IMG/VR virus record: IMGVR_UViG_3300043411_002804
Origin: an uncultured virus (IMG/VR IMGVR_UViG_3300043411_002804)
Lineage: Duplodnaviria > Heunggongvirae > Uroviricota > Caudoviricetes
DNA length: 64,000 nt
Direction: 5' to 3' (one strand)
Shown here: piece after piece, positions 1-64,000 of the stretch
How positions within the stretch are numbered: position 1 is the stretch's first letter
How the letters are laid out: every line of letters starts with the position of its first letter
Position numbers and translations under genes: made by a program
Notes under the pieces: model-generated
What the model was told of the DNA's origin: nothing
The model's input: only the letters and a program-made list of their open reading frames with translations
The model's database searches: none

Positions 1-61
1 AGTTTATACTATTTATAGGTTAAATTTGCACATAACTTATAACAAGTACCTTTTAAAATAT

Positions 62-460
62 TCATCTTAGATTCCAGATAGCCCTTTCTTTATCCTCGTC
101 ACTCAATCGCTCAAACCATTCCTCTTGGAAATAATTGATACCATTAAGCCACCATTCATAATCCCAACTTCCATCATCGTGGTGACATTCAATTGCAGGT
201 CCATCTGATCGATGCCTTAATCCATTAAGGTACCAATATTTATCGCCATCCGCATATACAATAGCCGGACCATCTATCCGATGTAATTTGCCATTAAGAT
301 ACCAATACTTAGTCCCACTTTTTTGTTCCACGGCAGGCCCATCATCTCGATGAAATAATCTATTGGATAGATATTCTCTACTCCCATTTGGATATTCTAC
401 AATACCTGTATAGTTTTCTGGTACATCTCTCCAATACTTGACTTTTTTTAAAGTATTCAT
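62..460 (-). CDS. HRxDGPA-repeat family protein (array A, 3 modules)
   Basis: NYTG / HRxDGPA x3 / QEEWFERLS..AIWNLR family signature. Confidence 0.85.
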   Translation of the reverse strand: MNTLKKVKYWRDVPENYTGIVEYPNGSREYLSNRLFHRDDGPAVEQKSGTKYWYLNGKLHRIDGPAIVYADGDKYWYLNGLRHRSDGPAIECHHDDGSWDYEWWLNGINYFQEEWFERLSDEDKERAIWNLR

Positions 461-741
461 CTTAGATTCCAGATCGCTTTCAACTTATCTTCTTCACTCA
501 ATAATTCAAACCATTCCTCTTGGGAATAATAAATCCCGTTAAGAAACCATTCTTTATATCCATTAACAAATTCAACAGCAGGTCCATCAACTCGATGCTT
601 TTTGCCATTAAGATAGTAAGCTTTACTTTCACTAGTATATTCAGCAACACCTGTAAAGTTTTCAGGTATTTCTGACGTATATTTAATTTTGAGAATATTC
701 AACTTAGACTCCGGAATCACTTTCCATTCATCATCATTCAT
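457..741 (-). CDS. HRxDGPA-repeat family protein (array A, 1 module; may start at TTG ~702)
   Basis: Family signature; ATGA overlap with the next copy. Confidence 0.8.
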   Translation of the reverse strand: MNDDEWKVIPESKLNILKIKYTSEIPENFTGVAEYTSESKAYYLNGKKHRVDGPAVEFVNGYKEWFLNGIYYSQEEWFELLSEEDKLKAIWNLR

Positions 742-749
742 TCTTTTAA

Positions 750-2063
750 TTAAATTTCCCTCAAGATAATTTCTGCACCCGAAGTTATGAACTCTCCATT
801 TATCTCATCACCAATACCAAAATAATTAGCTTCGTAATTAGAATTACACAAAATTAATTCAATAAAGTTTTTAAATTCATCAGAATTTAATTCGAAATGA
901 TGATCTTCATGACGAAATCCACTCAATGCAAAGTGCTTATTGAAGGCAAAGTTTGGTGTGGTTATAATTAACCTGGAAGGTTTGTATTTTGTGAGGATAT
1001 ACTCAACTAATTTTTTAGCCTCATCAAATAACATATGTTCAATAACCTCAATTAATAAACAGATTGAGTTATCTGGAATACATAGTTCATTCAAATTATT
1101 TGAAAAAACGATTTTTTTCTTTGAATGTTTCTTTGATAATGATGATATCAATTTGCTATAATCAACTTTATCTACAGCATACCAAGTTTTAGTATCATCT
1201 AATTTACCCAGAAGTTTTTGAGCATAATTTAGTTGCCCACACCCAATCTCCAATACATTATTATTGATTTTCCCTTCAGTTAGGATCTTTTGAGAAATAA
1301 AATTTAAACGCATGACCTGAGTTGTCCCCCAGGTCATGTTTAGATCTCCTTTGAAAACAGAATTTAACTCTGATTTAAGTAATTCAAAGTCTTCTTTGCT
1401 CCTTACACACCTTTTTGCAAACAAATAAATTACAAAGTAAGGTACTGGATCCAAATTTTTCATAATTCTTATATACTTTCGAATCATATCCATATTAAAA
1501 TAGCCACGCAATGTATTTGTTGCAGACAAATACATGCAACTTAGAGCTGTTAGATTTATTAATTCATGTAGACTTTTATTTGTGGTAATTTTTAAACTAA
1601 AAAGATTACCACACTTGTGAATTAACTCTATCTGAGGATAGTAAGTAGATAAAATAAACTTTTTATTTTTTGAGAGAGAGTCAACATAAATATTCTCTAT
1701 ATAAATTTGATGTGTATAGCCCTCAACATCTAAGTCTGAAACTTTTGTGTCATTTAACCAAGTAATTTTATCGTCAAACCATGCCTGTTTATCTATCATT
1801 AGATCTCTTAAAAATTCAGATGCTAAAGAGAGAAAAACCCTCGGATCGGAAAAACTATTATAGTCTATCTTACTATTTTCATATTTGTCTACAAAAGAAT
1901 GATTTGTATCATGAAAAACCAAATGATATTCGTGATTACTTACGATATGTCCTATACCTACACCTTTTTTAATTTGTCGGAGCTGAACTCCCTCAAAAGA
2001 GTTCGGGTTTTTTCTAAGCAAAGAAATAAAATCTTGGTTTGTTGAAGTAATCTTAATTATCAT
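750..2063 (-). CDS. hen1: Hen1 RNA 3'-terminal 2'-O-methyltransferase (Pnkp1-Rnl-Hen1 type)
   Basis: N-terminal LLRKNP, VPYFVIYLF, SAM motif LEIGCG, EVIEH, TTPN and FRHEDHHFE, all typical of bacterial Hen1. Confidence 0.85.
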   Translation of the reverse strand: MIIKITSTNQDFISLLRKNPNSFEGVQLRQIKKGVGIGHIVSNHEYHLVFHDTNHSFVDKYENSKIDYNSFSDPRVFLSLASEFLRDLMIDKQAWFDDKITWLNDTKVSDLDVEGYTHQIYIENIYVDSLSKNKKFILSTYYPQIELIHKCGNLFSLKITTNKSLHELINLTALSCMYLSATNTLRGYFNMDMIRKYIRIMKNLDPVPYFVIYLFAKRCVRSKEDFELLKSELNSVFKGDLNMTWGTTQVMRLNFISQKILTEGKINNNVLEIGCGQLNYAQKLLGKLDDTKTWYAVDKVDYSKLISSLSKKHSKKKIVFSNNLNELCIPDNSICLLIEVIEHMLFDEAKKLVEYILTKYKPSRLIITTPNFAFNKHFALSGFRHEDHHFELNSDEFKNFIELILCNSNYEANYFGIGDEINGEFITSGAEIILREI

Positions 2064-2074
2064 TTAATTCACCA

Positions 2075-2512
2075 TTATCCTATAATTTCTGGCTCAATTT
2101 CTTCAAAGTCTACAGGATATTCTTTTTCCGAATCTAATTCGTTCTCAAAATATTCAGAAGAAAAATTATCAACATTTAATTTAATTATATCATCCTCATC
2201 TAAATCGTCATCATCAGGAGAATCTTTTTTTAGTTTATTAAAAGGATTAATAAAATTATTTTTTATAGATTTGGATCTTTTGGCTTTAATAGTGTCTTTA
2301 ATAATAGAGATATCTGAGCTCACCAGAAGGCTTTGTTTTCGAGCCTCTCTGAAAAGCTCATTTTCTAGAGATGTTGGAACAGCGATATTAAGTGCAGAGC
2401 CAGAGTACCCAGGAATTTTTCCTTTTACACAATACCAGTTACCTTTTTTATTTTTCTTGCCTGACTTTTCAAGTACATACATTGATCCATTATAATTTAA
2501 TTTTAATTCCAT
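2075..2512 (-). CDS. hypothetical protein with acidic C-terminus
   Basis: 145-aa ORF with GAGGAGG RBS, downstream of the promoter motif. Confidence 0.75.
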   Translation of the reverse strand: MELKLNYNGSMYVLEKSGKKNKKGNWYCVKGKIPGYSGSALNIAVPTSLENELFREARKQSLLVSSDISIIKDTIKAKRSKSIKNNFINPFNKLKKDSPDDDDLDEDDIIKLNVDNFSSEYFENELDSEKEYPVDFEEIEPEIIG

Positions 2513-2601
2513 ACATTCCTCCTCTTAAGGTGAGAGATTTTAGATTAAAAACATAACCTTTCTAATAATTTATTGTTATTAAATGACACACCTACCCTTG
2601 T

Positions 2602-2629
2602 AAGATAGATTTTTATTTTTTTTTAGCAA
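2602..2629 (-). promoter_or_regulatory. conserved phage promoter motif
   Basis: TTGCTA-N16-TATCTT. Confidence 0.6.
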
Positions 2630-2679
2630 AAGAATTTGTCAACCAAATCTATTTATAAATTAATAATTGTCTATGGAAT

Positions 2680-3048
2680 GTGATAATGCCTGTAACCACT
2701 AAATTTTATGAAGTATTTGCAGAACCAACAGGAACTCAAATACATAATATTTTGGGTGGTTCCCCAAGTATTAATTCTGGATACATTAAGCAAATTTTTA
2801 TATCAAGTATTAATGGTGGGGGTAGCTATATGAATATTCAAGTTCGTTATTTTGAAGATAATACTGACATCACTAATCTCGTTTTGAGCTATGATAGAGC
2901 TGAGTTACCAAGCTTTGCCGGATTAAATTTAAATGCCCCATTTGATCTTAGATGTGCTAATACTTCTGATGATTTGATATTGTTTTTATCACCTGAAGAA
3001 AGTGGTAATTTTAAAATAAGAATTGATTTTGATTTGGACCGGAGATGA
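2680..3048 (+). CDS. hypothetical, probable virion-associated protein
   Basis: First gene of a plus-strand cluster; beta-rich composition. Confidence 0.65.
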   Translation: MIMPVTTKFYEVFAEPTGTQIHNILGGSPSINSGYIKQIFISSINGGGSYMNIQVRYFEDNTDITNLVLSYDRAELPSFAGLNLNAPFDLRCANTSDDLILFLSPEESGNFKIRIDFDLDRR

Positions 3049-3049
3049 A

Positions 3050-3460
3050 ATGTTAGGACTTGAACAACATATTATTTTATCTGATGCGAATTTTAACACT
3101 AATTATCAATTTGCGACTGCAGTTAATGTAACTAGATTTGATAAAATAGATTTTTTTATTTATGTAACAGATGATGGAAGTGGATTAATTAACACACTAG
3201 ATTTTGTTTTTGAGTGTGCAGGGTTTGCAAACCCTAACGAAAACGACTGGGCTAGAGTTTCTTACGAAACATTTGATCAATCATCTGGTACTTTTTTATT
3301 AAATGATTATGTAATAAGAAAAACAATTACCGAACCAACTTCTGTTTCAGTTCGTTGCAGAGCACAAGGTATTTGTATAAGAATTGGAATTAAAGCTAAT
3401 TCAAATGGTGGTTTATATAACGTTGGTGTTGTTAAAAGAAATTTAAATCCAAAAGTTTAA
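3050..3460 (+). CDS. hypothetical, probable virion-associated protein
   Basis: ATG at 3050 after a GGAG RBS, 1 nt after the upstream stop. Confidence 0.65.
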   Translation: MLGLEQHIILSDANFNTNYQFATAVNVTRFDKIDFFIYVTDDGSGLINTLDFVFECAGFANPNENDWARVSYETFDQSSGTFLLNDYVIRKTITEPTSVSVRCRAQGICIRIGIKANSNGGLYNVGVVKRNLNPKV

Positions 3461-3475
3461 AAGGAGTTTTTTTAA

Positions 3476-4009
3476 ATGTTTAAGCAAATTATTTCAACCT
3501 TAACAAAAGTTATAACAGGATATCATGCGTCTCCAGATATTAATGAACAAACAATAAAGCTGGGGCGCGCTGAGGCTGTTATCGAACATCGATCTTCAGA
3601 CGGCTCTTTATTAGGAACTGAAGTTGTACACAACCTCATTACCGATGTTGGTCGTAGACAATATCATAAACAATGCTTTGGAACATCAGGCTTAGCTACA
3701 AATGGTATGAACTACATCGCATTAAGTAATGATACTGTATCAGAAGATGCCTCATCAACAACTTTATCTACTGAAATTGCAAGCAACGGATTAAGTAGAG
3801 CGCAAGGCACTGTTACTTTACCAACAGGATCAGGAACACAAACAACTATTAGCAAAGTTTTTACTGCTACAGGTACACAGTCGGCCCAAAAAATGGCACT
3901 CTTCGATGCTTCTTCAGCTGGCAATATGAATCACGTATTGTCATTCACTCAAAGAAATCTTATCTCAGGTGACACCTTGACAATAACTGTCACTATCACC
4001 TTAAGTTAA
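3476..4009 (+). CDS. probable tail/baseplate-associated structural protein
   Basis: NLITDVGR..YIALS..TLSTEI..FDASSAGNM..GDTLTIT pattern of phage tail-associated proteins; T/S/G-rich; AAGGAG RBS. Confidence 0.65.
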   Translation: MFKQIISTLTKVITGYHASPDINEQTIKLGRAEAVIEHRSSDGSLLGTEVVHNLITDVGRRQYHKQCFGTSGLATNGMNYIALSNDTVSEDASSTTLSTEIASNGLSRAQGTVTLPTGSGTQTTISKVFTATGTQSAQKMALFDASSAGNMNHVLSFTQRNLISGDTLTITVTITLS

Positions 4010-4011
4010 TT

Positions 4012-5502
4012 TTATTTGTTTTGGCTAAAGGCTTTAAGAACAAAGAGCCTTTGGCCAGCATCATATATTTTTGCCCAGCCCAATTCTTTGGCATGTTCTC
4101 TTTCTGTTAATTTACGTTCATCCATATTCGCCCGACACGGAAGTCTGTTGTAAGTATTAAAATAATCGGTCCACTCCCAACCTAATGTTTCTTTTTCTAA
4201 TTTGAAACCTTGTTTAATTAGAAATTCACCAGTTCCATATCTAAGATCTACCCAATAATGAATTGGTAAATGTGATAAATCTTTTTTAATTTGCTTTAAT
4301 AATTTGGAAAAGGCCCCCATTACATTATGATTAATTTTAGAGCAAAATCTTTCTATTTTTATTTTATCTTTAAAAATTTTATAAGACATTATAGACACTA
4401 ACTCGTCTTTATAATAAAGACCTATATGCCTTGCCTTTTTAAATCCTTTAATGTGATTAACATTAAGAAACTCTTTAGCGTTCGCAAAAGTTACTGTGTT
4501 TATCTTTGTTTTTCTAGCGCCGAGTTTATAATGGTTTTTTTTAAGATTATTGTTAAGTATTGATTTGATTATTTCAAAATTATTAAAAACTTCATTTGAT
4601 CGGAATTGAAAAATTCTTAACTTATTTATTTCAAACAAATTTCTCATTGTAAAATGATATTTTTTATCCTTCTCTTTTTCTGAGTGCCAATATAAACCAT
4701 CTACATTTAAAAAAATAAAATCATTTAGTTTAAAATCAGGTCTGAATCTTAAATTCTCGCATGGTGATTTATTCCAACGCTCAAAAGAACAATTTTTAGA
4801 AATTATTTGTTCAATATCAGTTAGAGATTTTTTATATCCTGATAAAAAAGTATTTAATTCAAGTTCTGACGTTTGCGGATTACGTTTTAAATATCTGTTT
4901 AAAGTAATTTGTGGAATATTATTCTCTATAGATATTTGTCTAATCGATTTTCCAAAATATTTTTTGAATTTTGGCTCCAACTTTTTAGCCAACTTTATGT
5001 TTTTTTCTTTTAAGGTTTTACAATTACCGGATATATGTTTCTTTTTAAATTTTTCATTTTTTTTAAACTTAACTGAAGCGTCCTGTGAAACATTTTCCAC
5101 ACCATATTTTGATAAGTTGGTGGTTATTGTTTTTAAAACAATGACATTATTTTGAGTTGAATGTTTGCAACCATACCTTAAAAAGGTTGTGTTTTCTCTA
5201 CATATCTTGATATGATCTATATCTTTTTTTAAGTTGTTTTCTTTAATTAATTTAGACACCAAGTTACGGTTACAACACAACAGTTTAGAAATAGATTCAA
5301 TACTTAAATTTTCAACAATATATTTTTGATATAAAAAATCTTTTTCATAAGAAAGGTTTAAATTTTTAATATTCCATTCATCAAATAAAAGCTTGAGTTT
5401 CTTTCTATTAATGTCATTAATTCTTGATATTTCGAGTAATGATTTTCGTTCTATTACATATTGTTGATATAAAAGCTCTTTGGTCATTAACACAACCCTC
5501 AC
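4012..5502 (-). CDS. free-standing homing-endonuclease-like protein (Hef-like; Vsr/PD-(D/E)XK domain plus C-terminal GNAT-like domain)
   Basis: N-terminal LYQKYI repeats, KYGVENVSQ, RPDFKL..VDGLYWH, ARKTKI..FLNVNHIKG..ERFCSK..IYDAGQ; lies antisense inside a structural gene cluster. Confidence 0.65.
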   Translation of the reverse strand: MRVVLMTKELLYQQYVIERKSLLEISRINDINRKKLKLLFDEWNIKNLNLSYEKDFLYQKYIVENLSIESISKLLCCNRNLVSKLIKENNLKKDIDHIKICRENTTFLRYGCKHSTQNNVIVLKTITTNLSKYGVENVSQDASVKFKKNEKFKKKHISGNCKTLKEKNIKLAKKLEPKFKKYFGKSIRQISIENNIPQITLNRYLKRNPQTSELELNTFLSGYKKSLTDIEQIISKNCSFERWNKSPCENLRFRPDFKLNDFIFLNVDGLYWHSEKEKDKKYHFTMRNLFEINKLRIFQFRSNEVFNNFEIIKSILNNNLKKNHYKLGARKTKINTVTFANAKEFLNVNHIKGFKKARHIGLYYKDELVSIMSYKIFKDKIKIERFCSKINHNVMGAFSKLLKQIKKDLSHLPIHYWVDLRYGTGEFLIKQGFKLEKETLGWEWTDYFNTYNRLPCRANMDERKLTEREHAKELGWAKIYDAGQRLFVLKAFSQNK

Positions 5503-5561
5503 TCTTATACTACTATTTTGTAGTATTCAAGATACTAAATAATAACATATCGGAGATATCA

Positions 5562-6365
5562 ATGATTACTACTTTGGATGGTGTTATAGCGGGTATGTTA
5601 GCTCCGCAAGAATTTTTAAAAATTGGTGCGACAGCAGAAGCTGCTGGAGTTTTTTATTCATTATTTTATTCTGCGGGAAGACCCGGAGCAGCTGTGGCTC
5701 CGACCCCAGGTTTGGCTGGTGCCGCATTAACAACCTATAGTGGGCAAATACCATGGACAAACCCTGGTAGTGGAAATAGTTATTTAGCTAGATTTCAAGC
5801 CGCTAGTACTGTGGCATGTAGATTAAGTTTACTTGATCGCTTATGGCATAATTCTGGTTTTACCGTAACTACTACAACAGCTCAAACAGTTAACTCAGTT
5901 ACCTGGCCAGCCAGAGATAGTTTAGGAGCTACTAATGGTGACGGTATAATGGTTGGTATCGAAGTTAGCACAGCAACAACAAATGGTTCAGCAATAGCAA
6001 ACATGACTATGTCATACACAAATTCAAATGGAACCGCTGGAAAAACTGCAACAATTACATCATATCCTGCCACTGCAGCACTAGGAACTTTCGTTCCATT
6101 TAATTTAGCGGCAGGTGATACTGGAGTTCGTTCAATTCAATCATTGACACTGGGAACATCTCTTGTTACCGGCAACGTTCATTTGGTGGCATATCGTACT
6201 TTGGCATATCTTGATTTAATCTTAGCCAATACAGGAAACTCTTTGGATGCTATTACTGGCGGATTTGTTAAGTTATATGATAACACGGTTCCATATTTGG
6301 TATATCTACCTGCAGCGACTACAGCAAATACTGTAAGCGGTATGATGATAGTTACCCAAGGATAA
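5562..6365 (+). CDS. probable virion structural protein (A/G/T-rich)
   Basis: ATG 5562 after a GGAG RBS; composition typical of tail/decoration proteins. Confidence 0.7.
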   Translation: MITTLDGVIAGMLAPQEFLKIGATAEAAGVFYSLFYSAGRPGAAVAPTPGLAGAALTTYSGQIPWTNPGSGNSYLARFQAASTVACRLSLLDRLWHNSGFTVTTTTAQTVNSVTWPARDSLGATNGDGIMVGIEVSTATTNGSAIANMTMSYTNSNGTAGKTATITSYPATAALGTFVPFNLAAGDTGVRSIQSLTLGTSLVTGNVHLVAYRTLAYLDLILANTGNSLDAITGGFVKLYDNTVPYLVYLPAATTANTVSGMMIVTQG

Positions 6366-6368
6366 AAT

Positions 6369-9158
6369 GTGTCAAGTTCTGGCAAAGGTATATATCCATT
6401 AAATTCGCTCTTAAAAAAGAGATTTATGAGAAGTGGATATATTGAAATTTTATATGAAAAATCATTAGACTTTCAAACGAAAGACTTTCCGTTAAAAGAC
6501 TTTTTCTTCGGAGCTGCTGGATCTAATTATTCTGACATTGTTTCCGAAACAGTTAATATTTCTGAAGCAATTTCTTATTTTCTAAATGCATCAATACTTG
6601 ATTCGGAATCCTTATCCGTATCAGATACATCAAGTTTAGTATCTAACCTAACCTCTTTGTTTTCTGAATCTTTGAGTATAAGCGAATCAGGTTCATATTT
6701 TTATTCTGCCAATCAAATAAATTCTGAAAACTTAAACATATCTGATTCTGTTTCTTTTTTATTTTCTGTAAATATTTTAAATTCAGAATCTTTATCTGTT
6801 ATTGATAATCTTAACAGTCAGGGTTCTTTTTCAATTTTAAATTCATTGTCTTTAGACATTGTGGAACAAACAGTATCGTTTGCCAACGCTCAAATATCTG
6901 TTTTTGATGAACATACCCTGTCAGAATCATCGACATTTGCTGCTAATAATAATGCATCTTTTTCTAACACCGTTTCATTAATTGAATCAAATTCTGTCAC
7001 AGCAACATTTTTAATTCCACAATCAGAAGTTGTAAATGTTTCTGAAATTTTATTGAACAATAGTAATTATTATCAAAATCAAAGTGCATCAATATCAATA
7101 TCAGATGCTACCTTACCCCAATTTAATGCAAATTTATTAAACGATTTAACATTAATAATTTCTGAAGATAAGGTTGTTTTTTCCGAATTGCTGATATCGG
7201 GTTCAGAAGTTTTAATATTATCTGACAATATCTCATCTGCTGCAAGCCAAACTAATTCTTTTAATGAAAATATAAATTTAACTGAAACTCAAGCAACTAG
7301 TACAATTCAATCACTATCCCTTTCAGAAAATATAAATGTCTTTGACCTATCATCAGAGCAATTAAATTCAATTCAGTCTCAAGATATATCAATCGATATT
7401 TTTGATGCTATAACTAACTTAGTAAATTTCAACATAAGCTCATCAAGTACGTTAACCCTAATTGAATTAGAAAACACCAGCTCTGAACAAACCAACTTTT
7501 TAACAGATGCAATTGAGGTTGTTGAATCAACAAGCACACAATCTAATCAATTCGAATCACTTTCAAATAATTTAATAATAAACAACGATTTGCTATTTAT
7601 ATCTGGATTTAACCATAGTGACATTGATTCTGTTACAATTATTGAAAGTGCAAATTCTAATTCAGATCAATTTAATTCTTTTTCAGAATTAATAAACGTT
7701 ACAGATTCATCCACCTCTACATCAGAACAATATAATTTATTATCTGAAATAATTGCGATTTCAGACAACTCAGAAATTGTCTCAGGTCTAAACAATTTAT
7801 TAAATGAATCTATTAATTTAAATGAATCATCTTCTTTTAATTATAGTGCTAACCAAAATATTTCTGAACTCATAACACTAAATGAAACTCTCGGGTTTTT
7901 TACCGCATTTCTACCTACATTTTCTGATATAAACCTCAATATGTTTGAGGATGTTGGGTTTAATTCCATTTATTCTATGAATGTATCAGAGACAATCAAT
8001 ATTTTAGAATTAGGTAATTCAAATTCAGAACAATATAATACATTAACTGATTTCGTTAATGTTTTAGATTCAACATCATTTTTTGTAGGAATGAATTCTA
8101 TTGTTAGCGAAAACCTAACTTTTAATGGTGTTGTAAATTCTGCATCAGAATTTTTTGGAACAACCTCAGATTCCTTTGGTTTAAGCGAAAACATTGAGCT
8201 ATCACAAAATATGGAGAATAATCTTTCTTCAACCATAAGCCTTGTAGAATCTGAATTGATTAAAATTGATTTCAATCAAAATAATCTAGAAGAACTCAAT
8301 TTAATTGAATTAACTCATGCATCTTTTGGAATGTCGTCACTATTAAACGAAGGTATTGCATTAGATGATGATTTGATTTCACAATCAAATTTAAGTATTT
8401 TCACCTCTACCTCATTAAGTATAAGTGAATTATTAAATAACGTTTTTAACACTAATTTAGACATTGCTGATAGCATCTCAATTAACATAATTTCTTCAGC
8501 AAAACAGGAAAATAATGTTGTTTATGAAGAAATTTTTTCATTGTCAGAAGATGCAACAAATACATTTGATTTCTATATTAATCATTTTGATTCATTAGCA
8601 ATATCAGATAACATAATTTCTATGTATGGCCCAAACATTGTTCAAGAAAGTATACTCTCTTTGTTGGAAAGCTCTTCATTCGTTGGTGAATACAAACAAT
8701 ATATAGAATTTCAAATTGATGTTAATGAACTCCTAACTTATTCAAGTTCTTTCGAAAGTAACTTAACCGATAGTATCTTGCTGGAAGAATTATCTATATC
8801 ACAATCAAACAATCATTTCAGCGGTAGTGAAGTTATATTCATTGTGGAAACTAAACTAGTAAACTTTGGTGCAACGGTAATTAGTAGTGATTCAATATCA
8901 GTATCAGATGCTAATTCTCTAAGTTGCGAATATTTTATATCTTATAATGAAAGTTTGATGCTTACAGCTAATTTGGTAGCCTCGAAGAGCTACATCATGA
9001 ATTTAAATGAATTAATATCATTAGCCAACACTATTTTTAGTGAAACAGGGCATAGTGAGCCTAATGATTTAGTTATTACATGGAGTGGTGATCAATTGCA
9101 AAATGATGGAATTAGAATTCAAGGTAATATAGTTATCAATCAACAAAATTCTTTTTAA
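6369..9158 (+). CDS. large Ser/Glu/Asn-rich quasi-repetitive protein, probable virion fibre/surface protein
   Basis: 929-aa ORF with recurring SE(S/N)(L/I)x(I/L/V)S(D/E) motif about every 25 aa. Confidence 0.7.
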   Translation: MSSSGKGIYPLNSLLKKRFMRSGYIEILYEKSLDFQTKDFPLKDFFFGAAGSNYSDIVSETVNISEAISYFLNASILDSESLSVSDTSSLVSNLTSLFSESLSISESGSYFYSANQINSENLNISDSVSFLFSVNILNSESLSVIDNLNSQGSFSILNSLSLDIVEQTVSFANAQISVFDEHTLSESSTFAANNNASFSNTVSLIESNSVTATFLIPQSEVVNVSEILLNNSNYYQNQSASISISDATLPQFNANLLNDLTLIISEDKVVFSELLISGSEVLILSDNISSAASQTNSFNENINLTETQATSTIQSLSLSENINVFDLSSEQLNSIQSQDISIDIFDAITNLVNFNISSSSTLTLIELENTSSEQTNFLTDAIEVVESTSTQSNQFESLSNNLIINNDLLFISGFNHSDIDSVTIIESANSNSDQFNSFSELINVTDSSTSTSEQYNLLSEIIAISDNSEIVSGLNNLLNESINLNESSSFNYSANQNISELITLNETLGFFTAFLPTFSDINLNMFEDVGFNSIYSMNVSETINILELGNSNSEQYNTLTDFVNVLDSTSFFVGMNSIVSENLTFNGVVNSASEFFGTTSDSFGLSENIELSQNMENNLSSTISLVESELIKIDFNQNNLEELNLIELTHASFGMSSLLNEGIALDDDLISQSNLSIFTSTSLSISELLNNVFNTNLDIADSISINIISSAKQENNVVYEEIFSLSEDATNTFDFYINHFDSLAISDNIISMYGPNIVQESILSLLESSSFVGEYKQYIEFQIDVNELLTYSSSFESNLTDSILLEELSISQSNNHFSGSEVIFIVETKLVNFGATVISSDSISVSDANSLSCEYFISYNESLMLTANLVASKSYIMNLNELISLANTIFSETGHSEPNDLVITWSGDQLQNDGIRIQGNIVINQQNSF

Positions 9159-9163
9159 AATAT

Positions 9164-9559
9164 TCATATTAGATTCCAGATAGCCTTTTCTTTATCCTCG
9201 TCACTCAATCGCTCAAACCATTCCTCTTGGAAATAATTGATACCATTAAGCCACCATTCATAATCACAACTTCCATCATCGTGGTGATATTGACTCGCTG
9301 GGCCATCTGATCGATGCCTTAATCCATTAAGATACCAATGTTCATCGCCATCCGCATATTCAATAGCAGGCCCATCAACGCGATGTAATTTTCCATTGAC
9401 CCACCAAGCTTTAGAGCCATTAATATTTTCAATAGCAGGCCCATCTTCTCGATGTTTTCTACCATTAGAATACCAATGTCTAGAACCATCATTTGTTTCA
9501 ACGATACCTGTATAATTTTCTGGTATCTCATTCCAACGATTGATCTTTATAAGACTCAT
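9164..9559 (-). CDS. HRxDGPA-repeat family protein (array B)
   Basis: Family signature; start taken at the ATGA overlap. Confidence 0.85.
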   Translation of the reverse strand: MSLIKINRWNEIPENYTGIVETNDGSRHWYSNGRKHREDGPAIENINGSKAWWVNGKLHRVDGPAIEYADGDEHWYLNGLRHRSDGPASQYHHDDGSCDYEWWLNGINYFQEEWFERLSDEDKEKAIWNLI

Positions 9560-9870
9560 CTTAAATTCCAAATTGCTTTCAATTTATCTTCTTCACTCAA
9601 TCGCTCAAACCATTCCTCTTGGGAATAATTAATCCCATTAAGGTACCATGCTTTATACCCATTTGGATATTCAACAGCAGGTCCATCTAACCTATGTCTT
9701 TGGCCATTAAGATACCAATGCTTATCTCCATAAATACTTTCAAAGGCAGGTCCGTCATCTCGATGTAATTGGCCGTTAAGATACCAAGCTTTATTTCCAT
9801 TAGAATATTCACAAATACCATAATAGTTTTCGGGTATATCATCATAATAATTTGCTTTCATGATATTCAT
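9556..9870 (-). CDS. HRxDGPA-repeat family protein (array B)
   Basis: Family signature; ATGA overlap. Confidence 0.85.
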   Translation of the reverse strand: MNIMKANYYDDIPENYYGICEYSNGNKAWYLNGQLHRDDGPAFESIYGDKHWYLNGQRHRLDGPAVEYPNGYKAWYLNGINYSQEEWFERLSEEDKLKAIWNLR

Positions 9871-10181
9871 TTTAGGTTCCAGATAGCCCTTTCTTTATCC
9901 TCGTCACTCAATCGCTCAAACCATTCCTCTTGGAAATAATTGATACCATTAAGCCACCATTCTTTGTCTCCATCATTCCACTCAATGGCTGGCCCATCTA
10001 CTCGATGCAATTGGCCATTAAAAAACCATTTCTTAGTTCCATCAGAATATTCTATAGCAGGCCCATCTTCTCGATGGCGTTTACCATTAAGAAGCCACCA
10101 TTTGTCTCCATTAGGATATTCCACAATACCTGTATAGTTATATGGTATATCAAGCCACCTATTTAATTTTAAAGGATTCAT
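9867..10181 (-). CDS. HRxDGPA-repeat family protein (array B)
   Basis: Family signature; ATGA overlap. Confidence 0.85.
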   Translation of the reverse strand: MNPLKLNRWLDIPYNYTGIVEYPNGDKWWLLNGKRHREDGPAIEYSDGTKKWFFNGQLHRVDGPAIEWNDGDKEWWLNGINYFQEEWFERLSDEDKERAIWNLK

Positions 10182-10489
10182 CTTAAATTCCAGATGGCAT
10201 TTTCTTTATCTTCTTCACTCAATCGCTCAAACCATTCCTCTTGAGGATAATAGACATTATTAAGATACCAATACTTATCTCCATTAGAACATTCAACAGC
10301 AGGTCCATTTACTCTATGACGCTTGCCATTAAGATACCAATATCTATCTCCATTTGAAAGCTCAACAGCAGGACCATCATCTCGATGTGTTATACCATTA
10401 AGATAATAATATCGATTACTATGATATACCACAATGCCTGTATAATCTTCTGGTATTTCAAACCAATACATTATTTTTAAGACATTCAT
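10178..10489 (-). CDS. HRxDGPA-repeat family protein (array B)
   Basis: Family signature; ATGA overlap. Confidence 0.85.
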   Translation of the reverse strand: MNVLKIMYWFEIPEDYTGIVVYHSNRYYYLNGITHRDDGPAVELSNGDRYWYLNGKRHRVNGPAVECSNGDKYWYLNNVYYPQEEWFERLSEEDKENAIWNLR

Positions 10490-10797
10490 CTTAAATTCCA
10501 AATGGCATTTAATTTATCTTCTTCACTCAATCGCTCAAACCATTCCTCTTGAGAATATTCAACACCATTAAGATACCAATACTTATCTCCATCACTATAT
10601 TCAATTGCAGGCCCATCAACCCGGTGGCGCTTGTTATTAAGAAACCAATATTTAGATCCATTAAGAGATTCAATTGCGGGGCCATCTAACCGATGTCTTT
10701 TATCATTAACAAGCCAGTATAAATGGCTATTATATTCCAATATACCTGTATAATTTATAGGTTTTTCTGCCCAATAATCAATCTTTAAGAAATTCAT
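10486..10797 (-). CDS. HRxDGPA-repeat family protein (array B)
   Basis: Family signature; GGAG upstream of ATG 10797. Confidence 0.85.
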   Translation of the reverse strand: MNFLKIDYWAEKPINYTGILEYNSHLYWLVNDKRHRLDGPAIESLNGSKYWFLNNKRHRVDGPAIEYSDGDKYWYLNGVEYSQEEWFERLSEEDKLNAIWNLR

Positions 10798-11002
10798 CTT
10801 AAACTCCAATTTAATTACATAATCTTTACGGATTATTTTCTAAAAAATTAACCGTTACGGAATTAAGATTTTGGTAATCCTACCTATCCAAAGTAGGGTA
10901 CTTATTAACATTAAGACATCATTTTCATAAAATCAAAATGACCTGAGAGCTTTTTAATGTTGGAAAACAAATTAATTCAATAGATTCTAATTAAACTCGA
11001 AT

Positions 11003-11335
11003 CTATTTGAGTAAATCTGCATGATAGATAAAAAAAATTTGATGTTCATAACTTAGTGAATCAAAAATCTCATCTAACAAATAATATTTGGGTGGCAAGT
11101 TTGTATGAAAAGTAATACGTATACTTTTTTCTGCAATTATAGATATTGACAATATCAATAAATCATAATGCTTATTGTAAAAACTATATTTATAAAATGA
11201 ATTAAATGATAATAACGGATTACAAGGTTTACTTTCTTTAAATAATTCAGGGGCACAATTTATTTCTTTTATAAGAAACAAAACATCATCAATTTTATTT
11301 ATTGGAACATCAATTGTTCTGGCAAATAAATTCAT
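11003..11335 (-). CDS. hypothetical protein with C-terminal DEIFDSLS..IYHADLL helix
   Basis: ORF coupled by an ATGA overlap. Confidence 0.65.
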   Translation of the reverse strand: MNLFARTIDVPINKIDDVLFLIKEINCAPELFKESKPCNPLLSFNSFYKYSFYNKHYDLLILSISIIAEKSIRITFHTNLPPKYYLLDEIFDSLSYEHQIFFIYHADLLK

Positions 11336-11652
11336 ACATCCTCATTATCCCAATCAACAGATTCATCAGTTAAATCTATATCCAGGCCCTTTTCTTCATC
11401 TACAAATGTTTCAATATCTTCGGAAATTAAATCTAATATTTTATGACAACATAAACAAAACTTGATCTGAATATCATCTCCACTACACAGACCATTAATT
11501 TCTGGAGCATAATTTGACTCAGACCATCCTTCATCATTGAAATTCCATGAAAACAAATCATTACAATGACCTCGAATCTCAAAAGTTTTTCCGTGTTTAC
11601 ACTCTTTACGCATCCTTATTCTTCTCCACTTTAAGATATTATATAATATCAT
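11332..11652 (-). CDS. hypothetical Cys-containing protein
   Basis: ORF track; true start may be the second Met (MRKECKH). Confidence 0.65.
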   Translation of the reverse strand: MILYNILKWRRIRMRKECKHGKTFEIRGHCNDLFSWNFNDEGWSESNYAPEINGLCSGDDIQIKFCLCCHKILDLISEDIETFVDEEKGLDIDLTDESVDWDNEDV

Positions 11653-11742
11653 TACTTATAATGAGTTGATTAGCAGGTTTTCTACTATTCTTTATGATAG
11701 AACATAATAAAGCATTATGCTTTATTAAAGGAGAATAATAAA

Positions 11743-12105
11743 ATGGCAAGAGTAGCAAGTTTTGAGTTTTATGATGATCCTGTTGCACATACAGGTAATT
11801 CTACCTGTACTATTAATTGGACTGCCCAAACAGTAACCTTCTTAGCATCAACCGTAAGTTTTGCTTACGTTGAGCAACTAGCTGATGTTATTGATTTGTT
11901 AGCAGGACAAGATGTTACCGACTTTGAAGTTGATGTAACTAGAACCATTTATAAACCCGATGGTACTGTAGCGGTAATAGTTACTGCTATACCTAACGTA
12001 ATTGATGGTAGTATTACATCAATTGTAGTTGGAGCCACTTATTCTAAGGCTAAGGCTAAAGATTTAGCGCAAGGTCTTCGTGACTTTGTTGTAATCGCCC
12101 TATAA
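11743..12105 (+). CDS. hypothetical protein, possibly structural
   Basis: Strong AAGGAG RBS; followed by a terminator. Confidence 0.75.
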   Translation: MARVASFEFYDDPVAHTGNSTCTINWTAQTVTFLASTVSFAYVEQLADVIDLLAGQDVTDFEVDVTRTIYKPDGTVAVIVTAIPNVIDGSITSIVVGATYSKAKAKDLAQGLRDFVVIAL

Positions 12106-12136
12106 AAACTTAGTTTGCAAAATTAAAAAAACTACA

Positions 12137-12176
12137 ATGCCTTGAGGTCATAACCCTTCAAGGCATATTTTTTTTT
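12137..12176. terminator. bidirectional intrinsic terminator
   Basis: ATGCCTTGA/TCAAGGCAT stem with T-runs on both strands, between the 11743 gene and the CRISPR array. Confidence 0.7.
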
Positions 12177-12177
12177 G

Positions 12178-12407
12178 CTTACAACACACTACCTTTTGTG
12201 TATAGCATTGTCACCCGGCGACCGCCTACAACACACTATCTTTTTTGTATAGCATTGTTACGGTGAGCAAGCCACGCTGCGAGGCGCCATAGAGAGCCTA
12301 CAACACACTATCTTTTATGCATAGCATTGTTACGCTTCTCGGGCCGCATCATAGAGATCATGGCTACTGACCTACAACACACTATCTTTTTTGTATAGCA
12401 TTGTCAC
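12178..12407 (-). CRISPR. type V mini CRISPR array: 4 repeats of 37 bp, spacers of 37, 35 and 10 bp
   Basis: Repeats at 12178-12214, 12225-12261, 12297-12333 and 12371-12407; minus-strand consensus GTGACAATGCTATACAAAAAAGATAGTGTGTTGTAGG, others differing from the 12371 copy at 1-3 positions; unique spacers; adjacent to cas12f. Confidence 0.88.
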
Positions 12408-12786
12408 TGTATGCTTAATTATGGGCGTGATAACTTAATTATTTTGCCCATTTGCGATTGGTTGTAATAAATCACATTTTATTTTAAACACAAAAGATAT
12501 ATGCGTCATCCTATTTCAAGGATATGGTGGTTTAATTCAGCGCTTTCGCCTCTTGCGAGCGGTTACTGCAATTTGTTACATCACCGAACCACTCGCAACC
12601 CACCTTAGGGAGAGTTTAATATGCAGTTTCCTATAGCGCTCGACACTAATCTCTTAATGAGATAGCCTTCAAGTTTCGCAAAACTTTTAATTAAACTTTT
12701 ATTTTCATTCCGCTTATAAAGCGCTCCCTTTATAGCCGTGTAATCGGCTTATCTCAAGCTTTTAAAAATCTTGAGCTTATCGCTTT
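12408..12786 (-). ncRNA. putative tracrRNA / guide scaffold and leader
   Basis: ORF-free, relatively GC-rich region with at least 7 hairpins and two short anti-repeat-like segments (12461-12467, 12488-12499). Confidence 0.55.
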
Positions 12787-14286
12787 TTATGCATCAACTG
12801 CTCGATGCGCGATATTAATTGCAGCATTAAAATCCCTGTTGAGAGATTTGCCACAAGAATTACATTTATATTCTCTATCTGATAACTTTAAATCTAGTTT
12901 TAGATATCCACAACAAGAACATGTTTTTGATGTGTTCTTAGCATCAACTGCAACTACTTTGATTCCTTTGCTTTGGGCAGCATCCTCTATTTTTTTTAAT
13001 AAACCAAGCCTAAACTTTTTGGCATAAAATTTTCGTTTAAACCTTCTTTGTTTAGCAGGCAATCCTTCACTCTCCTCAATTGATTTTCTGTGAGCCCATC
13101 CTGTAAGATTTTCTATACCTATTAGGTTACAATTATTTTGAGATGCTAAATTTATGATCGCTGCAGCTATTTGCTTTTCAGCAGTATCCATTGAACGTAA
13201 TCTTTTACCACTAAGTTTTGAAATATTTCTAATTTTTCTTTCGACACCTCGTCCTACTCTTTGCTCATAAAGTTCTTTGTTAAAATTTGAACGTTTAGAA
13301 ATTTCTTTAGAAATTTTTTCTACACTGTTTAAAGTAGCCTCTGGTAACTTAAAATCATAAATTTTATCATCGACCTTTTTATCATAAGAAATAACTGCAC
13401 AAACACAAGCAGTTTTTATCCCTAAATCAATTCCGAGAACTTTTTGGTTTTTCAGAATATTTTCTGATGGCGAAAATGAATAAGCTATTTCTAGAAACCA
13501 TTTTCTTTTTTTCAATATTAATCTAGAGGCACCAATTTTATATTCACCGGAAAATAAGTTTAATAAGATGTTTTTTAAATAAGCATCATTTTTATGATGA
13601 CAACCAATTTTTGTTTCAACGATTTTATTTTTATTTTTTTCATTAAAAATTTTCATCAAAAACACACCCTCTTGAGAGGTGTGTTTTTTAATTCCATCAG
13701 CTCTAATGATAATTGGAAAAGTTTTAAAATTAGCAAGCGTTTTTTCACCAATATTTACCTTATCTTTATCTAAAGAAAACTTTTTGGCAATTAAACTTGA
13801 TGCTGCTGCTAAATTGGATGTGTTTAAATTTCCTGCGTAAATTTTTTGATTTCCAGCTAATTTGTTGTACTTAAGTTCATCATCTATTTCAAATAGATTG
13901 TTGTTTGTTATTAATCTATAAGCATTAGTTTCATAAGAAACTTTTGTATTTACAAAAGTTTTGTTTCCATTTTCATCAACAAAATCTATGAAAATTGTCT
14001 TTTGCTTTTTAGGATTTAAAAGATCCGATTGTTTAAGCAACTTGCCTTTAAAATCTCTTGCCGGAACTTGCTTTGTAGTTTGAAGTGGAAAACCAGGTTT
14101 TTCAGGATCTTCCTTTGAAGGCATTGGAAATACACCTAAACTCATAGAATAAAAAATTGATATAATTTTATTAGCCGCCAATCGAAGCGCACGTTCCTCA
14201 TTATATAAACGAGAATATAATTCGTCTTTTTGAGCTTTGGTTTTACCAGGAAAAAATATAGGAAATGATGCAGTTCTTGTAACCAT
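12787..14286 (-). CDS. cas12f: Cas12f1-like (type V-F, TnpB-derived) RNA-guided nuclease
   Basis: RuvC-I GIDLG (D287), RuvC-II IENL (E392), zinc finger CSCC..CNSC, RuvC-III RDFNAA (D485); LFSGEYKIGAS..KWFLEIAYSF and LNTSNL blocks recall AsCas12f1; adjacent CRISPR array. Confidence 0.85.
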   Translation of the reverse strand: MVTRTASFPIFFPGKTKAQKDELYSRLYNEERALRLAANKIISIFYSMSLGVFPMPSKEDPEKPGFPLQTTKQVPARDFKGKLLKQSDLLNPKKQKTIFIDFVDENGNKTFVNTKVSYETNAYRLITNNNLFEIDDELKYNKLAGNQKIYAGNLNTSNLAAASSLIAKKFSLDKDKVNIGEKTLANFKTFPIIIRADGIKKHTSQEGVFLMKIFNEKNKNKIVETKIGCHHKNDAYLKNILLNLFSGEYKIGASRLILKKRKWFLEIAYSFSPSENILKNQKVLGIDLGIKTACVCAVISYDKKVDDKIYDFKLPEATLNSVEKISKEISKRSNFNKELYEQRVGRGVERKIRNISKLSGKRLRSMDTAEKQIAAAIINLASQNNCNLIGIENLTGWAHRKSIEESEGLPAKQRRFKRKFYAKKFRLGLLKKIEDAAQSKGIKVVAVDAKNTSKTCSCCGYLKLDLKLSDREYKCNSCGKSLNRDFNAAINIAHRAVDA

Positions 14287-14287
14287 T

Positions 14288-14686
14288 TTAATATCCTGTT
14301 ATTAAATCTAAATTCCAGATGGCATTTAATTTATCTTCTTCACTCAATTGTTCAAACCATTCCTCTTGAGGATATTCAACACCATTAAGATACCATTTCT
14401 TATTTCCATTAGAAAATTCAACAGCAGGTCCATCAACCCGGTGGCGCTTGTTATTAAGATACCAATGTTTAGATCCATTAAGAGATTCAATTGCGGGGCC
14501 ATCTAATCGATGTAACATACCGTTAACCCACCATTCCTTACCCCCATTACTCCACTCAATAGCAGGCCCATCTTCCCTATGCCATAAACCATTAAGATAC
14601 CAGTATTTATCTCCATTTGGAAATTCAGTATTACCTGTATAATTTTCTGGTATATCATTCCCATTATTTATTTTCAAAACATTCAT
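14288..14686 (-). CDS. HRxDGPA-repeat family protein (array C; extended C-terminus AIWNLDLITGY)
   Basis: Family signature; stop is 1 nt upstream of the cas12f ATG. Confidence 0.85.
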   Translation of the reverse strand: MNVLKINNGNDIPENYTGNTEFPNGDKYWYLNGLWHREDGPAIEWSNGGKEWWVNGMLHRLDGPAIESLNGSKHWYLNNKRHRVDGPAVEFSNGNKKWYLNGVEYPQEEWFEQLSEEDKLNAIWNLDLITGY

Positions 14687-14928
14687 CTTAGATTCCAGAT
14701 CGCTTCTAATTTATCCTCGTCACTCAGCATCTCAAACCATTCTTCTTGAGAATATTTTATTCCATTAAGATACCAAGCTTTATAACCATTTGGATAATCA
14801 ATAGCAGGACCATCCTCTCGATGGACTTTACCTTTATAATACCAAATTAGATCTCCATTAGATTGTTCAACAATACCGGTATAGTTTACAGGAAACTCTG
14901 AAGAGGGTATGATTTTTAAAGTATTCAT
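14683..14928 (-). CDS. HRxDGPA-repeat family protein (array C)
   Basis: Family signature; ATGA overlap. Confidence 0.85.
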   Translation of the reverse strand: MNTLKIIPSSEFPVNYTGIVEQSNGDLIWYYKGKVHREDGPAIDYPNGYKAWYLNGIKYSQEEWFEMLSDEDKLEAIWNLR

Positions 14929-15308
14929 ATTAGGTTCCAGATAGCCTTTTCTTTATCCTCGTCATTCAATAATTCAAACCATTCCTCTTGAGAATAACAG
15001 ACATCATTAAGCCACCATTCTTTGTCTCCATCATTCCACTCAATGGCTGGCCCATCTACTCGATGCATTAGGTCATTAAAAAACCATTTCTTAGTTCCAT
15101 TAGAATATTCTATAGTAGGCCCATCTTCTCGATGGCGTTTACCATTAAGAAACCAACGTTTATCTCCATTTATACATTCAATTGCAGGGCCATCAACCCG
15201 ATGGCATAGACCATTAAGAAACCAAACTTTATTTCCATTATAGTATTCTACAATACCTGTATAATTTTCTGGTATATCTTTCCAATTATTTATTTTTAAG
15301 ACATTCAT
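14925..15308 (-). CDS. HRxDGPA-repeat family protein (array C)
   Basis: Family signature; ATGA overlap. Confidence 0.85.
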   Translation of the reverse strand: MNVLKINNWKDIPENYTGIVEYYNGNKVWFLNGLCHRVDGPAIECINGDKRWFLNGKRHREDGPTIEYSNGTKKWFFNDLMHRVDGPAIEWNDGDKEWWLNDVCYSQEEWFELLNDEDKEKAIWNLI

Positions 15309-15550
15309 CTTAAATTCCAAATTGCCTTTAATTTATCTTCTTCACTCAATCGCTCAAACCATTCCTCTTGAGAATATTCAACACCATTAAGATACCAAAA
15401 TTTATCTCCATTAGAATGTTCAATGGCAGGACCATCAACCCGATGATATAGGCCATTAAGATACCATATTTTATTTCCATTATGGTATTCAGCGATACCT
15501 GTATATTTTTTTGGTATATCACGCCAATCATTTACTTTTAAAACATTCAT
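15305..15550 (-). CDS. HRxDGPA-repeat family protein (array C)
   Basis: Family signature; ATGA overlap. Confidence 0.85.
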   Translation of the reverse strand: MNVLKVNDWRDIPKKYTGIAEYHNGNKIWYLNGLYHRVDGPAIEHSNGDKFWYLNGVEYSQEEWFERLSEEDKLKAIWNLR

Positions 15551-15792
15551 CTTAAATTCCAGATGACATTTAATTTATCTTCCTCATTTAATTGATCAAA
15601 CCATCCCTCTTGGGAATATTCATTCCCATTAATAAACCAAAATTTGGTTCCATCATAGTATTCAATAGCGGGACCATCTAATCGATGAAATTTGCCTTTA
15701 AGATACCAAGCTTTATTCCCATTAGAATATTCCACAATGCCTGTATAGTTTTCTGGTATTTCTGACGTATATTTTATTTTTATAATATTCAT
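15547..15792 (-). CDS. HRxDGPA-repeat family protein (array C)
   Basis: Family signature; start MNIIKIKY at 15792. Confidence 0.85.
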   Translation of the reverse strand: MNIIKIKYTSEIPENYTGIVEYSNGNKAWYLKGKFHRLDGPAIEYYDGTKFWFINGNEYSQEGWFDQLNEEDKLNVIWNLR

Positions 15793-15873
15793 CTTAGATG
15801 ACACCCTAATTATAAAAATTTCGGAAAATGATTTCAACTAAATATGTAGAATTATTTCTTAGAAAGTAAATAA

Positions 15874-16308
15874 TTAAAAAAAATAACCTTCGTACTGGCA
15901 TGCCGTCGCTTGCTCTACAATAGGTAGTCTTTCCAATTTAACATTGTAGCACGCATCCTGATTCGTAATTGAGAAAAATAAATATTTTGGAGCTATGGGT
16001 GAAATTCCTTCATCAACAATTTTTTGCTTTAACACTTCCGAAAGTTCTATCTTAAGTTCATTGGAACTTAATTCCCATAGACCACCATATTCATTATCAT
16101 TAAGATAAAGATATGGAGTATATTCACTATACCAGATCGTACCTGATTCAATTTCATTCGATTCTAAAAATATATTGAAATCGATATTATCACCATCAAG
16201 ATCCCACCATTGATCTGTCAAATTATTTTGTGAGAAACTATCCGTAGATTCACAGCCTAATGTGTATAGAAATATCCAATATTTAAATCGCATGTACGTA
16301 AGTTTCAT
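15874..16308 (-). CDS. hypothetical, possible lipoprotein
   Basis: Hydrophobic N-terminus ending in TLGC (lipobox-like). Confidence 0.6.
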   Translation of the reverse strand: MKLTYMRFKYWIFLYTLGCESTDSFSQNNLTDQWWDLDGDNIDFNIFLESNEIESGTIWYSEYTPYLYLNDNEYGGLWELSSNELKIELSEVLKQKIVDEGISPIAPKYLFFSITNQDACYNVKLERLPIVEQATACQYEGYFF

Positions 16309-16534
16309 TTAACATGGATATTTTTTGTTCCTGTAGATATTCTCTAATATCGTCTGCTTGTTCATATGAAAAGAAATACTTTTCATTATTAGTCATAATA
16401 CATACGCTGTTAGCGCTTGCTGATCCATTTTGAGCATTCAAATCTATTTTATTTATAAGATCAACCGGAATGGAATATTCATCCTCGATAACTAAAAATT
16501 CTCTTTTACCAACATTAGATATGTAAATCTTCAT
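16283..16534 (-). CDS. hypothetical protein
   Basis: ORF with GAGG RBS. Confidence 0.65.
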   Translation of the reverse strand: MKIYISNVGKREFLVIEDEYSIPVDLINKIDLNAQNGSASANSVCIMTNNEKYFFSYEQADDIREYLQEQKISMLNETYVHAI

Positions 16535-16599
16535 CGCGGCCTCAAATCTATCTAATGGTAAATAAAAAATAGATTTAAAAACAAAATTTTAAATTAATT

Positions 16600-17079
16600 T
16601 CAATAGTTTGAGCTCTCATTTAAATTAGTTCTTTTTTCCACGACATTAAAATGTAATGAATACCAATTTTTTTTATTTTTGTTTGATACACCAACAGAAT
16701 TAAAAAAGTTTCGGCTTGATGTATTCCAAGGAAAAACAACAAGCCTTCTATGTCTTTGGCGAGCAAGATTTTTTGCGTGATTAAAAAGTTCTTTGGCATA
16801 ACCAAATCTACGAAAATTTGGATTTATGTAAATCATAAAGCAATAAACTTGTTTATTATCTTTAGAATAAGGAATCATCCATGACCAACCCACAATTTTT
16901 TGCTCAATAAATTTCATAAAGACGGATATATTTCTTCTAAGTCTGGAAATGGATGGTAAATTCGAATTGATTACTTCGTCCATAGCAGAATTTTTTTCAT
17001 AAACCAATTCTTTAACATCTGGATATGTTTTCAATGCATCAGATAAAGACATCATAACAACAGACATTTTTTTCCTCAT
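16600..17079 (-). CDS. GNAT-family acetyltransferase
   Basis: Acetyl-CoA binding motif YINPNFRRFGYAKEL; N..SRNFF. Confidence 0.7.
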   Translation of the reverse strand: MRKKMSVVMMSLSDALKTYPDVKELVYEKNSAMDEVINSNLPSISRLRRNISVFMKFIEQKIVGWSWMIPYSKDNKQVYCFMIYINPNFRRFGYAKELFNHAKNLARQRHRRLVVFPWNTSSRNFFNSVGVSNKNKKNWYSLHFNVVEKRTNLNESSNY

Positions 17080-17085
17080 AAAAAT

Positions 17086-17451
17086 TTAAAGTTCTTTAAG
17101 TAATTGTTCAATATCTTCTTTTGTTAAAGTTTCCATAACTAACTCTTTCATATATTCTTTGTCCAATTTACATGCCTCTTTGTCCCCACGCAAGACTTCA
17201 AGAACTTGCTCAGTGCAAGCCTCTCTAATTTTTGGATTTTTGATTCCCGCTTTAGACATTGAAAGTGCTAAAGCTGATGTTATAGCATTTCTATATTTCA
17301 GACTTTTTGATGTTAAAATATCAAACGCTAACTCAGATCCTTTGGTTGTTGCTTGGAATATGGCAGGCGTCCATTCTGGATGATCCATCATAGTTAAAAC
17401 AATTAATCTGCAAAATTCTTCTTGCTCCTGCAATTGAGCTTGTTTTTCCAT
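17086..17451 (-). CDS. hypothetical protein
   Basis: ORF with GAGG RBS directly after the promoter motif. Confidence 0.7.
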   Translation of the reverse strand: MEKQAQLQEQEEFCRLIVLTMMDHPEWTPAIFQATTKGSELAFDILTSKSLKYRNAITSALALSMSKAGIKNPKIREACTEQVLEVLRGDKEACKLDKEYMKELVMETLTKEDIEQLLKEL

Positions 17452-17468
17452 ACAAAACCTCTGTTTTA

Positions 17469-17496
17469 AACATATCCATATTTATTTTTTTAGCAA
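17469..17496 (-). promoter_or_regulatory. conserved phage promoter motif
   Basis: TTGCTA-N16-TATGTT. Confidence 0.6.
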
Positions 17497-17537
17497 ATAA
17501 ATTTGAGAATTCTTTATATAAAGTCATCTGTAATCAT

Positions 17538-17816
17538 TTATTTCTCACTTATAATCCTAAGTGTTTCTCGCCAATTTATATAGGCGTAATGTTCACAATT
17601 ATCAGCACCATGATCATAAATTGGAGGCGATTGCCAAACATAAATAGTACCATGATTCTCTACAGAGTCACCCACCTGAATTAAAACAACGATTCCTCTG
17701 TCACCAAAAAAATCCTCTACTTCAAACCCTCGTTTGATATAATCCAACGGTAAAAAATCTTGTGCTTTTTTAGTTTCCTCAATCCATTCTGCTCTTTCTG
17801 CTCTTGTTTTTTTCAT
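17538..17816 (-). CDS. hypothetical protein
   Basis: Packed minus-strand ORF. Confidence 0.65.
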   Translation of the reverse strand: MKKTRAERAEWIEETKKAQDFLPLDYIKRGFEVEDFFGDRGIVVLIQVGDSVENHGTIYVWQSPPIYDHGADNCEHYAYINWRETLRIISEK

Positions 17817-17820
17817 AGTT

Positions 17821-18198
17821 TTAAAACCCCAACTTAGATAAAATTTTATCTTCCCATTCTAAACATTCTTGATTATTAATCTTATCAATAGGTGCCATAT
17901 ATTCAATTTCGTTGAAAGCTTCAAAAATTTTTGAGGCTTGATATTTATCATTTTCGGTTATTATAACTGGTATCAACTTTCCTTTTAACATCTTCGAAAA
18001 CATATACCCTGTCCCAAAAGGTAAGTCGAATTTAACCAATATTCCGATAATATGATCTGGGCCATTAATATATTCCAAAAATTCTTGTGAACGACATGTT
18101 ACAATTAACATAACATTTGGATCTAAATCATATATTTTTTTTCTAAATTTTTTTAAAAGTGCTGGTTGATCATCCAGACAAATTATCACTTCCGCCAT
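17821..18198 (-). CDS. CheY-like receiver domain protein, apparently lacking the phosphoacceptor Asp
   Basis: IICLDD acidic pair, ILVKFDLP..TG, IPVII pattern. Confidence 0.55.
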   Translation of the reverse strand: MAEVIICLDDQPALLKKFRKKIYDLDPNVMLIVTCRSQEFLEYINGPDHIIGILVKFDLPFGTGYMFSKMLKGKLIPVIITENDKYQASKIFEAFNEIEYMAPIDKINNQECLEWEDKILSKLGF

Positions 18199-18202
18199 TT
18201 TA

Positions 18203-18712
18203 TTAACATTTCACTTTATCTTTCATTAAATTAACCATGTACTCAACTTCATGAATTTTAAATTCATAAACATGCAACTTGTTCTTATTTGAAGTTGCCA
18301 TGGAAACAATGAAGTCGCCATCATTATCAGCCACAAATCTTCCACGACCATTTGTGCCTGATATATATATACCTATTCCACCATCAGAATCCGCCACTAT
18401 TCTGTCTGGCTTTATATCATGATCAAATAATATTTTTAAGATTATTAAAGAATTATTCATAGCTATATCGTTTGGCTCTTTTTTGCCAGCCAACAAAGCA
18501 TTTGCCTTGACCTTATCCAATCTATTTTTAAATAGATTAGATAAAAAATTATTCTTAAATTTAATCTCAGCGCACATTTTGCAATTACATTCCTTTGGAA
18601 AAGAACAATCTTCAATACATCCTGGATTTAACCACTTATAAAGGTAAGTAAAAATAAAAATAAATATTATTAATATTATTAATATTAAAGACACATTCAT
18701 TACTGTATACAT
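18203..18712 (-). CDS. hypothetical membrane-anchored protein
   Basis: N-terminal TM segment followed by a Cys cluster. Confidence 0.65.
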   Translation of the reverse strand: MYTVMNVSLILIILIIFIFIFTYLYKWLNPGCIEDCSFPKECNCKMCAEIKFKNNFLSNLFKNRLDKVKANALLAGKKEPNDIAMNNSLIILKILFDHDIKPDRIVADSDGGIGIYISGTNGRGRFVADNDGDFIVSMATSNKNKLHVYEFKIHEVEYMVNLMKDKVKC

Positions 18713-18714
18713 AA

Positions 18715-19110
18715 TTATTCCACACTATGCTTCATAATTTCTTCCAAATACGGATCGTAAAAATAAAACGTTTTAACATCAACATTTCGTATTACCTCAT
18801 ACTTAAAATCTTTTGTAAAATCAAACTCGACATAAATTTGTTTTCCGTCTCGTAAAACTAATTCCTCATTTATTGAGCATGGCAAAGTTTCTAAATTAAA
18901 TTCCGCAAAATAAACCTTGTTATGTTTATCAAAAAAAATCCAAACCATTGAATTTTTGAAATGTCTGTAAGGATAGACATATCCTTCAAATCTAGAGCGC
19001 CTCTTAATGGTTCTTTTAAAATAAAAAGCGTAATTTAAAAAATTAAATAAAATATTTAAAAACATAAAGCCGTCCCTTAACTTAACACTACTAATAGTAA
19101 TTGATTTCAA
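18715..19110 (-). CDS. hypothetical protein
   Basis: Packed ORF; start uncertain. Confidence 0.55.
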   Translation of the reverse strand: MKSITISSVKLRDGFMFLNILFNFLNYAFYFKRTIKRRSRFEGYVYPYRHFKNSMVWIFFDKHNKVYFAEFNLETLPCSINEELVLRDGKQIYVEFDFTKDFKYEVIRNVDVKTFYFYDPYLEEIMKHSVE

Positions 19111-19151
19111 TATAAATGACTACTATAAAACAAAGAATGGGAGCTAGCCTT

Positions 19152-20177
19152 ATGAATAAAATTAAAGTTCTTTTTATTATTAAAAAAAGATTAAGTTATG
19201 GAAGCTATGGAATTAGCTTTGGCTTAATTAATTCAGCAAAGTTTGTTGCAAAAACCCTCGAACAAGTTCCTGGCATTGAAGCAAAAGTTGTTGAAGTTCA
19301 AGACAACAACGCAATTGATAAAGAAGTTTCGCAATACAAACCTACACATGTCATCATTGAGGCTCTTTGGGTCGTACCAGAAAAAATCGAAGTTCTTCTT
19401 AAGCTACATCCTAAAGTAACTTGGTTCATCAGACTTCATAGTAAACCAGAATTCATTGCCAATGAAGGCATTGCTTTTCAATGGATTGGTAAATACTTAG
19501 ATATAAAATCTGATAAACTTTTTATTTCAACTAACAACAAAGAGTTTTGTGATTCTTTAGGAAAAATTTATAAAAATGTTGTACCCTTTTCTCCTAACAT
19601 TTACCCTGACGTTTTTAGAGGGGTTAATAATCAAAAGCAAAATGATCGAGAATTAAATATTGGTTGTTTCGGAGCCTTAAGACCTTTGAAAAACCATGTT
19701 TCACAAGCTTTGGCTGCCATTGCTGTGGCACAGAATTTTAACAAAAAACTTAAATTTCATATTAATAATGATCGAATTGAGCAAAGAGGAGACGAAGTTC
19801 TTAAAAACTTAAGAGCTATATTCGAAGCTATACCCAATGCGGAATTGGTTGAGCATCCTTGGAGAGAACATAAAGACTTTATTGAACTTGTATCGCAAAT
19901 GGATCTTGGCATGCAAGTTAGTTTAACGGAAACATTTAACATTGTTGCTGCAGATTTTATCTCTGTTGGTATCCCAGTACTTGTATGTAAAGACATTGAG
20001 TTTGCACCAAATGTCTATATCGCTGATCCAACCTCCTTGCCCTCTATCGAGAAAGGAATTACAAGACTAATGGCCTTGGATAACCCATTGTTAACTTATT
20101 GGGCAAAACTCAGTTTGGTTAAGTTCAATGAACACGCAACAAAGCAATGGATCAAAATACTAAAAGAGACTCTATAA
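19152..20177 (+). CDS. GT-B fold glycosyltransferase (GT4-like)
   Basis: IGCFGALRPLKNH and SLTETFNIVAAD..GIPV motifs. Confidence 0.75.
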   Translation: MNKIKVLFIIKKRLSYGSYGISFGLINSAKFVAKTLEQVPGIEAKVVEVQDNNAIDKEVSQYKPTHVIIEALWVVPEKIEVLLKLHPKVTWFIRLHSKPEFIANEGIAFQWIGKYLDIKSDKLFISTNNKEFCDSLGKIYKNVVPFSPNIYPDVFRGVNNQKQNDRELNIGCFGALRPLKNHVSQALAAIAVAQNFNKKLKFHINNDRIEQRGDEVLKNLRAIFEAIPNAELVEHPWREHKDFIELVSQMDLGMQVSLTETFNIVAADFISVGIPVLVCKDIEFAPNVYIADPTSLPSIEKGITRLMALDNPLLTYWAKLSLVKFNEHATKQWIKILKETL

Positions 20178-20354
20178 GAATCCCTGTTAGTATTATATAT
20201 GTTCAACGCACGCACGCGTACGTGCATGATTGAAAATAAACAAGTTAAATAAATTATTTTTTAAATCATTATTTTAATTTAAAATAATGATTTTTTTTTG
20301 ATGACAATTTAATTATGGCGTATAGTTATTGGCGAAATCAACAATTTACCTTTT

Positions 20355-20720
20355 TTATTCGTATTCATTTCTTAATAACCATTCCGTCTCTGTTTCCTCA
20401 TAAGAGATATCACTCAAGTTTGATTCAAACCACCATCTGAATTCACAAGGAATCTTTGTTAATAGATTATCAAATTTTGATATCATAAAAAAAATAATAT
20501 TTTTTCGCAATAGAATTTGGTTTTGCAAATCTCTAATCTCTTTATAGAGAAGTATGTTTTTATCCAAACCAAAAGCATCATCGATAAATGATTGTGGAGC
20601 TACCAAAAATAGAAAAGGCTGATTAATTTCAGCGGAAAATTCTAACATGAATCCACAATCGCATTGTGTATCAATGATGTTGAATGTTCCGTCTAAAAAT
20701 AAAACCAGCCCGTAATTCAT
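20355..20720 (-). CDS. hypothetical protein
   Basis: ORF with GAGG RBS. Confidence 0.65.
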   Translation of the reverse strand: MNYGLVLFLDGTFNIIDTQCDCGFMLEFSAEINQPFLFLVAPQSFIDDAFGLDKNILLYKEIRDLQNQILLRKNIIFFMISKFDNLLTKIPCEFRWWFESNLSDISYEETETEWLLRNEYE

Positions 20721-20753
20721 ATTAACCTCTCATAAATTGAGAGCAGCGAAAAA

Positions 20754-20960
20754 TCACTTAACTTTTAAACTATCTAATTTTGAAAATGGATTAAAACCAC
20801 AATCTAATCTTTGTTTAGTTTTTTTCAAACCCTCTTCATAAGCGCCGCTATCCGTTTTTAAAACGGTAATCTTTTTACCACTCGACAAAAAATCATTAAT
20901 AGCCATCTCATCATCTTTTGGAGTTCTATTTCGTCTAATCCATGGACTTAGTTTTTGCAT
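20754..20960 (-). CDS. hypothetical small protein (AINDFLSSGKKIT motif)
   Basis: AGGAGG RBS; downstream of the promoter motif. Confidence 0.65.
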   Translation of the reverse strand: MQKLSPWIRRNRTPKDDEMAINDFLSSGKKITVLKTDSGAYEEGLKKTKQRLDCGFNPFSKLDSLKVK

Positions 20961-21002
20961 TACGGCCTCCTATTGAAAAAATATTTATGATCCTGTCGCC
21001 AT

Positions 21003-21030
21003 AATATATATGTTTTTTTATTTTTAGCAA
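21003..21030 (-). promoter_or_regulatory. conserved phage promoter motif
   Basis: TTGCTA-N16-TATATT. Confidence 0.6.
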
Positions 21031-21207
21031 ACAAAGTCATGACAAATATTATAAAATTATTTAATTCTTTTTGATTAAAATAAGTGTAATGTTATAATTT
21101 TCTCCGCAATTTGTCGCGTATGCTATTTTTTAGAATAATGTAGTGAGGCAATTATTATTGAAGATCTAATCAAACTTGAAAACTTCTTAAGGAAAAGAGA
21201 TAAAACC

Positions 21208-21672
21208 ATGTCTGGTGGTGTTGAATTCCTAATTAGAAAGGTTTCGGGAATCCATTGGAATGCTCCTGAACATGCTCCCTCAAAATATGAGGTTCAGAAT
21301 TCCAAAGATATTAATGGTAATTGGGATTTTGAGAATCAGTTTGATTATGAAGATCTTCAAACAGAGATTATATCTGAAGAGGATATGTATGCCCAACATA
21401 AACCTTCACTAGAAGTGGTGAATTCTATCAGAGAGTTTCTTGGTAGGTTTGATCAACATTTATTAAAAATAGATTGGAAACTTCCTGATGAAGTTATCTA
21501 TATAAATAGAGAGGGCTCAATGGTTTGGGCGGTAATATCTGCACCAAATGATTCTACAGATCTTCCCAAAAAGATACACTGGTCTTTTTGGGAAGTCGAA
21601 CCTGGAGATGTTGGATATGATTTTGGTATCAGCATTACAGATTCTGACACCACAAGAATTTATGGTGAATAA
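21208..21672 (+). CDS. hypothetical protein
   Basis: 154-aa plus-strand ORF. Confidence 0.7.
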   Translation: MSGGVEFLIRKVSGIHWNAPEHAPSKYEVQNSKDINGNWDFENQFDYEDLQTEIISEEDMYAQHKPSLEVVNSIREFLGRFDQHLLKIDWKLPDEVIYINREGSMVWAVISAPNDSTDLPKKIHWSFWEVEPGDVGYDFGISITDSDTTRIYGE

Positions 21673-21673
21673 G

Positions 21674-22198
21674 TCATTCTCTAGAAAACAAAGAATATTG
21701 TCTAGAAAATTCATAAGCCATAATGTTTCCAGCTTGCGATGTATTTAACGAATATCCGGGACCTGGCATTGGAATGAATAGCTTTGAACTATTCATCAGT
21801 ATTTCTACTGGAATACCGGTCATCTCATGACCCAGCACAATCGCATTGTTCTTTTTAAAGTCAAATCTAAAATCATATAAACTTCCTGATTCATCATCTA
21901 ACTCTGCTGAAATTAAGTTTATGTTATTTTCTCTAGAGAATTTCAAAAATTCCGAAGGATTTTTGAAGATTTTGATATTAACAAAATCATATAAACTTCC
22001 TGATTTTGGATTTAGAACATTTCTTGGTGGCATTCCTCCAATAACATATATATTCTCAACACCAAAACATGCCCCTGCTCGAATTAAAAATGCAAGATTA
22101 TCGTCATAAAGAAAATTTACTGTAACTATAGACAAAGGAAGTTTAACAGAATTAACAAGCTTGTTGTTGTAACGTTCCAAACGTGTTTCACTTCGCAT
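21674..22198 (-). CDS. SpoU/TrmH-family RNA 2'-O-methyltransferase
   Basis: NLAFLIRAGACFG, IVLGHEMTGIP, IPMPG..SLN SPOUT motifs. Confidence 0.85.
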   Translation of the reverse strand: MRSETRLERYNNKLVNSVKLPLSIVTVNFLYDDNLAFLIRAGACFGVENIYVIGGMPPRNVLNPKSGSLYDFVNIKIFKNPSEFLKFSRENNINLISAELDDESGSLYDFRFDFKKNNAIVLGHEMTGIPVEILMNSSKLFIPMPGPGYSLNTSQAGNIMAYEFSRQYSLFSRE

Positions 22199-22206
22199 GA
22201 GTGCTC

Positions 22207-22506
22207 CTACTTTATGTCTTCCTCAATTACATCAAGCAACTCTTCTTGAATCTCTTCGACATCTTTTCTTACGTTCTTAAGAACGTTTGTGTTATGGTTT
22301 ATCGTCATTTGGATAAATATAGATAGATATATCGCTTCCAACGACAGCCATGTTGTCAGTAACAACAAAACTTTTTCGGGATTAAATCCCAAAGGAATCA
22401 TTATTAAGAATAATAAAAATATAAAAGTATGAGCTATTAATGATGTTGGTGTACCCACCCAACCTGTAAATTTCATCGCTGCTTTTTCTAGATTCATATC
22501 GTCCAA
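22207..22506 (-). CDS. DUF1003-like membrane protein
   Basis: Two TM helices; LLLTTWLSLEAIYLSIFI motif. Confidence 0.65.
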   Translation of the reverse strand: MDDMNLEKAAMKFTGWVGTPTSLIAHTFIFLLFLIMIPLGFNPEKVLLLLTTWLSLEAIYLSIFIQMTINHNTNVLKNVRKDVEEIQEELLDVIEEDIK

Positions 22507-22512
22507 CCTTTT

Positions 22513-22833
22513 TTATTGAAATCTTAATCCAATAACCCCAGTTAGAATTAAAGATATAAATAGAACTTTATAAAAGGTTAAAGTTTCACCAAGAAAATGA
22601 TTTAAAATCGTGATTGATACCGTTCCAATTCCAACCCATATAATGTATGCAGCATCAACTTTTATGTTTTTTAAAGAAATTGAAAAAAATGAAAAGCTTA
22701 TAATAAGTAAGACGAAAGCTAAAATTGTTGGAACAACTTTCGACCCACCTTCGCTTTTGGAAAAGGCAAATACCCAAGCAGGTTCCATTAGTCCAGCCAA
22801 TATAATGAAAAACCAACTATAAATCATTTGCAT
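22513..22833 (-). CDS. small multidrug resistance (SMR/SugE-like) transporter
   Basis: Four TM segments; W..LAGLME..W and AY.IW.GIG motifs. Confidence 0.8.
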   Translation of the reverse strand: MQMIYSWFFIILAGLMEPAWVFAFSKSEGGSKVVPTILAFVLLIISFSFFSISLKNIKVDAAYIIWVGIGTVSITILNHFLGETLTFYKVLFISLILTGVIGLRFQ

Positions 22834-22846
22834 ATTCCTTTTGTCC

Positions 22847-22886
22847 AAAAAAAATCCTTGTTGTCAATTCACTGACAACAAGGATT
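22847..22886 (-). terminator. intrinsic terminator
   Basis: 14-bp stem AATCCTTGTTGTCA/TGACAACAAGGATT followed by a T-run, after the 22909 gene. Confidence 0.75.
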
Positions 22887-22908
22887 GTTATATATCCTAT
22901 CTTAACAA

Positions 22909-23586
22909 TTACTCTTCAGAGGAAGGCATTGACGTATCAGGCGTCTCTCCAGCCTCAATCTGTGCGTTGAAGCTATCCCAAGCCTGGGTCTCGTACTCTG
23001 GCAAACGATTCGCAATTGAATCTAGAGCTTCTACAACTTCCTGGAATTCATCCTTGGGCACTAGCACTGGCTTGGCCCCCTTACCTGAGGTGCATCGGAT
23101 GGATACAACATCACGAGCAGAAGACTTATCCTCTTCAGTCTTCATCTTACCATCCGAGCCAAGTACCTGAGTACGACCCCGAACCATTCGGAATGAATCT
23201 TTCGCTACCTTCCAGGTAGGAATGTACTCCGACCGGTCAGAAGTAACTCGCTCAGCGAAATCACTTGCTACGATCTCCTGAAGTGCATCAACATACTGAC
23301 GGAACTCGGAAGCAGGCACACACTGACGGCCGGTGCCCTTTCCTTCATTCAGGGCAAACTCGATAACACATTCGCGAGAAACGTTTGGAACGTGAACCCA
23401 ACCAGGAGCTGGCTTTCCCGTCTTCTCATTAACCCGAGATTCATCCCACACTTCTGCTCCGCGATCAAAATCGCGGATACCAATCCCAAAGTTATCCTTT
23501 AGGATGTCCATTGCTGAACGCGATGAAGCGGTGCGACCAAATGGGTTGTACTTCTGATTTGCAGTCTTTGACTCATTCTTGCTCAT
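22909..23586 (-). CDS. hypothetical protein, monocistronic, probably highly expressed
   Basis: Own promoter, AGGAG RBS and terminator; higher GC than its neighbours; internally duplicated G(K/T)G..VP..EF motif. Confidence 0.8.
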   Translation of the reverse strand: MSKNESKTANQKYNPFGRTASSRSAMDILKDNFGIGIRDFDRGAEVWDESRVNEKTGKPAPGWVHVPNVSRECVIEFALNEGKGTGRQCVPASEFRQYVDALQEIVASDFAERVTSDRSEYIPTWKVAKDSFRMVRGRTQVLGSDGKMKTEEDKSSARDVVSIRCTSGKGAKPVLVPKDEFQEVVEALDSIANRLPEYETQAWDSFNAQIEAGETPDTSMPSSEE

Positions 23587-23694
23587 TGTTTTCTCCTAAA
23601 ATATCGTATCCAAAGGATCGAACTTCTTTTTTAACAGCGCCCCAGGATACGATGTTGTCTATGGGGCGCTGGCGGGCGAGATTGCCTACACCTA

Positions 23695-23722
23695 AGTATA
23701 ACCCAATATCTTTTTTTAGCAA
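23695..23722 (-). promoter_or_regulatory. conserved phage promoter motif
   Basis: TTGCTA-N16-TATACT. Confidence 0.7.
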
Positions 23723-23776
23723 ACCCTGAATCAAAATTTTATATCAAAGACCCCAGGGGTGTGTTAAAATTTGCTC

Positions 23777-23834
23777 CCCCGGTTGTTAACATTTTACATC
23801 CAAATCCCCGGTTGTTAACATTTTACATCCAAAT
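23777..23834. repeat. perfect 2 x 29-bp tandem repeat
   Basis: CCCCGGTTGTTAACATTTTACATCCAAAT at 23777-23805 and 23806-23834. Confidence 0.9.
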
Positions 23835-23841
23835 CAAGATC

Positions 23842-23866
23842 AAAAAAAACCCGAACTAAGTTCGGG
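23842..23866 (-). terminator. intrinsic terminator
   Basis: CCCGAAC-TTA-GTTCGGG followed by T8. Confidence 0.7.
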
Positions 23867-23869
23867 CGA

Positions 23870-24118
23870 TTATTTAAAGTTAACAATTTCATCAATCAGT
23901 GCTTTCTTTTTATTTTCTTCATCCAATGACATCTTGGACGTCAACTGAATCATTTTTAGTACTTCATAAAGTTCATGATCTTTACTTATCATTTTTAGTA
24001 ATTGACTCGAATAAACATTCGAGTCCCACAAGTTATTGGAATCTATAGAATCTAATAACTTGTGAAAAAGTGCGTTAACATCATCAACAATCAAATTATT
24101 TAACATAAATGACTCCAT
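23870..24118 (-). CDS. hypothetical protein
   Basis: Packed ORF. Confidence 0.6.
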   Translation of the reverse strand: MESFMLNNLIVDDVNALFHKLLDSIDSNNLWDSNVYSSQLLKMISKDHELYEVLKMIQLTSKMSLDEENKKKALIDEIVNFK

Positions 24119-24155
24119 ACGGATTAAAGGTTTTTATTTCAAAAATCAAGTTAAT

Positions 24156-24491
24156 TTAAAGGAGTAAATTTTTTGCATCTTCAATGTCTTCAGCACTCCA
24201 ATTGCTTTCTTTGATTTTTGAAATAGCATGTGTCGCAAGACTATAATAGTCTTCGGCGCATTGACAATTAAATTTCAAGCAAGAAGTTTTAATATTTGCC
24301 AGCAAACCCACTAATGCATCATCACTTAACTGAAGTGAGGGAATTGATTCAAGCAAAGATGATATATAATCAAAATCATTTTGATAAAAGGCTTGGTCAA
24401 ATTCCTTGGTTAATTCAATTCCAAATCGAATTGGTTGATCCTGAAATTTTATTTTCAGGATAGATAAAGTATCCTCTATTTTTGGTTTCAT
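24156..24491 (-). CDS. hypothetical protein
   Basis: ATGA-coupled ORF. Confidence 0.65.
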   Translation of the reverse strand: MKPKIEDTLSILKIKFQDQPIRFGIELTKEFDQAFYQNDFDYISSLLESIPSLQLSDDALVGLLANIKTSCLKFNCQCAEDYYSLATHAISKIKESNWSAEDIEDAKNLLL

Positions 24492-24799
24492 TCCATGAAA
24501 CCTTCTGGGACATTAAAGTCCTCCATCATACATGGAAGTGTCTTTTGATTCTGATCAAGCCAGATCAGATAGTTTTCTTTATCCTGGCTCCATCGAGAGC
24601 GAGAACGTAGATAAACAATGTCCTGCGCTGCTTCAGCAGAAATATTTAATTCAGATGCAATTTGCATTTCGTACTTGATCATTTCGTTCTGCCATAGATT
24701 CATCATTTCGTTCAGGACTTCACCTTCCTCAGAAGTGATATTTCCATTGAATGAGATCGTGGTGGTTTGACCGTCAGTTTCAATATTGATATCAGACAT
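24488..24799 (-). CDS. hypothetical protein
   Basis: AAGGAG RBS. Confidence 0.7.
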   Translation of the reverse strand: MSDINIETDGQTTTISFNGNITSEEGEVLNEMMNLWQNEMIKYEMQIASELNISAEAAQDIVYLRSRSRWSQDKENYLIWLDQNQKTLPCMMEDFNVPEGFME

Positions 24800-24823
24800 G
24801 TCGTCTCCTTTTTATTGAATGAG

Positions 24824-24895
24824 TAGGCCCAAGGTGAATTGAACACCTATCTTCTCGTTAGAAGCGAGACATTTTATCCGTTAAACTATGGGCCC
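24824..24895 (-). tRNA. tRNA-Arg(TCT)
   Basis: Cloverleaf; anticodon arm TCTCG-CTTCTAA-CGAGA; T-loop TTCAATT. Confidence 0.85.
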
Positions 24896-24905
24896 ATATG
24901 TTATT

Positions 24906-25253
24906 TTAACCGTTAAAGAACCAGAGACCATGATGTCCTGTAGTAAAGATTGGATCTGTAAAAAGCCTAGGATTCTTTAATACAAAACCATATTGGCCAG
25001 TAAACCACTTCGATCCGGAGTTGTTCACACAATCCACAATGTCTACTGAACCAATAATTGCCCCTGAAATTAAATTAGAAATATCAAAATTTACAAACTT
25101 ATTAAATTTATTCAGATCACGAAGAGAATTTTTTCTTGAACTATGAATAAGTAGTGTTCCTCTAAAATCCGTAAACCAATTTCGATTTTCAATGTCTTTT
25201 CCACAAAAGAAAATAGCATGAGCCCAAATTGGTTTTACACTTAAAGTTAGCAT
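24906..25253 (-). CDS. ASCH domain protein
   Basis: LSVKPIWA..GKDIENRNW..RG.LLIH..GAIIG. Confidence 0.8.
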   Translation of the reverse strand: MLTLSVKPIWAHAIFFCGKDIENRNWFTDFRGTLLIHSSRKNSLRDLNKFNKFVNFDISNLISGAIIGSVDIVDCVNNSGSKWFTGQYGFVLKNPRLFTDPIFTTGHHGLWFFNG

Positions 25254-25368
25254 GACTACTCTTGAGGTTAAAAGCAGGAGTGGTTTGGTTTGAACAAACA
25301 ATACTTGTTTATAGATAACTCATGTTTCGTTATGGTCGACCATAATATATCTTTGCGCGTATTTAAAT

Positions 25369-25439
25369 TAATTTTGATTGGATTCGAACCAATGTCTACT
25401 TAGTCACCTAAGCATCTCTGGCCACTGAGATACAAAATA
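25369..25439 (-). ncRNA. tRNA-like RNA with the anticodon loop replaced by a GNRA tetraloop
   Basis: Acceptor stem, D arm (TCTC/GAGA) and T arm (ATTGG-TTCGAAT-CCAAT) intact; anticodon arm GCTTAG-GTGA-CTAAGT. Confidence 0.65.
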
Positions 25440-25499
25440 TTCAAACAAGAATGAATTAGAATAAAAAGCGTGATACTTTCACTACACTCCTAAAGAGAA

Positions 25500-25580
25500 T
25501 GCTCAGGGCGGGAATCGAACCCGCATGCCTTACGGCGGAGGATTTTAAGTCCTCTGTGTCTACCGTTCCACCACCTGAGC
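25500..25580 (-). tRNA. tRNA-Leu(TAA)
   Basis: Cloverleaf with long variable arm; GAGGA-CTTAAAA-TCCTC. Confidence 0.9.
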
Positions 25581-25587
25581 TAACCAA

Positions 25588-25758
25588 CTAATCATCTGAT
25601 TTTTTAATTTCGTCGTTAATTTCTGATTCTGTTTTTTGTTTAAGGCGGCGCCGCATCAAGCGGCGCGCTTTACATTTGTCTTTAGATGAACGCGGTCCGC
25701 AACACGGACATTTCCATCCTCCAACACCACTATCATCACACCTTTTAAAGTCATCCAT
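25588..25758 (-). CDS. small basic Cys-rich protein (56 aa, GGWKCPCCG), below the ORF-track cutoff
   Basis: Translated by hand; AGGA upstream; fills the gap between two tRNAs. Confidence 0.55.
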   Translation of the reverse strand: MDDFKRCDDSGVGGWKCPCCGPRSSKDKCKARRLMRRRLKQKTESEINDEIKKSDD

Positions 25759-25778
25759 AATATTATCCTAAATATGAA

Positions 25779-25851
25779 TGGGACGTAAAGGATTCGAACC
25801 TTTGGCCAAGAGATTAAGAGTCTCCTGCTCTACCAACTGAGCTAACGTCCC
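25779..25851 (-). tRNA. tRNA-Lys(CTT)
   Basis: Canonical cloverleaf; anticodon loop CTCTTAA. Confidence 0.9.
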
Positions 25852-25903
25852 GTTATCCTTTTATTCTATTTTGAATTAGATTATTAGTGGTTATTTTAAA
25901 AAG

Positions 25904-25976
25904 TAGGCCCACTGAGAGTTGAACTCAGACGAAAGGTTTATAAGACCCTCATGCAGAACCGCTACATCATAGGCCC
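25904..25976 (-). tRNA. tRNA-Ile(TAT)
   Basis: Cloverleaf; AGGGT-CTTATAA-ACCTT. Confidence 0.8.
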
Positions 25977-25985
25977 ATAGGTTAT

Positions 25986-26303
25986 TTATACTGTCATTGC
26001 TGAAAAAATTTCATAATAAGTGTTAAGTTCTTCATCTGTCATTGAAACATCTGGAATTGGAGGTCGCTCATTCAATGAAACTCGGTGAACTGGACCATCC
26101 CAATTGAACTGGAATGTAATTTCTCCAATCAACCTATTTAAACGCGCGCTCCTCTTAAAAACATCAATTGGACTTTGATTTTTTGCTTTTAGAAGATTTG
26201 CATTACCTTCCAGCATATTAATCAGGCTCATTACCTCCGATGGATTCAACCTATCGTAATGCACGTTGATTGTTCCATCGTCATTTACAAGGAAGTTTTT
26301 CAA
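25986..26303 (-). CDS. hypothetical protein
   Basis: TTG start with GAGG RBS, after the promoter motif. Confidence 0.65.
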   Translation of the reverse strand: MKNFLVNDDGTINVHYDRLNPSEVMSLINMLEGNANLLKAKNQSPIDVFKRSARLNRLIGEITFQFNWDGPVHRVSLNERPPIPDVSMTDEELNTYYEIFSAMTV

Positions 26304-26326
26304 TTTTTCCCTCTCGGCTACACCTA

Positions 26327-26354
26327 ATCATATCTCAATATCTTTTTTTAGCAA
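26327..26354 (-). promoter_or_regulatory. conserved phage promoter motif
   Basis: TTGCTA-N16-TATGAT. Confidence 0.7.
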
Positions 26355-26393
26355 ATCCTGAATTAATATTTTATATTTGGGAAACGTTCCCCT

Positions 26394-26660
26394 CTATAGT
26401 TTGGTATATCGATGATATATTGTTTCTCCGTAAGGACCGTCTTCTTTACTTGCTACACAATTTGGATGCGTACAAGAGTAGTACCGAACCCCTGCGTCTC
26501 TTCCGTGTCTACCCTCGCCCACCCATTTCCATGTATGGTCGCAAGCAGCAGTAACTTTATCTTCAAATGCACGTTTACGATGCAATTGTATATCGGCAAT
26601 CCTTATCATTAGATCGGATAATTCCTTGTCCGATAGCGTATCCAGGATATAAGTACTCAT
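26394..26660 (-). CDS. hypothetical protein (Cys/His-containing)
   Basis: Packed ORF. Confidence 0.6.
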   Translation of the reverse strand: MSTYILDTLSDKELSDLMIRIADIQLHRKRAFEDKVTAACDHTWKWVGEGRHGRDAGVRYYSCTHPNCVASKEDGPYGETIYHRYTKL

Positions 26661-26662
26661 AT

Positions 26663-26881
26663 TTAGGCCTTATTCTTGAGGTAATTAGATAATTTTTCAA
26701 ATCCCTCTTGCTCTACATCTTCAGAAAAACCTCTAAAGGTTACTTTGGCGGGAAAAACTTTTGAAATAGTTCCATCAGATTCTTGGATAACTACTATTGC
26801 CCATCCAAACAAATGAAGACTCCGATTTACCCACCATAATAATTTCAAATCTAAAAACTCTTTCCAGGTCGCCTCTTTCAT
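26663..26881 (-). CDS. hypothetical protein
   Basis: GGAG RBS. Confidence 0.65.
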   Translation of the reverse strand: MKEATWKEFLDLKLLWWVNRSLHLFGWAIVVIQESDGTISKVFPAKVTFRGFSEDVEQEGFEKLSNYLKNKA

Positions 26882-26929
26882 TTAACATCTCCCTCTTTGT
26901 AACTTATCAAAATTTTATACTTGTTGGCG

Positions 26930-27442
26930 TTATGATTTACTTACCCATTCAGGTTTAATTCCAGGAACAGTCCATTTTGCTCTATTAGGCTTCCATAATT
27001 CTGAATATTTTTTATTTAAATGTTTTTGATAAGCTTCAGTCACAGGCAAAATTTTGAATTCATCAAAAACTGCTCTTGGAAATTCATTTATAGAATAGAT
27101 GTTTGTTATTGCTGGCATTAGTCCCTCTTTAATTAGTGAAAGGGACGCATTTTTAATAATGGATAATGACTTATGAGTCTTGTGAAATCTATTGGAATAT
27201 TCATCAGCCAATGCCAATCCATGCTGCGAAACCCAACTTAAATAGTTTGGATCATTTTTCATAGCAAGAACACAAGGATGACTCTTATGAGTTGATTTAT
27301 AAATACCATTAAAATAGATATTTTTTTCGGCACAAACAGTTGATAACAATTGTGCCGATTCTAAAACCATTTTTACCACATGAATGTCAGCAAGATATTT
27401 AGCTGACTTCACTGGATCTTTATCGCACACAAAAACGTTCAT
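26930..27442 (-). CDS. pyrimidine-dimer DNA glycosylase-like (DenV superfamily) phage protein
   Basis: MNVF..D.DP..SA..L.D.HVVKM.LESAQLLST, YK.TH..HPC, EY..RF.KTH motifs. Confidence 0.65.
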   Translation of the reverse strand: MNVFVCDKDPVKSAKYLADIHVVKMVLESAQLLSTVCAEKNIYFNGIYKSTHKSHPCVLAMKNDPNYLSWVSQHGLALADEYSNRFHKTHKSLSIIKNASLSLIKEGLMPAITNIYSINEFPRAVFDEFKILPVTEAYQKHLNKKYSELWKPNRAKWTVPGIKPEWVSKS

Positions 27443-27837
27443 TTTCCACCCCCCTTAAAGTTTTCAAAATAAGAAAATACTGTGTCATAATAACTGTCGC
27501 TTGGCTTATCACCCTTATCTTTTGTTAACCAATCAAACCAAGATGATAGTCGTTTAGAAACCTTAATCACTTTAATCTTTCCAGATTCAGTCTCTTCCAT
27601 TAACATTCGATGACTTTTTTCCACAAAACATTTATCACAAATTACAGCATGAACCATGGGGCTCATGTCCCAAATCTGGCTTCCCCAATTACCACGAGTT
27701 GTAAAAGAAACACCTTGATGAGGTGGACTATTTATAGTTCTAGCAATAGCATCATCGTAAAGCTCTATCTTTTTATCGCAAACAAGGCAATGGTAGTGCA
27801 AATTTTTTGGAATCAAAGTTAACTTTGGGTTTTTCAA
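27439..27837 (-). CDS. hypothetical zinc-binding protein
   Basis: CLVC and CDKC pairs. Confidence 0.65.
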   Translation of the reverse strand: MKNPKLTLIPKNLHYHCLVCDKKIELYDDAIARTINSPPHQGVSFTTRGNWGSQIWDMSPMVHAVICDKCFVEKSHRMLMEETESGKIKVIKVSKRLSSWFDWLTKDKGDKPSDSYYDTVFSYFENFKGGGK

Positions 27838-28241
27838 ATGGTCTCCTTTAACAACTTCATGCTGAATATAAGTGGGTATGGAGCTATTGGACTAAACTGC
27901 CTAGCCGTCCAATCTATAAAATATTTATCTAATTTGGAAACAACATGACCTGGCCATGTTGAGTTTATATACCAATGATGGGGTGGGGAATCAAACTCAA
28001 AAACTTCTACATTGGAATATCCAAAGTACATATCCAGAACGCCATTGGAACGAACGACTTCGTCTCTTGTGGAAAAAACCGTTAGTGATGTGGTGACATT
28101 TTTGTTCTTCAACCATTTGTTGAATTTCAATGAGGCAATGATGCACTGCCCATCGGCACCACATGGATCCTCCCATTCGTAATGAAAATCAAGTTCTTTG
28201 AATTCTTTACAAAGTTTTTTTATGTTTTTTAAATTATTCAT
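27834..28241 (-). CDS. hypothetical, possible Cys-His-Asp (papain/transglutaminase-like) fold
   Basis: GQCIIAS..GHVV..IDWTARQF spacing; fold is an inference. Confidence 0.5.
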   Translation of the reverse strand: MNNLKNIKKLCKEFKELDFHYEWEDPCGADGQCIIASLKFNKWLKNKNVTTSLTVFSTRDEVVRSNGVLDMYFGYSNVEVFEFDSPPHHWYINSTWPGHVVSKLDKYFIDWTARQFSPIAPYPLIFSMKLLKETI

Positions 28242-28289
28242 TAAATGAATTCCTTAGAATAAGTCTATTCACTTGGATGACGTGCAAAA

Positions 28290-28360
28290 TGCTTCAAGAA
28301 AGAATCGAACTTCCATTGCCACATTACAAGTGTGGTCCTTTACCATTAAGGGATTGAAGC
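28290..28360 (-). tRNA. tRNA-Thr(TGT)
   Basis: CCACA-CTTGTAA-TGTGG; acceptor stem GCTTCAA/TTGAAGC. Confidence 0.8.
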
Positions 28361-28417
28361 GTTAAACATTAATACTTACTGATGTGCTGAGGTACAAATA
28401 ATTTATTTTTAATATAT

Positions 28418-28711
28418 TCATCTTAAATTCCAGATAGCCTTCTCTTTATCATCGTCATTCAATAATTCAAACCATTCCTCTTCGGGATAATTAATCCCAT
28501 TAAGATACCATCTTTTATATCCACTATAATGTTCAACGGCAGGTCCATCTAATCGATGTAACATACCATTAAGGTACCAATATTTGGTTCCATTGTAATA
28601 TTCAGCAATACCTGTATAATTTTTAGGATAAAGTGTAGCTTTACGTGCCTTTTCAGCACGTCGCTCTTGCATCTTTTTTACATGTCGAAATGATTTACTT
28701 TTTTTACCCAT
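28418..28711 (-). CDS. fusion of a basic N-terminal peptide and an HRxDGPA-family body (singleton)
   Basis: MGKKSKSFRH..ATLY joined to PKNYTG..AIWNLR; GGAGG RBS. Confidence 0.8.
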   Translation of the reverse strand: MGKKSKSFRHVKKMQERRAEKARKATLYPKNYTGIAEYYNGTKYWYLNGMLHRLDGPAVEHYSGYKRWYLNGINYPEEEWFELLNDDDKEKAIWNLR

Positions 28712-28720
28712 TCTGCCTCC

Positions 28721-29158
28721 TTAAACAAATAAGATGTTATCTTCTACCAATATTTTTTCTGCCATATCTTTTGCTAATTCTTTTGTTTCAGCATACCTTA
28801 TGATATTTTTATAATAAACCGACCAATCTTTCCACTCACTTAGTTTTATATTATATTTTTTTAATGCATCTTCATAAGCTTCCTCATTATAATCAATTTC
28901 ATCATCATTATAATCATACACAGTAAGTTCATAAGCATAATCTATGATTTGTGGTTCAATTAACCACATTGATTTGCAAACAATAATACATGGTTCTCCG
29001 TCAACTTTTGTTCGCCACTCGCTTTCTTTTCCATAACGTTGTTTTTTATTAACTGCTGGAACCCATGGACCAACAATATCGATTCCAGATGTTAATATCT
29101 CCCATAAAATCTTTGGATTCTCAAAGACCTGATTTATAATCACATTTGATGTCATCAA
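28721..29158 (-). CDS. hypothetical protein
   Basis: Packed ORF. Confidence 0.65.
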   Translation of the reverse strand: MMTSNVIINQVFENPKILWEILTSGIDIVGPWVPAVNKKQRYGKESEWRTKVDGEPCIIVCKSMWLIEPQIIDYAYELTVYDYNDDEIDYNEEAYEDALKKYNIKLSEWKDWSVYYKNIIRYAETKELAKDMAEKILVEDNILFV

Positions 29159-29330
29159 ATCTCCAAATTATTTTGGGCACACCATTATCATTAGTGAATA
29201 TGCTTTTAACATCGTTAAAAAATTCTATATTATTAACAATATCAATCGCTGCTTGATCATTGATTAAATTTAATGTTAGATATTTATCATTAGAAAAGAA
29301 TAAATAATAACGCTTTAATTGCTTTGTCAT
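29121..29330 (-). CDS. hypothetical protein
   Basis: Packed ORF. Confidence 0.55.
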   Translation of the reverse strand: MTKQLKRYYLFFSNDKYLTLNLINDQAAIDIVNNIEFFNDVKSIFTNDNGVPKIIWRFDDIKCDYKSGL

Positions 29331-29346
29331 ATTTAACTCACAAAAG

Positions 29347-29418
29347 TAGGCTCAAGCCGATTCGAACGGCTGACACTAGTTTAGGAAACTAGGATGATAT
29401 CCTCTTCACCATGAGCCC
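29347..29418 (-). tRNA. tRNA-Arg(CCT)
   Basis: CTAGT-TTCCTAA-ACTAG; T arm AGCCG-TTCGAAT-CGGCT. Confidence 0.85.
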
Positions 29419-29454
29419 ATAAATTTTTAACTTGGACTAAAATTCGCTTAAAGA

Positions 29455-29805
29455 TTACTTGCTTTCTTTTAAGAATTTTTTAGTCATTCTTAATAAGCGT
29501 TTTCTTTTGTTGATACTTCTCTGACTTTCTTTAAGTTTACGTTCTTCATCAAGAATCTTTTGGTCCTCTGTTAATTTACGTTCTTCAATTTCTTGAGAGA
29601 TTGGTTTACGTTTATAACGGACTTCTAATCTTGGATAACTTTCGCCATAATAACCTTCCTCTATGATGGCGCTAATCTCAATATTAGCCAATGATATTTC
29701 TGGATTATCATTTATTATTTTTTCAAATAAAATCACTAAATCTTTTGCAGAATCAGAATCAAAGGTTTTAACTATTACTTCTTGATGATAATTAAATTTT
29801 TCCAC
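29455..29805 (-). CDS. hypothetical protein (GTG start; the ORF-track start overlaps tRNA-Ala)
   Basis: GGAG RBS before GTG 29805. Confidence 0.65.
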   Translation of the reverse strand: MEKFNYHQEVIVKTFDSDSAKDLVILFEKIINDNPEISLANIEISAIIEEGYYGESYPRLEVRYKRKPISQEIEERKLTEDQKILDEERKLKESQRSINKRKRLLRMTKKFLKESK

Positions 29806-29819
29806 TTTATAACTCCATA

Positions 29820-29892
29820 TGGAGAATAGGGGGTTCGAACCCCTAACCTCTGCATTGCAAATGCAGCGCTCTCCCAATTGAGCTAATCCCCC
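29820..29892 (-). tRNA. tRNA-Ala(TGC)
   Basis: CTGCA-TTTGCAA-TGCAG; G3:U70 identity pair. Confidence 0.92.
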
Positions 29893-29904
29893 TTTTCTTT
29901 CACC

Positions 29905-30168
29905 TTAGGATTTGATTTTTAATGCATGTAATTTTGCACCTTCTAAATCTGGCCCATAACAATCTCCATCCCCATCTGAAAAATGAATTCCCCAATAAAT
30001 AGAAGAATCTTTCTGTTGACCATAATTATGGTAAATTGTTATTTCGATATCATTATCTTTCCACAAAAGAACGTGAATAGGATGCTCATAATCAAAACCA
30101 TCAATACATAAGGATGCGCCGTAGATTTCAAATTCACGCTCCGATGGTAGAAACTCTTTCCAAATCAT
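29905..30168 (-). CDS. hypothetical protein (start MIWKEF)
   Basis: GGAG RBS before ATG 30168. Confidence 0.65.
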   Translation of the reverse strand: MIWKEFLPSEREFEIYGASLCIDGFDYEHPIHVLLWKDNDIEITIYHNYGQQKDSSIYWGIHFSDGDGDCYGPDLEGAKLHALKIKS

Positions 30169-30193
30169 ATTATCTCCAATTAGAGTTGTTAAA

Positions 30194-30271
30194 TCGGGGT
30201 AGATGGATTCGAACCACCGTGTAACCAAGCTAGCCTTTCGACCGTTTATCAGACGGAGGGCATATACCCCG
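30194..30271 (-). ncRNA. aberrant tRNA-Ile(GAT)-like RNA lacking a D arm
   Basis: Acceptor stem CGGGGTA/TACCCCG, CCGT-CTGATAA-ACGG, T arm GGTGG-TTCGAAT-CCATC; only 8 nt between acceptor and anticodon arm; 23-nt variable region. Confidence 0.65.
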
Positions 30272-30430
30272 GAAATAAAATTTCATAATGTCGTCATTAA
30301 TCCTTTTTATTCTTTATTAGGAGATGACGGAAAGTCTCTTCAAGAGCCTTCTGATCCATGTTGGTAAATTTTTCATTCTTTTCCTGCATTTTCTTTAAAT
30401 GCTTTCTTGGTTTTTTTGAATTCTTTTTAT

Positions 30431-30616
30431 TCATAGATCATGCTCTTCTAAATTTAGATCTGAAGCTTCAATTGCAGCATATTCTTCGCAATAAAAGATC
30501 TGACTTTTCCAAGAGCTTGTTGTATCAATAACAACAAAAACTTCCGGCCATTCGTCTTCAGGCTCTGAAGGATAAAAATCTGGATCTGGAATAGACTGAA
30601 CTTGATAACGAATCAT
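30431..30616 (-). CDS. hypothetical acidic protein
   Basis: AGGA RBS. Confidence 0.55.
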   Translation of the reverse strand: MIRYQVQSIPDPDFYPSEPEDEWPEVFVVIDTTSSWKSQIFYCEEYAAIEASDLNLEEHDL

Positions 30617-30632
30617 TTTTATTCCTAAAGAG

Positions 30633-30709
30633 TTGGGACGGTTGGATTCGAACCAACGACATATAAAGAGGTCAGAGCTCTTTGACTTAAACCACTTGTC
30701 GACGTCCCA
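30633..30709 (-). tRNA. tRNA-Gln(CTG)
   Basis: U1-A72 acceptor stem; AAGAG-CTCTGAC-CTCTT. Confidence 0.82.
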
Positions 30710-30722
30710 AAAATCATGTTAA

Positions 30723-31052
30723 CTAACGATCATATTCAGTTGACTGTTCCTTAAGGAACAGATCTATGAAAGTTCTATTAACATTATTATCTTCACATCG
30801 TCGAATTGCTTCGCTTATAGTGCATGGAGTGAAATACAATTCATCATTCCAACTAATGGTTCCGTTAGGATTGATGGCGGCCCGCTTTTCTAAAATCAAA
30901 TCTCGTAACGCAAATGTCCATTCCTCTGCGGTTGGAGGCACAGGAAGAAAGTTTCTAATGTGAAAGAATCTTTCAAAGGACAAACATTGATGTTGGTTCA
31001 TTGCCATCATAGCGAATAAAGTATGAGCACAAGAAATCATTTTAAGCTCCAA
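30723..31052 (-). CDS. hypothetical protein
   Basis: ORF between tRNAs; start probably the second Met. Confidence 0.6.
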   Translation of the reverse strand: MELKMISCAHTLFAMMAMNQHQCLSFERFFHIRNFLPVPPTAEEWTFALRDLILEKRAAINPNGTISWNDELYFTPCTISEAIRRCEDNNVNRTFIDLFLKEQSTEYDR

Positions 31053-31068
31053 GTAATTATGAATATAA

Positions 31069-31141
31069 TGGGATGTAAAGGACTCGAACCTTTGACCAAG
31101 AGATTAAGAGTCTCCTGCTCTACCAACTGAGCTAACATCCC
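31069..31141 (-). tRNA. tRNA-Lys(CTT), second near-identical copy
   Basis: Near-identical to 25779-25851, with compensatory stem changes. Confidence 0.9.
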
Positions 31142-31149
31142 TTTAAAAA

Positions 31150-31437
31150 TTAGAAAATTATACTTAAAGAAACATCTTCAATTTTCATGATTTTGATAAT
31201 AGAGAAATGATTTTCTGGCAACCAATCTGTTCCGCTTTGGTACTTTAACCTATTCCAGTATTGTCGATTATCCACATTAACGGGAGAAATTAATTGTAGA
31301 TTAAGATACCTAGGTTGATTTAAGCCTCTACAAGCGAGACAACCATTAAGACAACTATGGTAAATAAATTGCGCTAAGTAGATACCTTCAGCATATGTTA
31401 TGTTAGAATCAAAAAACTCCCAATTCATATTACACAC
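31150..31437 (-). CDS. hypothetical protein
   Basis: Packed ORF. Confidence 0.55.
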   Translation of the reverse strand: MCNMNWEFFDSNITYAEGIYLAQFIYHSCLNGCLACRGLNQPRYLNLQLISPVNVDNRQYWNRLKYQSGTDWLPENHFSIIKIMKIEDVSLSIIF

Positions 31438-31514
31438 TCGCTTTAAAATTGATAAACCAAGAGCTTGGTTCAGTTGTCCTGATCAACGCCCCGCATATCT
31501 TACTCATAAAAGAG

Positions 31515-31586
31515 TTGGTCCAGCCCGACTCGAACAGGATTCTCAGGTGCCAAAAACCTGGGTTTTACCATATAAACTATGGACCA
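31515..31586 (-). tRNA. tRNA-Gln(TTG)
   Basis: Acceptor stem TGGTCCA/TGGACCA; CAGGT-TTTTGGC-ACCTG. Confidence 0.8.
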
Positions 31587-31675
31587 ATAACTTAAGGATA
31601 TTTTTTACAAGCAAAAGAGTTTTTTTCTCTCTCTCTTTTCTTCTAGTATAGGTTTAATACTAGATTAATCAATCT

Positions 31676-31930
31676 TTACCATGAAAAATTATCAACCTCT
31701 TTTTGACACTTAGAACATTCATTATGGATGAAATCCGATAAATAAATGTAATCGGCAATACAATCTTCTGCGTATGTCATAGAGTCAACATTCTTTAAAA
31801 AGTAAGCAATCAAACATGGATACTTTTCAGGTGGATAATTTTCCAGATCCGAAACATAAATCTTATCCTTCTTCATACCAGAAATCCAAATATCAAAATC
31901 ATCCTCAGTTCGAATCAGGGTCTTATACAT
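31676..31930 (-). CDS. hypothetical protein
   Basis: GGAG RBS before MYKTL. Confidence 0.6.
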   Translation of the reverse strand: MYKTLIRTEDDFDIWISGMKKDKIYVSDLENYPPEKYPCLIAYFLKNVDSMTYAEDCIADYIYLSDFIHNECSKCQKEVDNFSW

Positions 31931-31932
31931 TT

Positions 31933-32292
31933 TTAACTCCACATAATCAAATAATATTTCTTGAAAAGGCGTAAAGTTTTATCAAATTTAGATTCGTTTC
32001 CTGTCGCCATTTCTTTAAATCCATCAACGATCTTCTTAAAAACCATGGACTTCTTAATCTCTGCCTCCCGCAGTTCCTTGTCAGTATAATCACAACAACC
32101 GTTGGAGAAGAAAGATGAATTGACGCCGTTTTCTTTTCCGCAACCCTCAATCCAATAAGCAATTAAAATTGATAAAAGACTATGATCATAGAATCCAAAT
32201 TCCCAATCATCATCCATCAAATCATTGATCCGAATCCATTTATAGAATTCTTCTGCCCAAACATGAATTGATTTATTCAATTTATCAGACAT
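31933..32292 (-). CDS. hypothetical protein
   Basis: Packed ORF. Confidence 0.65.
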   Translation of the reverse strand: MSDKLNKSIHVWAEEFYKWIRINDLMDDDWEFGFYDHSLLSILIAYWIEGCGKENGVNSSFFSNGCCDYTDKELREAEIKKSMVFKKIVDGFKEMATGNESKFDKTLRLFKKYYLIMWS

Positions 32293-32376
32293 TTTTAACT
32301 CTCTTTATGTAGAGTAGATTCCCAAATCATAAATTAGAACAGCAAATAGCACTTCACATATTCCTATATAAAAAAG

Positions 32377-32465
32377 AGGGTGAAGAGAGATTCGAACTCC
32401 CAATGTTTACCATGAAGGATCGGAGCTACAATCCGACGCTAGACCACCATCCTAGCAGTTCACCC
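32377..32465 (-). tRNA. tRNA-Tyr(GTA), atypical (U discriminator, weak variable arm)
   Basis: Acceptor stem GGGTGAA/TTCACCC; TCGGA-TTGTAGC-TCCGA; GCTAG/CTAGC D stem. Confidence 0.7.
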
Positions 32466-32472
32466 TTAAAAT

Positions 32473-32655
32473 TTAGTCTTCAGATTCGTTGATTGCTTTC
32501 TTGCGATCACTGCTACGCGATCGCCGCTTTTCAGCTTTACTTGTGTGAGTTGCAGCTCGACCACGATAAATGGTCAGCAAATTCATTTCCTTGAAAATTT
32601 CACGGATAATACCACGACTCTGTGCGTTGGTCTTGTTTGCTGAATTTTTCGCCAT
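32473..32655 (-). CDS. small basic protein
   Basis: GGAGG RBS right after the promoter motif. Confidence 0.7.
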   Translation of the reverse strand: MAKNSANKTNAQSRGIIREIFKEMNLLTIYRGRAATHTSKAEKRRSRSSDRKKAINESED

Positions 32656-32676
32656 CTTAAACCTCCGCTCTGTCTA

Positions 32677-32704
32677 AGTATACCTAAATATTTTTTTTTA
32701 GCAA
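32677..32704 (-). promoter_or_regulatory. conserved phage promoter motif
   Basis: TTGCTA-N16-TATACT. Confidence 0.7.
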
Positions 32705-32709
32705 ACTTT

Positions 32710-32955
32710 TTAAAGTGCCTGTCTCTTTAGGACCAAACAAACCGCGGTAAACATCTGTTCAATCTCCGCATCATGTTCGGTTGTAATGAAGTGCTTAAAT
32801 CCTGGGGCAATTAATCTTAAACAACGTTTGTTTCTAAAAATTGTTCTAGGCATTATATCTACGGATATAATCTGCGCCAAATTAACAACTAGATTACCAT
32901 CCCGTAACATACTGCCTGTTATTAACACATCTTTATTTGAGAAGTAAGTTTTCAT
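32710..32955 (-). CDS. hypothetical protein (possible bacterial PH-like domain)
   Basis: GAGGTG RBS; beta strands followed by a C-terminal helix. Confidence 0.6.
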   Translation of the reverse strand: MKTYFSNKDVLITGSMLRDGNLVVNLAQIISVDIMPRTIFRNKRCLRLIAPGFKHFITTEHDAEIEQMFTAVCLVLKRQAL

Positions 32956-33030
32956 GTTATCACCTCAATTAAAAAAAACTATTAGTAGGCGTTTATGCTA
33001 ATATTAGTCATAAAATTAAGGAAAAACAAT

Positions 33031-33615
33031 ATGTCTGTAAATAAAACATTACTTAATGCCACCAAATTAATGAATCCAAACCTTCGTCATATCTTAGAAT
33101 TTGGCGTTTTTCGTGGCAAAACAATAAAACAACTCAGAAAAACCTTAGGGGATGAATATAAAATTTTTGGATTTGATTCTTTCGAAGGACTTCCCGAGGA
33201 ATGGGAAGGTGTGAATGCGCCCAATTTTTCAACCAATGGGAGCATTCCTAATATTCCAAGGGTAACCTTTTTCAAGGGATGGTTTAAAGACACCATACCT
33301 TCTTATTTAGAAATAGGCGAATCTATTGCATTACTTCATGTTGATTGTGATTTATATTCTTCAACAAAAACTGTTTTAGCTGAGCTTAATCATTTAATTG
33401 TTCCATCAACAATAATTGTTTTTGACGAATGGTTTTATAATCATTTAAACATTCCAGCAAATTGCCAACATGAGCAGAAGGCATTTTACGAATGGGTTTC
33501 TGAATTTAATAGATCATACGAATTATTACCTGTTTTAGAGGATGAAAGACAGGCCGTTATGATCACTGCGACAATTGAGAAAAATTCTTCAGAAGAAGAA
33601 CATAGCGAATATTAA
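33031..33615 (+). CDS. TylF/MycF-family O-methyltransferase
   Basis: LEFGVFRG, GFDSFEGLPE, KGWFKDT, LHVDCDLYSST, IVFDE. Confidence 0.85.
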   Translation: MSVNKTLLNATKLMNPNLRHILEFGVFRGKTIKQLRKTLGDEYKIFGFDSFEGLPEEWEGVNAPNFSTNGSIPNIPRVTFFKGWFKDTIPSYLEIGESIALLHVDCDLYSSTKTVLAELNHLIVPSTIIVFDEWFYNHLNIPANCQHEQKAFYEWVSEFNRSYELLPVLEDERQAVMITATIEKNSSEEEHSEY

Positions 33616-33728
33616 ATAAGTACAGCCCCGCCTGCCGTACTCTATCCATTCCCCATTGGCTTTTGGTCGCCAAAATTTTGAATGAATGCCCGAGGATTAC
33701 GATTCCTCTCCACGTTAAAAGAGATTCC

Positions 33729-33980
33729 TCAAAAAGAATAATATCCAGGTTTAATTACTTCACCCTTTTCAAGTGAATCCTCAAGAAAATTATATAATTC
33801 ATAAAACCACAAATCTGTGTTTGATTCTGGTATGAATTCCATAAAATTCATTTCATATGAAGAATCACCTTGTGGAAAAACTAAATAACATTCATATGGT
33901 TCATTTAAGTAATCATCAGAAATTCTGATTGCAATCAGATCCCTATGAATTTCTTTTGCCTTAAAAAACAATTCTTTCAT
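33729..33980 (-). CDS. hypothetical protein
   Basis: GAGG RBS. Confidence 0.6.
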   Translation of the reverse strand: MKELFFKAKEIHRDLIAIRISDDYLNEPYECYLVFPQGDSSYEMNFMEFIPESNTDLWFYELYNFLEDSLEKGEVIKPGYYSF

Positions 33981-34014
33981 GATGAAAGCCTCATCTTCAT
34001 AGGTAGAATCGTAC

Positions 34015-34275
34015 TTACATGGGATGCTGGGCTAAATTTGATTCGTACCACCATTTATCCATTAGTGGATAATTGACTGTCCAAACATCATCAGGAATAA
34101 TGCTGAACGTATCAACATCTAGAAATTCGCAAGTTAGATCTAACACCAGATCTGGATCGAAAAATGGCGTACCATCATACAATTCATACCAACAAATGGT
34201 GTCGTTGCAACAAATATAAATATCCTCACACTCAGTGAGAAGGCTTGATACGTTATAATCTATACAATCAATCAT
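34015..34275 (-). CDS. hypothetical acidic protein
   Basis: GGAGG RBS. Confidence 0.6.
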   Translation of the reverse strand: MIDCIDYNVSSLLTECEDIYICCNDTICWYELYDGTPFFDPDLVLDLTCEFLDVDTFSIIPDDVWTVNYPLMDKWWYESNLAQHPM

Positions 34276-34449
34276 GATCTACCTCCATTGTATGAAATTA
34301 CAAGAATAAGTTTTGAAAATATCTACAAGAAAAGACGGGTCATTTTTAATAAATTCTGTCTGCGCCAAATCTTCATAGAACTCCAAATCTAAAATATATC
34401 CAAAGTATATATCTGAGAATTGATTGTTCAACAAATGTTCTTTTGACAA

Positions 34450-34803
34450 CTATTTACTCTTTTCCATTTTTAGCTCTGCTTCTACTCGTGTCAAACGAAG
34501 TAGAAGTCGAAGGGCGATTTGGTGAGATTTATCTTTCCACCATGAAGGAATACGAGAACCAGGGTTAGTATCAGAAATCGAAAACATAAACCACAAATCA
34601 TCGAGATCTGAATCAGAAAGATCATCTCCAATATACTTATGGCAAGAACCCTGTAGATCACCGATTTGTCGGAGTAAGTCGAGATATGATTGCATTTCTA
34701 AATCTGTAACTTCTCCGAATAAAGCTCCACACCGTTTTCCCTGTTTAAGCAACTGTTCATATAGTGAAGATAAACGATATGCGTCTTCTTGGCGATTAGA
34801 CAT
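34450..34803 (-). CDS. hypothetical protein
   Basis: Packed ORF. Confidence 0.65.
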   Translation of the reverse strand: MSNRQEDAYRLSSLYEQLLKQGKRCGALFGEVTDLEMQSYLDLLRQIGDLQGSCHKYIGDDLSDSDLDDLWFMFSISDTNPGSRIPSWWKDKSHQIALRLLLRLTRVEAELKMEKSK

Positions 34804-34809
34804 TATATT

Positions 34810-35553
34810 TTAACCCTTAAGTTGTCGAGGAGAAATTCCAATGCCCGCAGGAGTACCCTTTGAACCAATACCATTTGAAAGTCGAACATTCTGACCAGCT
34901 TGGTACCCACTTGCATTGTGAGAATAATTCGAAGCCGAACGATTCCTCAATCGCATCTGAGAGTTAACCCAATCATTTACGGCATTATACCTTGACAAAA
35001 CAAGGGCGTTACTATCCCTGTTTTCAGCTCCGTTATTAACGGACTTAATCTTGCGAAGCTTATCAGCTACACCTGCTACAGCGGACATTTTAAAATCATT
35101 TGCGGAACCCTTACCAGAACCATTCGATGCAGATGATGGTAGGGTTGAACTAAAAGGATTAAAAGAATCCTTTCGCTTTTCACTCTTCATGAATTGTTCA
35201 CACTTGTTTTCAATCTGAAGACGAATCAGGTCAAACAAATATTCACAAACCTCAAGGTCTGCGGAATGTCCAGCGATGCCAACATTACGTGTTCCTGTAA
35301 TAATCCACATCTTACAGGAGCAAAAGATTGCAACCTGATGCAAAAGGTTTCTTGTCCAATTTGACCGACCAACCTCTTGGGTAATTTGAATAATTACCTC
35401 CTTTTCCTGAAGATGATGCATTTCAATAGCATGCTCTCGCATCAACTTCTCTGCAATTTTTGCTGCAACTTCCCCTTCTGGAAGACCATGCTGATCTTCA
35501 GCCATAGCAAGTAGGGCCTTAATCTTATTAACAATCTTTTCATTATCATTCAT
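34810..35553 (-). CDS. DUF2786-domain protein
   Basis: KIKALLAMA..E...A...A.KLM..H.I N-terminus; GYQAG near the C-terminus. Confidence 0.75.
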   Translation of the reverse strand: MNDNEKIVNKIKALLAMAEDQHGLPEGEVAAKIAEKLMREHAIEMHHLQEKEVIIQITQEVGRSNWTRNLLHQVAIFCSCKMWIITGTRNVGIAGHSADLEVCEYLFDLIRLQIENKCEQFMKSEKRKDSFNPFSSTLPSSASNGSGKGSANDFKMSAVAGVADKLRKIKSVNNGAENRDSNALVLSRYNAVNDWVNSQMRLRNRSASNYSHNASGYQAGQNVRLSNGIGSKGTPAGIGISPRQLKG

Positions 35554-35602
35554 TTTGAAATCCTCTGTTGAAGATGATAATTGAAATTATTTCATACACC
35601 TA

Positions 35603-35630
35603 AATATAACTCATTATCTTTTTTTAGCAA
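35603..35630 (-). promoter_or_regulatory. conserved phage promoter motif
   Basis: TTGCTA-N16-TATATT. Confidence 0.7.
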
Positions 35631-35652
35631 AACCCGAATGATAATTTTATAT

Positions 35653-36090
35653 CTAGATGTTTTTCTTCAGTGTTTTTCTAACCGAAATAAGAGCTTTGCC
35701 CAACAAATCTCTTCCTCCTGGAAAATTAGGGCCGCCGCCCCACCAAGGATCATTACAGTCCTCATGAATATTTTCGCTTCCTGTTTCTAACAAAATCTCA
35801 GATAACATAGGGTTTTGAGAAAATTTAGCTAATAGTATATCAATCATAATTTGATATTTTACCTTATCCCAATCTGGACGTAATTTCACTTTACGACCTA
35901 TTTTTTTAGCTTCTGCTGGGTTTGTTGTTTTTTTAATTTTAAGCTGATATTCTTTGTCAAAGGATTTGGCCGACATGTATGCTTGTTCACTATTTGACCA
36001 AACAAATCCGTTCCATTTAAATTTACAAGCATACCAGTTTGAAAAAGATTTATATGGTCCAGATTTATGACCATAAAATAAAATTGGCAT
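35653..36090 (-). CDS. NADAR (YbiA-like) family protein
   Basis: FSNWY, SEQAYMSAK, AKKIGR, W..VK..IM, AKFSQN, LLETG, WGG..G.DLLG. Confidence 0.88.
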   Translation of the reverse strand: MPILFYGHKSGPYKSFSNWYACKFKWNGFVWSNSEQAYMSAKSFDKEYQLKIKKTTNPAEAKKIGRKVKLRPDWDKVKYQIMIDILLAKFSQNPMLSEILLETGSENIHEDCNDPWWGGGPNFPGGRDLLGKALISVRKTLKKNI

Positions 36091-36173
36091 TTTTATTTTT
36101 CCTTTTAATTATTTGGATCTATCTCATTAAACATTATTTTCATAGCATCATCAACAATTTACTTTTATAGTAT

Positions 36174-36491
36174 TCATCTTAAATTCCAAATTGCTTTCTC
36201 TTTATCTTCTTCACTTAATTGTTCAAACCATTCCTCTTGAGAATAATTAATTCCATTAAGATACCATGCTTTATATCCATCAGAACTTTCAATAGCTGGC
36301 CCATCTATTCGATGCTTTTTACCATTAAGATACCACCATTTATCTCCATTAACAAATTCAACAGCAGGTCCATCAACCCGATGACATAGGCCGTTAAAAT
36401 ACCATTCTTTATCTCCATAATAATAATATTCAGCAATACCTGTATAGTTTTTTGGTATATCACCCCAATCATTTACTTTTAAAGTATTCAT
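36174..36491 (-). CDS. HRxDGPA-repeat family protein (array D)
   Basis: Family signature; ATGA overlap. Confidence 0.85.
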   Translation of the reverse strand: MNTLKVNDWGDIPKNYTGIAEYYYYGDKEWYFNGLCHRVDGPAVEFVNGDKWWYLNGKKHRIDGPAIESSDGYKAWYLNGINYSQEEWFEQLSEEDKEKAIWNLR

Positions 36492-36733
36492 TTTAGATTC
36501 CAGATCGCTTCTAATTTATCTTCCTCAATTAATTTCTCAAACCATTCCTCTTGAGAATAATTGACCCCATTAAGATACCATGCTTTCCCTCCATCATACC
36601 ACTCAATAGCAGGACCATCTACGCGATGGTATCGACCATTAAGATACCATACTTTCATATTCATTGAATATTCCACAATACCTGTATAGTTTTTTGGTAT
36701 ATCACCCCAATGATTTACTTTTAAAATATTCAT
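36488..36733 (-). CDS. HRxDGPA-repeat family protein (array D)
   Basis: Family signature; ATGA overlap. Confidence 0.85.
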   Translation of the reverse strand: MNILKVNHWGDIPKNYTGIVEYSMNMKVWYLNGRYHRVDGPAIEWYDGGKAWYLNGVNYSQEEWFEKLIEEDKLEAIWNLK

Positions 36734-36981
36734 CTTAGATTCCAGATCGCTTCTAATTTATCCTCTTCACTTAATCGCTCAAACCATTCCTCTTGAGTAT
36801 GTCTAATACCCATAAGATACCAAGATTTAGAGCCATCTATATATTCTACGGCCGGTCCGTCTTCCCGATGTAATTTCCCATTAAGATACCATACTTTGTT
36901 TCCATTAAAATATTCAGCAACACCTGTATAATTTTTTGGTATTTCTCTCAAATCCTTAAATTTCATATAGATCATCTTCAT
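36730..36981 (-). CDS. HRxDGPA-repeat family protein (array D)
   Basis: Family signature; ATGA overlap. Confidence 0.85.
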   Translation of the reverse strand: MKMIYMKFKDLREIPKNYTGVAEYFNGNKVWYLNGKLHREDGPAVEYIDGSKSWYLMGIRHTQEEWFERLSEEDKLEAIWNLR

Positions 36982-37307
36982 GAAAATAAATTCATATCAA
37001 AAATAATTTCAATCAAACACTCTGTTTGTTCTGTTGATACCAAAAAATCAAATACATCATTAAAACAATAAAAATAAGGATTGTAGTCTCCTGAAAATGG
37101 AGATCCTTTTGATATAAACCAAAACCATTCTTCATGTAAACAATTATTGTAATTACTTTGTTGACAAACCAAGTAAGCCGCAACACCGTTACAAGTAGAA
37201 CCTATCCGAAACCAAGTTAATAATGGAGTATCAGGAACATAAATCATGTTAATTTGTTTAAATTCTTGATCCAGGATTTTATCTATAAGTTTTTGATTTA
37301 CTCCCAT
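36978..37307 (-). CDS. hypothetical protein
   Basis: Coupled ORF. Confidence 0.6.
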   Translation of the reverse strand: MGVNQKLIDKILDQEFKQINMIYVPDTPLLTWFRIGSTCNGVAAYLVCQQSNYNNCLHEEWFWFISKGSPFSGDYNPYFYCFNDVFDFLVSTEQTECLIEIIFDMNLFS

Positions 37308-37495
37308 GGTTCTGTTTTAGGACCCCAAAATATTTTTTGCATCATATTTCTAACAAGTCTTCGATTGCCAACACGTTCGTATATGTTTTGATTGATATGA
37401 ACTGGCCTAATGTAAATAACAAAGTCTTTTCCTGCAGGACCAAAATGACGGTCCCAAAACTCAAAAGGGTAGTGAATTTTTTCAAAGATTTTCAT
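37298..37495 (-). CDS. hypothetical protein
   Basis: AAGGA RBS. Confidence 0.6.
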   Translation of the reverse strand: MKIFEKIHYPFEFWDRHFGPAGKDFVIYIRPVHINQNIYERVGNRRLVRNMMQKIFWGPKTEPWE

Positions 37496-37506
37496 TTGAA
37501 TTCCTT

Positions 37507-38364
37507 TTAAATGAGAATTATTTTGTCCGATAATTCAGGCAATTTACTCATTACTATTTTTTGTATGTAATCACTAGAATATCTCGCACTAAAGTGCCCT
37601 AAAATTAGTTTCTCTCCATTAAAAGATTGCTCTTTAAAAAGCTCAACAAGATCATCTAAATGAATGTGACCAGCTTTTCTTACTTTATCTCGATCCATGT
37701 GTCTGTCTAATCCTGTACATTCTGTTATTAGATATCTTGTGTTTAACAAATTTGGGTTTAAATTAAAAACCTCTATTGAAGTATCTCCTGTGTAGGCTAT
37801 TTCCGGAAATATAACTTCGTTATACAATTCAACACCATCGCGCCTTAAATCTTGAAGATCGACTTTGCTAAAAGATTTATATTCATTTTTAATTTTTTTT
37901 CTTGATTGCGAAATCAGAGTTCCTAAACAAGGAACTCTGTGAACAGAATTAAACCAAGATAATTCATACCCACCATCAAGAGTAATTTTGTCCAATGTTG
38001 TGACAGAGCTTACAACATTAGGTATTGGATCGTTCCTTGAAAGTTTACTTGATGTATTTACAATATCTTGTAATAAAAGAGCATCCTCTTTTTGTGCGTA
38101 ATAATTAGCCATAGGCAATTTTCGCACATTTCTCCTCCAGAGATGAGGAATTAATCCATTGCAATGATCTGAATGACCATGCGAAAAAATAATAGTGTTA
38201 CAGTTCGTTGTTGATAAAGCTGCAGCACCTAAATCTAAGCAAACCTTTAAAGATTGAATTCCATGATACGTTTTTTCACCACCAACAGAGGAACCTTGAT
38301 ACTTACAGGAACCGAGCGTTAATGTTCTTTCTACATATCGATCGTCTTCTTGGTTAAGCATCAC
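37507..38364 (-). CDS. RNase Z-like metallo-beta-lactamase (short form)
   Basis: SHGHSDH, HRVPCLG, AYTGDT, ITECT, GHIH, HFSARY motifs. Confidence 0.82.
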   Translation of the reverse strand: MMLNQEDDRYVERTLTLGSCKYQGSSVGGEKTYHGIQSLKVCLDLGAAALSTTNCNTIIFSHGHSDHCNGLIPHLWRRNVRKLPMANYYAQKEDALLLQDIVNTSSKLSRNDPIPNVVSSVTTLDKITLDGGYELSWFNSVHRVPCLGTLISQSRKKIKNEYKSFSKVDLQDLRRDGVELYNEVIFPEIAYTGDTSIEVFNLNPNLLNTRYLITECTGLDRHMDRDKVRKAGHIHLDDLVELFKEQSFNGEKLILGHFSARYSSDYIQKIVMSKLPELSDKIILI

Positions 38365-38373
38365 TACCCCTTT

Positions 38374-38688
38374 CTATTTTAAATTCCAAATTGCATTTAA
38401 TTTATCTTCTGCACTTAATCGCTCAAACCATTCTTCTTGGGAAGATTGAGTTCCATTAAGAAACCAATATTTATCCCCATTTTTATATTCAATAGCAGGG
38501 CCATCTAATCGATGTAACATACCGTTAACCCACCATTCCTTACCTCCATTACTCCACTCAATAGCAGGACCATCTTCCCTATGCCATAAACCATTAAGAT
38601 ACCAGTATTTATCTCCATTTGGAAATTCAGTATTACCTGTATAATTTTTTGGTATATCATCCCCATTATTTATTTTTATGATATTCAT
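38374..38688 (-). CDS. HRxDGPA-repeat family protein (array E)
   Basis: Family signature. Confidence 0.85.
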   Translation of the reverse strand: MNIIKINNGDDIPKNYTGNTEFPNGDKYWYLNGLWHREDGPAIEWSNGGKEWWVNGMLHRLDGPAIEYKNGDKYWFLNGTQSSQEEWFERLSAEDKLNAIWNLK

Positions 38689-39068
38689 CTTAGATTCCAG
38701 ATGGCATTTAATTTATCTTCTTCACTCAATCGCTCAAACCATTCCTCTTGAGGATAAGGTACCCCATTAAGATACCATTGTTTATATCCATTTGGATAAT
38801 CAACAGCAGGTCCATCAACCCGATGTGTTTTGCCATTAAGATACCAAGCTTTAGAACCATCATAGTATTCAATAGCAGGACCATCTAATCGATGAAATTT
38901 GCCATTAAGATACCATTCCTTACCCCCATCACTCCACTCAATAGCAGGTCCATCTTCCCTATGCCATAAACCATTAAGATACCAGTATTTATCTCCATTA
39001 GGATGCTCAACAATGCCTGTATAATTTTCTGGTATATCATTCCCATTATTTATTCTTATGATATTCAT
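38685..39068 (-). CDS. HRxDGPA-repeat family protein (array E)
   Basis: Family signature; ATGA overlap. Confidence 0.85.
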   Translation of the reverse strand: MNIIRINNGNDIPENYTGIVEHPNGDKYWYLNGLWHREDGPAIEWSDGGKEWYLNGKFHRLDGPAIEYYDGSKAWYLNGKTHRVDGPAVDYPNGYKQWYLNGVPYPQEEWFERLSEEDKLNAIWNLR

Positions 39069-39376
39069 CTTAGATTCCAGATTGCTTCTAATTTATCCTC
39101 TTCACTTAATCGCTCAAACCATTCCTCTTGAGGATAAAGTACTCCATTAAGATACCATTGTTTGTATCCATTTGGATATTCAATAGCAGGACCATCCTCT
39201 CGATGCCTTTTGCCATTAAGCCACCAAGATTTATATCCATTTGCAAGTTCAATTGCAGGCCCATCAACGCGATGTCTTTCACCATTAACCCACCATTCTT
39301 TATCTCCATTTGAGAATTCACAAGCAGGCCCGTCTTCTCTGTGATATAGTCCTTTTTTTCTATAAAAAGTTGTCAT
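39065..39376 (-). CDS. HRxDGPA-repeat family protein (array E; lacks the NYTG N-cap)
   Basis: Three modules plus the C-terminal tag. Confidence 0.8.
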   Translation of the reverse strand: MTTFYRKKGLYHREDGPACEFSNGDKEWWVNGERHRVDGPAIELANGYKSWWLNGKRHREDGPAIEYPNGYKQWYLNGVLYPQEEWFERLSEEDKLEAIWNLR

Positions 39377-40357
39377 TTATTTAATTTGATAAAAAATATC
39401 AACCAAGTCACCATCCACTGGTTGGTAGCCATTTAAAATCAAAACACTATTTTTGTTTTCATAATAAAAAAAATCACCAACGTTTTCATAGGTAAACACA
39501 ATATCATTGTGATATGTTTGTATCTTAATTGTCTCAACAACAGGAAGGCGACTTAAAAAGTATTCATTTTTAAAATCTGGTGTTGCAAGCAAAGCCAAAT
39601 CATTTAATGCTCCACCCCAATCTTGATTGCAGATATCAACAGTTTGACCTTGAAAATGTTTGATTAATCCAAAATATCTTTCTCCAACAGTTGATGAAAG
39701 ATCTTCACAAAGATTTGAACCTAAACTAATTATTCCTGAAAAATAAACCTTTTTGTTTTCTTGACCTTCCCAAGAATATAATTTTTGATAAAGACCTTTC
39801 GGATCTAAGTGCGTTGATGAATCGTTTTCATCAGAAATTACAATAATATATAGTGGAACATCTGAACGAAAAAAATCGGGATGATCCTCTAAGTTAATAA
39901 CCATTGCACCGTAAACAGCATCAAGTCCTGATTCTCCATCACTAAATATATCATCAGACAATAAGTTGTTCATCATTGAAAACAATAAAGCATTATCACT
40001 ATCGCCTGGTTTAATGTAATTAGAACCAAACAAATTAACAAATTTTCCAGCATTATCGGTTCCATTCATTGAAGTTAACCCGATATGATAATCGATGTTA
40101 TATTGATCAAGCACTTCAAAAAACATAGAAATGTTATTGTTTAAATTAAGATTATTATCTGCCATTGAACAAGATTTATCAATGACAAACAAAATATCCG
40201 CAGGTCGACCTATCGGTTGAAGAAAAACATCCTGATTAAACTCTAGAGGTAGATCCTCAACATCAGTTGGCCCATAAACAAATGGAGGTGGATAATAAAG
40301 AGTCTGTTCACTTTTGCAAGCATAGAATAAAGTCACAAATAAACAAATATTCATCAT
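39377..40357 (-). CDS. vWA-domain (MIDAS) probable lipoprotein
   Basis: DILFVIDKSCSM (DxSxS), ESGL, IIVISDEND; N-terminal FYAC lipobox-like motif. Confidence 0.75.
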   Translation of the reverse strand: MMNICLFVTLFYACKSEQTLYYPPPFVYGPTDVEDLPLEFNQDVFLQPIGRPADILFVIDKSCSMADNNLNLNNNISMFFEVLDQYNIDYHIGLTSMNGTDNAGKFVNLFGSNYIKPGDSDNALLFSMMNNLLSDDIFSDGESGLDAVYGAMVINLEDHPDFFRSDVPLYIIVISDENDSSTHLDPKGLYQKLYSWEGQENKKVYFSGIISLGSNLCEDLSSTVGERYFGLIKHFQGQTVDICNQDWGGALNDLALLATPDFKNEYFLSRLPVVETIKIQTYHNDIVFTYENVGDFFYYENKNSVLILNGYQPVDGDLVDIFYQIK

Positions 40358-40453
40358 TCACCTCTAAATGTTTTTTAAATTGCACCTATTTTTATCAAAA
40401 GCACTTTGTTTTTATTTAGCTAAAACCAATATATAATATTTGTATTTATATTT

Positions 40454-40882
40454 CTACCACCGAAAAAATATTTTTTCAAAATGACTATTTTGCATAATTG
40501 GATGTCTTGCTTCTTTAAGCATGCTCATAAGATGATTTTTGTCATTAAATTCTTTTTGGTGATATGTCCAAAGGTATAATGACAACATTAAAGCTGATCT
40601 ATTCATTCCTTGATAACAGTGAAACAAAACATTTCTACCATCTATTAGAACTTTCATGGTTTCAAGCCAACGAGATAATTGTTGATCTGTTGGTAAATCT
40701 TCTTGATACCACGAATCTAAAAATGGTATTTGCAATACCTCTAACCTAAAAGGATTTTTTGCTACGTCAGTAATGCATGATATAACAACACTTATATCTA
40801 AATCATAATAATAACTTGGTATTGCCCCAAGGTAAAATTTTTGACCTCCTGACTTGTACATTAATGTGATATCATGTTTCAT
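40454..40882 (-). CDS. dual-specificity/tyrosine phosphatase family protein
   Basis: VLFHCYQGMNRS (HCx5R). Confidence 0.8.
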   Translation of the reverse strand: MKHDITLMYKSGGQKFYLGAIPSYYYDLDISVVISCITDVAKNPFRLEVLQIPFLDSWYQEDLPTDQQLSRWLETMKVLIDGRNVLFHCYQGMNRSALMLSLYLWTYHQKEFNDKNHLMSMLKEARHPIMQNSHFEKIFFRW

Positions 40883-40892
40883 TTTTTAATCC

Positions 40893-41198
40893 TTAAAGTA
40901 AATCTAAATGATAGATTAATTTCTCTTTAACTTCATCTGATACAGAATTCAAAACTTCCTCAAAAGAAACTGAGGAAACTACCTCAGACTTAAAACCTGG
41001 AAGCAAAGACATTTTTCTCCAAAGCGTAGCATTTGAATCATATCTTTTTGCCCAAATAAAAATATAAAAATCAGAATCTTTTAATTTCAAATAATCATTT
41101 CTAAAATGATCTGTTAAGGTCAACTCTTCAAACAAGCCTGTCTTTAGAAAATTTCTAAACTCTTCTTCTCTTAATATTTCAGGATCTCTAAATTTCAC
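40893..41198 (-). CDS. hypothetical protein with C-terminal FEEVLNSVSDEVKEKLIYHLDLL helix
   Basis: GTG start with AAGGAG RBS. Confidence 0.65.
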   Translation of the reverse strand: MKFRDPEILREEEFRNFLKTGLFEELTLTDHFRNDYLKLKDSDFYIFIWAKRYDSNATLWRKMSLLPGFKSEVVSSVSFEEVLNSVSDEVKEKLIYHLDLL

Positions 41199-41258
41199 TT
41201 TAAATGTGACTCCTTTTGTTATAAATTATATCAACCCAACTGAAAATTTCTTAAAGCC

Positions 41259-41471
41259 TTACCTATTGTGCATAATAATACACGCACTAGCGTTGCCATT
41301 CAAACATGATCTGATCAATGTATAATTGTAAAACCCAATACTAATGCCTATTAGTATACCAATTGAAAGCGCAATGGAAATTGAAAAAAAATTATGAATC
41401 TTGTCTGAGATGGACGAACGACGATTTCTTGACATTAGAATCTCCTTAAATATTTTGTTTATCGCCACCAA
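41259..41471 (-). CDS. small membrane protein
   Basis: One TM helix; likely start MSRNRR after AAGGAG. Confidence 0.6.
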   Translation of the reverse strand: MVAINKIFKEILMSRNRRSSISDKIHNFFSISIALSIGILIGISIGFYNYTLIRSCLNGNASACIIMHNR

Positions 41472-41908
41472 TCAGGTCGAAAATTATCTGGCAATCCTAC
41501 CTGTCGATTAAACATCGAAAAATCATCCAACTTTACTTGACTCGAACACCAAGGGTTCCAATGCTCGATATCATAAATGAAATACTTCGAACCTTCATTA
41601 TCTTTCGTTGTTGTGATAATTGGTTCGTCTAAATGCCATCCTGAAATTGGAAGAGACCATCTGTCTGTAGATTCCCAATCCAGTCCTACTGGACTACGAA
41701 AATGTTTCAGAAACCTCTTGTGAAATGAGATGCTTTCAATAATGTCCCATCTAGATTTATATGGATTCCAAATCAAGTGGTCCGGTTTAAGTTTGGAAAC
41801 AATCTTCATAATTTTCATAGCAGTGTTCCAGTTATAACTGACACCATCAAACATGAAGCTTGAATTTTTCTTAATGATTCTCTTTGAGTTCCCACCATAA
41901 TATTTCAT
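41459..41908 (-). CDS. hypothetical protein
   Basis: Packed ORF. Confidence 0.65.
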   Translation of the reverse strand: MKYYGGNSKRIIKKNSSFMFDGVSYNWNTAMKIMKIVSKLKPDHLIWNPYKSRWDIIESISFHKRFLKHFRSPVGLDWESTDRWSLPISGWHLDEPIITTTKDNEGSKYFIYDIEHWNPWCSSQVKLDDFSMFNRQVGLPDNFRPDWWR

Positions 41909-41910
41909 TA

Positions 41911-43437
41911 TTATGTTCCTTGTTTGAATGGATTAAATGATGTCAATTCATCTGTCTTTTTTGAGACATTAAGGTTTGGCTCATCAGACCAAGTTTTTGG
42001 GTTAATATAAGCCAAGTATGATTTGGCTCGTGTAATTGCCACATAAATAAGATTCATTTCTTGCTTCTTCTGCCATTCATTTTTGGCATATGGGGATGGC
42101 ATCAGATCAAACCTTAGAATAAAAACCCTATTCCATTCTGAGCCCTTACTCTTATGAACTGTACATAGCGTGATCCCCTTACTCGAAGGGGTGAACAATT
42201 CATCAATTGACTTAATCAGACTCTTAATAGAACGATTATTTTCCGAAAGATGATTGATGAAAACTTCAATACAATTGAACTTATCTTCTAGAGCAGAGAT
42301 CTTACTTTCTTGATTTTTATTGATTAAATTATTAGTCTCCCTTTCAAGCCAAGCATTTAGCTTAATTGAAAGATCATCAATAGAACTTGCATCCATGTTA
42401 TTAATGAGAGACTTTAGTCCAATGCCAAAATCTCGACCAACAAAATTAACCTTTTTTCCACGAACAATTAGTCCGTAAGCCATTTCAACCAATGGCGCTG
42501 TATTTCTACAAATAATCGCATCATCTTCCTTAAAGGAATCTGCATTGTATACATTTACGGGTTCCACAGTACCTTCAGAAGCCTGATCAAAAGATTCAAT
42601 ACTTGGTACATATTTTTGCGCTTCTCGAATTACGGCTTTCGAACAGCGATAAGAAATCGACAAAGGCATTTTTTTAGCATTAAATTCCCTAGTAATCAAT
42701 GGCATTGAATCAATGCCAGCACCACGGAACCCATAAATCCCTTGGGATTCGTCGCCAACACCCACCAAACGTCCATTGGTCGTTAGCATACGCTTCAAAA
42801 GTTTTGCCTGAATTGGGGACGTATCCTGCAATTCATCAACAAACAAATAATTAAACTTATCGAAGGCAATGTTTTCCAAATAAGGCATGTAGATTTGATC
42901 ATCAAAATCACATACCTGACGAGCACTTTTAATTGAGGCATTAAGAGTCTTCTTTGCTAGTTCAATAGCCCTATATTCATTACCACTACTTAGAATTAGA
43001 TTATGATCTTCTTGTAGCTGAAACCATTCCTTACCAGGAGAAGATGGATTAAGACCTGTTGACTTAGCAAGACCAACAAGCTTATTGACAAAGGAACCGT
43101 ACTGATCACGATCTGATTTTTCAAATCGCTCTCGAATAATATTCGATGTCTTATCTGCATCAATCTTAATTCGTTGTCCCACAAACCTAGTCCATGCTGA
43201 CCAACCAGCAGAATTAAAGGTCCGGCACATAACATTTTTTGGGAGTCGTTCCTTTAGCTCTTCAACAATTTTTACGTTGAAAGCAAGAAACAATACAGAT
43301 TCCTCAGCAGGAAGTCTACGACAAGCCTCAATAATCGTAGAAGACTTGCCTGCCCCCGCCACTGCTTCAATTACAACAGAACCAGTCTCGTTCTTCAGGT
43401 AATCAAACAAAGCTTCTTGATAAACTGAATAAATCAT
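41911..43437 (-). CDS. UvrD/Rep-family SF1 helicase
   Basis: AVAGAGKS, VDELQD, VGDESQGIYGFRGA, SYRC, TVHKSKGSEW, YVAITRAK. Confidence 0.92.
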   Translation of the reverse strand: MIYSVYQEALFDYLKNETGSVVIEAVAGAGKSSTIIEACRRLPAEESVLFLAFNVKIVEELKERLPKNVMCRTFNSAGWSAWTRFVGQRIKIDADKTSNIIRERFEKSDRDQYGSFVNKLVGLAKSTGLNPSSPGKEWFQLQEDHNLILSSGNEYRAIELAKKTLNASIKSARQVCDFDDQIYMPYLENIAFDKFNYLFVDELQDTSPIQAKLLKRMLTTNGRLVGVGDESQGIYGFRGAGIDSMPLITREFNAKKMPLSISYRCSKAVIREAQKYVPSIESFDQASEGTVEPVNVYNADSFKEDDAIICRNTAPLVEMAYGLIVRGKKVNFVGRDFGIGLKSLINNMDASSIDDLSIKLNAWLERETNNLINKNQESKISALEDKFNCIEVFINHLSENNRSIKSLIKSIDELFTPSSKGITLCTVHKSKGSEWNRVFILRFDLMPSPYAKNEWQKKQEMNLIYVAITRAKSYLAYINPKTWSDEPNLNVSKKTDELTSFNPFKQGT

Positions 43438-43511
43438 TGTCTGGATTCCTTAATTGGAAAGTGACAAACCATAGGTTTTTAACACTGCCCCTAACCATAG
43501 GTCTTTAATTT

Positions 43512-43539
43512 AATATAACTCCATATCTTTTTTTAGCAA
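43512..43539 (-). promoter_or_regulatory. conserved phage promoter motif
   Basis: TTGCTA-N16-TATATT. Confidence 0.7.
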
Positions 43540-43589
43540 AACCTATAATAAAATTTTACACACAATACACTAATAAATGAATATATTGT

Positions 43590-44216
43590 ATGACTAATAA
43601 GACAGATTATCCTGACCATGATTATCTATATTCTAATAATGCTTTTGTTGTAAAATCAAACAGGAAAGCTTTGCTTGAATACGGTGATCAAGAATATGAC
43701 GCTCAAAATATGTGTTATGAAAACTTAAAAAGTTTTCGTACAGCAATTGATATTGGTGCAAGATATGGTGGTTGGAGCAGACAAATGGAAATTAAGTTTC
43801 AAAAACTTATTGCGTTTGAGCCAAGAGATAGATGGTTATTTGTTTTTCCGAAAAATATTAAAATGGATAAAGTCATACTTCACCCAATTGGACTTGGTGA
43901 TAAAAACGAAACAGTTCCTATGCAAGGAAATAGAGTTATTCTTAATCCAATTCACAAATCTGAAATGGTTAATATCACTACATTAGATTCCTTTAAGATA
44001 ACGGATATAGATTTTATTAAGATTGATGTTGATGGTTATGAACTTAATGTTTTAAAAGGTGGAGTTAAAACAATAACAAAATGGAAGCCCATAATATGTA
44101 TGGAAGTGATACCTGGAGAAACATACCATGGTGAATTGGCCGATGAATATTTACAAGGTTTAGGAGCCAAACCAATAGAAAGACGCAGAAATAATGTTTT
44201 GTATGGGTGGGACTGA
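43590..44216 (+). CDS. FkbM-family methyltransferase
   Basis: IDIGARYG, AFEP, TLDSF..IDFIKIDVDGYE..VLKG..KP. Confidence 0.85.
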   Translation: MTNKTDYPDHDYLYSNNAFVVKSNRKALLEYGDQEYDAQNMCYENLKSFRTAIDIGARYGGWSRQMEIKFQKLIAFEPRDRWLFVFPKNIKMDKVILHPIGLGDKNETVPMQGNRVILNPIHKSEMVNITTLDSFKITDIDFIKIDVDGYELNVLKGGVKTITKWKPIICMEVIPGETYHGELADEYLQGLGAKPIERRRNNVLYGWD

Positions 44217-44258
44217 AGAATCTCCATTCCTCATTTACAAAATTATAACATAACATAA

Positions 44259-45275
44259 CTAGTGAGAGGTACGTTTAATCCATTCTTTTTCTGTTAACCA
44301 AGTTCCATTAAGATACCAAAATTTAGTTCCATTCGGATATTCAATTGCAGGCCCATCTAATCGATGTAATTTCCCATTTATCCACCAAGATTTAGAACCA
44401 TCATAGTATTCAATTGCAGGCCCATCCAATCGATGTAATTTCCCATTTATCCACCAAGATTTATATCCGTCAGCATCTTCTATAGCAGGCCCCCCTTCCC
44501 GATGTAATTCGCCATTAAGATACCATACTTTGTCTCCATTTTTATATTCCACAATACCTGTATAATAATTAGGTAATCCTTTTCGCTTCTGTAATACGAG
44601 CGACGCTTTAGCTTTACCAGGTTTGTCTTGTTCAACAACAACCTCTACGTCAGGTGTATCTTTTGACGCTTTAGCTTTACCAGGTTTGTCTTGTTCAACA
44701 ACAACCTCTACGTCAGGTGTATCTTTTGACGCTTTAGCTTTACCAGGTTTGTCTTGTTCAACAACAACCTCTACGTCAGGTGTATCTTTTATTACTGGTA
44801 ATTGTTTAATCGAGGCACAATTTTCTTTTGAAAGTTCTGGACTATTTTTTAATAATTCGGCATCAACCTCTATAGTATCCTCAACCTTCTCTTGAAGTAT
44901 TTGGCCTTTTAGAAACTCTATAATATCCTCATCACCAAGAATAACATATGCAATTGTCATGAAAGATAGAATCATCGAGAAATATACAATAGATTTATTG
45001 AGAAAACCAAACCGTGCAACGAGTGCTAAACAAGCAATTGGGATTAAATATGAGTAAAACAAAAAGATGGATTCGAAGAACATGTTTTCCTCCAAATAAG
45101 ATGAATCAGATGGAGCCTCTATACTAGCATCAGGAGGGGCAGGCTTAAATAAATCTGGTGTTATTGGAAGTTGTTTAAATTTTAATACATAAAATTTATC
45201 ACGATTTTCTTTTGATAATTCCGCACCAATTTTTTTTAATTCTGCATCCACCTCTTCTTGAGACATTTGACCCAT
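44259..45275 (-). CDS. chimeric membrane protein: 2 TM segments, 3 x 21-aa repeat, C-terminal HRxDGPA domain
   Basis: See findings; internal GGAGG-ATG near 45084. Confidence 0.75.
   Translation of the reverse strand: MGQMSQEEVDAELKKIGAELSKENRDKFYVLKFKQLPITPDLFKPAPPDASIEAPSDSSYLEENMFFESIFLFYSYLIPIACLALVARFGFLNKSIVYFSMILSFMTIAYVILGDEDIIEFLKGQILQEKVEDTIEVDAELLKNSPELSKENCASIKQLPVIKDTPDVEVVVEQDKPGKAKASKDTPDVEVVVEQDKPGKAKASKDTPDVEVVVEQDKPGKAKASLVLQKRKGLPNYYTGIVEYKNGDKVWYLNGELHREGGPAIEDADGYKSWWINGKLHRLDGPAIEYYDGSKSWWINGKLHRLDGPAIEYPNGTKFWYLNGTWLTEKEWIKRTSH
44602..44790. repeat. perfect 3 x 63-bp in-frame tandem repeat
   Basis: Units start at 44602, 44665 and 44728; encodes KDTPDVEVVVEQDKPGKAKAS. 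Confidence 0.95.
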
Positions 45276-45398
45276 TATACAGCTCCAGGTTTACTTGGTT
45301 TATCAAGATTTTGTTTATATAAAACTATTGCTATTGCTTTAATTTGTTTACTAGGATCATCTTTATAAGTTTCAATTAACTTTTGAGTTGTCAGTTTC

Positions 45399-46664
45399 TT
45401 ATTTAGGTTGTTTTTCTTTAGGTTGTTTTCCAAATTTATCAAAATATATTTTTCTAGCTAAATCAATAGTATCTGATTTAGGTAAAGTTTTTTCTGATAA
45501 ATTTTTATATTCATCTTCAATTTGAGATCTTAATGCCTCAATTTGTTTATCATAAGATACAATTTCTGGAGCATATGCATCTTTGATTTTATCAATTGAA
45601 TTTTCGGCTCTAGCATTTTCAATTTCAATAAACTTTTTCCGATCTTCTTCAGGTAAATCTGCTGTTAATATGGATCGTATATTAACACCTTTTGCAGAGC
45701 TACCTTGCAAATCATTTAATCCTTGTAATGATTTTACAAGATTATATGTTGCTTTATTTGGATCAGCATCAGCAACCTCAATTGCTTTACTTAAATCTTG
45801 TAAACCTTTTATATTACCAATTTCTTCTTTAATCAATTTAATTGAATATGTACCTTCACCTTTTTTTTCAGCCAATTTTGTAGCAATATAAGCGATAGAT
45901 GCATCTTTGTCTTGTTGACTAATATCTTTATCTCCTAAAATATTAAGTCTAATAGTCTTAATAAGATTATCACGTAATACATCTTCTTGTGTATAATCTG
46001 TATTTCCTTTTAATCTTTCCAAATCCACATCAATCTGATCTTTTAATGCATCCTGCGGTACTAATTTAGATATATCAGACAATTGTTGTTGTCGTTGCGC
46101 AGTAGATAGTTTTTCAGCATTATATTCAGCTGTTGCATTTGCTGCATCAACGGCACCTCTAGCTGCAATCCTCGCCTCTTCCAAATCATTTTGAGCCCTA
46201 GCATTAGCCATAGCAGCTGATTGAGAGGCACCAATATTTTCCAATTCTTTTTTCGCAGAAAGTTCTTGAGCGGTTGATAATACACCTGATTCACTTTTTT
46301 TGGAATCTTCAATCATTTTAGCTCTTAAGGCATTCATTTGAGTTAAACGATCTTCTAAGGCTTCAACAAATTTCTTTTTATATTCCATTTGAAGTAAAAA
46401 TGCATTTTGTTCATTTTTAATTTGATTTTGTGCCTCTGTATATGCCATTGCAAACATTTCTTTTTTTGAAACTGGCAATAAACGTCTTTGTTTTTGCCAT
46501 TCCTCATACCAAGATAAATCTGATGGTGCCTCTATACTAACATCAGGAGGAAGGAAGGATGGAGCTGGAGGACCCACTGTTGATACAACAGGAATTGGAT
46601 CAGTATCTACGGTATAAGTTCCAGCCATCGCAACAGCCATCATTACATTAGTTAAAAAAATCAT
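45399..46664 (-). CDS. secreted-looking coiled-coil protein
   Basis: Signal-like N-terminus (AMAG TYTV) and a helical Q/E/K/A-rich body. Confidence 0.75.
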   Translation of the reverse strand: MIFLTNVMMAVAMAGTYTVDTDPIPVVSTVGPPAPSFLPPDVSIEAPSDLSWYEEWQKQRRLLPVSKKEMFAMAYTEAQNQIKNEQNAFLLQMEYKKKFVEALEDRLTQMNALRAKMIEDSKKSESGVLSTAQELSAKKELENIGASQSAAMANARAQNDLEEARIAARGAVDAANATAEYNAEKLSTAQRQQQLSDISKLVPQDALKDQIDVDLERLKGNTDYTQEDVLRDNLIKTIRLNILGDKDISQQDKDASIAYIATKLAEKKGEGTYSIKLIKEEIGNIKGLQDLSKAIEVADADPNKATYNLVKSLQGLNDLQGSSAKGVNIRSILTADLPEEDRKKFIEIENARAENSIDKIKDAYAPEIVSYDKQIEALRSQIEDEYKNLSEKTLPKSDTIDLARKIYFDKFGKQPKEKQPK

Positions 46665-46750
46665 TTATCACCTTTATTTTTAGAATATTTTGTTAAAATA
46701 ATAGTTGGGATTAAAAATGAATAAAACAAAAGGATTGATTCTAAAAACAT
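46661..46750 (-). CDS. 29-aa single-TM peptide MFLESILLFYSFLIPTII..
   Basis: GGAGG RBS; ATGA-coupled to the 46664 gene; paralogous to an internal segment of 44259-45275. Confidence 0.6.
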   Translation of the reverse strand: MFLESILLFYSFLIPTIILTKYSKNKGDK

Positions 46751-46892
46751 GATTGCCTCCAGATTAAAAAGCAAGGAATTAGAGATATCTGATTTCTCCA
46801 CAAGTTCCTTAAGTCTTAATTCTGATAAAACAAGTTTAATGTATTTTCCTCTAATTTAGAGAAACTATAAAGAATAAATAAAATCAGTATCT

Positions 46893-47276
46893 TTACCTTA
46901 GATTCCAGATCGCTTTCAATTTATCCTCTTTACTCAACATTTCAAACCATTCCTCTTGAGAATAATTGACCCCATTAAGAAACCATGCTTTCCCTCCATC
47001 ATAACGCTCAATGGCAGGGCCATCTATCCGATGTAATTTACCATTAAGATACCAAGATTTATCTCCATTAGCAAATTCAACAGCAGGACCATCAACCCGA
47101 TGGAATTTTCCATTAAGGTACCAAGATCTAGATCCCTTACAAAATTCCGCAGCTGGCCCATCATCTCGATGAATATTTCCATTAAAATACCATATTTTAT
47201 CTCCATTGGGATATACCACAATGCCTGTATAATTTTTGGGTAGATTTGACCAATTATTTATTTTTAAAACATTCAT
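46893..47276 (-). CDS. HRxDGPA-repeat family protein (array F)
   Basis: Family signature; ATGA overlap. Confidence 0.85.
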   Translation of the reverse strand: MNVLKINNWSNLPKNYTGIVVYPNGDKIWYFNGNIHRDDGPAAEFCKGSRSWYLNGKFHRVDGPAVEFANGDKSWYLNGKLHRIDGPAIERYDGGKAWFLNGVNYSQEEWFEMLSKEDKLKAIWNLR

Positions 47277-47539
47277 CTTAAATTCCAAATAGCCTTCTCT
47301 TTATCCTCGTCACTCAGCATCTCAAACCATTCTTCTTGAGAATATTTTATTCCATTAAGATACCAAGCTTTAGTTCCATAGATACTTTCAAAGGCAGGTC
47401 CATCTACGCGATGTAATTTGCCTTCAAAATACCATTGCTTAATACTTGCTGACCATTGAATGATGCCTGTGTAATTATAGGGTACATCTTCATTCAAATC
47501 ATCAAAATCTAAATTTATAATCTTTATTTCAGATTCCAT
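47273..47539 (-). CDS. HRxDGPA-repeat family protein (array F)
   Basis: Family signature. Confidence 0.85.
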   Translation of the reverse strand: MESEIKIINLDFDDLNEDVPYNYTGIIQWSASIKQWYFEGKLHRVDGPAFESIYGTKAWYLNGIKYSQEEWFEMLSDEDKEKAIWNLR

Positions 47540-47570
47540 AACTTTCGTTTCTATAATAAATTAAACGGGG

Positions 47571-47786
47571 TTATAATAATATCATTGGAATAAAAAGACC
47601 TTTTTCCGGTACAGCTTCTACTCCATCATCAATATCAAATAAACAATATAATTCATTACAATCTGCATGCTGAATAAACATTCCACAATAACCTTTTTTG
47701 AGGTGCCAAACATTTTGACCTTTTTCTAATACATGCAAAGTTGAATCATATTCAACAAAATTATCTGGCAAATGCATTGTCATCAT
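47571..47786 (-). CDS. hypothetical protein
   Basis: Packed ORF. Confidence 0.55.
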   Translation of the reverse strand: MMTMHLPDNFVEYDSTLHVLEKGQNVWHLKKGYCGMFIQHADCNELYCLFDIDDGVEAVPEKGLFIPMILL

Positions 47787-48126
47787 CCTCTACATCATTA
47801 TCTAACTCTTCTTTTGTTCCTAATGCTACATCAAGATGATGCATTAATAATTTTGGCCCCATTTTAAATTGTTCCATTAAAACATAGGTTGGATCTTTAA
47901 CAACCTTTTCAGCAATAGATTTGTAATCCAAATCTGGAACATTGATTTCTTTAGAGAGATCATCTAGAAAATTAGAAGCTTCAAATTTATATAAGACCCT
48001 ACCTCCAGTCTCTGAGACCTTCAATAAAGCTAAACTAACTTGGCCATCATCTTCCTGTTTAGTAATTGTATCGACGGCCAAACCTAACTTAAGCAAGTGA
48101 ATTATTGTAATTAAATCTTGATTCAT
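47761..48126 (-). CDS. hypothetical protein
   Basis: AAGGAG RBS; ATGA overlap. Confidence 0.7.
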   Translation of the reverse strand: MNQDLITIIHLLKLGLAVDTITKQEDDGQVSLALLKVSETGGRVLYKFEASNFLDDLSKEINVPDLDYKSIAEKVVKDPTYVLMEQFKMGPKLLMHHLDVALGTKEELDNDVEDDDNAFAR

Positions 48127-48443
48127 TTAATCTCCTTAATCATGTTATGATATGGTTTATTCTTGTTATAAGATTCACACGTTTCACAGAAAAATGAGAC
48201 CCATAATGAATTGGAATTCTTAAGACGTTCTGAACTTTCATAAAGAATGATTACCTGCTCTGGCTTCAGTTTTCCTGAACTGAATTCACATGTTACATAT
48301 CCATTTTTTTCAATAAACTCTTTTTCAAGAGAGTTAACCATTTGAACAAAACCATCAAGATTTTCCCAGCATGATTTGTTATATGATAAATCCCAATCAA
48401 AATTGTCAAACCAACAATCATATGGTAGATCAGAATGTATCAT
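48123..48443 (-). CDS. hypothetical protein
   Basis: ATGA-coupled ORF. Confidence 0.65.
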   Translation of the reverse strand: MIHSDLPYDCWFDNFDWDLSYNKSCWENLDGFVQMVNSLEKEFIEKNGYVTCEFSSGKLKPEQVIILYESSERLKNSNSLWVSFFCETCESYNKNKPYHNMIKEIK

Positions 48444-48652
48444 TTAATCATCCTTTGAAAGAATCCCAATATTTTTTTCTCAACTTTGGTGTAGCAATCT
48501 GCGCAAATTTTGATTTCTTCGTAGGTAATTCTAACAGGTTCGCATGGTCCCCTGGATTTTTCCTCAGACAGGGACAAATATGTTAGTGGTCCATTAAAAC
48601 ACGAACCAAAAATTGATCTTTTGCAAATATCACATCCCAATTGATCAGTCAT
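48440..48652 (-). CDS. small zinc-finger-like protein
   Basis: CDIC and CADC pairs. Confidence 0.6.
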   Translation of the reverse strand: MTDQLGCDICKRSIFGSCFNGPLTYLSLSEEKSRGPCEPVRITYEEIKICADCYTKVEKKILGFFQRMIK

Positions 48653-48863
48653 TTATTTTATCCTTATTTATAACAAATTTAGCCATATCAAATGCTTTTC
48701 GCATATCTCCTGGTGCGCTTCCTAATTCCAACCACCAATAAATTCTTCCATCCCAAGATAATTGGTCCAGGTCGTACCATACCATAAAGGGTATATCACA
48801 AAAGACATTATCCATATTCACTCCATATTCACTCTAAACCTTTGGATACAAAAACATAGTGAA

Positions 48864-48935
48864 TAGTCCCAGAGGGAATCGAACCCTCATTTCAAGAGTG
48901 AAAATCTTGCGAACTAGCCATTATTCGATGGGACC
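48864..48935 (-). tRNA. tRNA-Glu(TTC)
   Basis: CAAGA-TTTTCAC-TCTTG; T arm GAGGG-TTCGATT-CCCTC. Confidence 0.88.
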
Positions 48936-48962
48936 ATATTATTTATCTAATGTTCTTGGGTG

Positions 48963-48990
48963 TGAATAACTTGGTATTTTTTTTTAGCAA
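48963..48990 (-). promoter_or_regulatory. conserved phage promoter motif upstream of tRNA-Glu
   Basis: TTGCTA-N16-TATTCA. Confidence 0.55.
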
Positions 48991-49012
48991 ACTAAATTTT
49001 TGATTTCGATGT

Positions 49013-49312
49013 TTAAAACATAATAGCGGATATCATTTGCTGTCTTGTTTTATGCAATCTTATAGATTCAGTGAATGTTGTATGATTGAACATTTTGAGT
49101 AGTTTATCATGTGATAACATAGCACATGATGTATTATAACATTTTCCATAATTTTTTTGTTTTGTACTTAAAACGTAATACATGGAACAAGGATCTTTCA
49201 TAATTAGAGCTTGATCTTTTTTCCATTCAGAATTAGTTTTAAGCCAAATTATTCTTGAGTAAAGCTTATAAGATTCGATATAATTCCATGGCATTATGAT
49301 TTTTATATACAT
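49013..49312 (-). CDS. hypothetical protein
   Basis: GGGGAG RBS. Confidence 0.6.
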   Translation of the reverse strand: MYIKIIMPWNYIESYKLYSRIIWLKTNSEWKKDQALIMKDPCSMYYVLSTKQKNYGKCYNTSCAMLSHDKLLKMFNHTTFTESIRLHKTRQQMISAIMF

Positions 49313-49332
49313 GCTCTCCCCTAGAAAAATAA

Positions 49333-49698
49333 TTACTTTTTAATTATCAACTCCAATTCCTTACGCAAAACAATAGCATTTCCCGTAACAGAGATTGGAT
49401 AATCTCCCCACATAGATCGCGTCAAATGAGTTGGGTTAAAACTATTTTTCATTGTTCCAAACGGCAATCTATCTAATAAAACAGCATAAACTGAAATGCA
49501 ACTAACTCGTCGCCAAGTATATATTATACTAGCCCATTGTTTTGCTTCCCACATTGTAGGGGATACATAACACGTTTCGCTAAATGTTTCGCTAAATCCA
49601 AATTCAGAATATTCTGGTTTTTTATATAGAAAAGAATATGGTTGAATATTTCTATCCGATGCATGATAAGTAATATACCCATTTAAATCCAAACTCAT
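49333..49698 (-). CDS. hypothetical, possible ADP-ribosyltransferase-like fold
   Basis: TYHAS..CYVS....A..WA..VYAV pattern; weak. Confidence 0.45.
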   Translation of the reverse strand: MSLDLNGYITYHASDRNIQPYSFLYKKPEYSEFGFSETFSETCYVSPTMWEAKQWASIIYTWRRVSCISVYAVLLDRLPFGTMKNSFNPTHLTRSMWGDYPISVTGNAIVLRKELELIIKK

Positions 49699-50405
49699 TT
49701 CAATTCACTCTCCTGTTTATTAATGATGCTGCAAAAAAACATACTATCGTAACCTTGACTTTTTTCAATTGCTGTGGACGCCTTTACTTTTAAAATTGTT
49801 GCCAAAAAATCATGCTGAGTAAATATACTACGAAGGATATTCTCATTTAGTTGCAAGCAATCTATCGATACACCACCACACTTCCATGTTGGTGTGTTAG
49901 CTAAAGTTATTAGAATCAATTTTCCATTTGTGACTAATACTCTTTTTGCCTCCGAAAGGGCAAATTCAAACTCTTTCATTGAAGAAAGACAATCCATCCC
50001 AAATACTGATGTTACTAAATCAATTGAGTTGTCTTGAATCGGCCACCTTTCAGATAAATTTGATCTAACAATCTCTAGATTGTCAAAAAAATTTAAATCA
50101 AGTCCTGCTACGTATTTAAAAATTGGAAGGTATCTAGTTGATATTTCATGACGTTTTATTTTATCTAATTCTTGTTTTACAAAAAAAACACTATCTTCTT
50201 TTATATCAAGACCAATTATTTTTTTGGCTGATGGATGAAACATGGACCAATAAATAAAACTTGGTCCACATCCAACATCAAGTATTGTTGCCCCGGGTAA
50301 AGTTTCAGACAAAATATAATTACCTATTGTTCGATTTTCCTCAGAGAATGAACCATAATATTCGTCCAAATAAGATGTCAAATATTCTAATTCCAACGGA
50401 GACAT
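49695..50405 (-). CDS. class I SAM-dependent methyltransferase (NNMT/PNMT-like)
   Basis: YLDEYY, ILDVGCGP, GLD, DLVTSVFGMD, RVL..GKL. Confidence 0.75.
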   Translation of the reverse strand: MSPLELEYLTSYLDEYYGSFSEENRTIGNYILSETLPGATILDVGCGPSFIYWSMFHPSAKKIIGLDIKEDSVFFVKQELDKIKRHEISTRYLPIFKYVAGLDLNFFDNLEIVRSNLSERWPIQDNSIDLVTSVFGMDCLSSMKEFEFALSEAKRVLVTNGKLILITLANTPTWKCGGVSIDCLQLNENILRSIFTQHDFLATILKVKASTAIEKSQGYDSMFFCSIINKQESELK

Positions 50406-50421
50406 TTTTAAGTTCCTTTTT

Positions 50422-50739
50422 TTATTTTAGATTCCAGATTGCTTCTAATTTATCTTCTTCACTCAATTTCTCAAACCATTCCTCTTGAGAGTCGTATTCA
50501 ATATCATTAAGAAACCAATATTTCTTCCCATCAAAAGATTCAATAGCAGGACCATCTATGCGATGAAGTTTATCATTAAAATACCATTCTTTATATCCAT
50601 TTGGATATTCCATAGCAGGACCATCTAATCGATGCCTTAGGCGATTAAGATACCAAACTTTATCTCCATTAGCAAATTCAACAATGCCTGTATAATTTTC
50701 TGGTATATCTTTCCAATTATTTATTTTTAAAACATTCAT
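50422..50739 (-). CDS. HRxDGPA-repeat family protein (array G)
   Basis: Family signature. Confidence 0.85.
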   Translation of the reverse strand: MNVLKINNWKDIPENYTGIVEFANGDKVWYLNRLRHRLDGPAMEYPNGYKEWYFNDKLHRIDGPAIESFDGKKYWFLNDIEYDSQEEWFEKLSEEDKLEAIWNLK

Positions 50740-50981
50740 CTTAGATTCCAGATGGCATTTAATTTATCTTCTTCACTCAATAATTCAAACCATTCCTCTT
50801 GAGAATAATTAAATCCATTAAGAAACCAATATTTATCCCCATTTTTATATTCAATAGCAGGACCATCTAACCTATGTCTTTGGCCATTAAGATACCAAAT
50901 TTTTATTCCATTAGGATGCTCAACAATGCCTGTATAATTTTCTGGTATATCTCCCCAAATATTTATTTTCAAAACATTCAT
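50736..50981 (-). CDS. HRxDGPA-repeat family protein (array G)
   Basis: Family signature; ATGA overlap. Confidence 0.85.
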   Translation of the reverse strand: MNVLKINIWGDIPENYTGIVEHPNGIKIWYLNGQRHRLDGPAIEYKNGDKYWFLNGFNYSQEEWFELLSEEDKLNAIWNLR

Positions 50982-51292
50982 CTTAAATTCCAAATGGCAT
51001 TTAATTTATCCTCTTCACTCAATTTCTCAAACCATTCTTCTTGAGAATGTTTTTTATCATTAAGCCACCATTCTTTATGCCCATCAAGATAATCTATTGC
51101 AGGTCCGTCTACTCGATGTAACTTGTCGTTGGAATACCATACTTTTTGTCCATTATTATTTTCAATGGCAGGACCATCTTCCCTATGGTATTTACCATTA
51201 AGATACCAAATTTTTATTCCATTAGGATGCTCAACAATGCCTGTATAATTTTCTGGTATATCTCCCCAAATATTTATTTTCAAAACATTCAT
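50978..51292 (-). CDS. HRxDGPA-repeat family protein (array G)
   Basis: Family signature; N-terminus identical to the 50736 copy. Confidence 0.85.
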   Translation of the reverse strand: MNVLKINIWGDIPENYTGIVEHPNGIKIWYLNGKYHREDGPAIENNNGQKVWYSNDKLHRVDGPAIDYLDGHKEWWLNDKKHSQEEWFEKLSEEDKLNAIWNLR

Positions 51293-51310
51293 CTTAGATT
51301 CCATATTTTG

Positions 51311-51601
51311 CTACCATTTTATCTTCACCAACTGCTCAAACCATTCCTCTTGAGAGTATTCAATACCCTTAAGATACCAAGCTTTAGAACCATTAAAAGA
51401 TTCTATAGCGGGTCCATTGACTCGATGCCTTTGACCATTAAGCCACCATTCTTTGTACCCACCCAAATATTCAAGAGCAGGACCATCAACCCGATGACAT
51501 AGACCATTAAGATACCAAACTTTAGTTCCATTAGGATATTCAGTAATACCCGTATAATTTTCTGGTATTTCTGAATGCCGTCTTACTTTTAATATATTCA
51601 T
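51311..51601 (-). CDS. HRxDGPA-repeat family protein (array G) with frameshifted C-terminal tag
   Basis: Ends EEWFEQLVKIKW*; the WNLR* codons persist downstream of the early stop. Confidence 0.75.
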   Translation of the reverse strand: MNILKVRRHSEIPENYTGITEYPNGTKVWYLNGLCHRVDGPALEYLGGYKEWWLNGQRHRVNGPAIESFNGSKAWYLKGIEYSQEEWFEQLVKIKW

Positions 51602-51843
51602 CTTAGATTCCATATTGCTTTCTCTTTATCCTCTTCACTCAATCGCTCAAACCATTCCTCTTGAGGATAATAGACATCATTAAGATACCAATACTTGGTT
51701 CCACTTGGATATTCAATAGCAGGTCCATCTAATCGATGTGTTTTGCCATTAAGATACCAAACTTTAGTTCCATTAGAATATTCCACAATGCCTGTATAGT
51801 TTTCTGGTATTTCTGACGTATATTTTATTTTTATAATATTCAT
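51598..51843 (-). CDS. HRxDGPA-repeat family protein (array G)
   Basis: Family signature; ATGA overlap. Confidence 0.85.
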   Translation of the reverse strand: MNIIKIKYTSEIPENYTGIVEYSNGTKVWYLNGKTHRLDGPAIEYPSGTKYWYLNDVYYPQEEWFERLSEEDKEKAIWNLR

Positions 51844-52154
51844 CTTAAATTCCAAATGGCATTTAATTTATCCTCTTCACTCAATAATTCAAACCACTCT
51901 TCTTGAGAATAATTAATCCCATTAAGATACCATTTCTTATGTCCGTTAGAAAATTCAACAGCAGGCCCACCAACCCGGTGGCGCTTGTTATTAAGATACC
52001 AAACTTTATTCCCATTATAATATTCAATAGCAGGACCATCTAATCGATGAAATTTGCCATTAAGATACCAAGATTTATCTCCATTAGAATGTTCCACAAT
52101 GCCTGTATATTTTTCTGGTATTTCTGAATACCGTCTTACTTTTAATATGTTCAT
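51840..52154 (-). CDS. HRxDGPA-repeat family protein (array G)
   Basis: Family signature; ATGA overlap. Confidence 0.85.
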   Translation of the reverse strand: MNILKVRRYSEIPEKYTGIVEHSNGDKSWYLNGKFHRLDGPAIEYYNGNKVWYLNNKRHRVGGPAVEFSNGHKKWYLNGINYSQEEWFELLSEEDKLNAIWNLR

Positions 52155-52465
52155 CTTAAATTCCAAATGGCATTTAATTTATCTTCTTCACTCAATAATT
52201 CAAACCACTCTTCTTGAGAATAATTAATCCCATTAAGATACCATGCCTTATGTCCGTTACTATCTTCAATAGCGGGACCATCCTCTCGATGTTTTTTACC
52301 ATTAAACCACCATTCTTTAGATCCATTTTTAAATTCAATAGCGGGTCCATCTAATCGATGCCTTTGACCATTAAGGTACCAATATTTAGACCCAGTGTGT
52401 AATTCAGCAATGCCTGTATAATTATGTGGTACATTATAACACACATCTACCTTTAGAACATTCAT
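52151..52465 (-). CDS. HRxDGPA-repeat family protein (array G)
   Basis: Family signature; ATGA overlap. Confidence 0.85.
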   Translation of the reverse strand: MNVLKVDVCYNVPHNYTGIAELHTGSKYWYLNGQRHRLDGPAIEFKNGSKEWWFNGKKHREDGPAIEDSNGHKAWYLNGINYSQEEWFELLSEEDKLNAIWNLR

Positions 52466-52803
52466 CTTAAATTCCAGATCGCTTCTAATTTATCCTCATC
52501 ACTCAATTTCTCAAACCATACCTCTTGAGAATAATTAACCCCATTAAGATACCATTCATAATCACTATACACATGGTTGCCATCGTCATCATAATAACAA
52601 TATTCGGATGCGGGACCGTCAACCCGATGTCTTTGGCCATTAAGATACCAATGTTTGTCTCCATCAAAATTTTCAATGGCAGGACCATCTACTCTATGTC
52701 TTAAACCACTAGACAAATATTCTTTATTCCCATTGTGATGCTCAACAATGCCTGTATGGCTTTCTGGTATGTCACTCCAACCATTTAATTTTAAAGTATT
52801 CAT
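52462..52803 (-). CDS. HRxDGPA-repeat family protein (array G)
   Basis: Family signature with an extended loop (YYDDDGNHVYSD). Confidence 0.85.
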   Translation of the reverse strand: MNTLKLNGWSDIPESHTGIVEHHNGNKEYLSSGLRHRVDGPAIENFDGDKHWYLNGQRHRVDGPASEYCYYDDDGNHVYSDYEWYLNGVNYSQEVWFEKLSDEDKLEAIWNLR

Positions 52804-53183
52804 CTTAGGTTCCATATCATCTCTAATTTGTTTTCCTCACTCAACATCTCAAACCACTCTTCTTGAGAAGAATGCTTCCCATTAAGATACCATTGTTTAT
52901 CGCCATTTGGATATTCAATGGCAGGCCCATCCTCTCGATGTAGTTTCCCATTAACCCACCAGGCTTTATATCCATTCGGATATTCAACGGCAGGTCCATC
53001 TACGCGATGTAGTTTGCCTTCAAAATACCAACATTTATCTCCATTAAAATATTCAATAGCAGGCCCATCTAACCTATGGCATAAGCCATTAAGATACCAG
53101 TATTTATCTCCAAATGGAGATTCAGTAATACCTGTATACTTTCTTGGTATATCATTCCCATTATTTATTTTTAAAACATTCAT
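52800..53183 (-). CDS. HRxDGPA-repeat family protein (array G)
   Basis: Family signature; ATGA overlap. Confidence 0.85.
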   Translation of the reverse strand: MNVLKINNGNDIPRKYTGITESPFGDKYWYLNGLCHRLDGPAIEYFNGDKCWYFEGKLHRVDGPAVEYPNGYKAWWVNGKLHREDGPAIEYPNGDKQWYLNGKHSSQEEWFEMLSEENKLEMIWNLR

Positions 53184-53566
53184 CTTAAATTCCATATCAT
53201 CTCTAATTTGTTTTCCTCACTCAACATCTCAAACCACTCTTCTTGAGAGTATTCTTTATCATTTAAAAACCATTCATTTAAATGAGAACTTTCATCGTGG
53301 TATTCAATTGCTGGACCATTCACTCTATGTAACTTGCCATTAATATACCATTCATCTCTATCTAATAATTCGGAAGCAGGTCCATTTACTCGATGTAATT
53401 TTCCATTAAAATACCATTGCTTATTACCTTCGTCATCTTCATAAGCAGGACCATCTTCCCGATGTAATATACCATTATTATAATGTTCAATAAACCCCAA
53501 ACCTCTAAAATTAACAAAACCTGTATAATTCTCAGGCAATTCAGATCTATAATTTATTCTCAACAT
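53180..53566 (-). CDS. HRxDGPA-repeat family protein (array G, divergent)
   Basis: Family signature. Confidence 0.85.
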   Translation of the reverse strand: MLRINYRSELPENYTGFVNFRGLGFIEHYNNGILHREDGPAYEDDEGNKQWYFNGKLHRVNGPASELLDRDEWYINGKLHRVNGPAIEYHDESSHLNEWFLNDKEYSQEEWFEMLSEENKLEMIWNLR

Positions 53567-54255
53567 CTATGTACAAACCAAACATTGGGTTCTTCATAAA
53601 TTCCTCTATTATCAATTATCTGTATTGGAGCCAAAGCGCCTGGAACAACAAAGTGTTCACCAACGTAATGTCCTCCCCAAGCTTCCCAAAACCCAATTGG
53701 TTTATCAATAACAACTGATTTCATGGAAATATAACTCATTATGCCACCCATATTTAAATGGCTATTAATCCATGGATCTATTCCTAAACTAATATATTCA
53801 ACGATGTTTTTATCTAAATACTTTGACTTCGATGTTGGTCTAACAGGAAAAACTAACCTTTTAATATTATACTCTAAAGCTTTTTCCTTTAGAGCATTAA
53901 CAAGTAATTTAGCATATCCCTTGCCCCTATATTTTGGAGCTATTGACATACTTAGACCACATAGCATATTTGCTTTCTTTACATCAACTGAATTTTGTAA
54001 GGCCCAATCCCAACCACCAGAGTCGGAAATATATTCTGCTATAGGCGTTGATGTTAACGCACCAACAACCTGATCCCTTTCATCCAACAAACAGAGTTGG
54101 ATTTCAACATTTTTGTTAATAACATCATCATAAATAGAATGAACTTTTCCTGCATATAAAAATCCAATCGATGACCAACACGCAAACTCTAACTCTTCTG
54201 CTAGTGTTTTTATTTCATTAGATTCTCTAGTTATAATTCTCACGTCCAACACCAC
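53560..54255 (-). CDS. GNAT-family N-acetyltransferase-like protein
   Basis: SIAPKYRGKGYAK, PVRPT.K..Y, DPWI..H...GG, Y.EPNVW..H. Confidence 0.75.
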   Translation of the reverse strand: MVLDVRIITRESNEIKTLAEELEFACWSSIGFLYAGKVHSIYDDVINKNVEIQLCLLDERDQVVGALTSTPIAEYISDSGGWDWALQNSVDVKKANMLCGLSMSIAPKYRGKGYAKLLVNALKEKALEYNIKRLVFPVRPTSKSKYLDKNIVEYISLGIDPWINSHLNMGGIMSYISMKSVVIDKPIGFWEAWGGHYVGEHFVVPGALAPIQIIDNRGIYEEPNVWFVHRC

Positions 54256-54647
54256 GTCTTTTCGATCTCATCTCTATAAAGCAATTCTTTATCAATTAAC
54301 CATGCTAAAAGATCTTCTTCTTTAGGCGGAATTTCTTCTAGCATTCTAAGTGGTATCGCTGTTCCAAAAATAGGATCTTCGTCCCAATCATATTCGTTAA
54401 ATAAATATGTGTTGCCAAACTTATTTCTTCGAATAGTATAACAAAGTACATCATTGTTATGTCCCAAACTTTCAGTGGTAGCAATACCAACACCACCATT
54501 TCTAGCATGTATAATGTATGCTCTTCCAAGTATTATTTCTTGTTTTGAAATTCTTTTGGGCAGTAAATTCTTTTCTTGAAAAAGCATGATTTTTATCCTT
54601 AAAACAAAAGGCAGCAAACCTAAATGTTCGCTGCCTAAAAAAAACAT
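54240..54647 (-). CDS. hypothetical protein
   Basis: Likely start MLFQEK. Confidence 0.6.
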   Translation of the reverse strand: MFFLGSEHLGLLPFVLRIKIMLFQEKNLLPKRISKQEIILGRAYIIHARNGGVGIATTESLGHNNDVLCYTIRRNKFGNTYLFNEYDWDEDPIFGTAIPLRMLEEIPPKEEDLLAWLIDKELLYRDEIEKTWCWT

Positions 54648-55012
54648 TAATTACGAATTGTAAGGCTTGAAAATTCCCAAGACAACTCAAAAGCTTTATC
54701 AAAGTCAAGGTCAGTCATTGCGAAGAAATATTTTGGTTCTGCAACAACCTGTGCGACAATATTTGTGATTGGGAAACACATTGTCGTTTTGTAAAACACA
54801 TCTTGTGCAATTTCGGCGTCAACATCTGTAAGAAATATAATTCTAAGCGTATCCCTTTCGATAGGACCAATTGATAGTATAATATCATTACGTGAAATAT
54901 TCAGTTCTGATGCCAGAATTTCTCTTATTGAATCTTTCATAATTAGGTCCTCAGGATTACTTTCAAAGTTTGATTGCGTCAATTTGATTAGCAACATCAA
55001 TTTGATTAGCAA
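54647..55012 (-). CDS. hypothetical protein
   Basis: Likely start MKDSIR after GAGGA. Confidence 0.55.
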   Translation of the reverse strand: MLIKLMLLIKLTQSNFESNPEDLIMKDSIREILASELNISRNDIILSIGPIERDTLRIIFLTDVDAEIAQDVFYKTTMCFPITNIVAQVVAEPKYFFAMTDLDFDKAFELSWEFSSLTIRN

Positions 55013-55355
55013 GATCCTTTGCGTCGTAGAAAGTTACAAACGTTTTATATTCACTATTCTTCGGACTCCAAAAAGCAAAGATATTGCCCTGAGCTTCTAC
55101 GGCACAACGACGGAATTTAATTGAACGAAAATCTAGAATTGCTGAAGCTAACGCCAACATTTCCGATAAACTTCCCTCAATGTCTGATTCAGGTGATAAA
55201 CGAGAAGATTTCATGAGTCGACTTGAATTATAATCATCACCATCATCAATGGCTGTTATATTTTCAATCCAGGTACGATTATCGTGATCGTTACGCTCAA
55301 TTACATACCAATCATCATCACATTTTCGTAATTTTAACTTCATTACGGACTCCAT
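54963..55355 (-). CDS. hypothetical protein
   Basis: Packed ORF. Confidence 0.6.
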   Translation of the reverse strand: MESVMKLKLRKCDDDWYVIERNDHDNRTWIENITAIDDGDDYNSSRLMKSSRLSPESDIEGSLSEMLALASAILDFRSIKFRRCAVEAQGNIFAFWSPKNSEYKTFVTFYDAKDLANQIDVANQIDAIKL

Positions 55356-55720
55356 TATCCCTTAAAGTTCATAGTCTTAAAATCTCCGTTCCAATCAGAG
55401 TAAGTTACCTTACTTACGCCGGCGCGACGCAGGAACCTTTGACAATGTTCACAAGGCTTACTCATACTACGTCGCCCATCCTTTTCCCACCTAATCACAA
55501 TTAGTTCATCACCAGGTCTAGCAAACCTGATAACGCTCATTTCAGCATGAAGACAATATCCCATGTGTCCCGTTCGATACCTACGAGGAAACTTAGGATG
55601 AGTCTTATTGGAATTAGAATCCATCTTGATTAGGCCCTTACCTCGAAAAAGCAATGCCGCAAGATGAAAATCTTGATTATTCGACTTTGCCTTTTCTTGG
55701 GCCCTAGTGTAGAGGGGAAT
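55355..55720 (-). CDS. zinc-dependent cytidine/dCMP deaminase-like protein
   Basis: LHAE and SKPCEHC..I/V..V.YS; frame stays open upstream to ATT 55720. Confidence 0.8.
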   Translation of the reverse strand: MPLYTRAQEKAKSNNQDFHLAALLFRGKGLIKMDSNSNKTHPKFPRRYRTGHMGYCLHAEMSVIRFARPGDELIVIRWEKDGRRSMSKPCEHCQRFLRRAGVSKVTYSDWNGDFKTMNFKG

Positions 55721-55761
55721 TTAAACTAAGCCTCATTTTAATTTCTCCATTTTTTTCAATA

Positions 55762-56037
55762 TTAACGAACACTAAATTTTTTGCCCTGAATGTCAAGATA
55801 GATGGTTGGTTGCGATGGCCATGGAGTACCGTGGGGCATCTGAATTAGAACATCAAAATGTGTAGATAATAAACCAACATCTTCCCATGACAAATCAGCT
55901 TCAATCTTCGTGATAAATCTATCAGAATCAACCTTCGTGGTAAGGGTATGAACAAAACCAATTTTATTTAGTTCGTCAGAAAGACGATTCTGATAATCTG
56001 CCCAACTTTTGATTAAGAAGTGTGTCTTCACTGACAT
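55762..56037 (-). CDS. hypothetical protein
   Basis: AAGGAG RBS. Confidence 0.65.
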   Translation of the reverse strand: MSVKTHFLIKSWADYQNRLSDELNKIGFVHTLTTKVDSDRFITKIEADLSWEDVGLLSTHFDVLIQMPHGTPWPSQPTIYLDIQGKKFSVR

Positions 56038-56149
56038 ATTTGTTTCTCCTTTTATAAGATGAAATATCAGGTTCTATCGTCGTGCGCTAAACGAACACTA
56101 AATCTTTTGCTCTAAATCATTTTGCCATAAGATGTATCTATTAGAAACA

Positions 56150-56240
56150 ATAAAAGGTCGCAGGGGCAACAAGATCGGGCCGAAGCCAATCAAACCGTGC
56201 GCCCCCTTGAACATAGATGCTGCGTTATTTAAACGTCTTT
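56150..56240 (-). ncRNA. putative small structured RNA (long hairpin with C(UUCG)G tetraloop)
   Basis: GGGGC..GAT.GGC-TTCG-GCC..ATC..GCCCC directly downstream of a promoter motif. Confidence 0.4.
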
Positions 56241-56247
56241 ACAATAT

Positions 56248-56274
56248 ACTATATCTATATATATTTTTTAGCAA
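56248..56274 (-). promoter_or_regulatory. conserved phage promoter motif (spacer ~15)
   Basis: TTGCTA with the conserved upstream AAAATATTAATTCAAGG. Confidence 0.55.
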
Positions 56275-56322
56275 ACCTTGAATTAATATTTTATTCCTAT
56301 AATTTAAGTAGGGAGGTAATAT

Positions 56323-56361
56323 AAAAAAACGGCACCTACATTTTTTTATAGGTGCCGTTTT
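56323..56361. terminator. intrinsic terminator, possibly bidirectional
   Basis: AAAACGGCACCTA/TAGGTGCCGTTTT stem. Confidence 0.75.
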
Positions 56362-56381
56362 AAGCTGTAATCAGTTACTGA

Positions 56382-57164
56382 TTACTGAACGGTCACGCTA
56401 AAAGCTTTCGCTTTTGACACGCCATTTTGTTTAAAACGACAATAAACCGTACCTCGTCCAGCTGATGAACGATTAAGATCAGGCATTGTGTCTTCAATAC
56501 CGACCTCAAGCCAACTTGTTCCTCCAGCTTGGATGATGCCACAGAAAGCTTCTGAAACAATGCTGCCACCAGTGGCAGCGGTATACATTTCAGATCCTAC
56601 CTCGGGAACCTGCATGGTGTAGGTTCCGGCTGGAAGTTTAAAACGCCAACCTTTAGTGGTAAATGGAGCCTCTACTGTTAGAGCTTTTGTTCCAGTTAAA
56701 GATAGAACGGTATTGTTCGTCTCTCCAACCTTATATCGCATAAATACAGTTTCCTCACCATCTACGGCTGGAGCCAAAGGTACTTTGACAGAATGAACTC
56801 CATCTGGAAAAGTCCTTGACATGGTAATTGATGCAGGCCAGGTGGTTGGCCATGTATCAAATCCGGCTCCATCTGATGGAGGATTTAGATGAACTACAAC
56901 CTCTAGTGAGGAGGCATCCTCAGATAGTCGCAATTCACCAGTGGCAAAAGGCCATACCACGCCTGTCGCTGAATCTACGACAGAACCAGTCCATGGAGCA
57001 TCACTGGCATGGAAACACTCGACACCAAGAATACATGATTCTACGGTGTAGAATAAATCAGTGTTAGGTGATGGTAATCCAACAGTTGACACAATCGGAA
57101 TTGGCTTTGTCTCTACAGTATAGGTACCAGCGAAAGCAGCGGCTAAAGTAAGTAATGAAATCAT
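56382..57164 (-). CDS. secreted-looking beta-rich protein
   Basis: Signal peptide (LLTLAAAFA); AGTYTV.T.PIP.VSTVG shared with 45399-46664. Confidence 0.75.
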   Translation of the reverse strand: MISLLTLAAAFAGTYTVETKPIPIVSTVGLPSPNTDLFYTVESCILGVECFHASDAPWTGSVVDSATGVVWPFATGELRLSEDASSLEVVVHLNPPSDGAGFDTWPTTWPASITMSRTFPDGVHSVKVPLAPAVDGEETVFMRYKVGETNNTVLSLTGTKALTVEAPFTTKGWRFKLPAGTYTMQVPEVGSEMYTAATGGSIVSEAFCGIIQAGGTSWLEVGIEDTMPDLNRSSAGRGTVYCRFKQNGVSKAKAFSVTVQ

Positions 57165-57229
57165 TTTTGTTTCCTTTGTTTTTTGTTTTAGTTTAGTTTG
57201 AAAATTAATCTTTTAAAGCTTATGAAATA

Positions 57230-57595
57230 TTAAAGCTTATGAAAGATTAGGAATTGTGACCAGAGATAATAGTCATGTAATGTGTTTCCTTCAAAGGAGT
57301 ATTGAACACATAGAACGTTGCACTGTGAGTTTCCATATTGTTCAGTACATCCTGTCGCAATATCAGTTCGACAAGCTCCAGGTGCGAAGTTATAACCCCA
57401 ACAGTCTCGTCCATCTGTTAAGAGGCGACCGTACAAGGCTACGCACTGAATCTCATCATCGTAATTTTGCTGTGCACAATAATCAATTCCATTGCACGCC
57501 TCATCAATTTCTGTATCAGAACTTGAGCTCCATTCAGCATCAGGCTCCGATGGTAGCGCGAAAGCGTTTGTTAAAAGCAAGGTTTGTAAAAGCAT
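57230..57595 (-). CDS. secreted-looking Cys-rich protein
   Basis: Signal-like N-terminus (LLLTNAFA), 8 Cys, AGGAG RBS. Confidence 0.65.
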   Translation of the reverse strand: MLLQTLLLTNAFALPSEPDAEWSSSSDTEIDEACNGIDYCAQQNYDDEIQCVALYGRLLTDGRDCWGYNFAPGACRTDIATGCTEQYGNSQCNVLCVQYSFEGNTLHDYYLWSQFLIFHKL

Positions 57596-57795
57596 ATTCT
57601 TCTCCTATATTTTTGTTTAGATTTATTTTACATCATCATATTTTTCTTGTTTATGTTTTATTTAATGTTTCAATCCCTCCTACCAAGATGTTGGCGTGTA
57701 AATACTACGCCTTTATAATAAAGACAAAAAAATTAAATATATTTTTTGTGGCGGTTATTGATTTCATCAACAACCCCAAGATAAAAATCATTATA

Positions 57796-57864
57796 AGATC
57801 TAGGAGGTATTCGAAACCTCTTAGAGGGTTTTGCAGACCCTCTCCCTAACCTAAGGTCTAGACC
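57796..57864 (-). tRNA. tRNA-Cys(GCA), compact and atypical
   Basis: Acceptor stem GGTCTAG/CTAGATC with U73; GAGGGT-CTGCAAA-ACCCTC; T arm GAGGT-TTCGAAT-ACCTC; shortened D arm. Confidence 0.65.
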
Positions 57865-58111
57865 ATTTAGATTTAAATATATTACTGCACCAGGATACTT
57901 TACTGGTGTTCGAGTCAAAAACACCATACAAAATTTCTTCAGTATCCATCTCCCAAATATGAACCCAATCTTTGGGATGTTTACTGATAAGTAGTTTCTC
58001 ACCCAAAGTCTTAAGTTCATTTAAGTTCTTTGACTTAGAAACGCAATCTCTCATTCCGCCAAGTGGTGAACAATCATTGTAAGCAAACAGATAATACATA
58101 ATAACATCCAT
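57851..58111 (-). CDS. hypothetical protein
   Basis: YYLFAY....P.GG..D pattern. Confidence 0.65.
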   Translation of the reverse strand: MDVIMYYLFAYNDCSPLGGMRDCVSKSKNLNELKTLGEKLLISKHPKDWVHIWEMDTEEILYGVFDSNTSKVSWCSNIFKSKWSRP

Positions 58112-58120
58112 TACTCATAA

Positions 58121-58492
58121 CTATCGGCGAAAATATTGAGTCATTCCAATACCAATAAGATGGTCTCGCATATCTTTCGGATTCATTCGAAATTCGAAAT
58201 GCGATTCCATATCTGAAACCCCTTTGAATTTTGGAATAACATTTCGCACATCAGATGTACGAATATTGTCCTGAAGACAATGATGCTTATCATAATAAGC
58301 TTTTGGAGAAATCCAAGCATAAGAATAAGATGCATAATTCGTCCTCGATGACCACCCATCGTCACCAAGAATCTTTGCAATAATATCTGAATCAGGACCA
58401 TCAAAGTGTGGATCTAGCATTAACTGATGTGGATAATCCCGCCAACCATGACCAGTTTCAACATCACGATCTTCGATAAATACAAATTCCAT
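58121..58492 (-). CDS. hypothetical protein
   Basis: GAGG RBS. Confidence 0.7.
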   Translation of the reverse strand: MEFVFIEDRDVETGHGWRDYPHQLMLDPHFDGPDSDIIAKILGDDGWSSRTNYASYSYAWISPKAYYDKHHCLQDNIRTSDVRNVIPKFKGVSDMESHFEFRMNPKDMRDHLIGIGMTQYFRR

Positions 58493-58546
58493 ACAAACCT
58501 CTTAAACTTGCTCACGAGTAGGCCGGTCATAAAGCATTGGTTTCTC

Positions 58547-58762
58547 TTAGTAGGGAAGTACAATGATAGAGTCGTACGTAATTCCGTTTTCCAGCATCAA
58601 GGCAGAGAGCGCTGCAAATTGCGCTTCAGTGAGCTGGATTACCCGGTCATTAAGTACCAGGTCCCGAATGTCAGTTGCCCGAACTCGACAATCAACAAGG
58701 GCCTTAATCAGCAGTCCTGCCGGCTTATTCATGAATTGGGGTGCGTACCGGATGTTAATCAT
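58547..58762 (-). CDS. hypothetical protein
   Basis: GGAG RBS. Confidence 0.6.
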   Translation of the reverse strand: MINIRYAPQFMNKPAGLLIKALVDCRVRATDIRDLVLNDRVIQLTEAQFAALSALMLENGITYDSIIVLPY

Positions 58763-58960
58763 AGGCTCACTCCATCTGCGAGATATTGGATGTCGTGTTG
58801 CAGGGTGCGGATATTCTGATCATTTTCGACGCTTGAAAACATCGTATGCTTCTCCGTATCTAGTTTTGCCGTGCAGCATAACGCCACAACGAATTAATTC
58901 AAGATATCCCTAATCTTCATCATATTAACATTCAAATAAATGCATAACATCCTCTGTCCC

Positions 58961-58988
58961 TCTATAACTCCATATCTTTTTTTAGCAA
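58961..58988 (-). promoter_or_regulatory. conserved phage promoter motif
   Basis: TTGCTA-N16-TATAGA; spacer identical to the 43512 copy. Confidence 0.65.
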
Positions 58989-59107
58989 ATCTTGAATTAA
59001 TATTTTACATTTACCGGCCACCCACCCCGCGGGAGCAAATTTCAACAAAAATTTTAGACCCACGAAGTCTCCCCACAATAACATTAGCGCGTTAGAATGA
59101 ATAAAAA

Positions 59108-59314
59108 CTAACTAGCTGTTGTTAGTCCCATTCTCTTTATAATTTCTTCACTAATATCAGCAAATTCTTTTTCAAGCTTTATAACTTGCTCTTCCGATTC
59201 ATCATCGTAATGCAAAGCATACTTTAAATCAGCTTTGTTAAGCTTAATTGATGCAATTCTAATACAGTCAAGTAATTCAACCGCTGTCATCATTGAATAA
59301 TCATTCATAATCAC
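59108..59314 (-). CDS. hypothetical protein
   Basis: AAGGAG RBS. Confidence 0.6.
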   Translation of the reverse strand: MIMNDYSMMTAVELLDCIRIASIKLNKADLKYALHYDDESEEQVIKLEKEFADISEEIIKRMGLTTAS

Positions 59315-59763
59315 TCCTTATGAGAGGTTTTACACAACCTGACAAAATCAAGTTGAGGAATCATTTTACTAAAAGCTTCCCACTTCTGAGCCATAATTTC
59401 TGGGTCAGAATAAATACATAAAGCATTCAGATATTCTTTTGCTGGACCGGGGTCTTCATTATTATCAAGTTTTGTATAATAATTTTTTGCAGCAACAACC
59501 ATTTCTTTGTGCCACAAAGATGTAAGTTCTGGATCTGGAGTCTCTGTTAGTCCTGAAACAGACCATCCAGCATGAGTATTGTACTCAATATTTTGTTTGT
59601 TTAGCCAAACAACAATTTCATCTTTGTAAGAAAGAGCATCTTCCATCATATTCTGATTGTATAGACGTCCAATCAACTGAATTGCTGACTGATATTTTTT
59701 TGACATTTCATCATAACGTTTTTCAACTTCAACCAAATAAAGCTTAAGTTCTTCATCAGTCAT
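59311..59763 (-). CDS. hypothetical protein
   Basis: Packed ORF. Confidence 0.7.
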   Translation of the reverse strand: MTDEELKLYLVEVEKRYDEMSKKYQSAIQLIGRLYNQNMMEDALSYKDEIVVWLNKQNIEYNTHAGWSVSGLTETPDPELTSLWHKEMVVAAKNYYTKLDNNEDPGPAKEYLNALCIYSDPEIMAQKWEAFSKMIPQLDFVRLCKTSHKE

Positions 59764-60064
59764 TGTATAATCCTAGATGCTGGCTTTCAATAGTAAGCTC
59801 TGTAGAGAAATCATGCATAACATGATACAAATCATGAATAAAATCATCCCCACAAGTAATTTCAGGAATCTCCCCTGAGAGGAAACCTGACTTAATCACA
59901 CTAAGAAACCTCACAGACTGATCTTCTGTCCATGTAGCTTCAATCTTCCCCTCTGTCGGAGTTTCACAGCTATCTCCAAAAGATGTTAGAATGAAAAGAC
60001 CATATCGCTTGGTTAACGTGTAATGAAGCATAGAATCCAGAATTACATCAATATTATTACTCAT
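59756..60064 (-). CDS. hypothetical protein
   Basis: GAGGA RBS. Confidence 0.65.
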   Translation of the reverse strand: MSNNIDVILDSMLHYTLTKRYGLFILTSFGDSCETPTEGKIEATWTEDQSVRFLSVIKSGFLSGEIPEITCGDDFIHDLYHVMHDFSTELTIESQHLGLYND

Positions 60065-60099
60065 ATTTAATCCTCAATATTATTTACTGTACGATTTCT

Positions 60100-60663
60100 T
60101 TAATCGGGACAAACATTTGAATTCAGATGACTCTGATAATTCTTTCGAAAGTTATCAGGATCACTTTTCATAATTCTTACGGCAACAATCCAAATAGTCT
60201 TGTTACGCTCGATTGAGGTCCTGATCATTTCATTATTTTGAAAAATAATTTCCTCAATCTCAACATTCCTTTTCCGAGCGTTTTCAATCTTATTTTCGAA
60301 GTTATTTAGCTCGTGATAATATCGTTCATATTCAGCTGAATAATCAAGATTATCAGCGTTATAACTAATAAAGATTCCCTTCTTCGACCTACAAGTAGGG
60401 AGTTCATCCTCGCCCTCATTGATATCACCGTATCTAACCGAAATAGACGAAGGACTAACATTATTGAGACAACCAATCTTCTGGACCAAAGATTCCCAGT
60501 TATCTTCTGGTGTAATCAGGGTTACATAATCTTTAAAATGAGAGGGTTCCTTTGGCTTTTGCTTTGGGAATTCCAACTTACGAGGAATCTTCCTTAGAGG
60601 CTTAAACAAATTTGGATGAAATTCAGATAGCATATTATAAAATTCATAATTATGATTCGACAT
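60100..60663 (-). CDS. hypothetical protein
   Basis: GAGGA RBS. Confidence 0.7.
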   Translation of the reverse strand: MSNHNYEFYNMLSEFHPNLFKPLRKIPRKLEFPKQKPKEPSHFKDYVTLITPEDNWESLVQKIGCLNNVSPSSISVRYGDINEGEDELPTCRSKKGIFISYNADNLDYSAEYERYYHELNNFENKIENARKRNVEIEEIIFQNNEMIRTSIERNKTIWIVAVRIMKSDPDNFRKNYQSHLNSNVCPD

Positions 60664-60714
60664 TTAACATCCTCAGTGATAGTCTGTTAAAGACATTTTC
60701 CGTAGTTATCTGAA

Positions 60715-61221
60715 TTAGAATTCAAAAGCTATAATGTATTGTTCAGATTGAGCTTTATATGCATTATAACAAGCCCAAGTATCTTCTTCATATGAAGTGT
60801 CTGGATCATAATATTCTACCTTCATACCCATATCACGAAGTTCTTTCGCCAACTTAAGGACTAATTCATATTTGACCTCAATGTCAGCTTCGGAATTAAA
60901 GACAGTTGTCATCTCATCAACATGCTCAACGAAAAGCTTGGCTTTGATCTTTGTTACGCTAGAAGTGTTTAGTGGCACCCCAAATGCATCACCCCACTCT
61001 AGATCTGGATACCTATCAAGTAGATCCAAAACACGATCCAAATCAGAATTTATAAAATTAGCAACACGATCTGGAGCACTGCGACCAGATTGTAAGTTAT
61101 GAATCCAACCACGAATGGAACTAACTGTACACTTCATTTGATCTTTTGGATTTTCTTGTCCCTCATTCTTTAAGCGAATAACTTTCATTTCATCTCCTGG
61201 TTCATGAGGTGATTCCACCAA
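60715..61221 (-). CDS. hypothetical protein
   Basis: Likely start MKVIRL after AGGAG (ATGA overlap). Confidence 0.65.
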   Translation of the reverse strand: MVESPHEPGDEMKVIRLKNEGQENPKDQMKCTVSSIRGWIHNLQSGRSAPDRVANFINSDLDRVLDLLDRYPDLEWGDAFGVPLNTSSVTKIKAKLFVEHVDEMTTVFNSEADIEVKYELVLKLAKELRDMGMKVEYYDPDTSYEEDTWACYNAYKAQSEQYIIAFEF

Positions 61222-61487
61222 GTACTATGTTCATGTTCCATGGTATCCTTCCATACCCAAATCCCTTTCTTTTTTGGTCCAACCTGAGAAATTCCTTCTG
61301 AAATCGGCCCTGAAAATCCATTCTTTCTCGCTTGAGTCTTTGAAAAGAGATTCGCAGCTACCATTACATCTTCCATAGTAGCTGACCATGGCAACCTAGT
61401 AAAGGTTTCAGAAAAAAATTCTATAACCAAATCTTCATCAACGGGCCCAATTACAAAATGTTTTTCCATAATTTTTCCTTCCCTCAT
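61185..61487 (-). CDS. hypothetical protein
   Basis: Directly after the promoter motif. Confidence 0.65.
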   Translation of the reverse strand: MREGKIMEKHFVIGPVDEDLVIEFFSETFTRLPWSATMEDVMVAANLFSKTQARKNGFSGPISEGISQVGPKKKGIWVWKDTMEHEHSTWWNHLMNQEMK

Positions 61488-61490
61488 CTA

Positions 61491-61518
61491 AATATATCTC
61501 TTTATCTTTTTTTAGCAA
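61491..61518 (-). promoter_or_regulatory. conserved phage promoter motif
   Basis: TTGCTA-N16-TATATT. Confidence 0.7.
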
Positions 61519-61611
61519 TACCTGAATTAAAATTTTACATTTATCAATGTAGGTCCAGTTGTTTTGGACCCTTTTTTAAGAAGAATTTATTCTAGATAAT
61601 AAATACGATAA

Positions 61612-62796
61612 TCAGTCCCCCGCATTTTGCTGATCAAAAAATGATGATTCCTCATATTCTTTTCTAAAGTTTTCAATCGCCTTAATTCCAAGACCAAGAA
61701 CTTTGGAGCCAATCAATTTCTCAACCTCTCCATTTCCATAAAGATATTCTATACCTACCTGGAATAGATAAGAATCATTTTCGGAAAGCTTCTTCATCTC
61801 AAGAACAGCCTCCTTTCGAGAGAGATTTGCAAACCCCTCCCTTTTAATGATTTCTAGAAACTGATTAACTTGCTCCCTTACGAACTTAAGACGTTCTATA
61901 TACGAATTGAACATAGGCTCAAGAAATGAGCATACCTCAAAGTCTAATCCAATTAGAAACAAACTTTCCTTCAATTGATCAAAGGTTTCAATATTCTTCA
62001 TCCAACAAAATTGAGTGAAACGTTCCTCCGTCATCTGATACTTAAAAGTATGAATTCTGATATATTCCGCTGCCTTAATCTTGCAAGGGAGAATTGTTCC
62101 GTTCGGAAGATAAGACCATACAACAATGCCTTCTGCGCTCTTCCAATTGCGGATCTTCTCAACGATATCCTTTAACGACCCATTTAAATCGTAAAACTTA
62201 ACTGCTGGAGTTCCATAAGTCTCCTCCAAAGACTTTACAGTCTCTGGAGATGAAACAAACTCAGGCGGATCAGCTGAAAGATCCATTAGACCCAAAACTG
62301 TCAGAGTAGACTCATCATACTTGACAACAATTTGATTCTCAGGACCAGTATACTCAAACAAAACTGAGTATCGTGTATCCAATGATGGATCCAACAATCG
62401 AGGATATCTTGTCTGCACAAGATTCATAATGTTTGTATCAAACGGATACCCCAAATTATGAGAACCCCTTGTACGAAAATGTACCTGACCATTAATTACA
62501 GAACGAATCAACAACGATCCATCCATCTTTTCTGAGAAAATAGATGTTCCGTTTCGAATAGATTCTTCGGTAAGAATATCTAAATCAGGACATTCACCAT
62601 AATTATGGAATTTCATCAGAGATGCAGAAATAACATGCCCTGATGCATCCAAAAGCAAACTCCGAAGATGTCGATCTTCGGAAGACCACTTATGCTTCGT
62701 GAAAGTGGGGCCGATCAACCAAACCTTTTCACCATTCAAGATCCTTGACTGAACTTGAAAATCATCCTTGTTGATTGTATCAACATCAATGTACAT
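61612..62796 (-). CDS. RNA ligase 1 (T4 Rnl1/RnlA-like)
   Basis: KFHNYGE, motif I EKMDGSL, FRTRG, LFEY, EGIVV, KIK; start MYIDV after AAGGA. Confidence 0.85.
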   Translation of the reverse strand: MYIDVDTINKDDFQVQSRILNGEKVWLIGPTFTKHKWSSEDRHLRSLLLDASGHVISASLMKFHNYGECPDLDILTEESIRNGTSIFSEKMDGSLLIRSVINGQVHFRTRGSHNLGYPFDTNIMNLVQTRYPRLLDPSLDTRYSVLFEYTGPENQIVVKYDESTLTVLGLMDLSADPPEFVSSPETVKSLEETYGTPAVKFYDLNGSLKDIVEKIRNWKSAEGIVVWSYLPNGTILPCKIKAAEYIRIHTFKYQMTEERFTQFCWMKNIETFDQLKESLFLIGLDFEVCSFLEPMFNSYIERLKFVREQVNQFLEIIKREGFANLSRKEAVLEMKKLSENDSYLFQVGIEYLYGNGEVEKLIGSKVLGLGIKAIENFRKEYEESSFFDQQNAGD

Positions 62797-62809
62797 TTTG
62801 AATCCTTTT

Positions 62810-62992
62810 TTAATCTTTGATACACTCGCAGACTGTACCGTAATTTGTGCTGTTACTATACCCTTGCACAGCACAAGTATTTTGACACGTTATTTCAACA
62901 GTTTTGCTAACTACGGCACCAAGTAAAGAAAGCGTAAAGATTACTGCGGCTACCAACATAAAAATGTTTATCAATAGATTTTCATTGTCCAT
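62810..62992 (-). CDS. small membrane protein with a Cys-rich C-terminus
   Basis: One TM helix; GGAG RBS. Confidence 0.6.
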   Translation of the reverse strand: MDNENLLINIFMLVAAVIFTLSLLGAVVSKTVEITCQNTCAVQGYSNSTNYGTVCECIKD

Positions 62993-63202
62993 TCTTTATC
63001 TCCATATCATTTTATGTTTTTTTAGCTAAACCAAAAATAAAACTTTATATCTCTAGATTTTTGACTGTTTAATAATTCTTAAATAATCCGCCTCGTGACC
63101 CAATGGAGGAATTCCCGATTTAATTCCATCAAAAACTTTTTTAGCTAATTGTGTTTGAAGCTTTGATCGGATATGAAAAGTCTGTATCAAGTAAATATAC
63201 CA

Positions 63203-63592
63203 TTATATTTTATCCCCTCGTCTAATTTTTTCAGATAATGCTAACGCATAAGATTTTAAATCTCGAAGAGGATTCTGGACCTTTTTGGATAATGCCAACG
63301 CATAAAAACTTAAATTTTGAAGAGGATTCTGGCTAATCACAAGTTGTTGTGACCATAAACTCCATGCTGTAATTCGTAAACTCTTTTCGCCTTCTTTATG
63401 ATTAAAAACATTGCCTGGTGTTAATCCTTCTTCAAGAGACCAATCAATAATTTTTTTACAAGTTTCAGAGTCAAGCAATAACATGTGACCAACATTTTGG
63501 GCCAAATAAATGCATGCATAACCATCTGCGGAAAAGGCCCTGTAAGTTGCATTACTATTACATAGCTCAACTTCAAAAATTGAATTCGGCAC
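63203..63592 (-). CDS. hypothetical protein with an imperfect 18-aa C-terminal duplication
   Basis: QNPLQNLSFYALALSKKV / QNPLRDLKSYALALSEKI. Confidence 0.6.
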   Translation of the reverse strand: MPNSIFEVELCNSNATYRAFSADGYACIYLAQNVGHMLLLDSETCKKIIDWSLEEGLTPGNVFNHKEGEKSLRITAWSLWSQQLVISQNPLQNLSFYALALSKKVQNPLRDLKSYALALSEKIRRGDKI

Positions 63593-63826
63593 TTATGACT
63601 CTTCTTTAAATGAGGCAATAGTTGTATTGCCAAAATTCGTCAAAGCAAGACATGGTTTATTTGGATCAAGGTACTCTTGACATTCAGTCAAACCCCATAG
63701 GTAGGATAAAGCTTTCTTATAGATAGAAATATCTGTAATATATCTATTTAAATCTGAATCTACATGTTGTAGGATCATAAACGGGGCATCATCCATCCAT
63801 ACCGTAAACATGTCATTGTGAATCAT
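63593..63826 (-). CDS. hypothetical protein
   Basis: Packed ORF. Confidence 0.55.
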   Translation of the reverse strand: MIHNDMFTVWMDDAPFMILQHVDSDLNRYITDISIYKKALSYLWGLTECQEYLDPNKPCLALTNFGNTTIASFKEES

Positions 63827-64000
63827 TTTAATCGAAATGCTTGAATCTTCTGGAAGAGAATGTAATGTTGTAATCTCAGGAAATAGGCTACTAAGTTCGT
63901 GCCAGTTATAAACTGGATCTTCCCTGAGGGTGGGAACCTTATAAAGATCACTCGCACAATAAATTGTTAGTGGTTCTGCTCGCTTTACGATCGAATTGCC

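Follow-up and report, generated by a model that had tools for sequence, protein, structure and literature searches.

The best explanation of the locus described here is that it is a minimal type V CRISPR interference module, borne by a large phage and operating like Cas12f1, with spacers 1 and 2 directed against GC-rich foreign DNA, and we consider this reading reasonably probable. The locus lies in a 64-kb stretch (the window) of a 77.8-kb contig, where a Cas12f-like effector gene is followed on the minus strand by a structured intergenic RNA with a putative tracrRNA core, by four repeats and, beyond the array, by a hairpin. Its parts are as follows.

12787..14286, minus strand: Cas12f-like effector gene, 499 aa (ORF call; RuvC triad and Cys4 finger; PADLOC, PDB and Foldseek matches)
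13942..14118, minus strand: insertion in the REC region, about 45-60 residues (roughly aa 57-115), limits approximate (span comparison; low pLDDT)
12997..13110, minus strand: lengthened RuvC lid after E392 with two predicted helices, limits approximate (span comparison; predicted structure)
12620..12786, minus strand: hairpin-rich RNA from the stop codon to the tracrRNA core (folding)
12478..12619, minus strand: putative tracrRNA core, 142 nt (z -3.5, 0/200 shuffles), containing a short anti-repeat (12609-12606), a GAG..CUC stem (12596-12555), two small hairpins and a long anti-repeat (12509-12488)
12408..12477, minus strand: AT-rich leader-like stretch with small hairpins (sequence)
12371..12407, minus strand: repeat 1 (R1), 37 nt, leader end
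12334..12370, minus strand: spacer 1, 37 nt, 54% GC
12297..12333, minus strand: repeat 2 (R2)
12262..12296, minus strand: spacer 2, 35 nt, 66% GC
12225..12261, minus strand: repeat 3 (R3)
12215..12224, minus strand: spacer 3, 10 nt, 90% GC
12178..12214, minus strand: repeat 4 (R4), terminal
12127..12176, no strand assigned: hairpin flanked on each side by A/T tracts (arms 12127-12145 and 12158-12176)

The effector and its relatives

The first-pass annotation of the window had described a 499-aa minus-strand protein with an intact RuvC triad and a Cys4 zinc finger; the ORF (14286..12787) is indeed present, with D287, E392 and D485 as the triad and C456, C459, C475 and C478 as the finger (CxxC at 456 and 475). 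The likeness to AsCas12f1 claimed at the same time stands insofar as the protein is a Cas12f-like type V effector. The top-ranked PADLOC families are Cas12f/V-U3 (Cas12u3, E 3.7e-54; Cas12f, E 1.4e-53), the top match in a PDB sequence search is OsCas12f (E 4e-34), and As/OsCas12f occupy all of ranks 1-10 in a Foldseek search with the predicted structure. The protein falls outside the AsCas12f1 group, however: it scores 92-97 bits against AsCas12f (92-121 bits against As and Os together), whereas genuine As-like proteins reach 360-398 bits, and the AU test rejects a topology in which it is grouped with five As-like loci (p-AU 0.0012). These results and the length of its RuvC lid (see below) led us to reject assignment to the strict V-F1/V-U3 group of AsCas12f1 and OsCas12f1. 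The Cas12f2 model (NCBIfam NF049972) is likewise matched below its cut-off (93 versus 450 bits). As a compact (400-700 aa) RuvC effector whose nearest characterised relatives are Cas12f, and with an array adjoining its gene on the downstream side, the protein would be placed in type V-F in the broad sense.

The nearest proteins share only 27-36% identity with it, which bears out the earlier description of the effector as divergent. It belongs to a separate clade, of which 41 proteins were aligned and which received SH support of 99 in two trees. Trees were computed with FastTree and with a quick IQ-TREE run under LG+G4; both flagged long branches in other parts of the tree as well as an uneven amino-acid composition. 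The span from E392 to C456 measures 63-73 aa in 41/41 clade proteins (64 aa in the window protein, with helices predicted at residues 397-406 and 411-421) versus 47-56 aa in 16/16 CRISPR-linked Cas12f-like loci; judging from the alignment, the long RuvC lid is a hallmark of the clade. The span from N39 to D173, by comparison, comprises 134 aa in the window protein and 66-91 aa in the 40 other members, and the extra REC residues appear to be private to the window protein within its clade. They are poorly modelled, with low pLDDT at residues 60-73 and 97-101, and matched no family in a family search. Cas12f1 effectors of known structure (AsCas12f1, 8J12/7WJU; OsCas12f, 9NZQ; SpCas12f1, 9I8Y) are thus alike in size class, predicted fold, D-E-D triad and Cys4 finger, and differ in their shorter lid, in lacking the REC insertion and in standing outside the clade.

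The clade lies near the TnpB-to-Cas12f transition, and how it should be divided from TnpB was addressed with profiles and with trees. The profiles favour Cas12f: a PDB search with the clade profile places Cas12f ortholog entries at all 13 top positions (9nzp among them, under the label TnpB in the sequence file), the same profile scores 176 bits against AsCas12f versus 31 bits against ISFba1 TnpB, and a profile of 14 Cas12f-like loci gives the window protein 205 bits, compared with 97 bits from one of 16 IS605-type TnpBs. In the trees, which did not include the As/Os sequences themselves, the union of the clade with CRISPR-linked Cas12f loci is not established (support 59), and joining the window protein to IS605 TnpBs is not rejected by the AU test (p-AU 0.165). 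Two alternatives draw on the latter results. According to one, the clade arose when a TnpB lineage captured a CRISPR array independently, which would make it a type V subtype of its own outside Cas12f whose effector may act as a monomer; the well-supported clade, its longer lid and the many independent TnpB-to-Cas12 origins already published (PMC10691335) fit such a history, but every profile and fold search puts Cas12f first, far above TnpB, and we judge it distinctly unlikely.

According to the other, the gene is an ordinary IS200/IS605 or IS607 TnpB with an omega-RNA, situated next to chance repeats. The window protein has the RuvC/TNB core in common with these TnpBs, its sole NCBIfam match above cut-off is the generic guided_TnpB (118 versus 100 bits) and its PHROGs label is transposase. 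Yet the specific models IS200_TnpB (50 bits, cut-off 425) and IS607_TnpB (54 bits, cut-off 350) are missed by far, the HTH_OrfB domain is absent, the window contains neither TnpA nor a second copy, the start codon lies 1 nt past the stop of an upstream ORF with DGPA repeats, and the locus has a genuine array with an anti-repeat. This possibility is already largely refuted and hardly credible any longer.

The intergenic RNA and the array

Exactly 379 nt separate the effector stop codon from repeat 1, and this stretch, folded with repeat 1, is more stable than expected (z = -6.3, 0/100 shuffles folding as well), in agreement with the roughly 380 nt of structured non-coding DNA noted at first pass. 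In Cas12f1 systems, a tracrRNA with an anti-repeat sits between gene and array (PMC8548392), and V-F systems employ both long and short repeat:anti-repeat duplexes (PMC11246509). The window locus has its putative tracrRNA in the same place, with a long anti-repeat and a candidate short duplex; its intergenic RNA, at 379 nt, is longer than the Cas12f1 tracrRNAs (153-169 nt). Cofolding the putative core with R1 yields both duplexes. The long anti-repeat forms 17, 21, 17 and 21 pairs with R1-R4 on the minus strand, and 10-11 in the opposite orientation; among 150 control segments, 2, 0, 2 and 0 match these counts and none also equals the count of Watson-Crick pairs. In terms of plain duplex energy, R1 and R3 are at chance level (65/200 and 41/200 controls as low), as against 11/200 for R2 and 4/200 for R4. 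The intergenic RNA is predicted to pair with the repeat by a long duplex as in Cas12f.

A short duplex at the 3' end of the repeat is probable as well. A hairpin loop complementary to the end of the locus's own repeat, followed by GAG, occurs in 8/11 loci (the window included) versus 16/110 swapped pairings, a test that is permissive in the window, where 32/256 four-mers would pass. The loop of the second hairpin in the upstream hairpin-rich RNA (about 12752-12733) could also pair near the repeat end. By eye, the order of RNA elements is that of Cas12f-like tracrRNAs, and the 37-nt repeat resembles that of an As-like locus, L246; both observations speak against a separate capture of the array. 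In favour of such a capture, a covariance model with 0.51 bits per position, derived from 14 other tracrRNA regions, missed the proposed core, its match in the window (12754-12678, E 0.13) being non-significant. An Rfam search of the window returned tRNAs only. One sigma70-like site is located at 12509-12481, in a promoter scan that yielded 5 sites, below the 8.9 expected by chance.

The array had been reported as four 37-bp repeats with unique spacers. There are four 37-nt repeats, matching R1 at 37, 34, 36 and 34 of 37 positions, but they enclose three spacers, of 37, 35 and only 10 nt, the shortness of the last having gone unmentioned. No further repeat copy with at least 26/37 matches exists elsewhere in the 64-kb window, and the repeat motif has four single matches in IMG/VR, none of them an array. 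Spacer 3 folds back on the first 5 nt of repeat 4, which is itself altered at its 3' end where the short anti-repeat would pair; the 10-nt spacer is probably a non-functional remnant. Of the terminator proposed for the array, the hairpin is present, but a consensus scan called it on the plus strand only (2 sites versus 1.6 expected from shuffles). Lying between the array and the convergent ORF 11743-12105, it is probably a two-way terminator.

Targets, genomic setting and recurrence

The three spacers contain 52 G+C in 82 nt (63%), compared with a GC content of 33.5% for the window (P 3e-8). No spacer matches elsewhere in the window, and a blastn search with the array as query found nothing better than E 0.7 among 50,697 phage and 72,556 plasmid records. 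Exact scans covered the spacer starts, the 3' halves being searched by blastn: the start of spacer 1 is absent from JGI metagenomes and IMG/VR, GTDB species representatives contain no exact copy of the spacer 2 start (22 nt), and the start of spacer 2 has one match in IMG/VR that diverges after base 18. The same machinery might instead be turned against the host chromosome, cutting or repressing genes there, and the 10-nt spacer would then serve as a guide for binding without cutting. GC-rich spacers would suit a GC-rich host, phage spacers targeting the host and a catalytically broken phage Cas14 have been published (PMC7162821), cutting by As/SpCas12f1 needs at least 16 nt (PMC8548392, PMC9942177), and 9/41 clade proteins have a changed catalytic position in the alignment. 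We nevertheless find it unlikely: the triad of the window protein is intact, the start of spacer 2 is missing from the GTDB representatives, spacer 3 folds onto repeat 4, and spacer length varies in an ordinary relative too (L246 has one shorter spacer).

As the first-pass annotation had it, no gene for Cas1, Cas2, Cas4 or TnpA was found: none of the 116 other ORFs of at least 70 aa matches any PADLOC Cas model (a UvrD helicase was judged on the best 5 of 57 PADLOC families) or any transposase or Cas family in Pfam. This absence holds for the window alone, as it covers 64 kb of the 77.8-kb contig. None of the ORFs scanned was recognised as encoding a capsid protein or a terminase, so we infer the phage origin; the carrier looks like a large phage, and searches of IMG/VR found no relatives of it. 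No genomic context for other clade members was found in IMG/VR or the phages and plasmids searched, among the matches listed in a metagenome scan, among the best 80 of a GTDB pattern scan or in samples of 401 genomes from each of three phyla, where the sole match (L251) is closer to As-like loci.

That large phages carry minimal CRISPR systems, as had been stated, is published for adaptation-less type V-F/V-U systems (PMC7162821; PMC12607003), and a cultured phage has an annotated array beside a related gene; in the greater Cas12f branch, arrays without cas1/2/4 are the rule (PMC10691335). The type of system is therefore not new. The huge-phage systems of Al-Shayeb 2020 (Cas14i/j/k, V-U3) and those of landfill phages share with the window a large phage, a compact array, retained catalytic residues and the lack of an adaptation module. 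By eye, the Cas14i/j/k sequences of the supplement resemble ordinary TnpB, and a motif search found neither of two clade-typical motifs in that file; the V-U3 entries, in the portion of the source available, are known only as short RuvC-III fragments. Cas12f-like genes of the Alicyclobacillus MMB025 and Bacillus Mgbh1 phages are similarly phage-borne with a mini-array of 2-3 repeats and no cas1/2 annotated within the stretch fetched; their proteins are 28-33% identical to the window protein, that of Mgbh1 being As-like, unlike ours, and in both the repeats lie upstream of the gene, again unlike the window. Cas12r (Thermus Lalka phages) and MvCas12m (myxophage), going by the available parts of their descriptions, are likewise phage-encoded type V effectors with arrays, the Cas12r spacers aiming at competing mobile elements; MvCas12m also lacks adaptation genes but, unlike the window locus, has no recognised tracrRNA there. 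Both are different effector families.

The cassette occurs in three studies in all, the two further ones being of groundwater and activated sludge. In one contig from the other studies, 6/10 changes in the effector gene are synonymous and none affects a catalytic residue. In one sequencing run (X1), contigs are broken and R1 is covered to excess depth, pointing to additional R1-type repeat copies, and a second run (X2) bears signs of a different R1; spacer bins lack cover in X2 and in a third run (X3), which is no proof of differing spacers. These data bear on whether the cassette is a decaying relic, acquired once and no longer working or gaining spacers. The two full spacers with a truncated third, the dissimilar repeats, the window without adaptation genes and the weaker pairing of R1 and R3 than of R2 and R4 would be expected of a relic. 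The open frame with its intact triad, the mostly synonymous change between strains, the presence in three studies and the signs of extra or different R1 repeats argue otherwise, and decay seems very improbable.

Proposed mode of action and significance

In the preferred reading, a phage-borne interference module working like Cas12f1, the effector gene would be transcribed last in an operon of small repeat genes, its terminal position being suggested by the 1-nt gap to the upstream ORF. The tracrRNA would bind each repeat by the long duplex and by a short one of 4 bp predicted for the 3' end of the repeat; by extrapolation from As/SpCas12f1, the pre-crRNA would be cleaved within the long duplex into guides of part-repeat plus spacer, a host RNase being the probable agent. 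The effector, probably a dimer on one guide by analogy, would locate a 5' PAM, form an R-loop and cut dsDNA with its RuvC site, the residues of which are in place. Spacers 1 and 2 would direct it to GC-rich DNA that differs from the phage's, in all likelihood DNA of rival phages or of further mobile elements in a GC-rich host, whereas spacer 3 would be a remnant. An adaptation module encoded by the host, or by the unseen portion of the phage, would supply new spacers in trans. To call the system self-contained, as was done at first, is thus too strong, because spacer acquisition would have to take place in trans and a host RNase is probably needed for tracrRNA-crRNA maturation.

A bolder proposition, which we regard as rather less likely than not, is that the long-lid clade constitutes an unnamed type V subtype basal to or outside Cas12f, residing mainly on uncultured phages. 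Its tracrRNA would have a fold of its own, activation would be gated by the lid, and some members would be nuclease-dead regulators (the 9/41 proteins with a changed catalytic position). The present locus would then be its first member with an array and a tracrRNA, in a low-GC phage acquiring spacers in trans against GC-rich host DNA or its parasites.

As a genome editor, the effector would be one candidate among many nucleases of less than 500 aa. The locus brings together the effector, a putative tracrRNA core, the orientation of the repeat and its 3' end, a complete kit for a deep clade related to Cas12f that we matched to no characterised protein, and the branch of the window protein, distant from characterised Cas12f, seems unstudied. 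The RuvC lid governs activation in OsCas12f (PMC13186708), and the longer lid found across the clade may therefore mean different kinetics or specificity.

Placement of the effector

Five small DGPA-repeat genes precede the effector gene, which starts 1 nt past the stop codon of the fifth:

14286-12787, minus strand, effector open reading frame of 499 aa (ORF call)

The predicted protein indeed contains the RuvC triad (D287, E392 and D485) and the two CxxC pairs of a Cys4 zinc finger reported in the first-pass annotation. Its top PADLOC models are Cas12u3 and Cas12f, a sequence search of the PDB is led by OsCas12f at 121 bits and AsCas12f at 92-97 bits, and As/OsCas12f occupy Foldseek ranks 1-10 for an AlphaFold model (mean pLDDT 80.6, pTM 0.53), with modest TM-scores of 0.37-0.45; the sole NCBIfam model passed is the generic guided_TnpB. 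When 1.84 billion representatives were searched exhaustively, the closest relatives among the top hits stood at 27-36%.

Phylogenetic analyses place the protein in a clade of these hits with high support, comprising 35 of 94 rows in a FastTree tree (SH 99) and nine of 27 in an IQ-TREE tree (SH-aLRT 99). In addition to P0002-P0010, the 94-row subset comprised the 26 hits ranking best behind the query, alternate search hits from P0147 to P0189 of 380 aa or longer, eight TnpBs and 29 proteins from comparison loci; two of these loci, L246 and L243 (398 and 360 bits against AsCas12f), stood in for the As/Os sequences themselves. The resemblance to AsCas12f1 recorded in the first-pass annotation does not amount to membership of its group, to which the protein does not belong: a tree forcing it together with five As-like loci was rejected (p 0.0012). 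A tree joining it to four IS605 TnpBs was not rejected (p 0.165), and ten CRISPR-linked loci group with the clade at a support of only 59. The protein scores 205 bits with a profile of Cas12f-like loci, 97 bits with a TnpB profile and 323 bits with the profile of its own clade, the last value being inflated by selection of the clade set for likeness to this protein; the clade profile, searched against structures, reaches up to 176 bits with Cas12f and 31 bits with the ISFba1 TnpB. The system probably represents a deep-branching lineage of type V-F.

The distance from the RuvC-II glutamate to the zinc finger is 63-73 residues in all 41 aligned members of this long-lid clade, versus 47-56 residues in all 16 CRISPR-linked loci; in OsCas12f this stretch is a lid gating the active site (PMC13186708). 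D-E-D is kept in 31 of the 41 members, one being truncated and nine changed, some of the changes perhaps being alignment slips. The REC region of the window protein carries about 45-60 extra residues private to it within the clade. No publication could be tied to the clade in literature covering few subscription journals, and one of the branches V-U6 to V-U45 of Altae-Tran 2023 may already correspond to it. The effector presumably acts as a dimer, with recognition of a PAM and cleavage.

Array and putative guide RNA

Structured non-coding DNA had been proposed 3' of the gene, and the 379 nt there, folded together with repeat 1, give a z of -6.3 against shuffles. The array proposed with it stands as regards its four 37-nt repeats (R1-R4, R1 at the leader end) and the subsequent hairpin with A/T tracts; its spacers number three (37, 35 and 10 nt). 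Since spacer 3 is shorter than the 16 nt needed by As/SpCas12f1 guides, according to two reports (PMC8548392; PMC9942177), and folds back onto repeat 4, we read it as a remnant. An 8-nt word common to spacers 1 and 2 (window 12262-12370) may reflect chance or related targets. G+C accounts for 52 of the 82 spacer nucleotides versus 33.5% in the window (P 3e-8), which says only that the source DNA was unlike the phage's own. The three spacers have no matches above chance level elsewhere in the window, and no targets were found by blastn against 50,697 phage and 72,556 plasmid records or by exact scans of spacer starts; any target class is presumptive.

A long anti-repeat at 12509-12488 forms, with one bulge, 17 pairs with R1 and R3 and 21 with R2 and R4, versus only 10-11 in the reverse orientation, which assigns the RNA to the minus strand. 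As many pairs were reached by 2, 0, 2 and 0 of 150 control segments for R1, R2, R3 and R4, respectively; duplex energy, a looser test, sets R2 and R4 alone apart from chance. Type V-F RNAs combine a long and a short duplex, as described in PMC11246509, and the window RNA is predicted to be alike. In eight of 11 CRISPR-linked Cas12f-like loci, the window included, a hairpin whose loop complements the final four bases of that locus's repeat stands ahead of a GAG..CUC stem; among swapped locus/repeat pairings the figure is 16 of 110 (repeat ends set by hand). In the window the four bases, 12609-12606, immediately precede the stem; they are unpaired when the putative tracrRNA core (12619-12478, minus strand) is folded alone and paired with the repeat end when it is cofolded with R1. 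As counter-evidence, 32 of the 256 four-mers would pass the loop test in the window, and a covariance model trained on 14 further loci gave no significant match there, missed the proposed core and weakly favoured a hairpin at 12754-12678 (E 0.13); the 5' end of the putative tracrRNA is accordingly provisional. The RNA would be transcribed and processed, and the machinery quite likely works like Cas12f1, whatever its target.

Occurrence in other samples and related loci

Words in common with the locus occur in eight sequencing runs from five studies, and four of these runs were compared with it. A groundwater run (X2) covers the gene and the tracrRNA region at ~99% identity, and an activated sludge run (X3) covers parts of the locus at 95-99%. 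One X2 contig differs from the window gene at 10 sites, six synonymous and four conservative, the latter all within residues 1-161. In X1, perhaps the window's own sample, the leader-side contig ends at 12378 rather than 12375, which, assuming 31-mer assembly, implies a further R1 copy with another neighbour. Two contigs among those listed explain 37.3 of the depth of 97.6 in that bin, and the depth of 38.0 in the next bin is fully explained; for the contigs listed, this arithmetic hints at about 2-9 extra repeat copies, which may represent leader-end spacers absent from the window, a second array or a host array.

In MMB025, a cultured phage of Alicyclobacillus, an array is annotated next to a related gene. 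MMB025 (L244:1690-3268) and the likewise cultured phage Mgbh1 (L243:2049-3541) have Cas12f-like genes whose annotation is transposase; each gene lies downstream of its repeats and of a tracrRNA-like region, and these loci could be tested in culture. An unrelated low-GC contig (L088:1247-3133) has a Cas12f-like gene and downstream repeats directly behind DGPA-repeat genes; its protein does not fall within the window's clade. In a Lysinibacillus plasmid (L249:1645-3700) the gene is flanked on either side by repeats among which several copies of a tracrRNA-like segment are scattered, and L251 (G775:C26), in a genome sampled from the same phylum as a Planctomycetota MAG, combines a Cas12f-like gene with a four-repeat array.

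The replicon and its probable phage context

Because none of the scanned window ORFs could be recognised as encoding a capsid or terminase protein, we only infer that the replicon is a large bacteriophage; its gene content and a Shine-Dalgarno-like motif at 39 of 89 ATG-started ORFs (background 9%) fit. No host was identified. The window contains 12 tRNA genes and encodes Hen1, a T4-type RNA ligase, a UvrD helicase, an HNH protein and several methyltransferases. The Hen1-like methyltransferase and the ligase (753-2063 and 61615-62874) are RNA repair genes that possibly counter host ribotoxins; within the phage collection, Hen1 is matched best by phages of 158-385 kb, at 26-27%. DGPA-repeat paralogues make up 28 of the 117 ORFs. 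These small proteins (65-52815) have one to three DGPA repeats each and a common C-terminal motif, are encoded in tandem clusters, match only DUF6745 in Pfam, weakly, and have many more variants on X1 and X2 contigs. Two plus-strand ORFs at 5424-9158, of 313 aa and 929 aa (the latter Ser/Asn/Ile-rich and repetitive), without a PHROG match, are perhaps virion surface or fibre genes. This phage-like genome also has an SMR/QacE-like small multidrug-resistance transporter gene (22516-22848), and a 125-aa ORF (17821-18198) looks like a response-regulator receiver by eye, with no Pfam match at E 0.001.

The reported lack of cas1, cas2, cas4 and TnpA was borne out within the window, where no Cas1/2/4 or transposase family was found among the 116 other ORFs, about 14 kb of the contig and the remaining genome lying outside it; acquisition would occur in trans. 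Earlier studies describe huge phages with type V-U and V-F systems and compact arrays, nearly all without Cas1/2/4 (Al-Shayeb 2020, PMC7162821), a greater Cas12f branch with arrays and no adaptation genes (Altae-Tran 2023, PMC10691335), and 161 viral type V nuclease candidates from landfill, with several separate clades among them (PMC12607003). Phage-encoded type V effectors of other families, Cas12r and MvCas12m, are known as well. Phage type V-U/V-F systems without adaptation genes are thus already published, and what seems unstudied here is the divergent branch of effectors.
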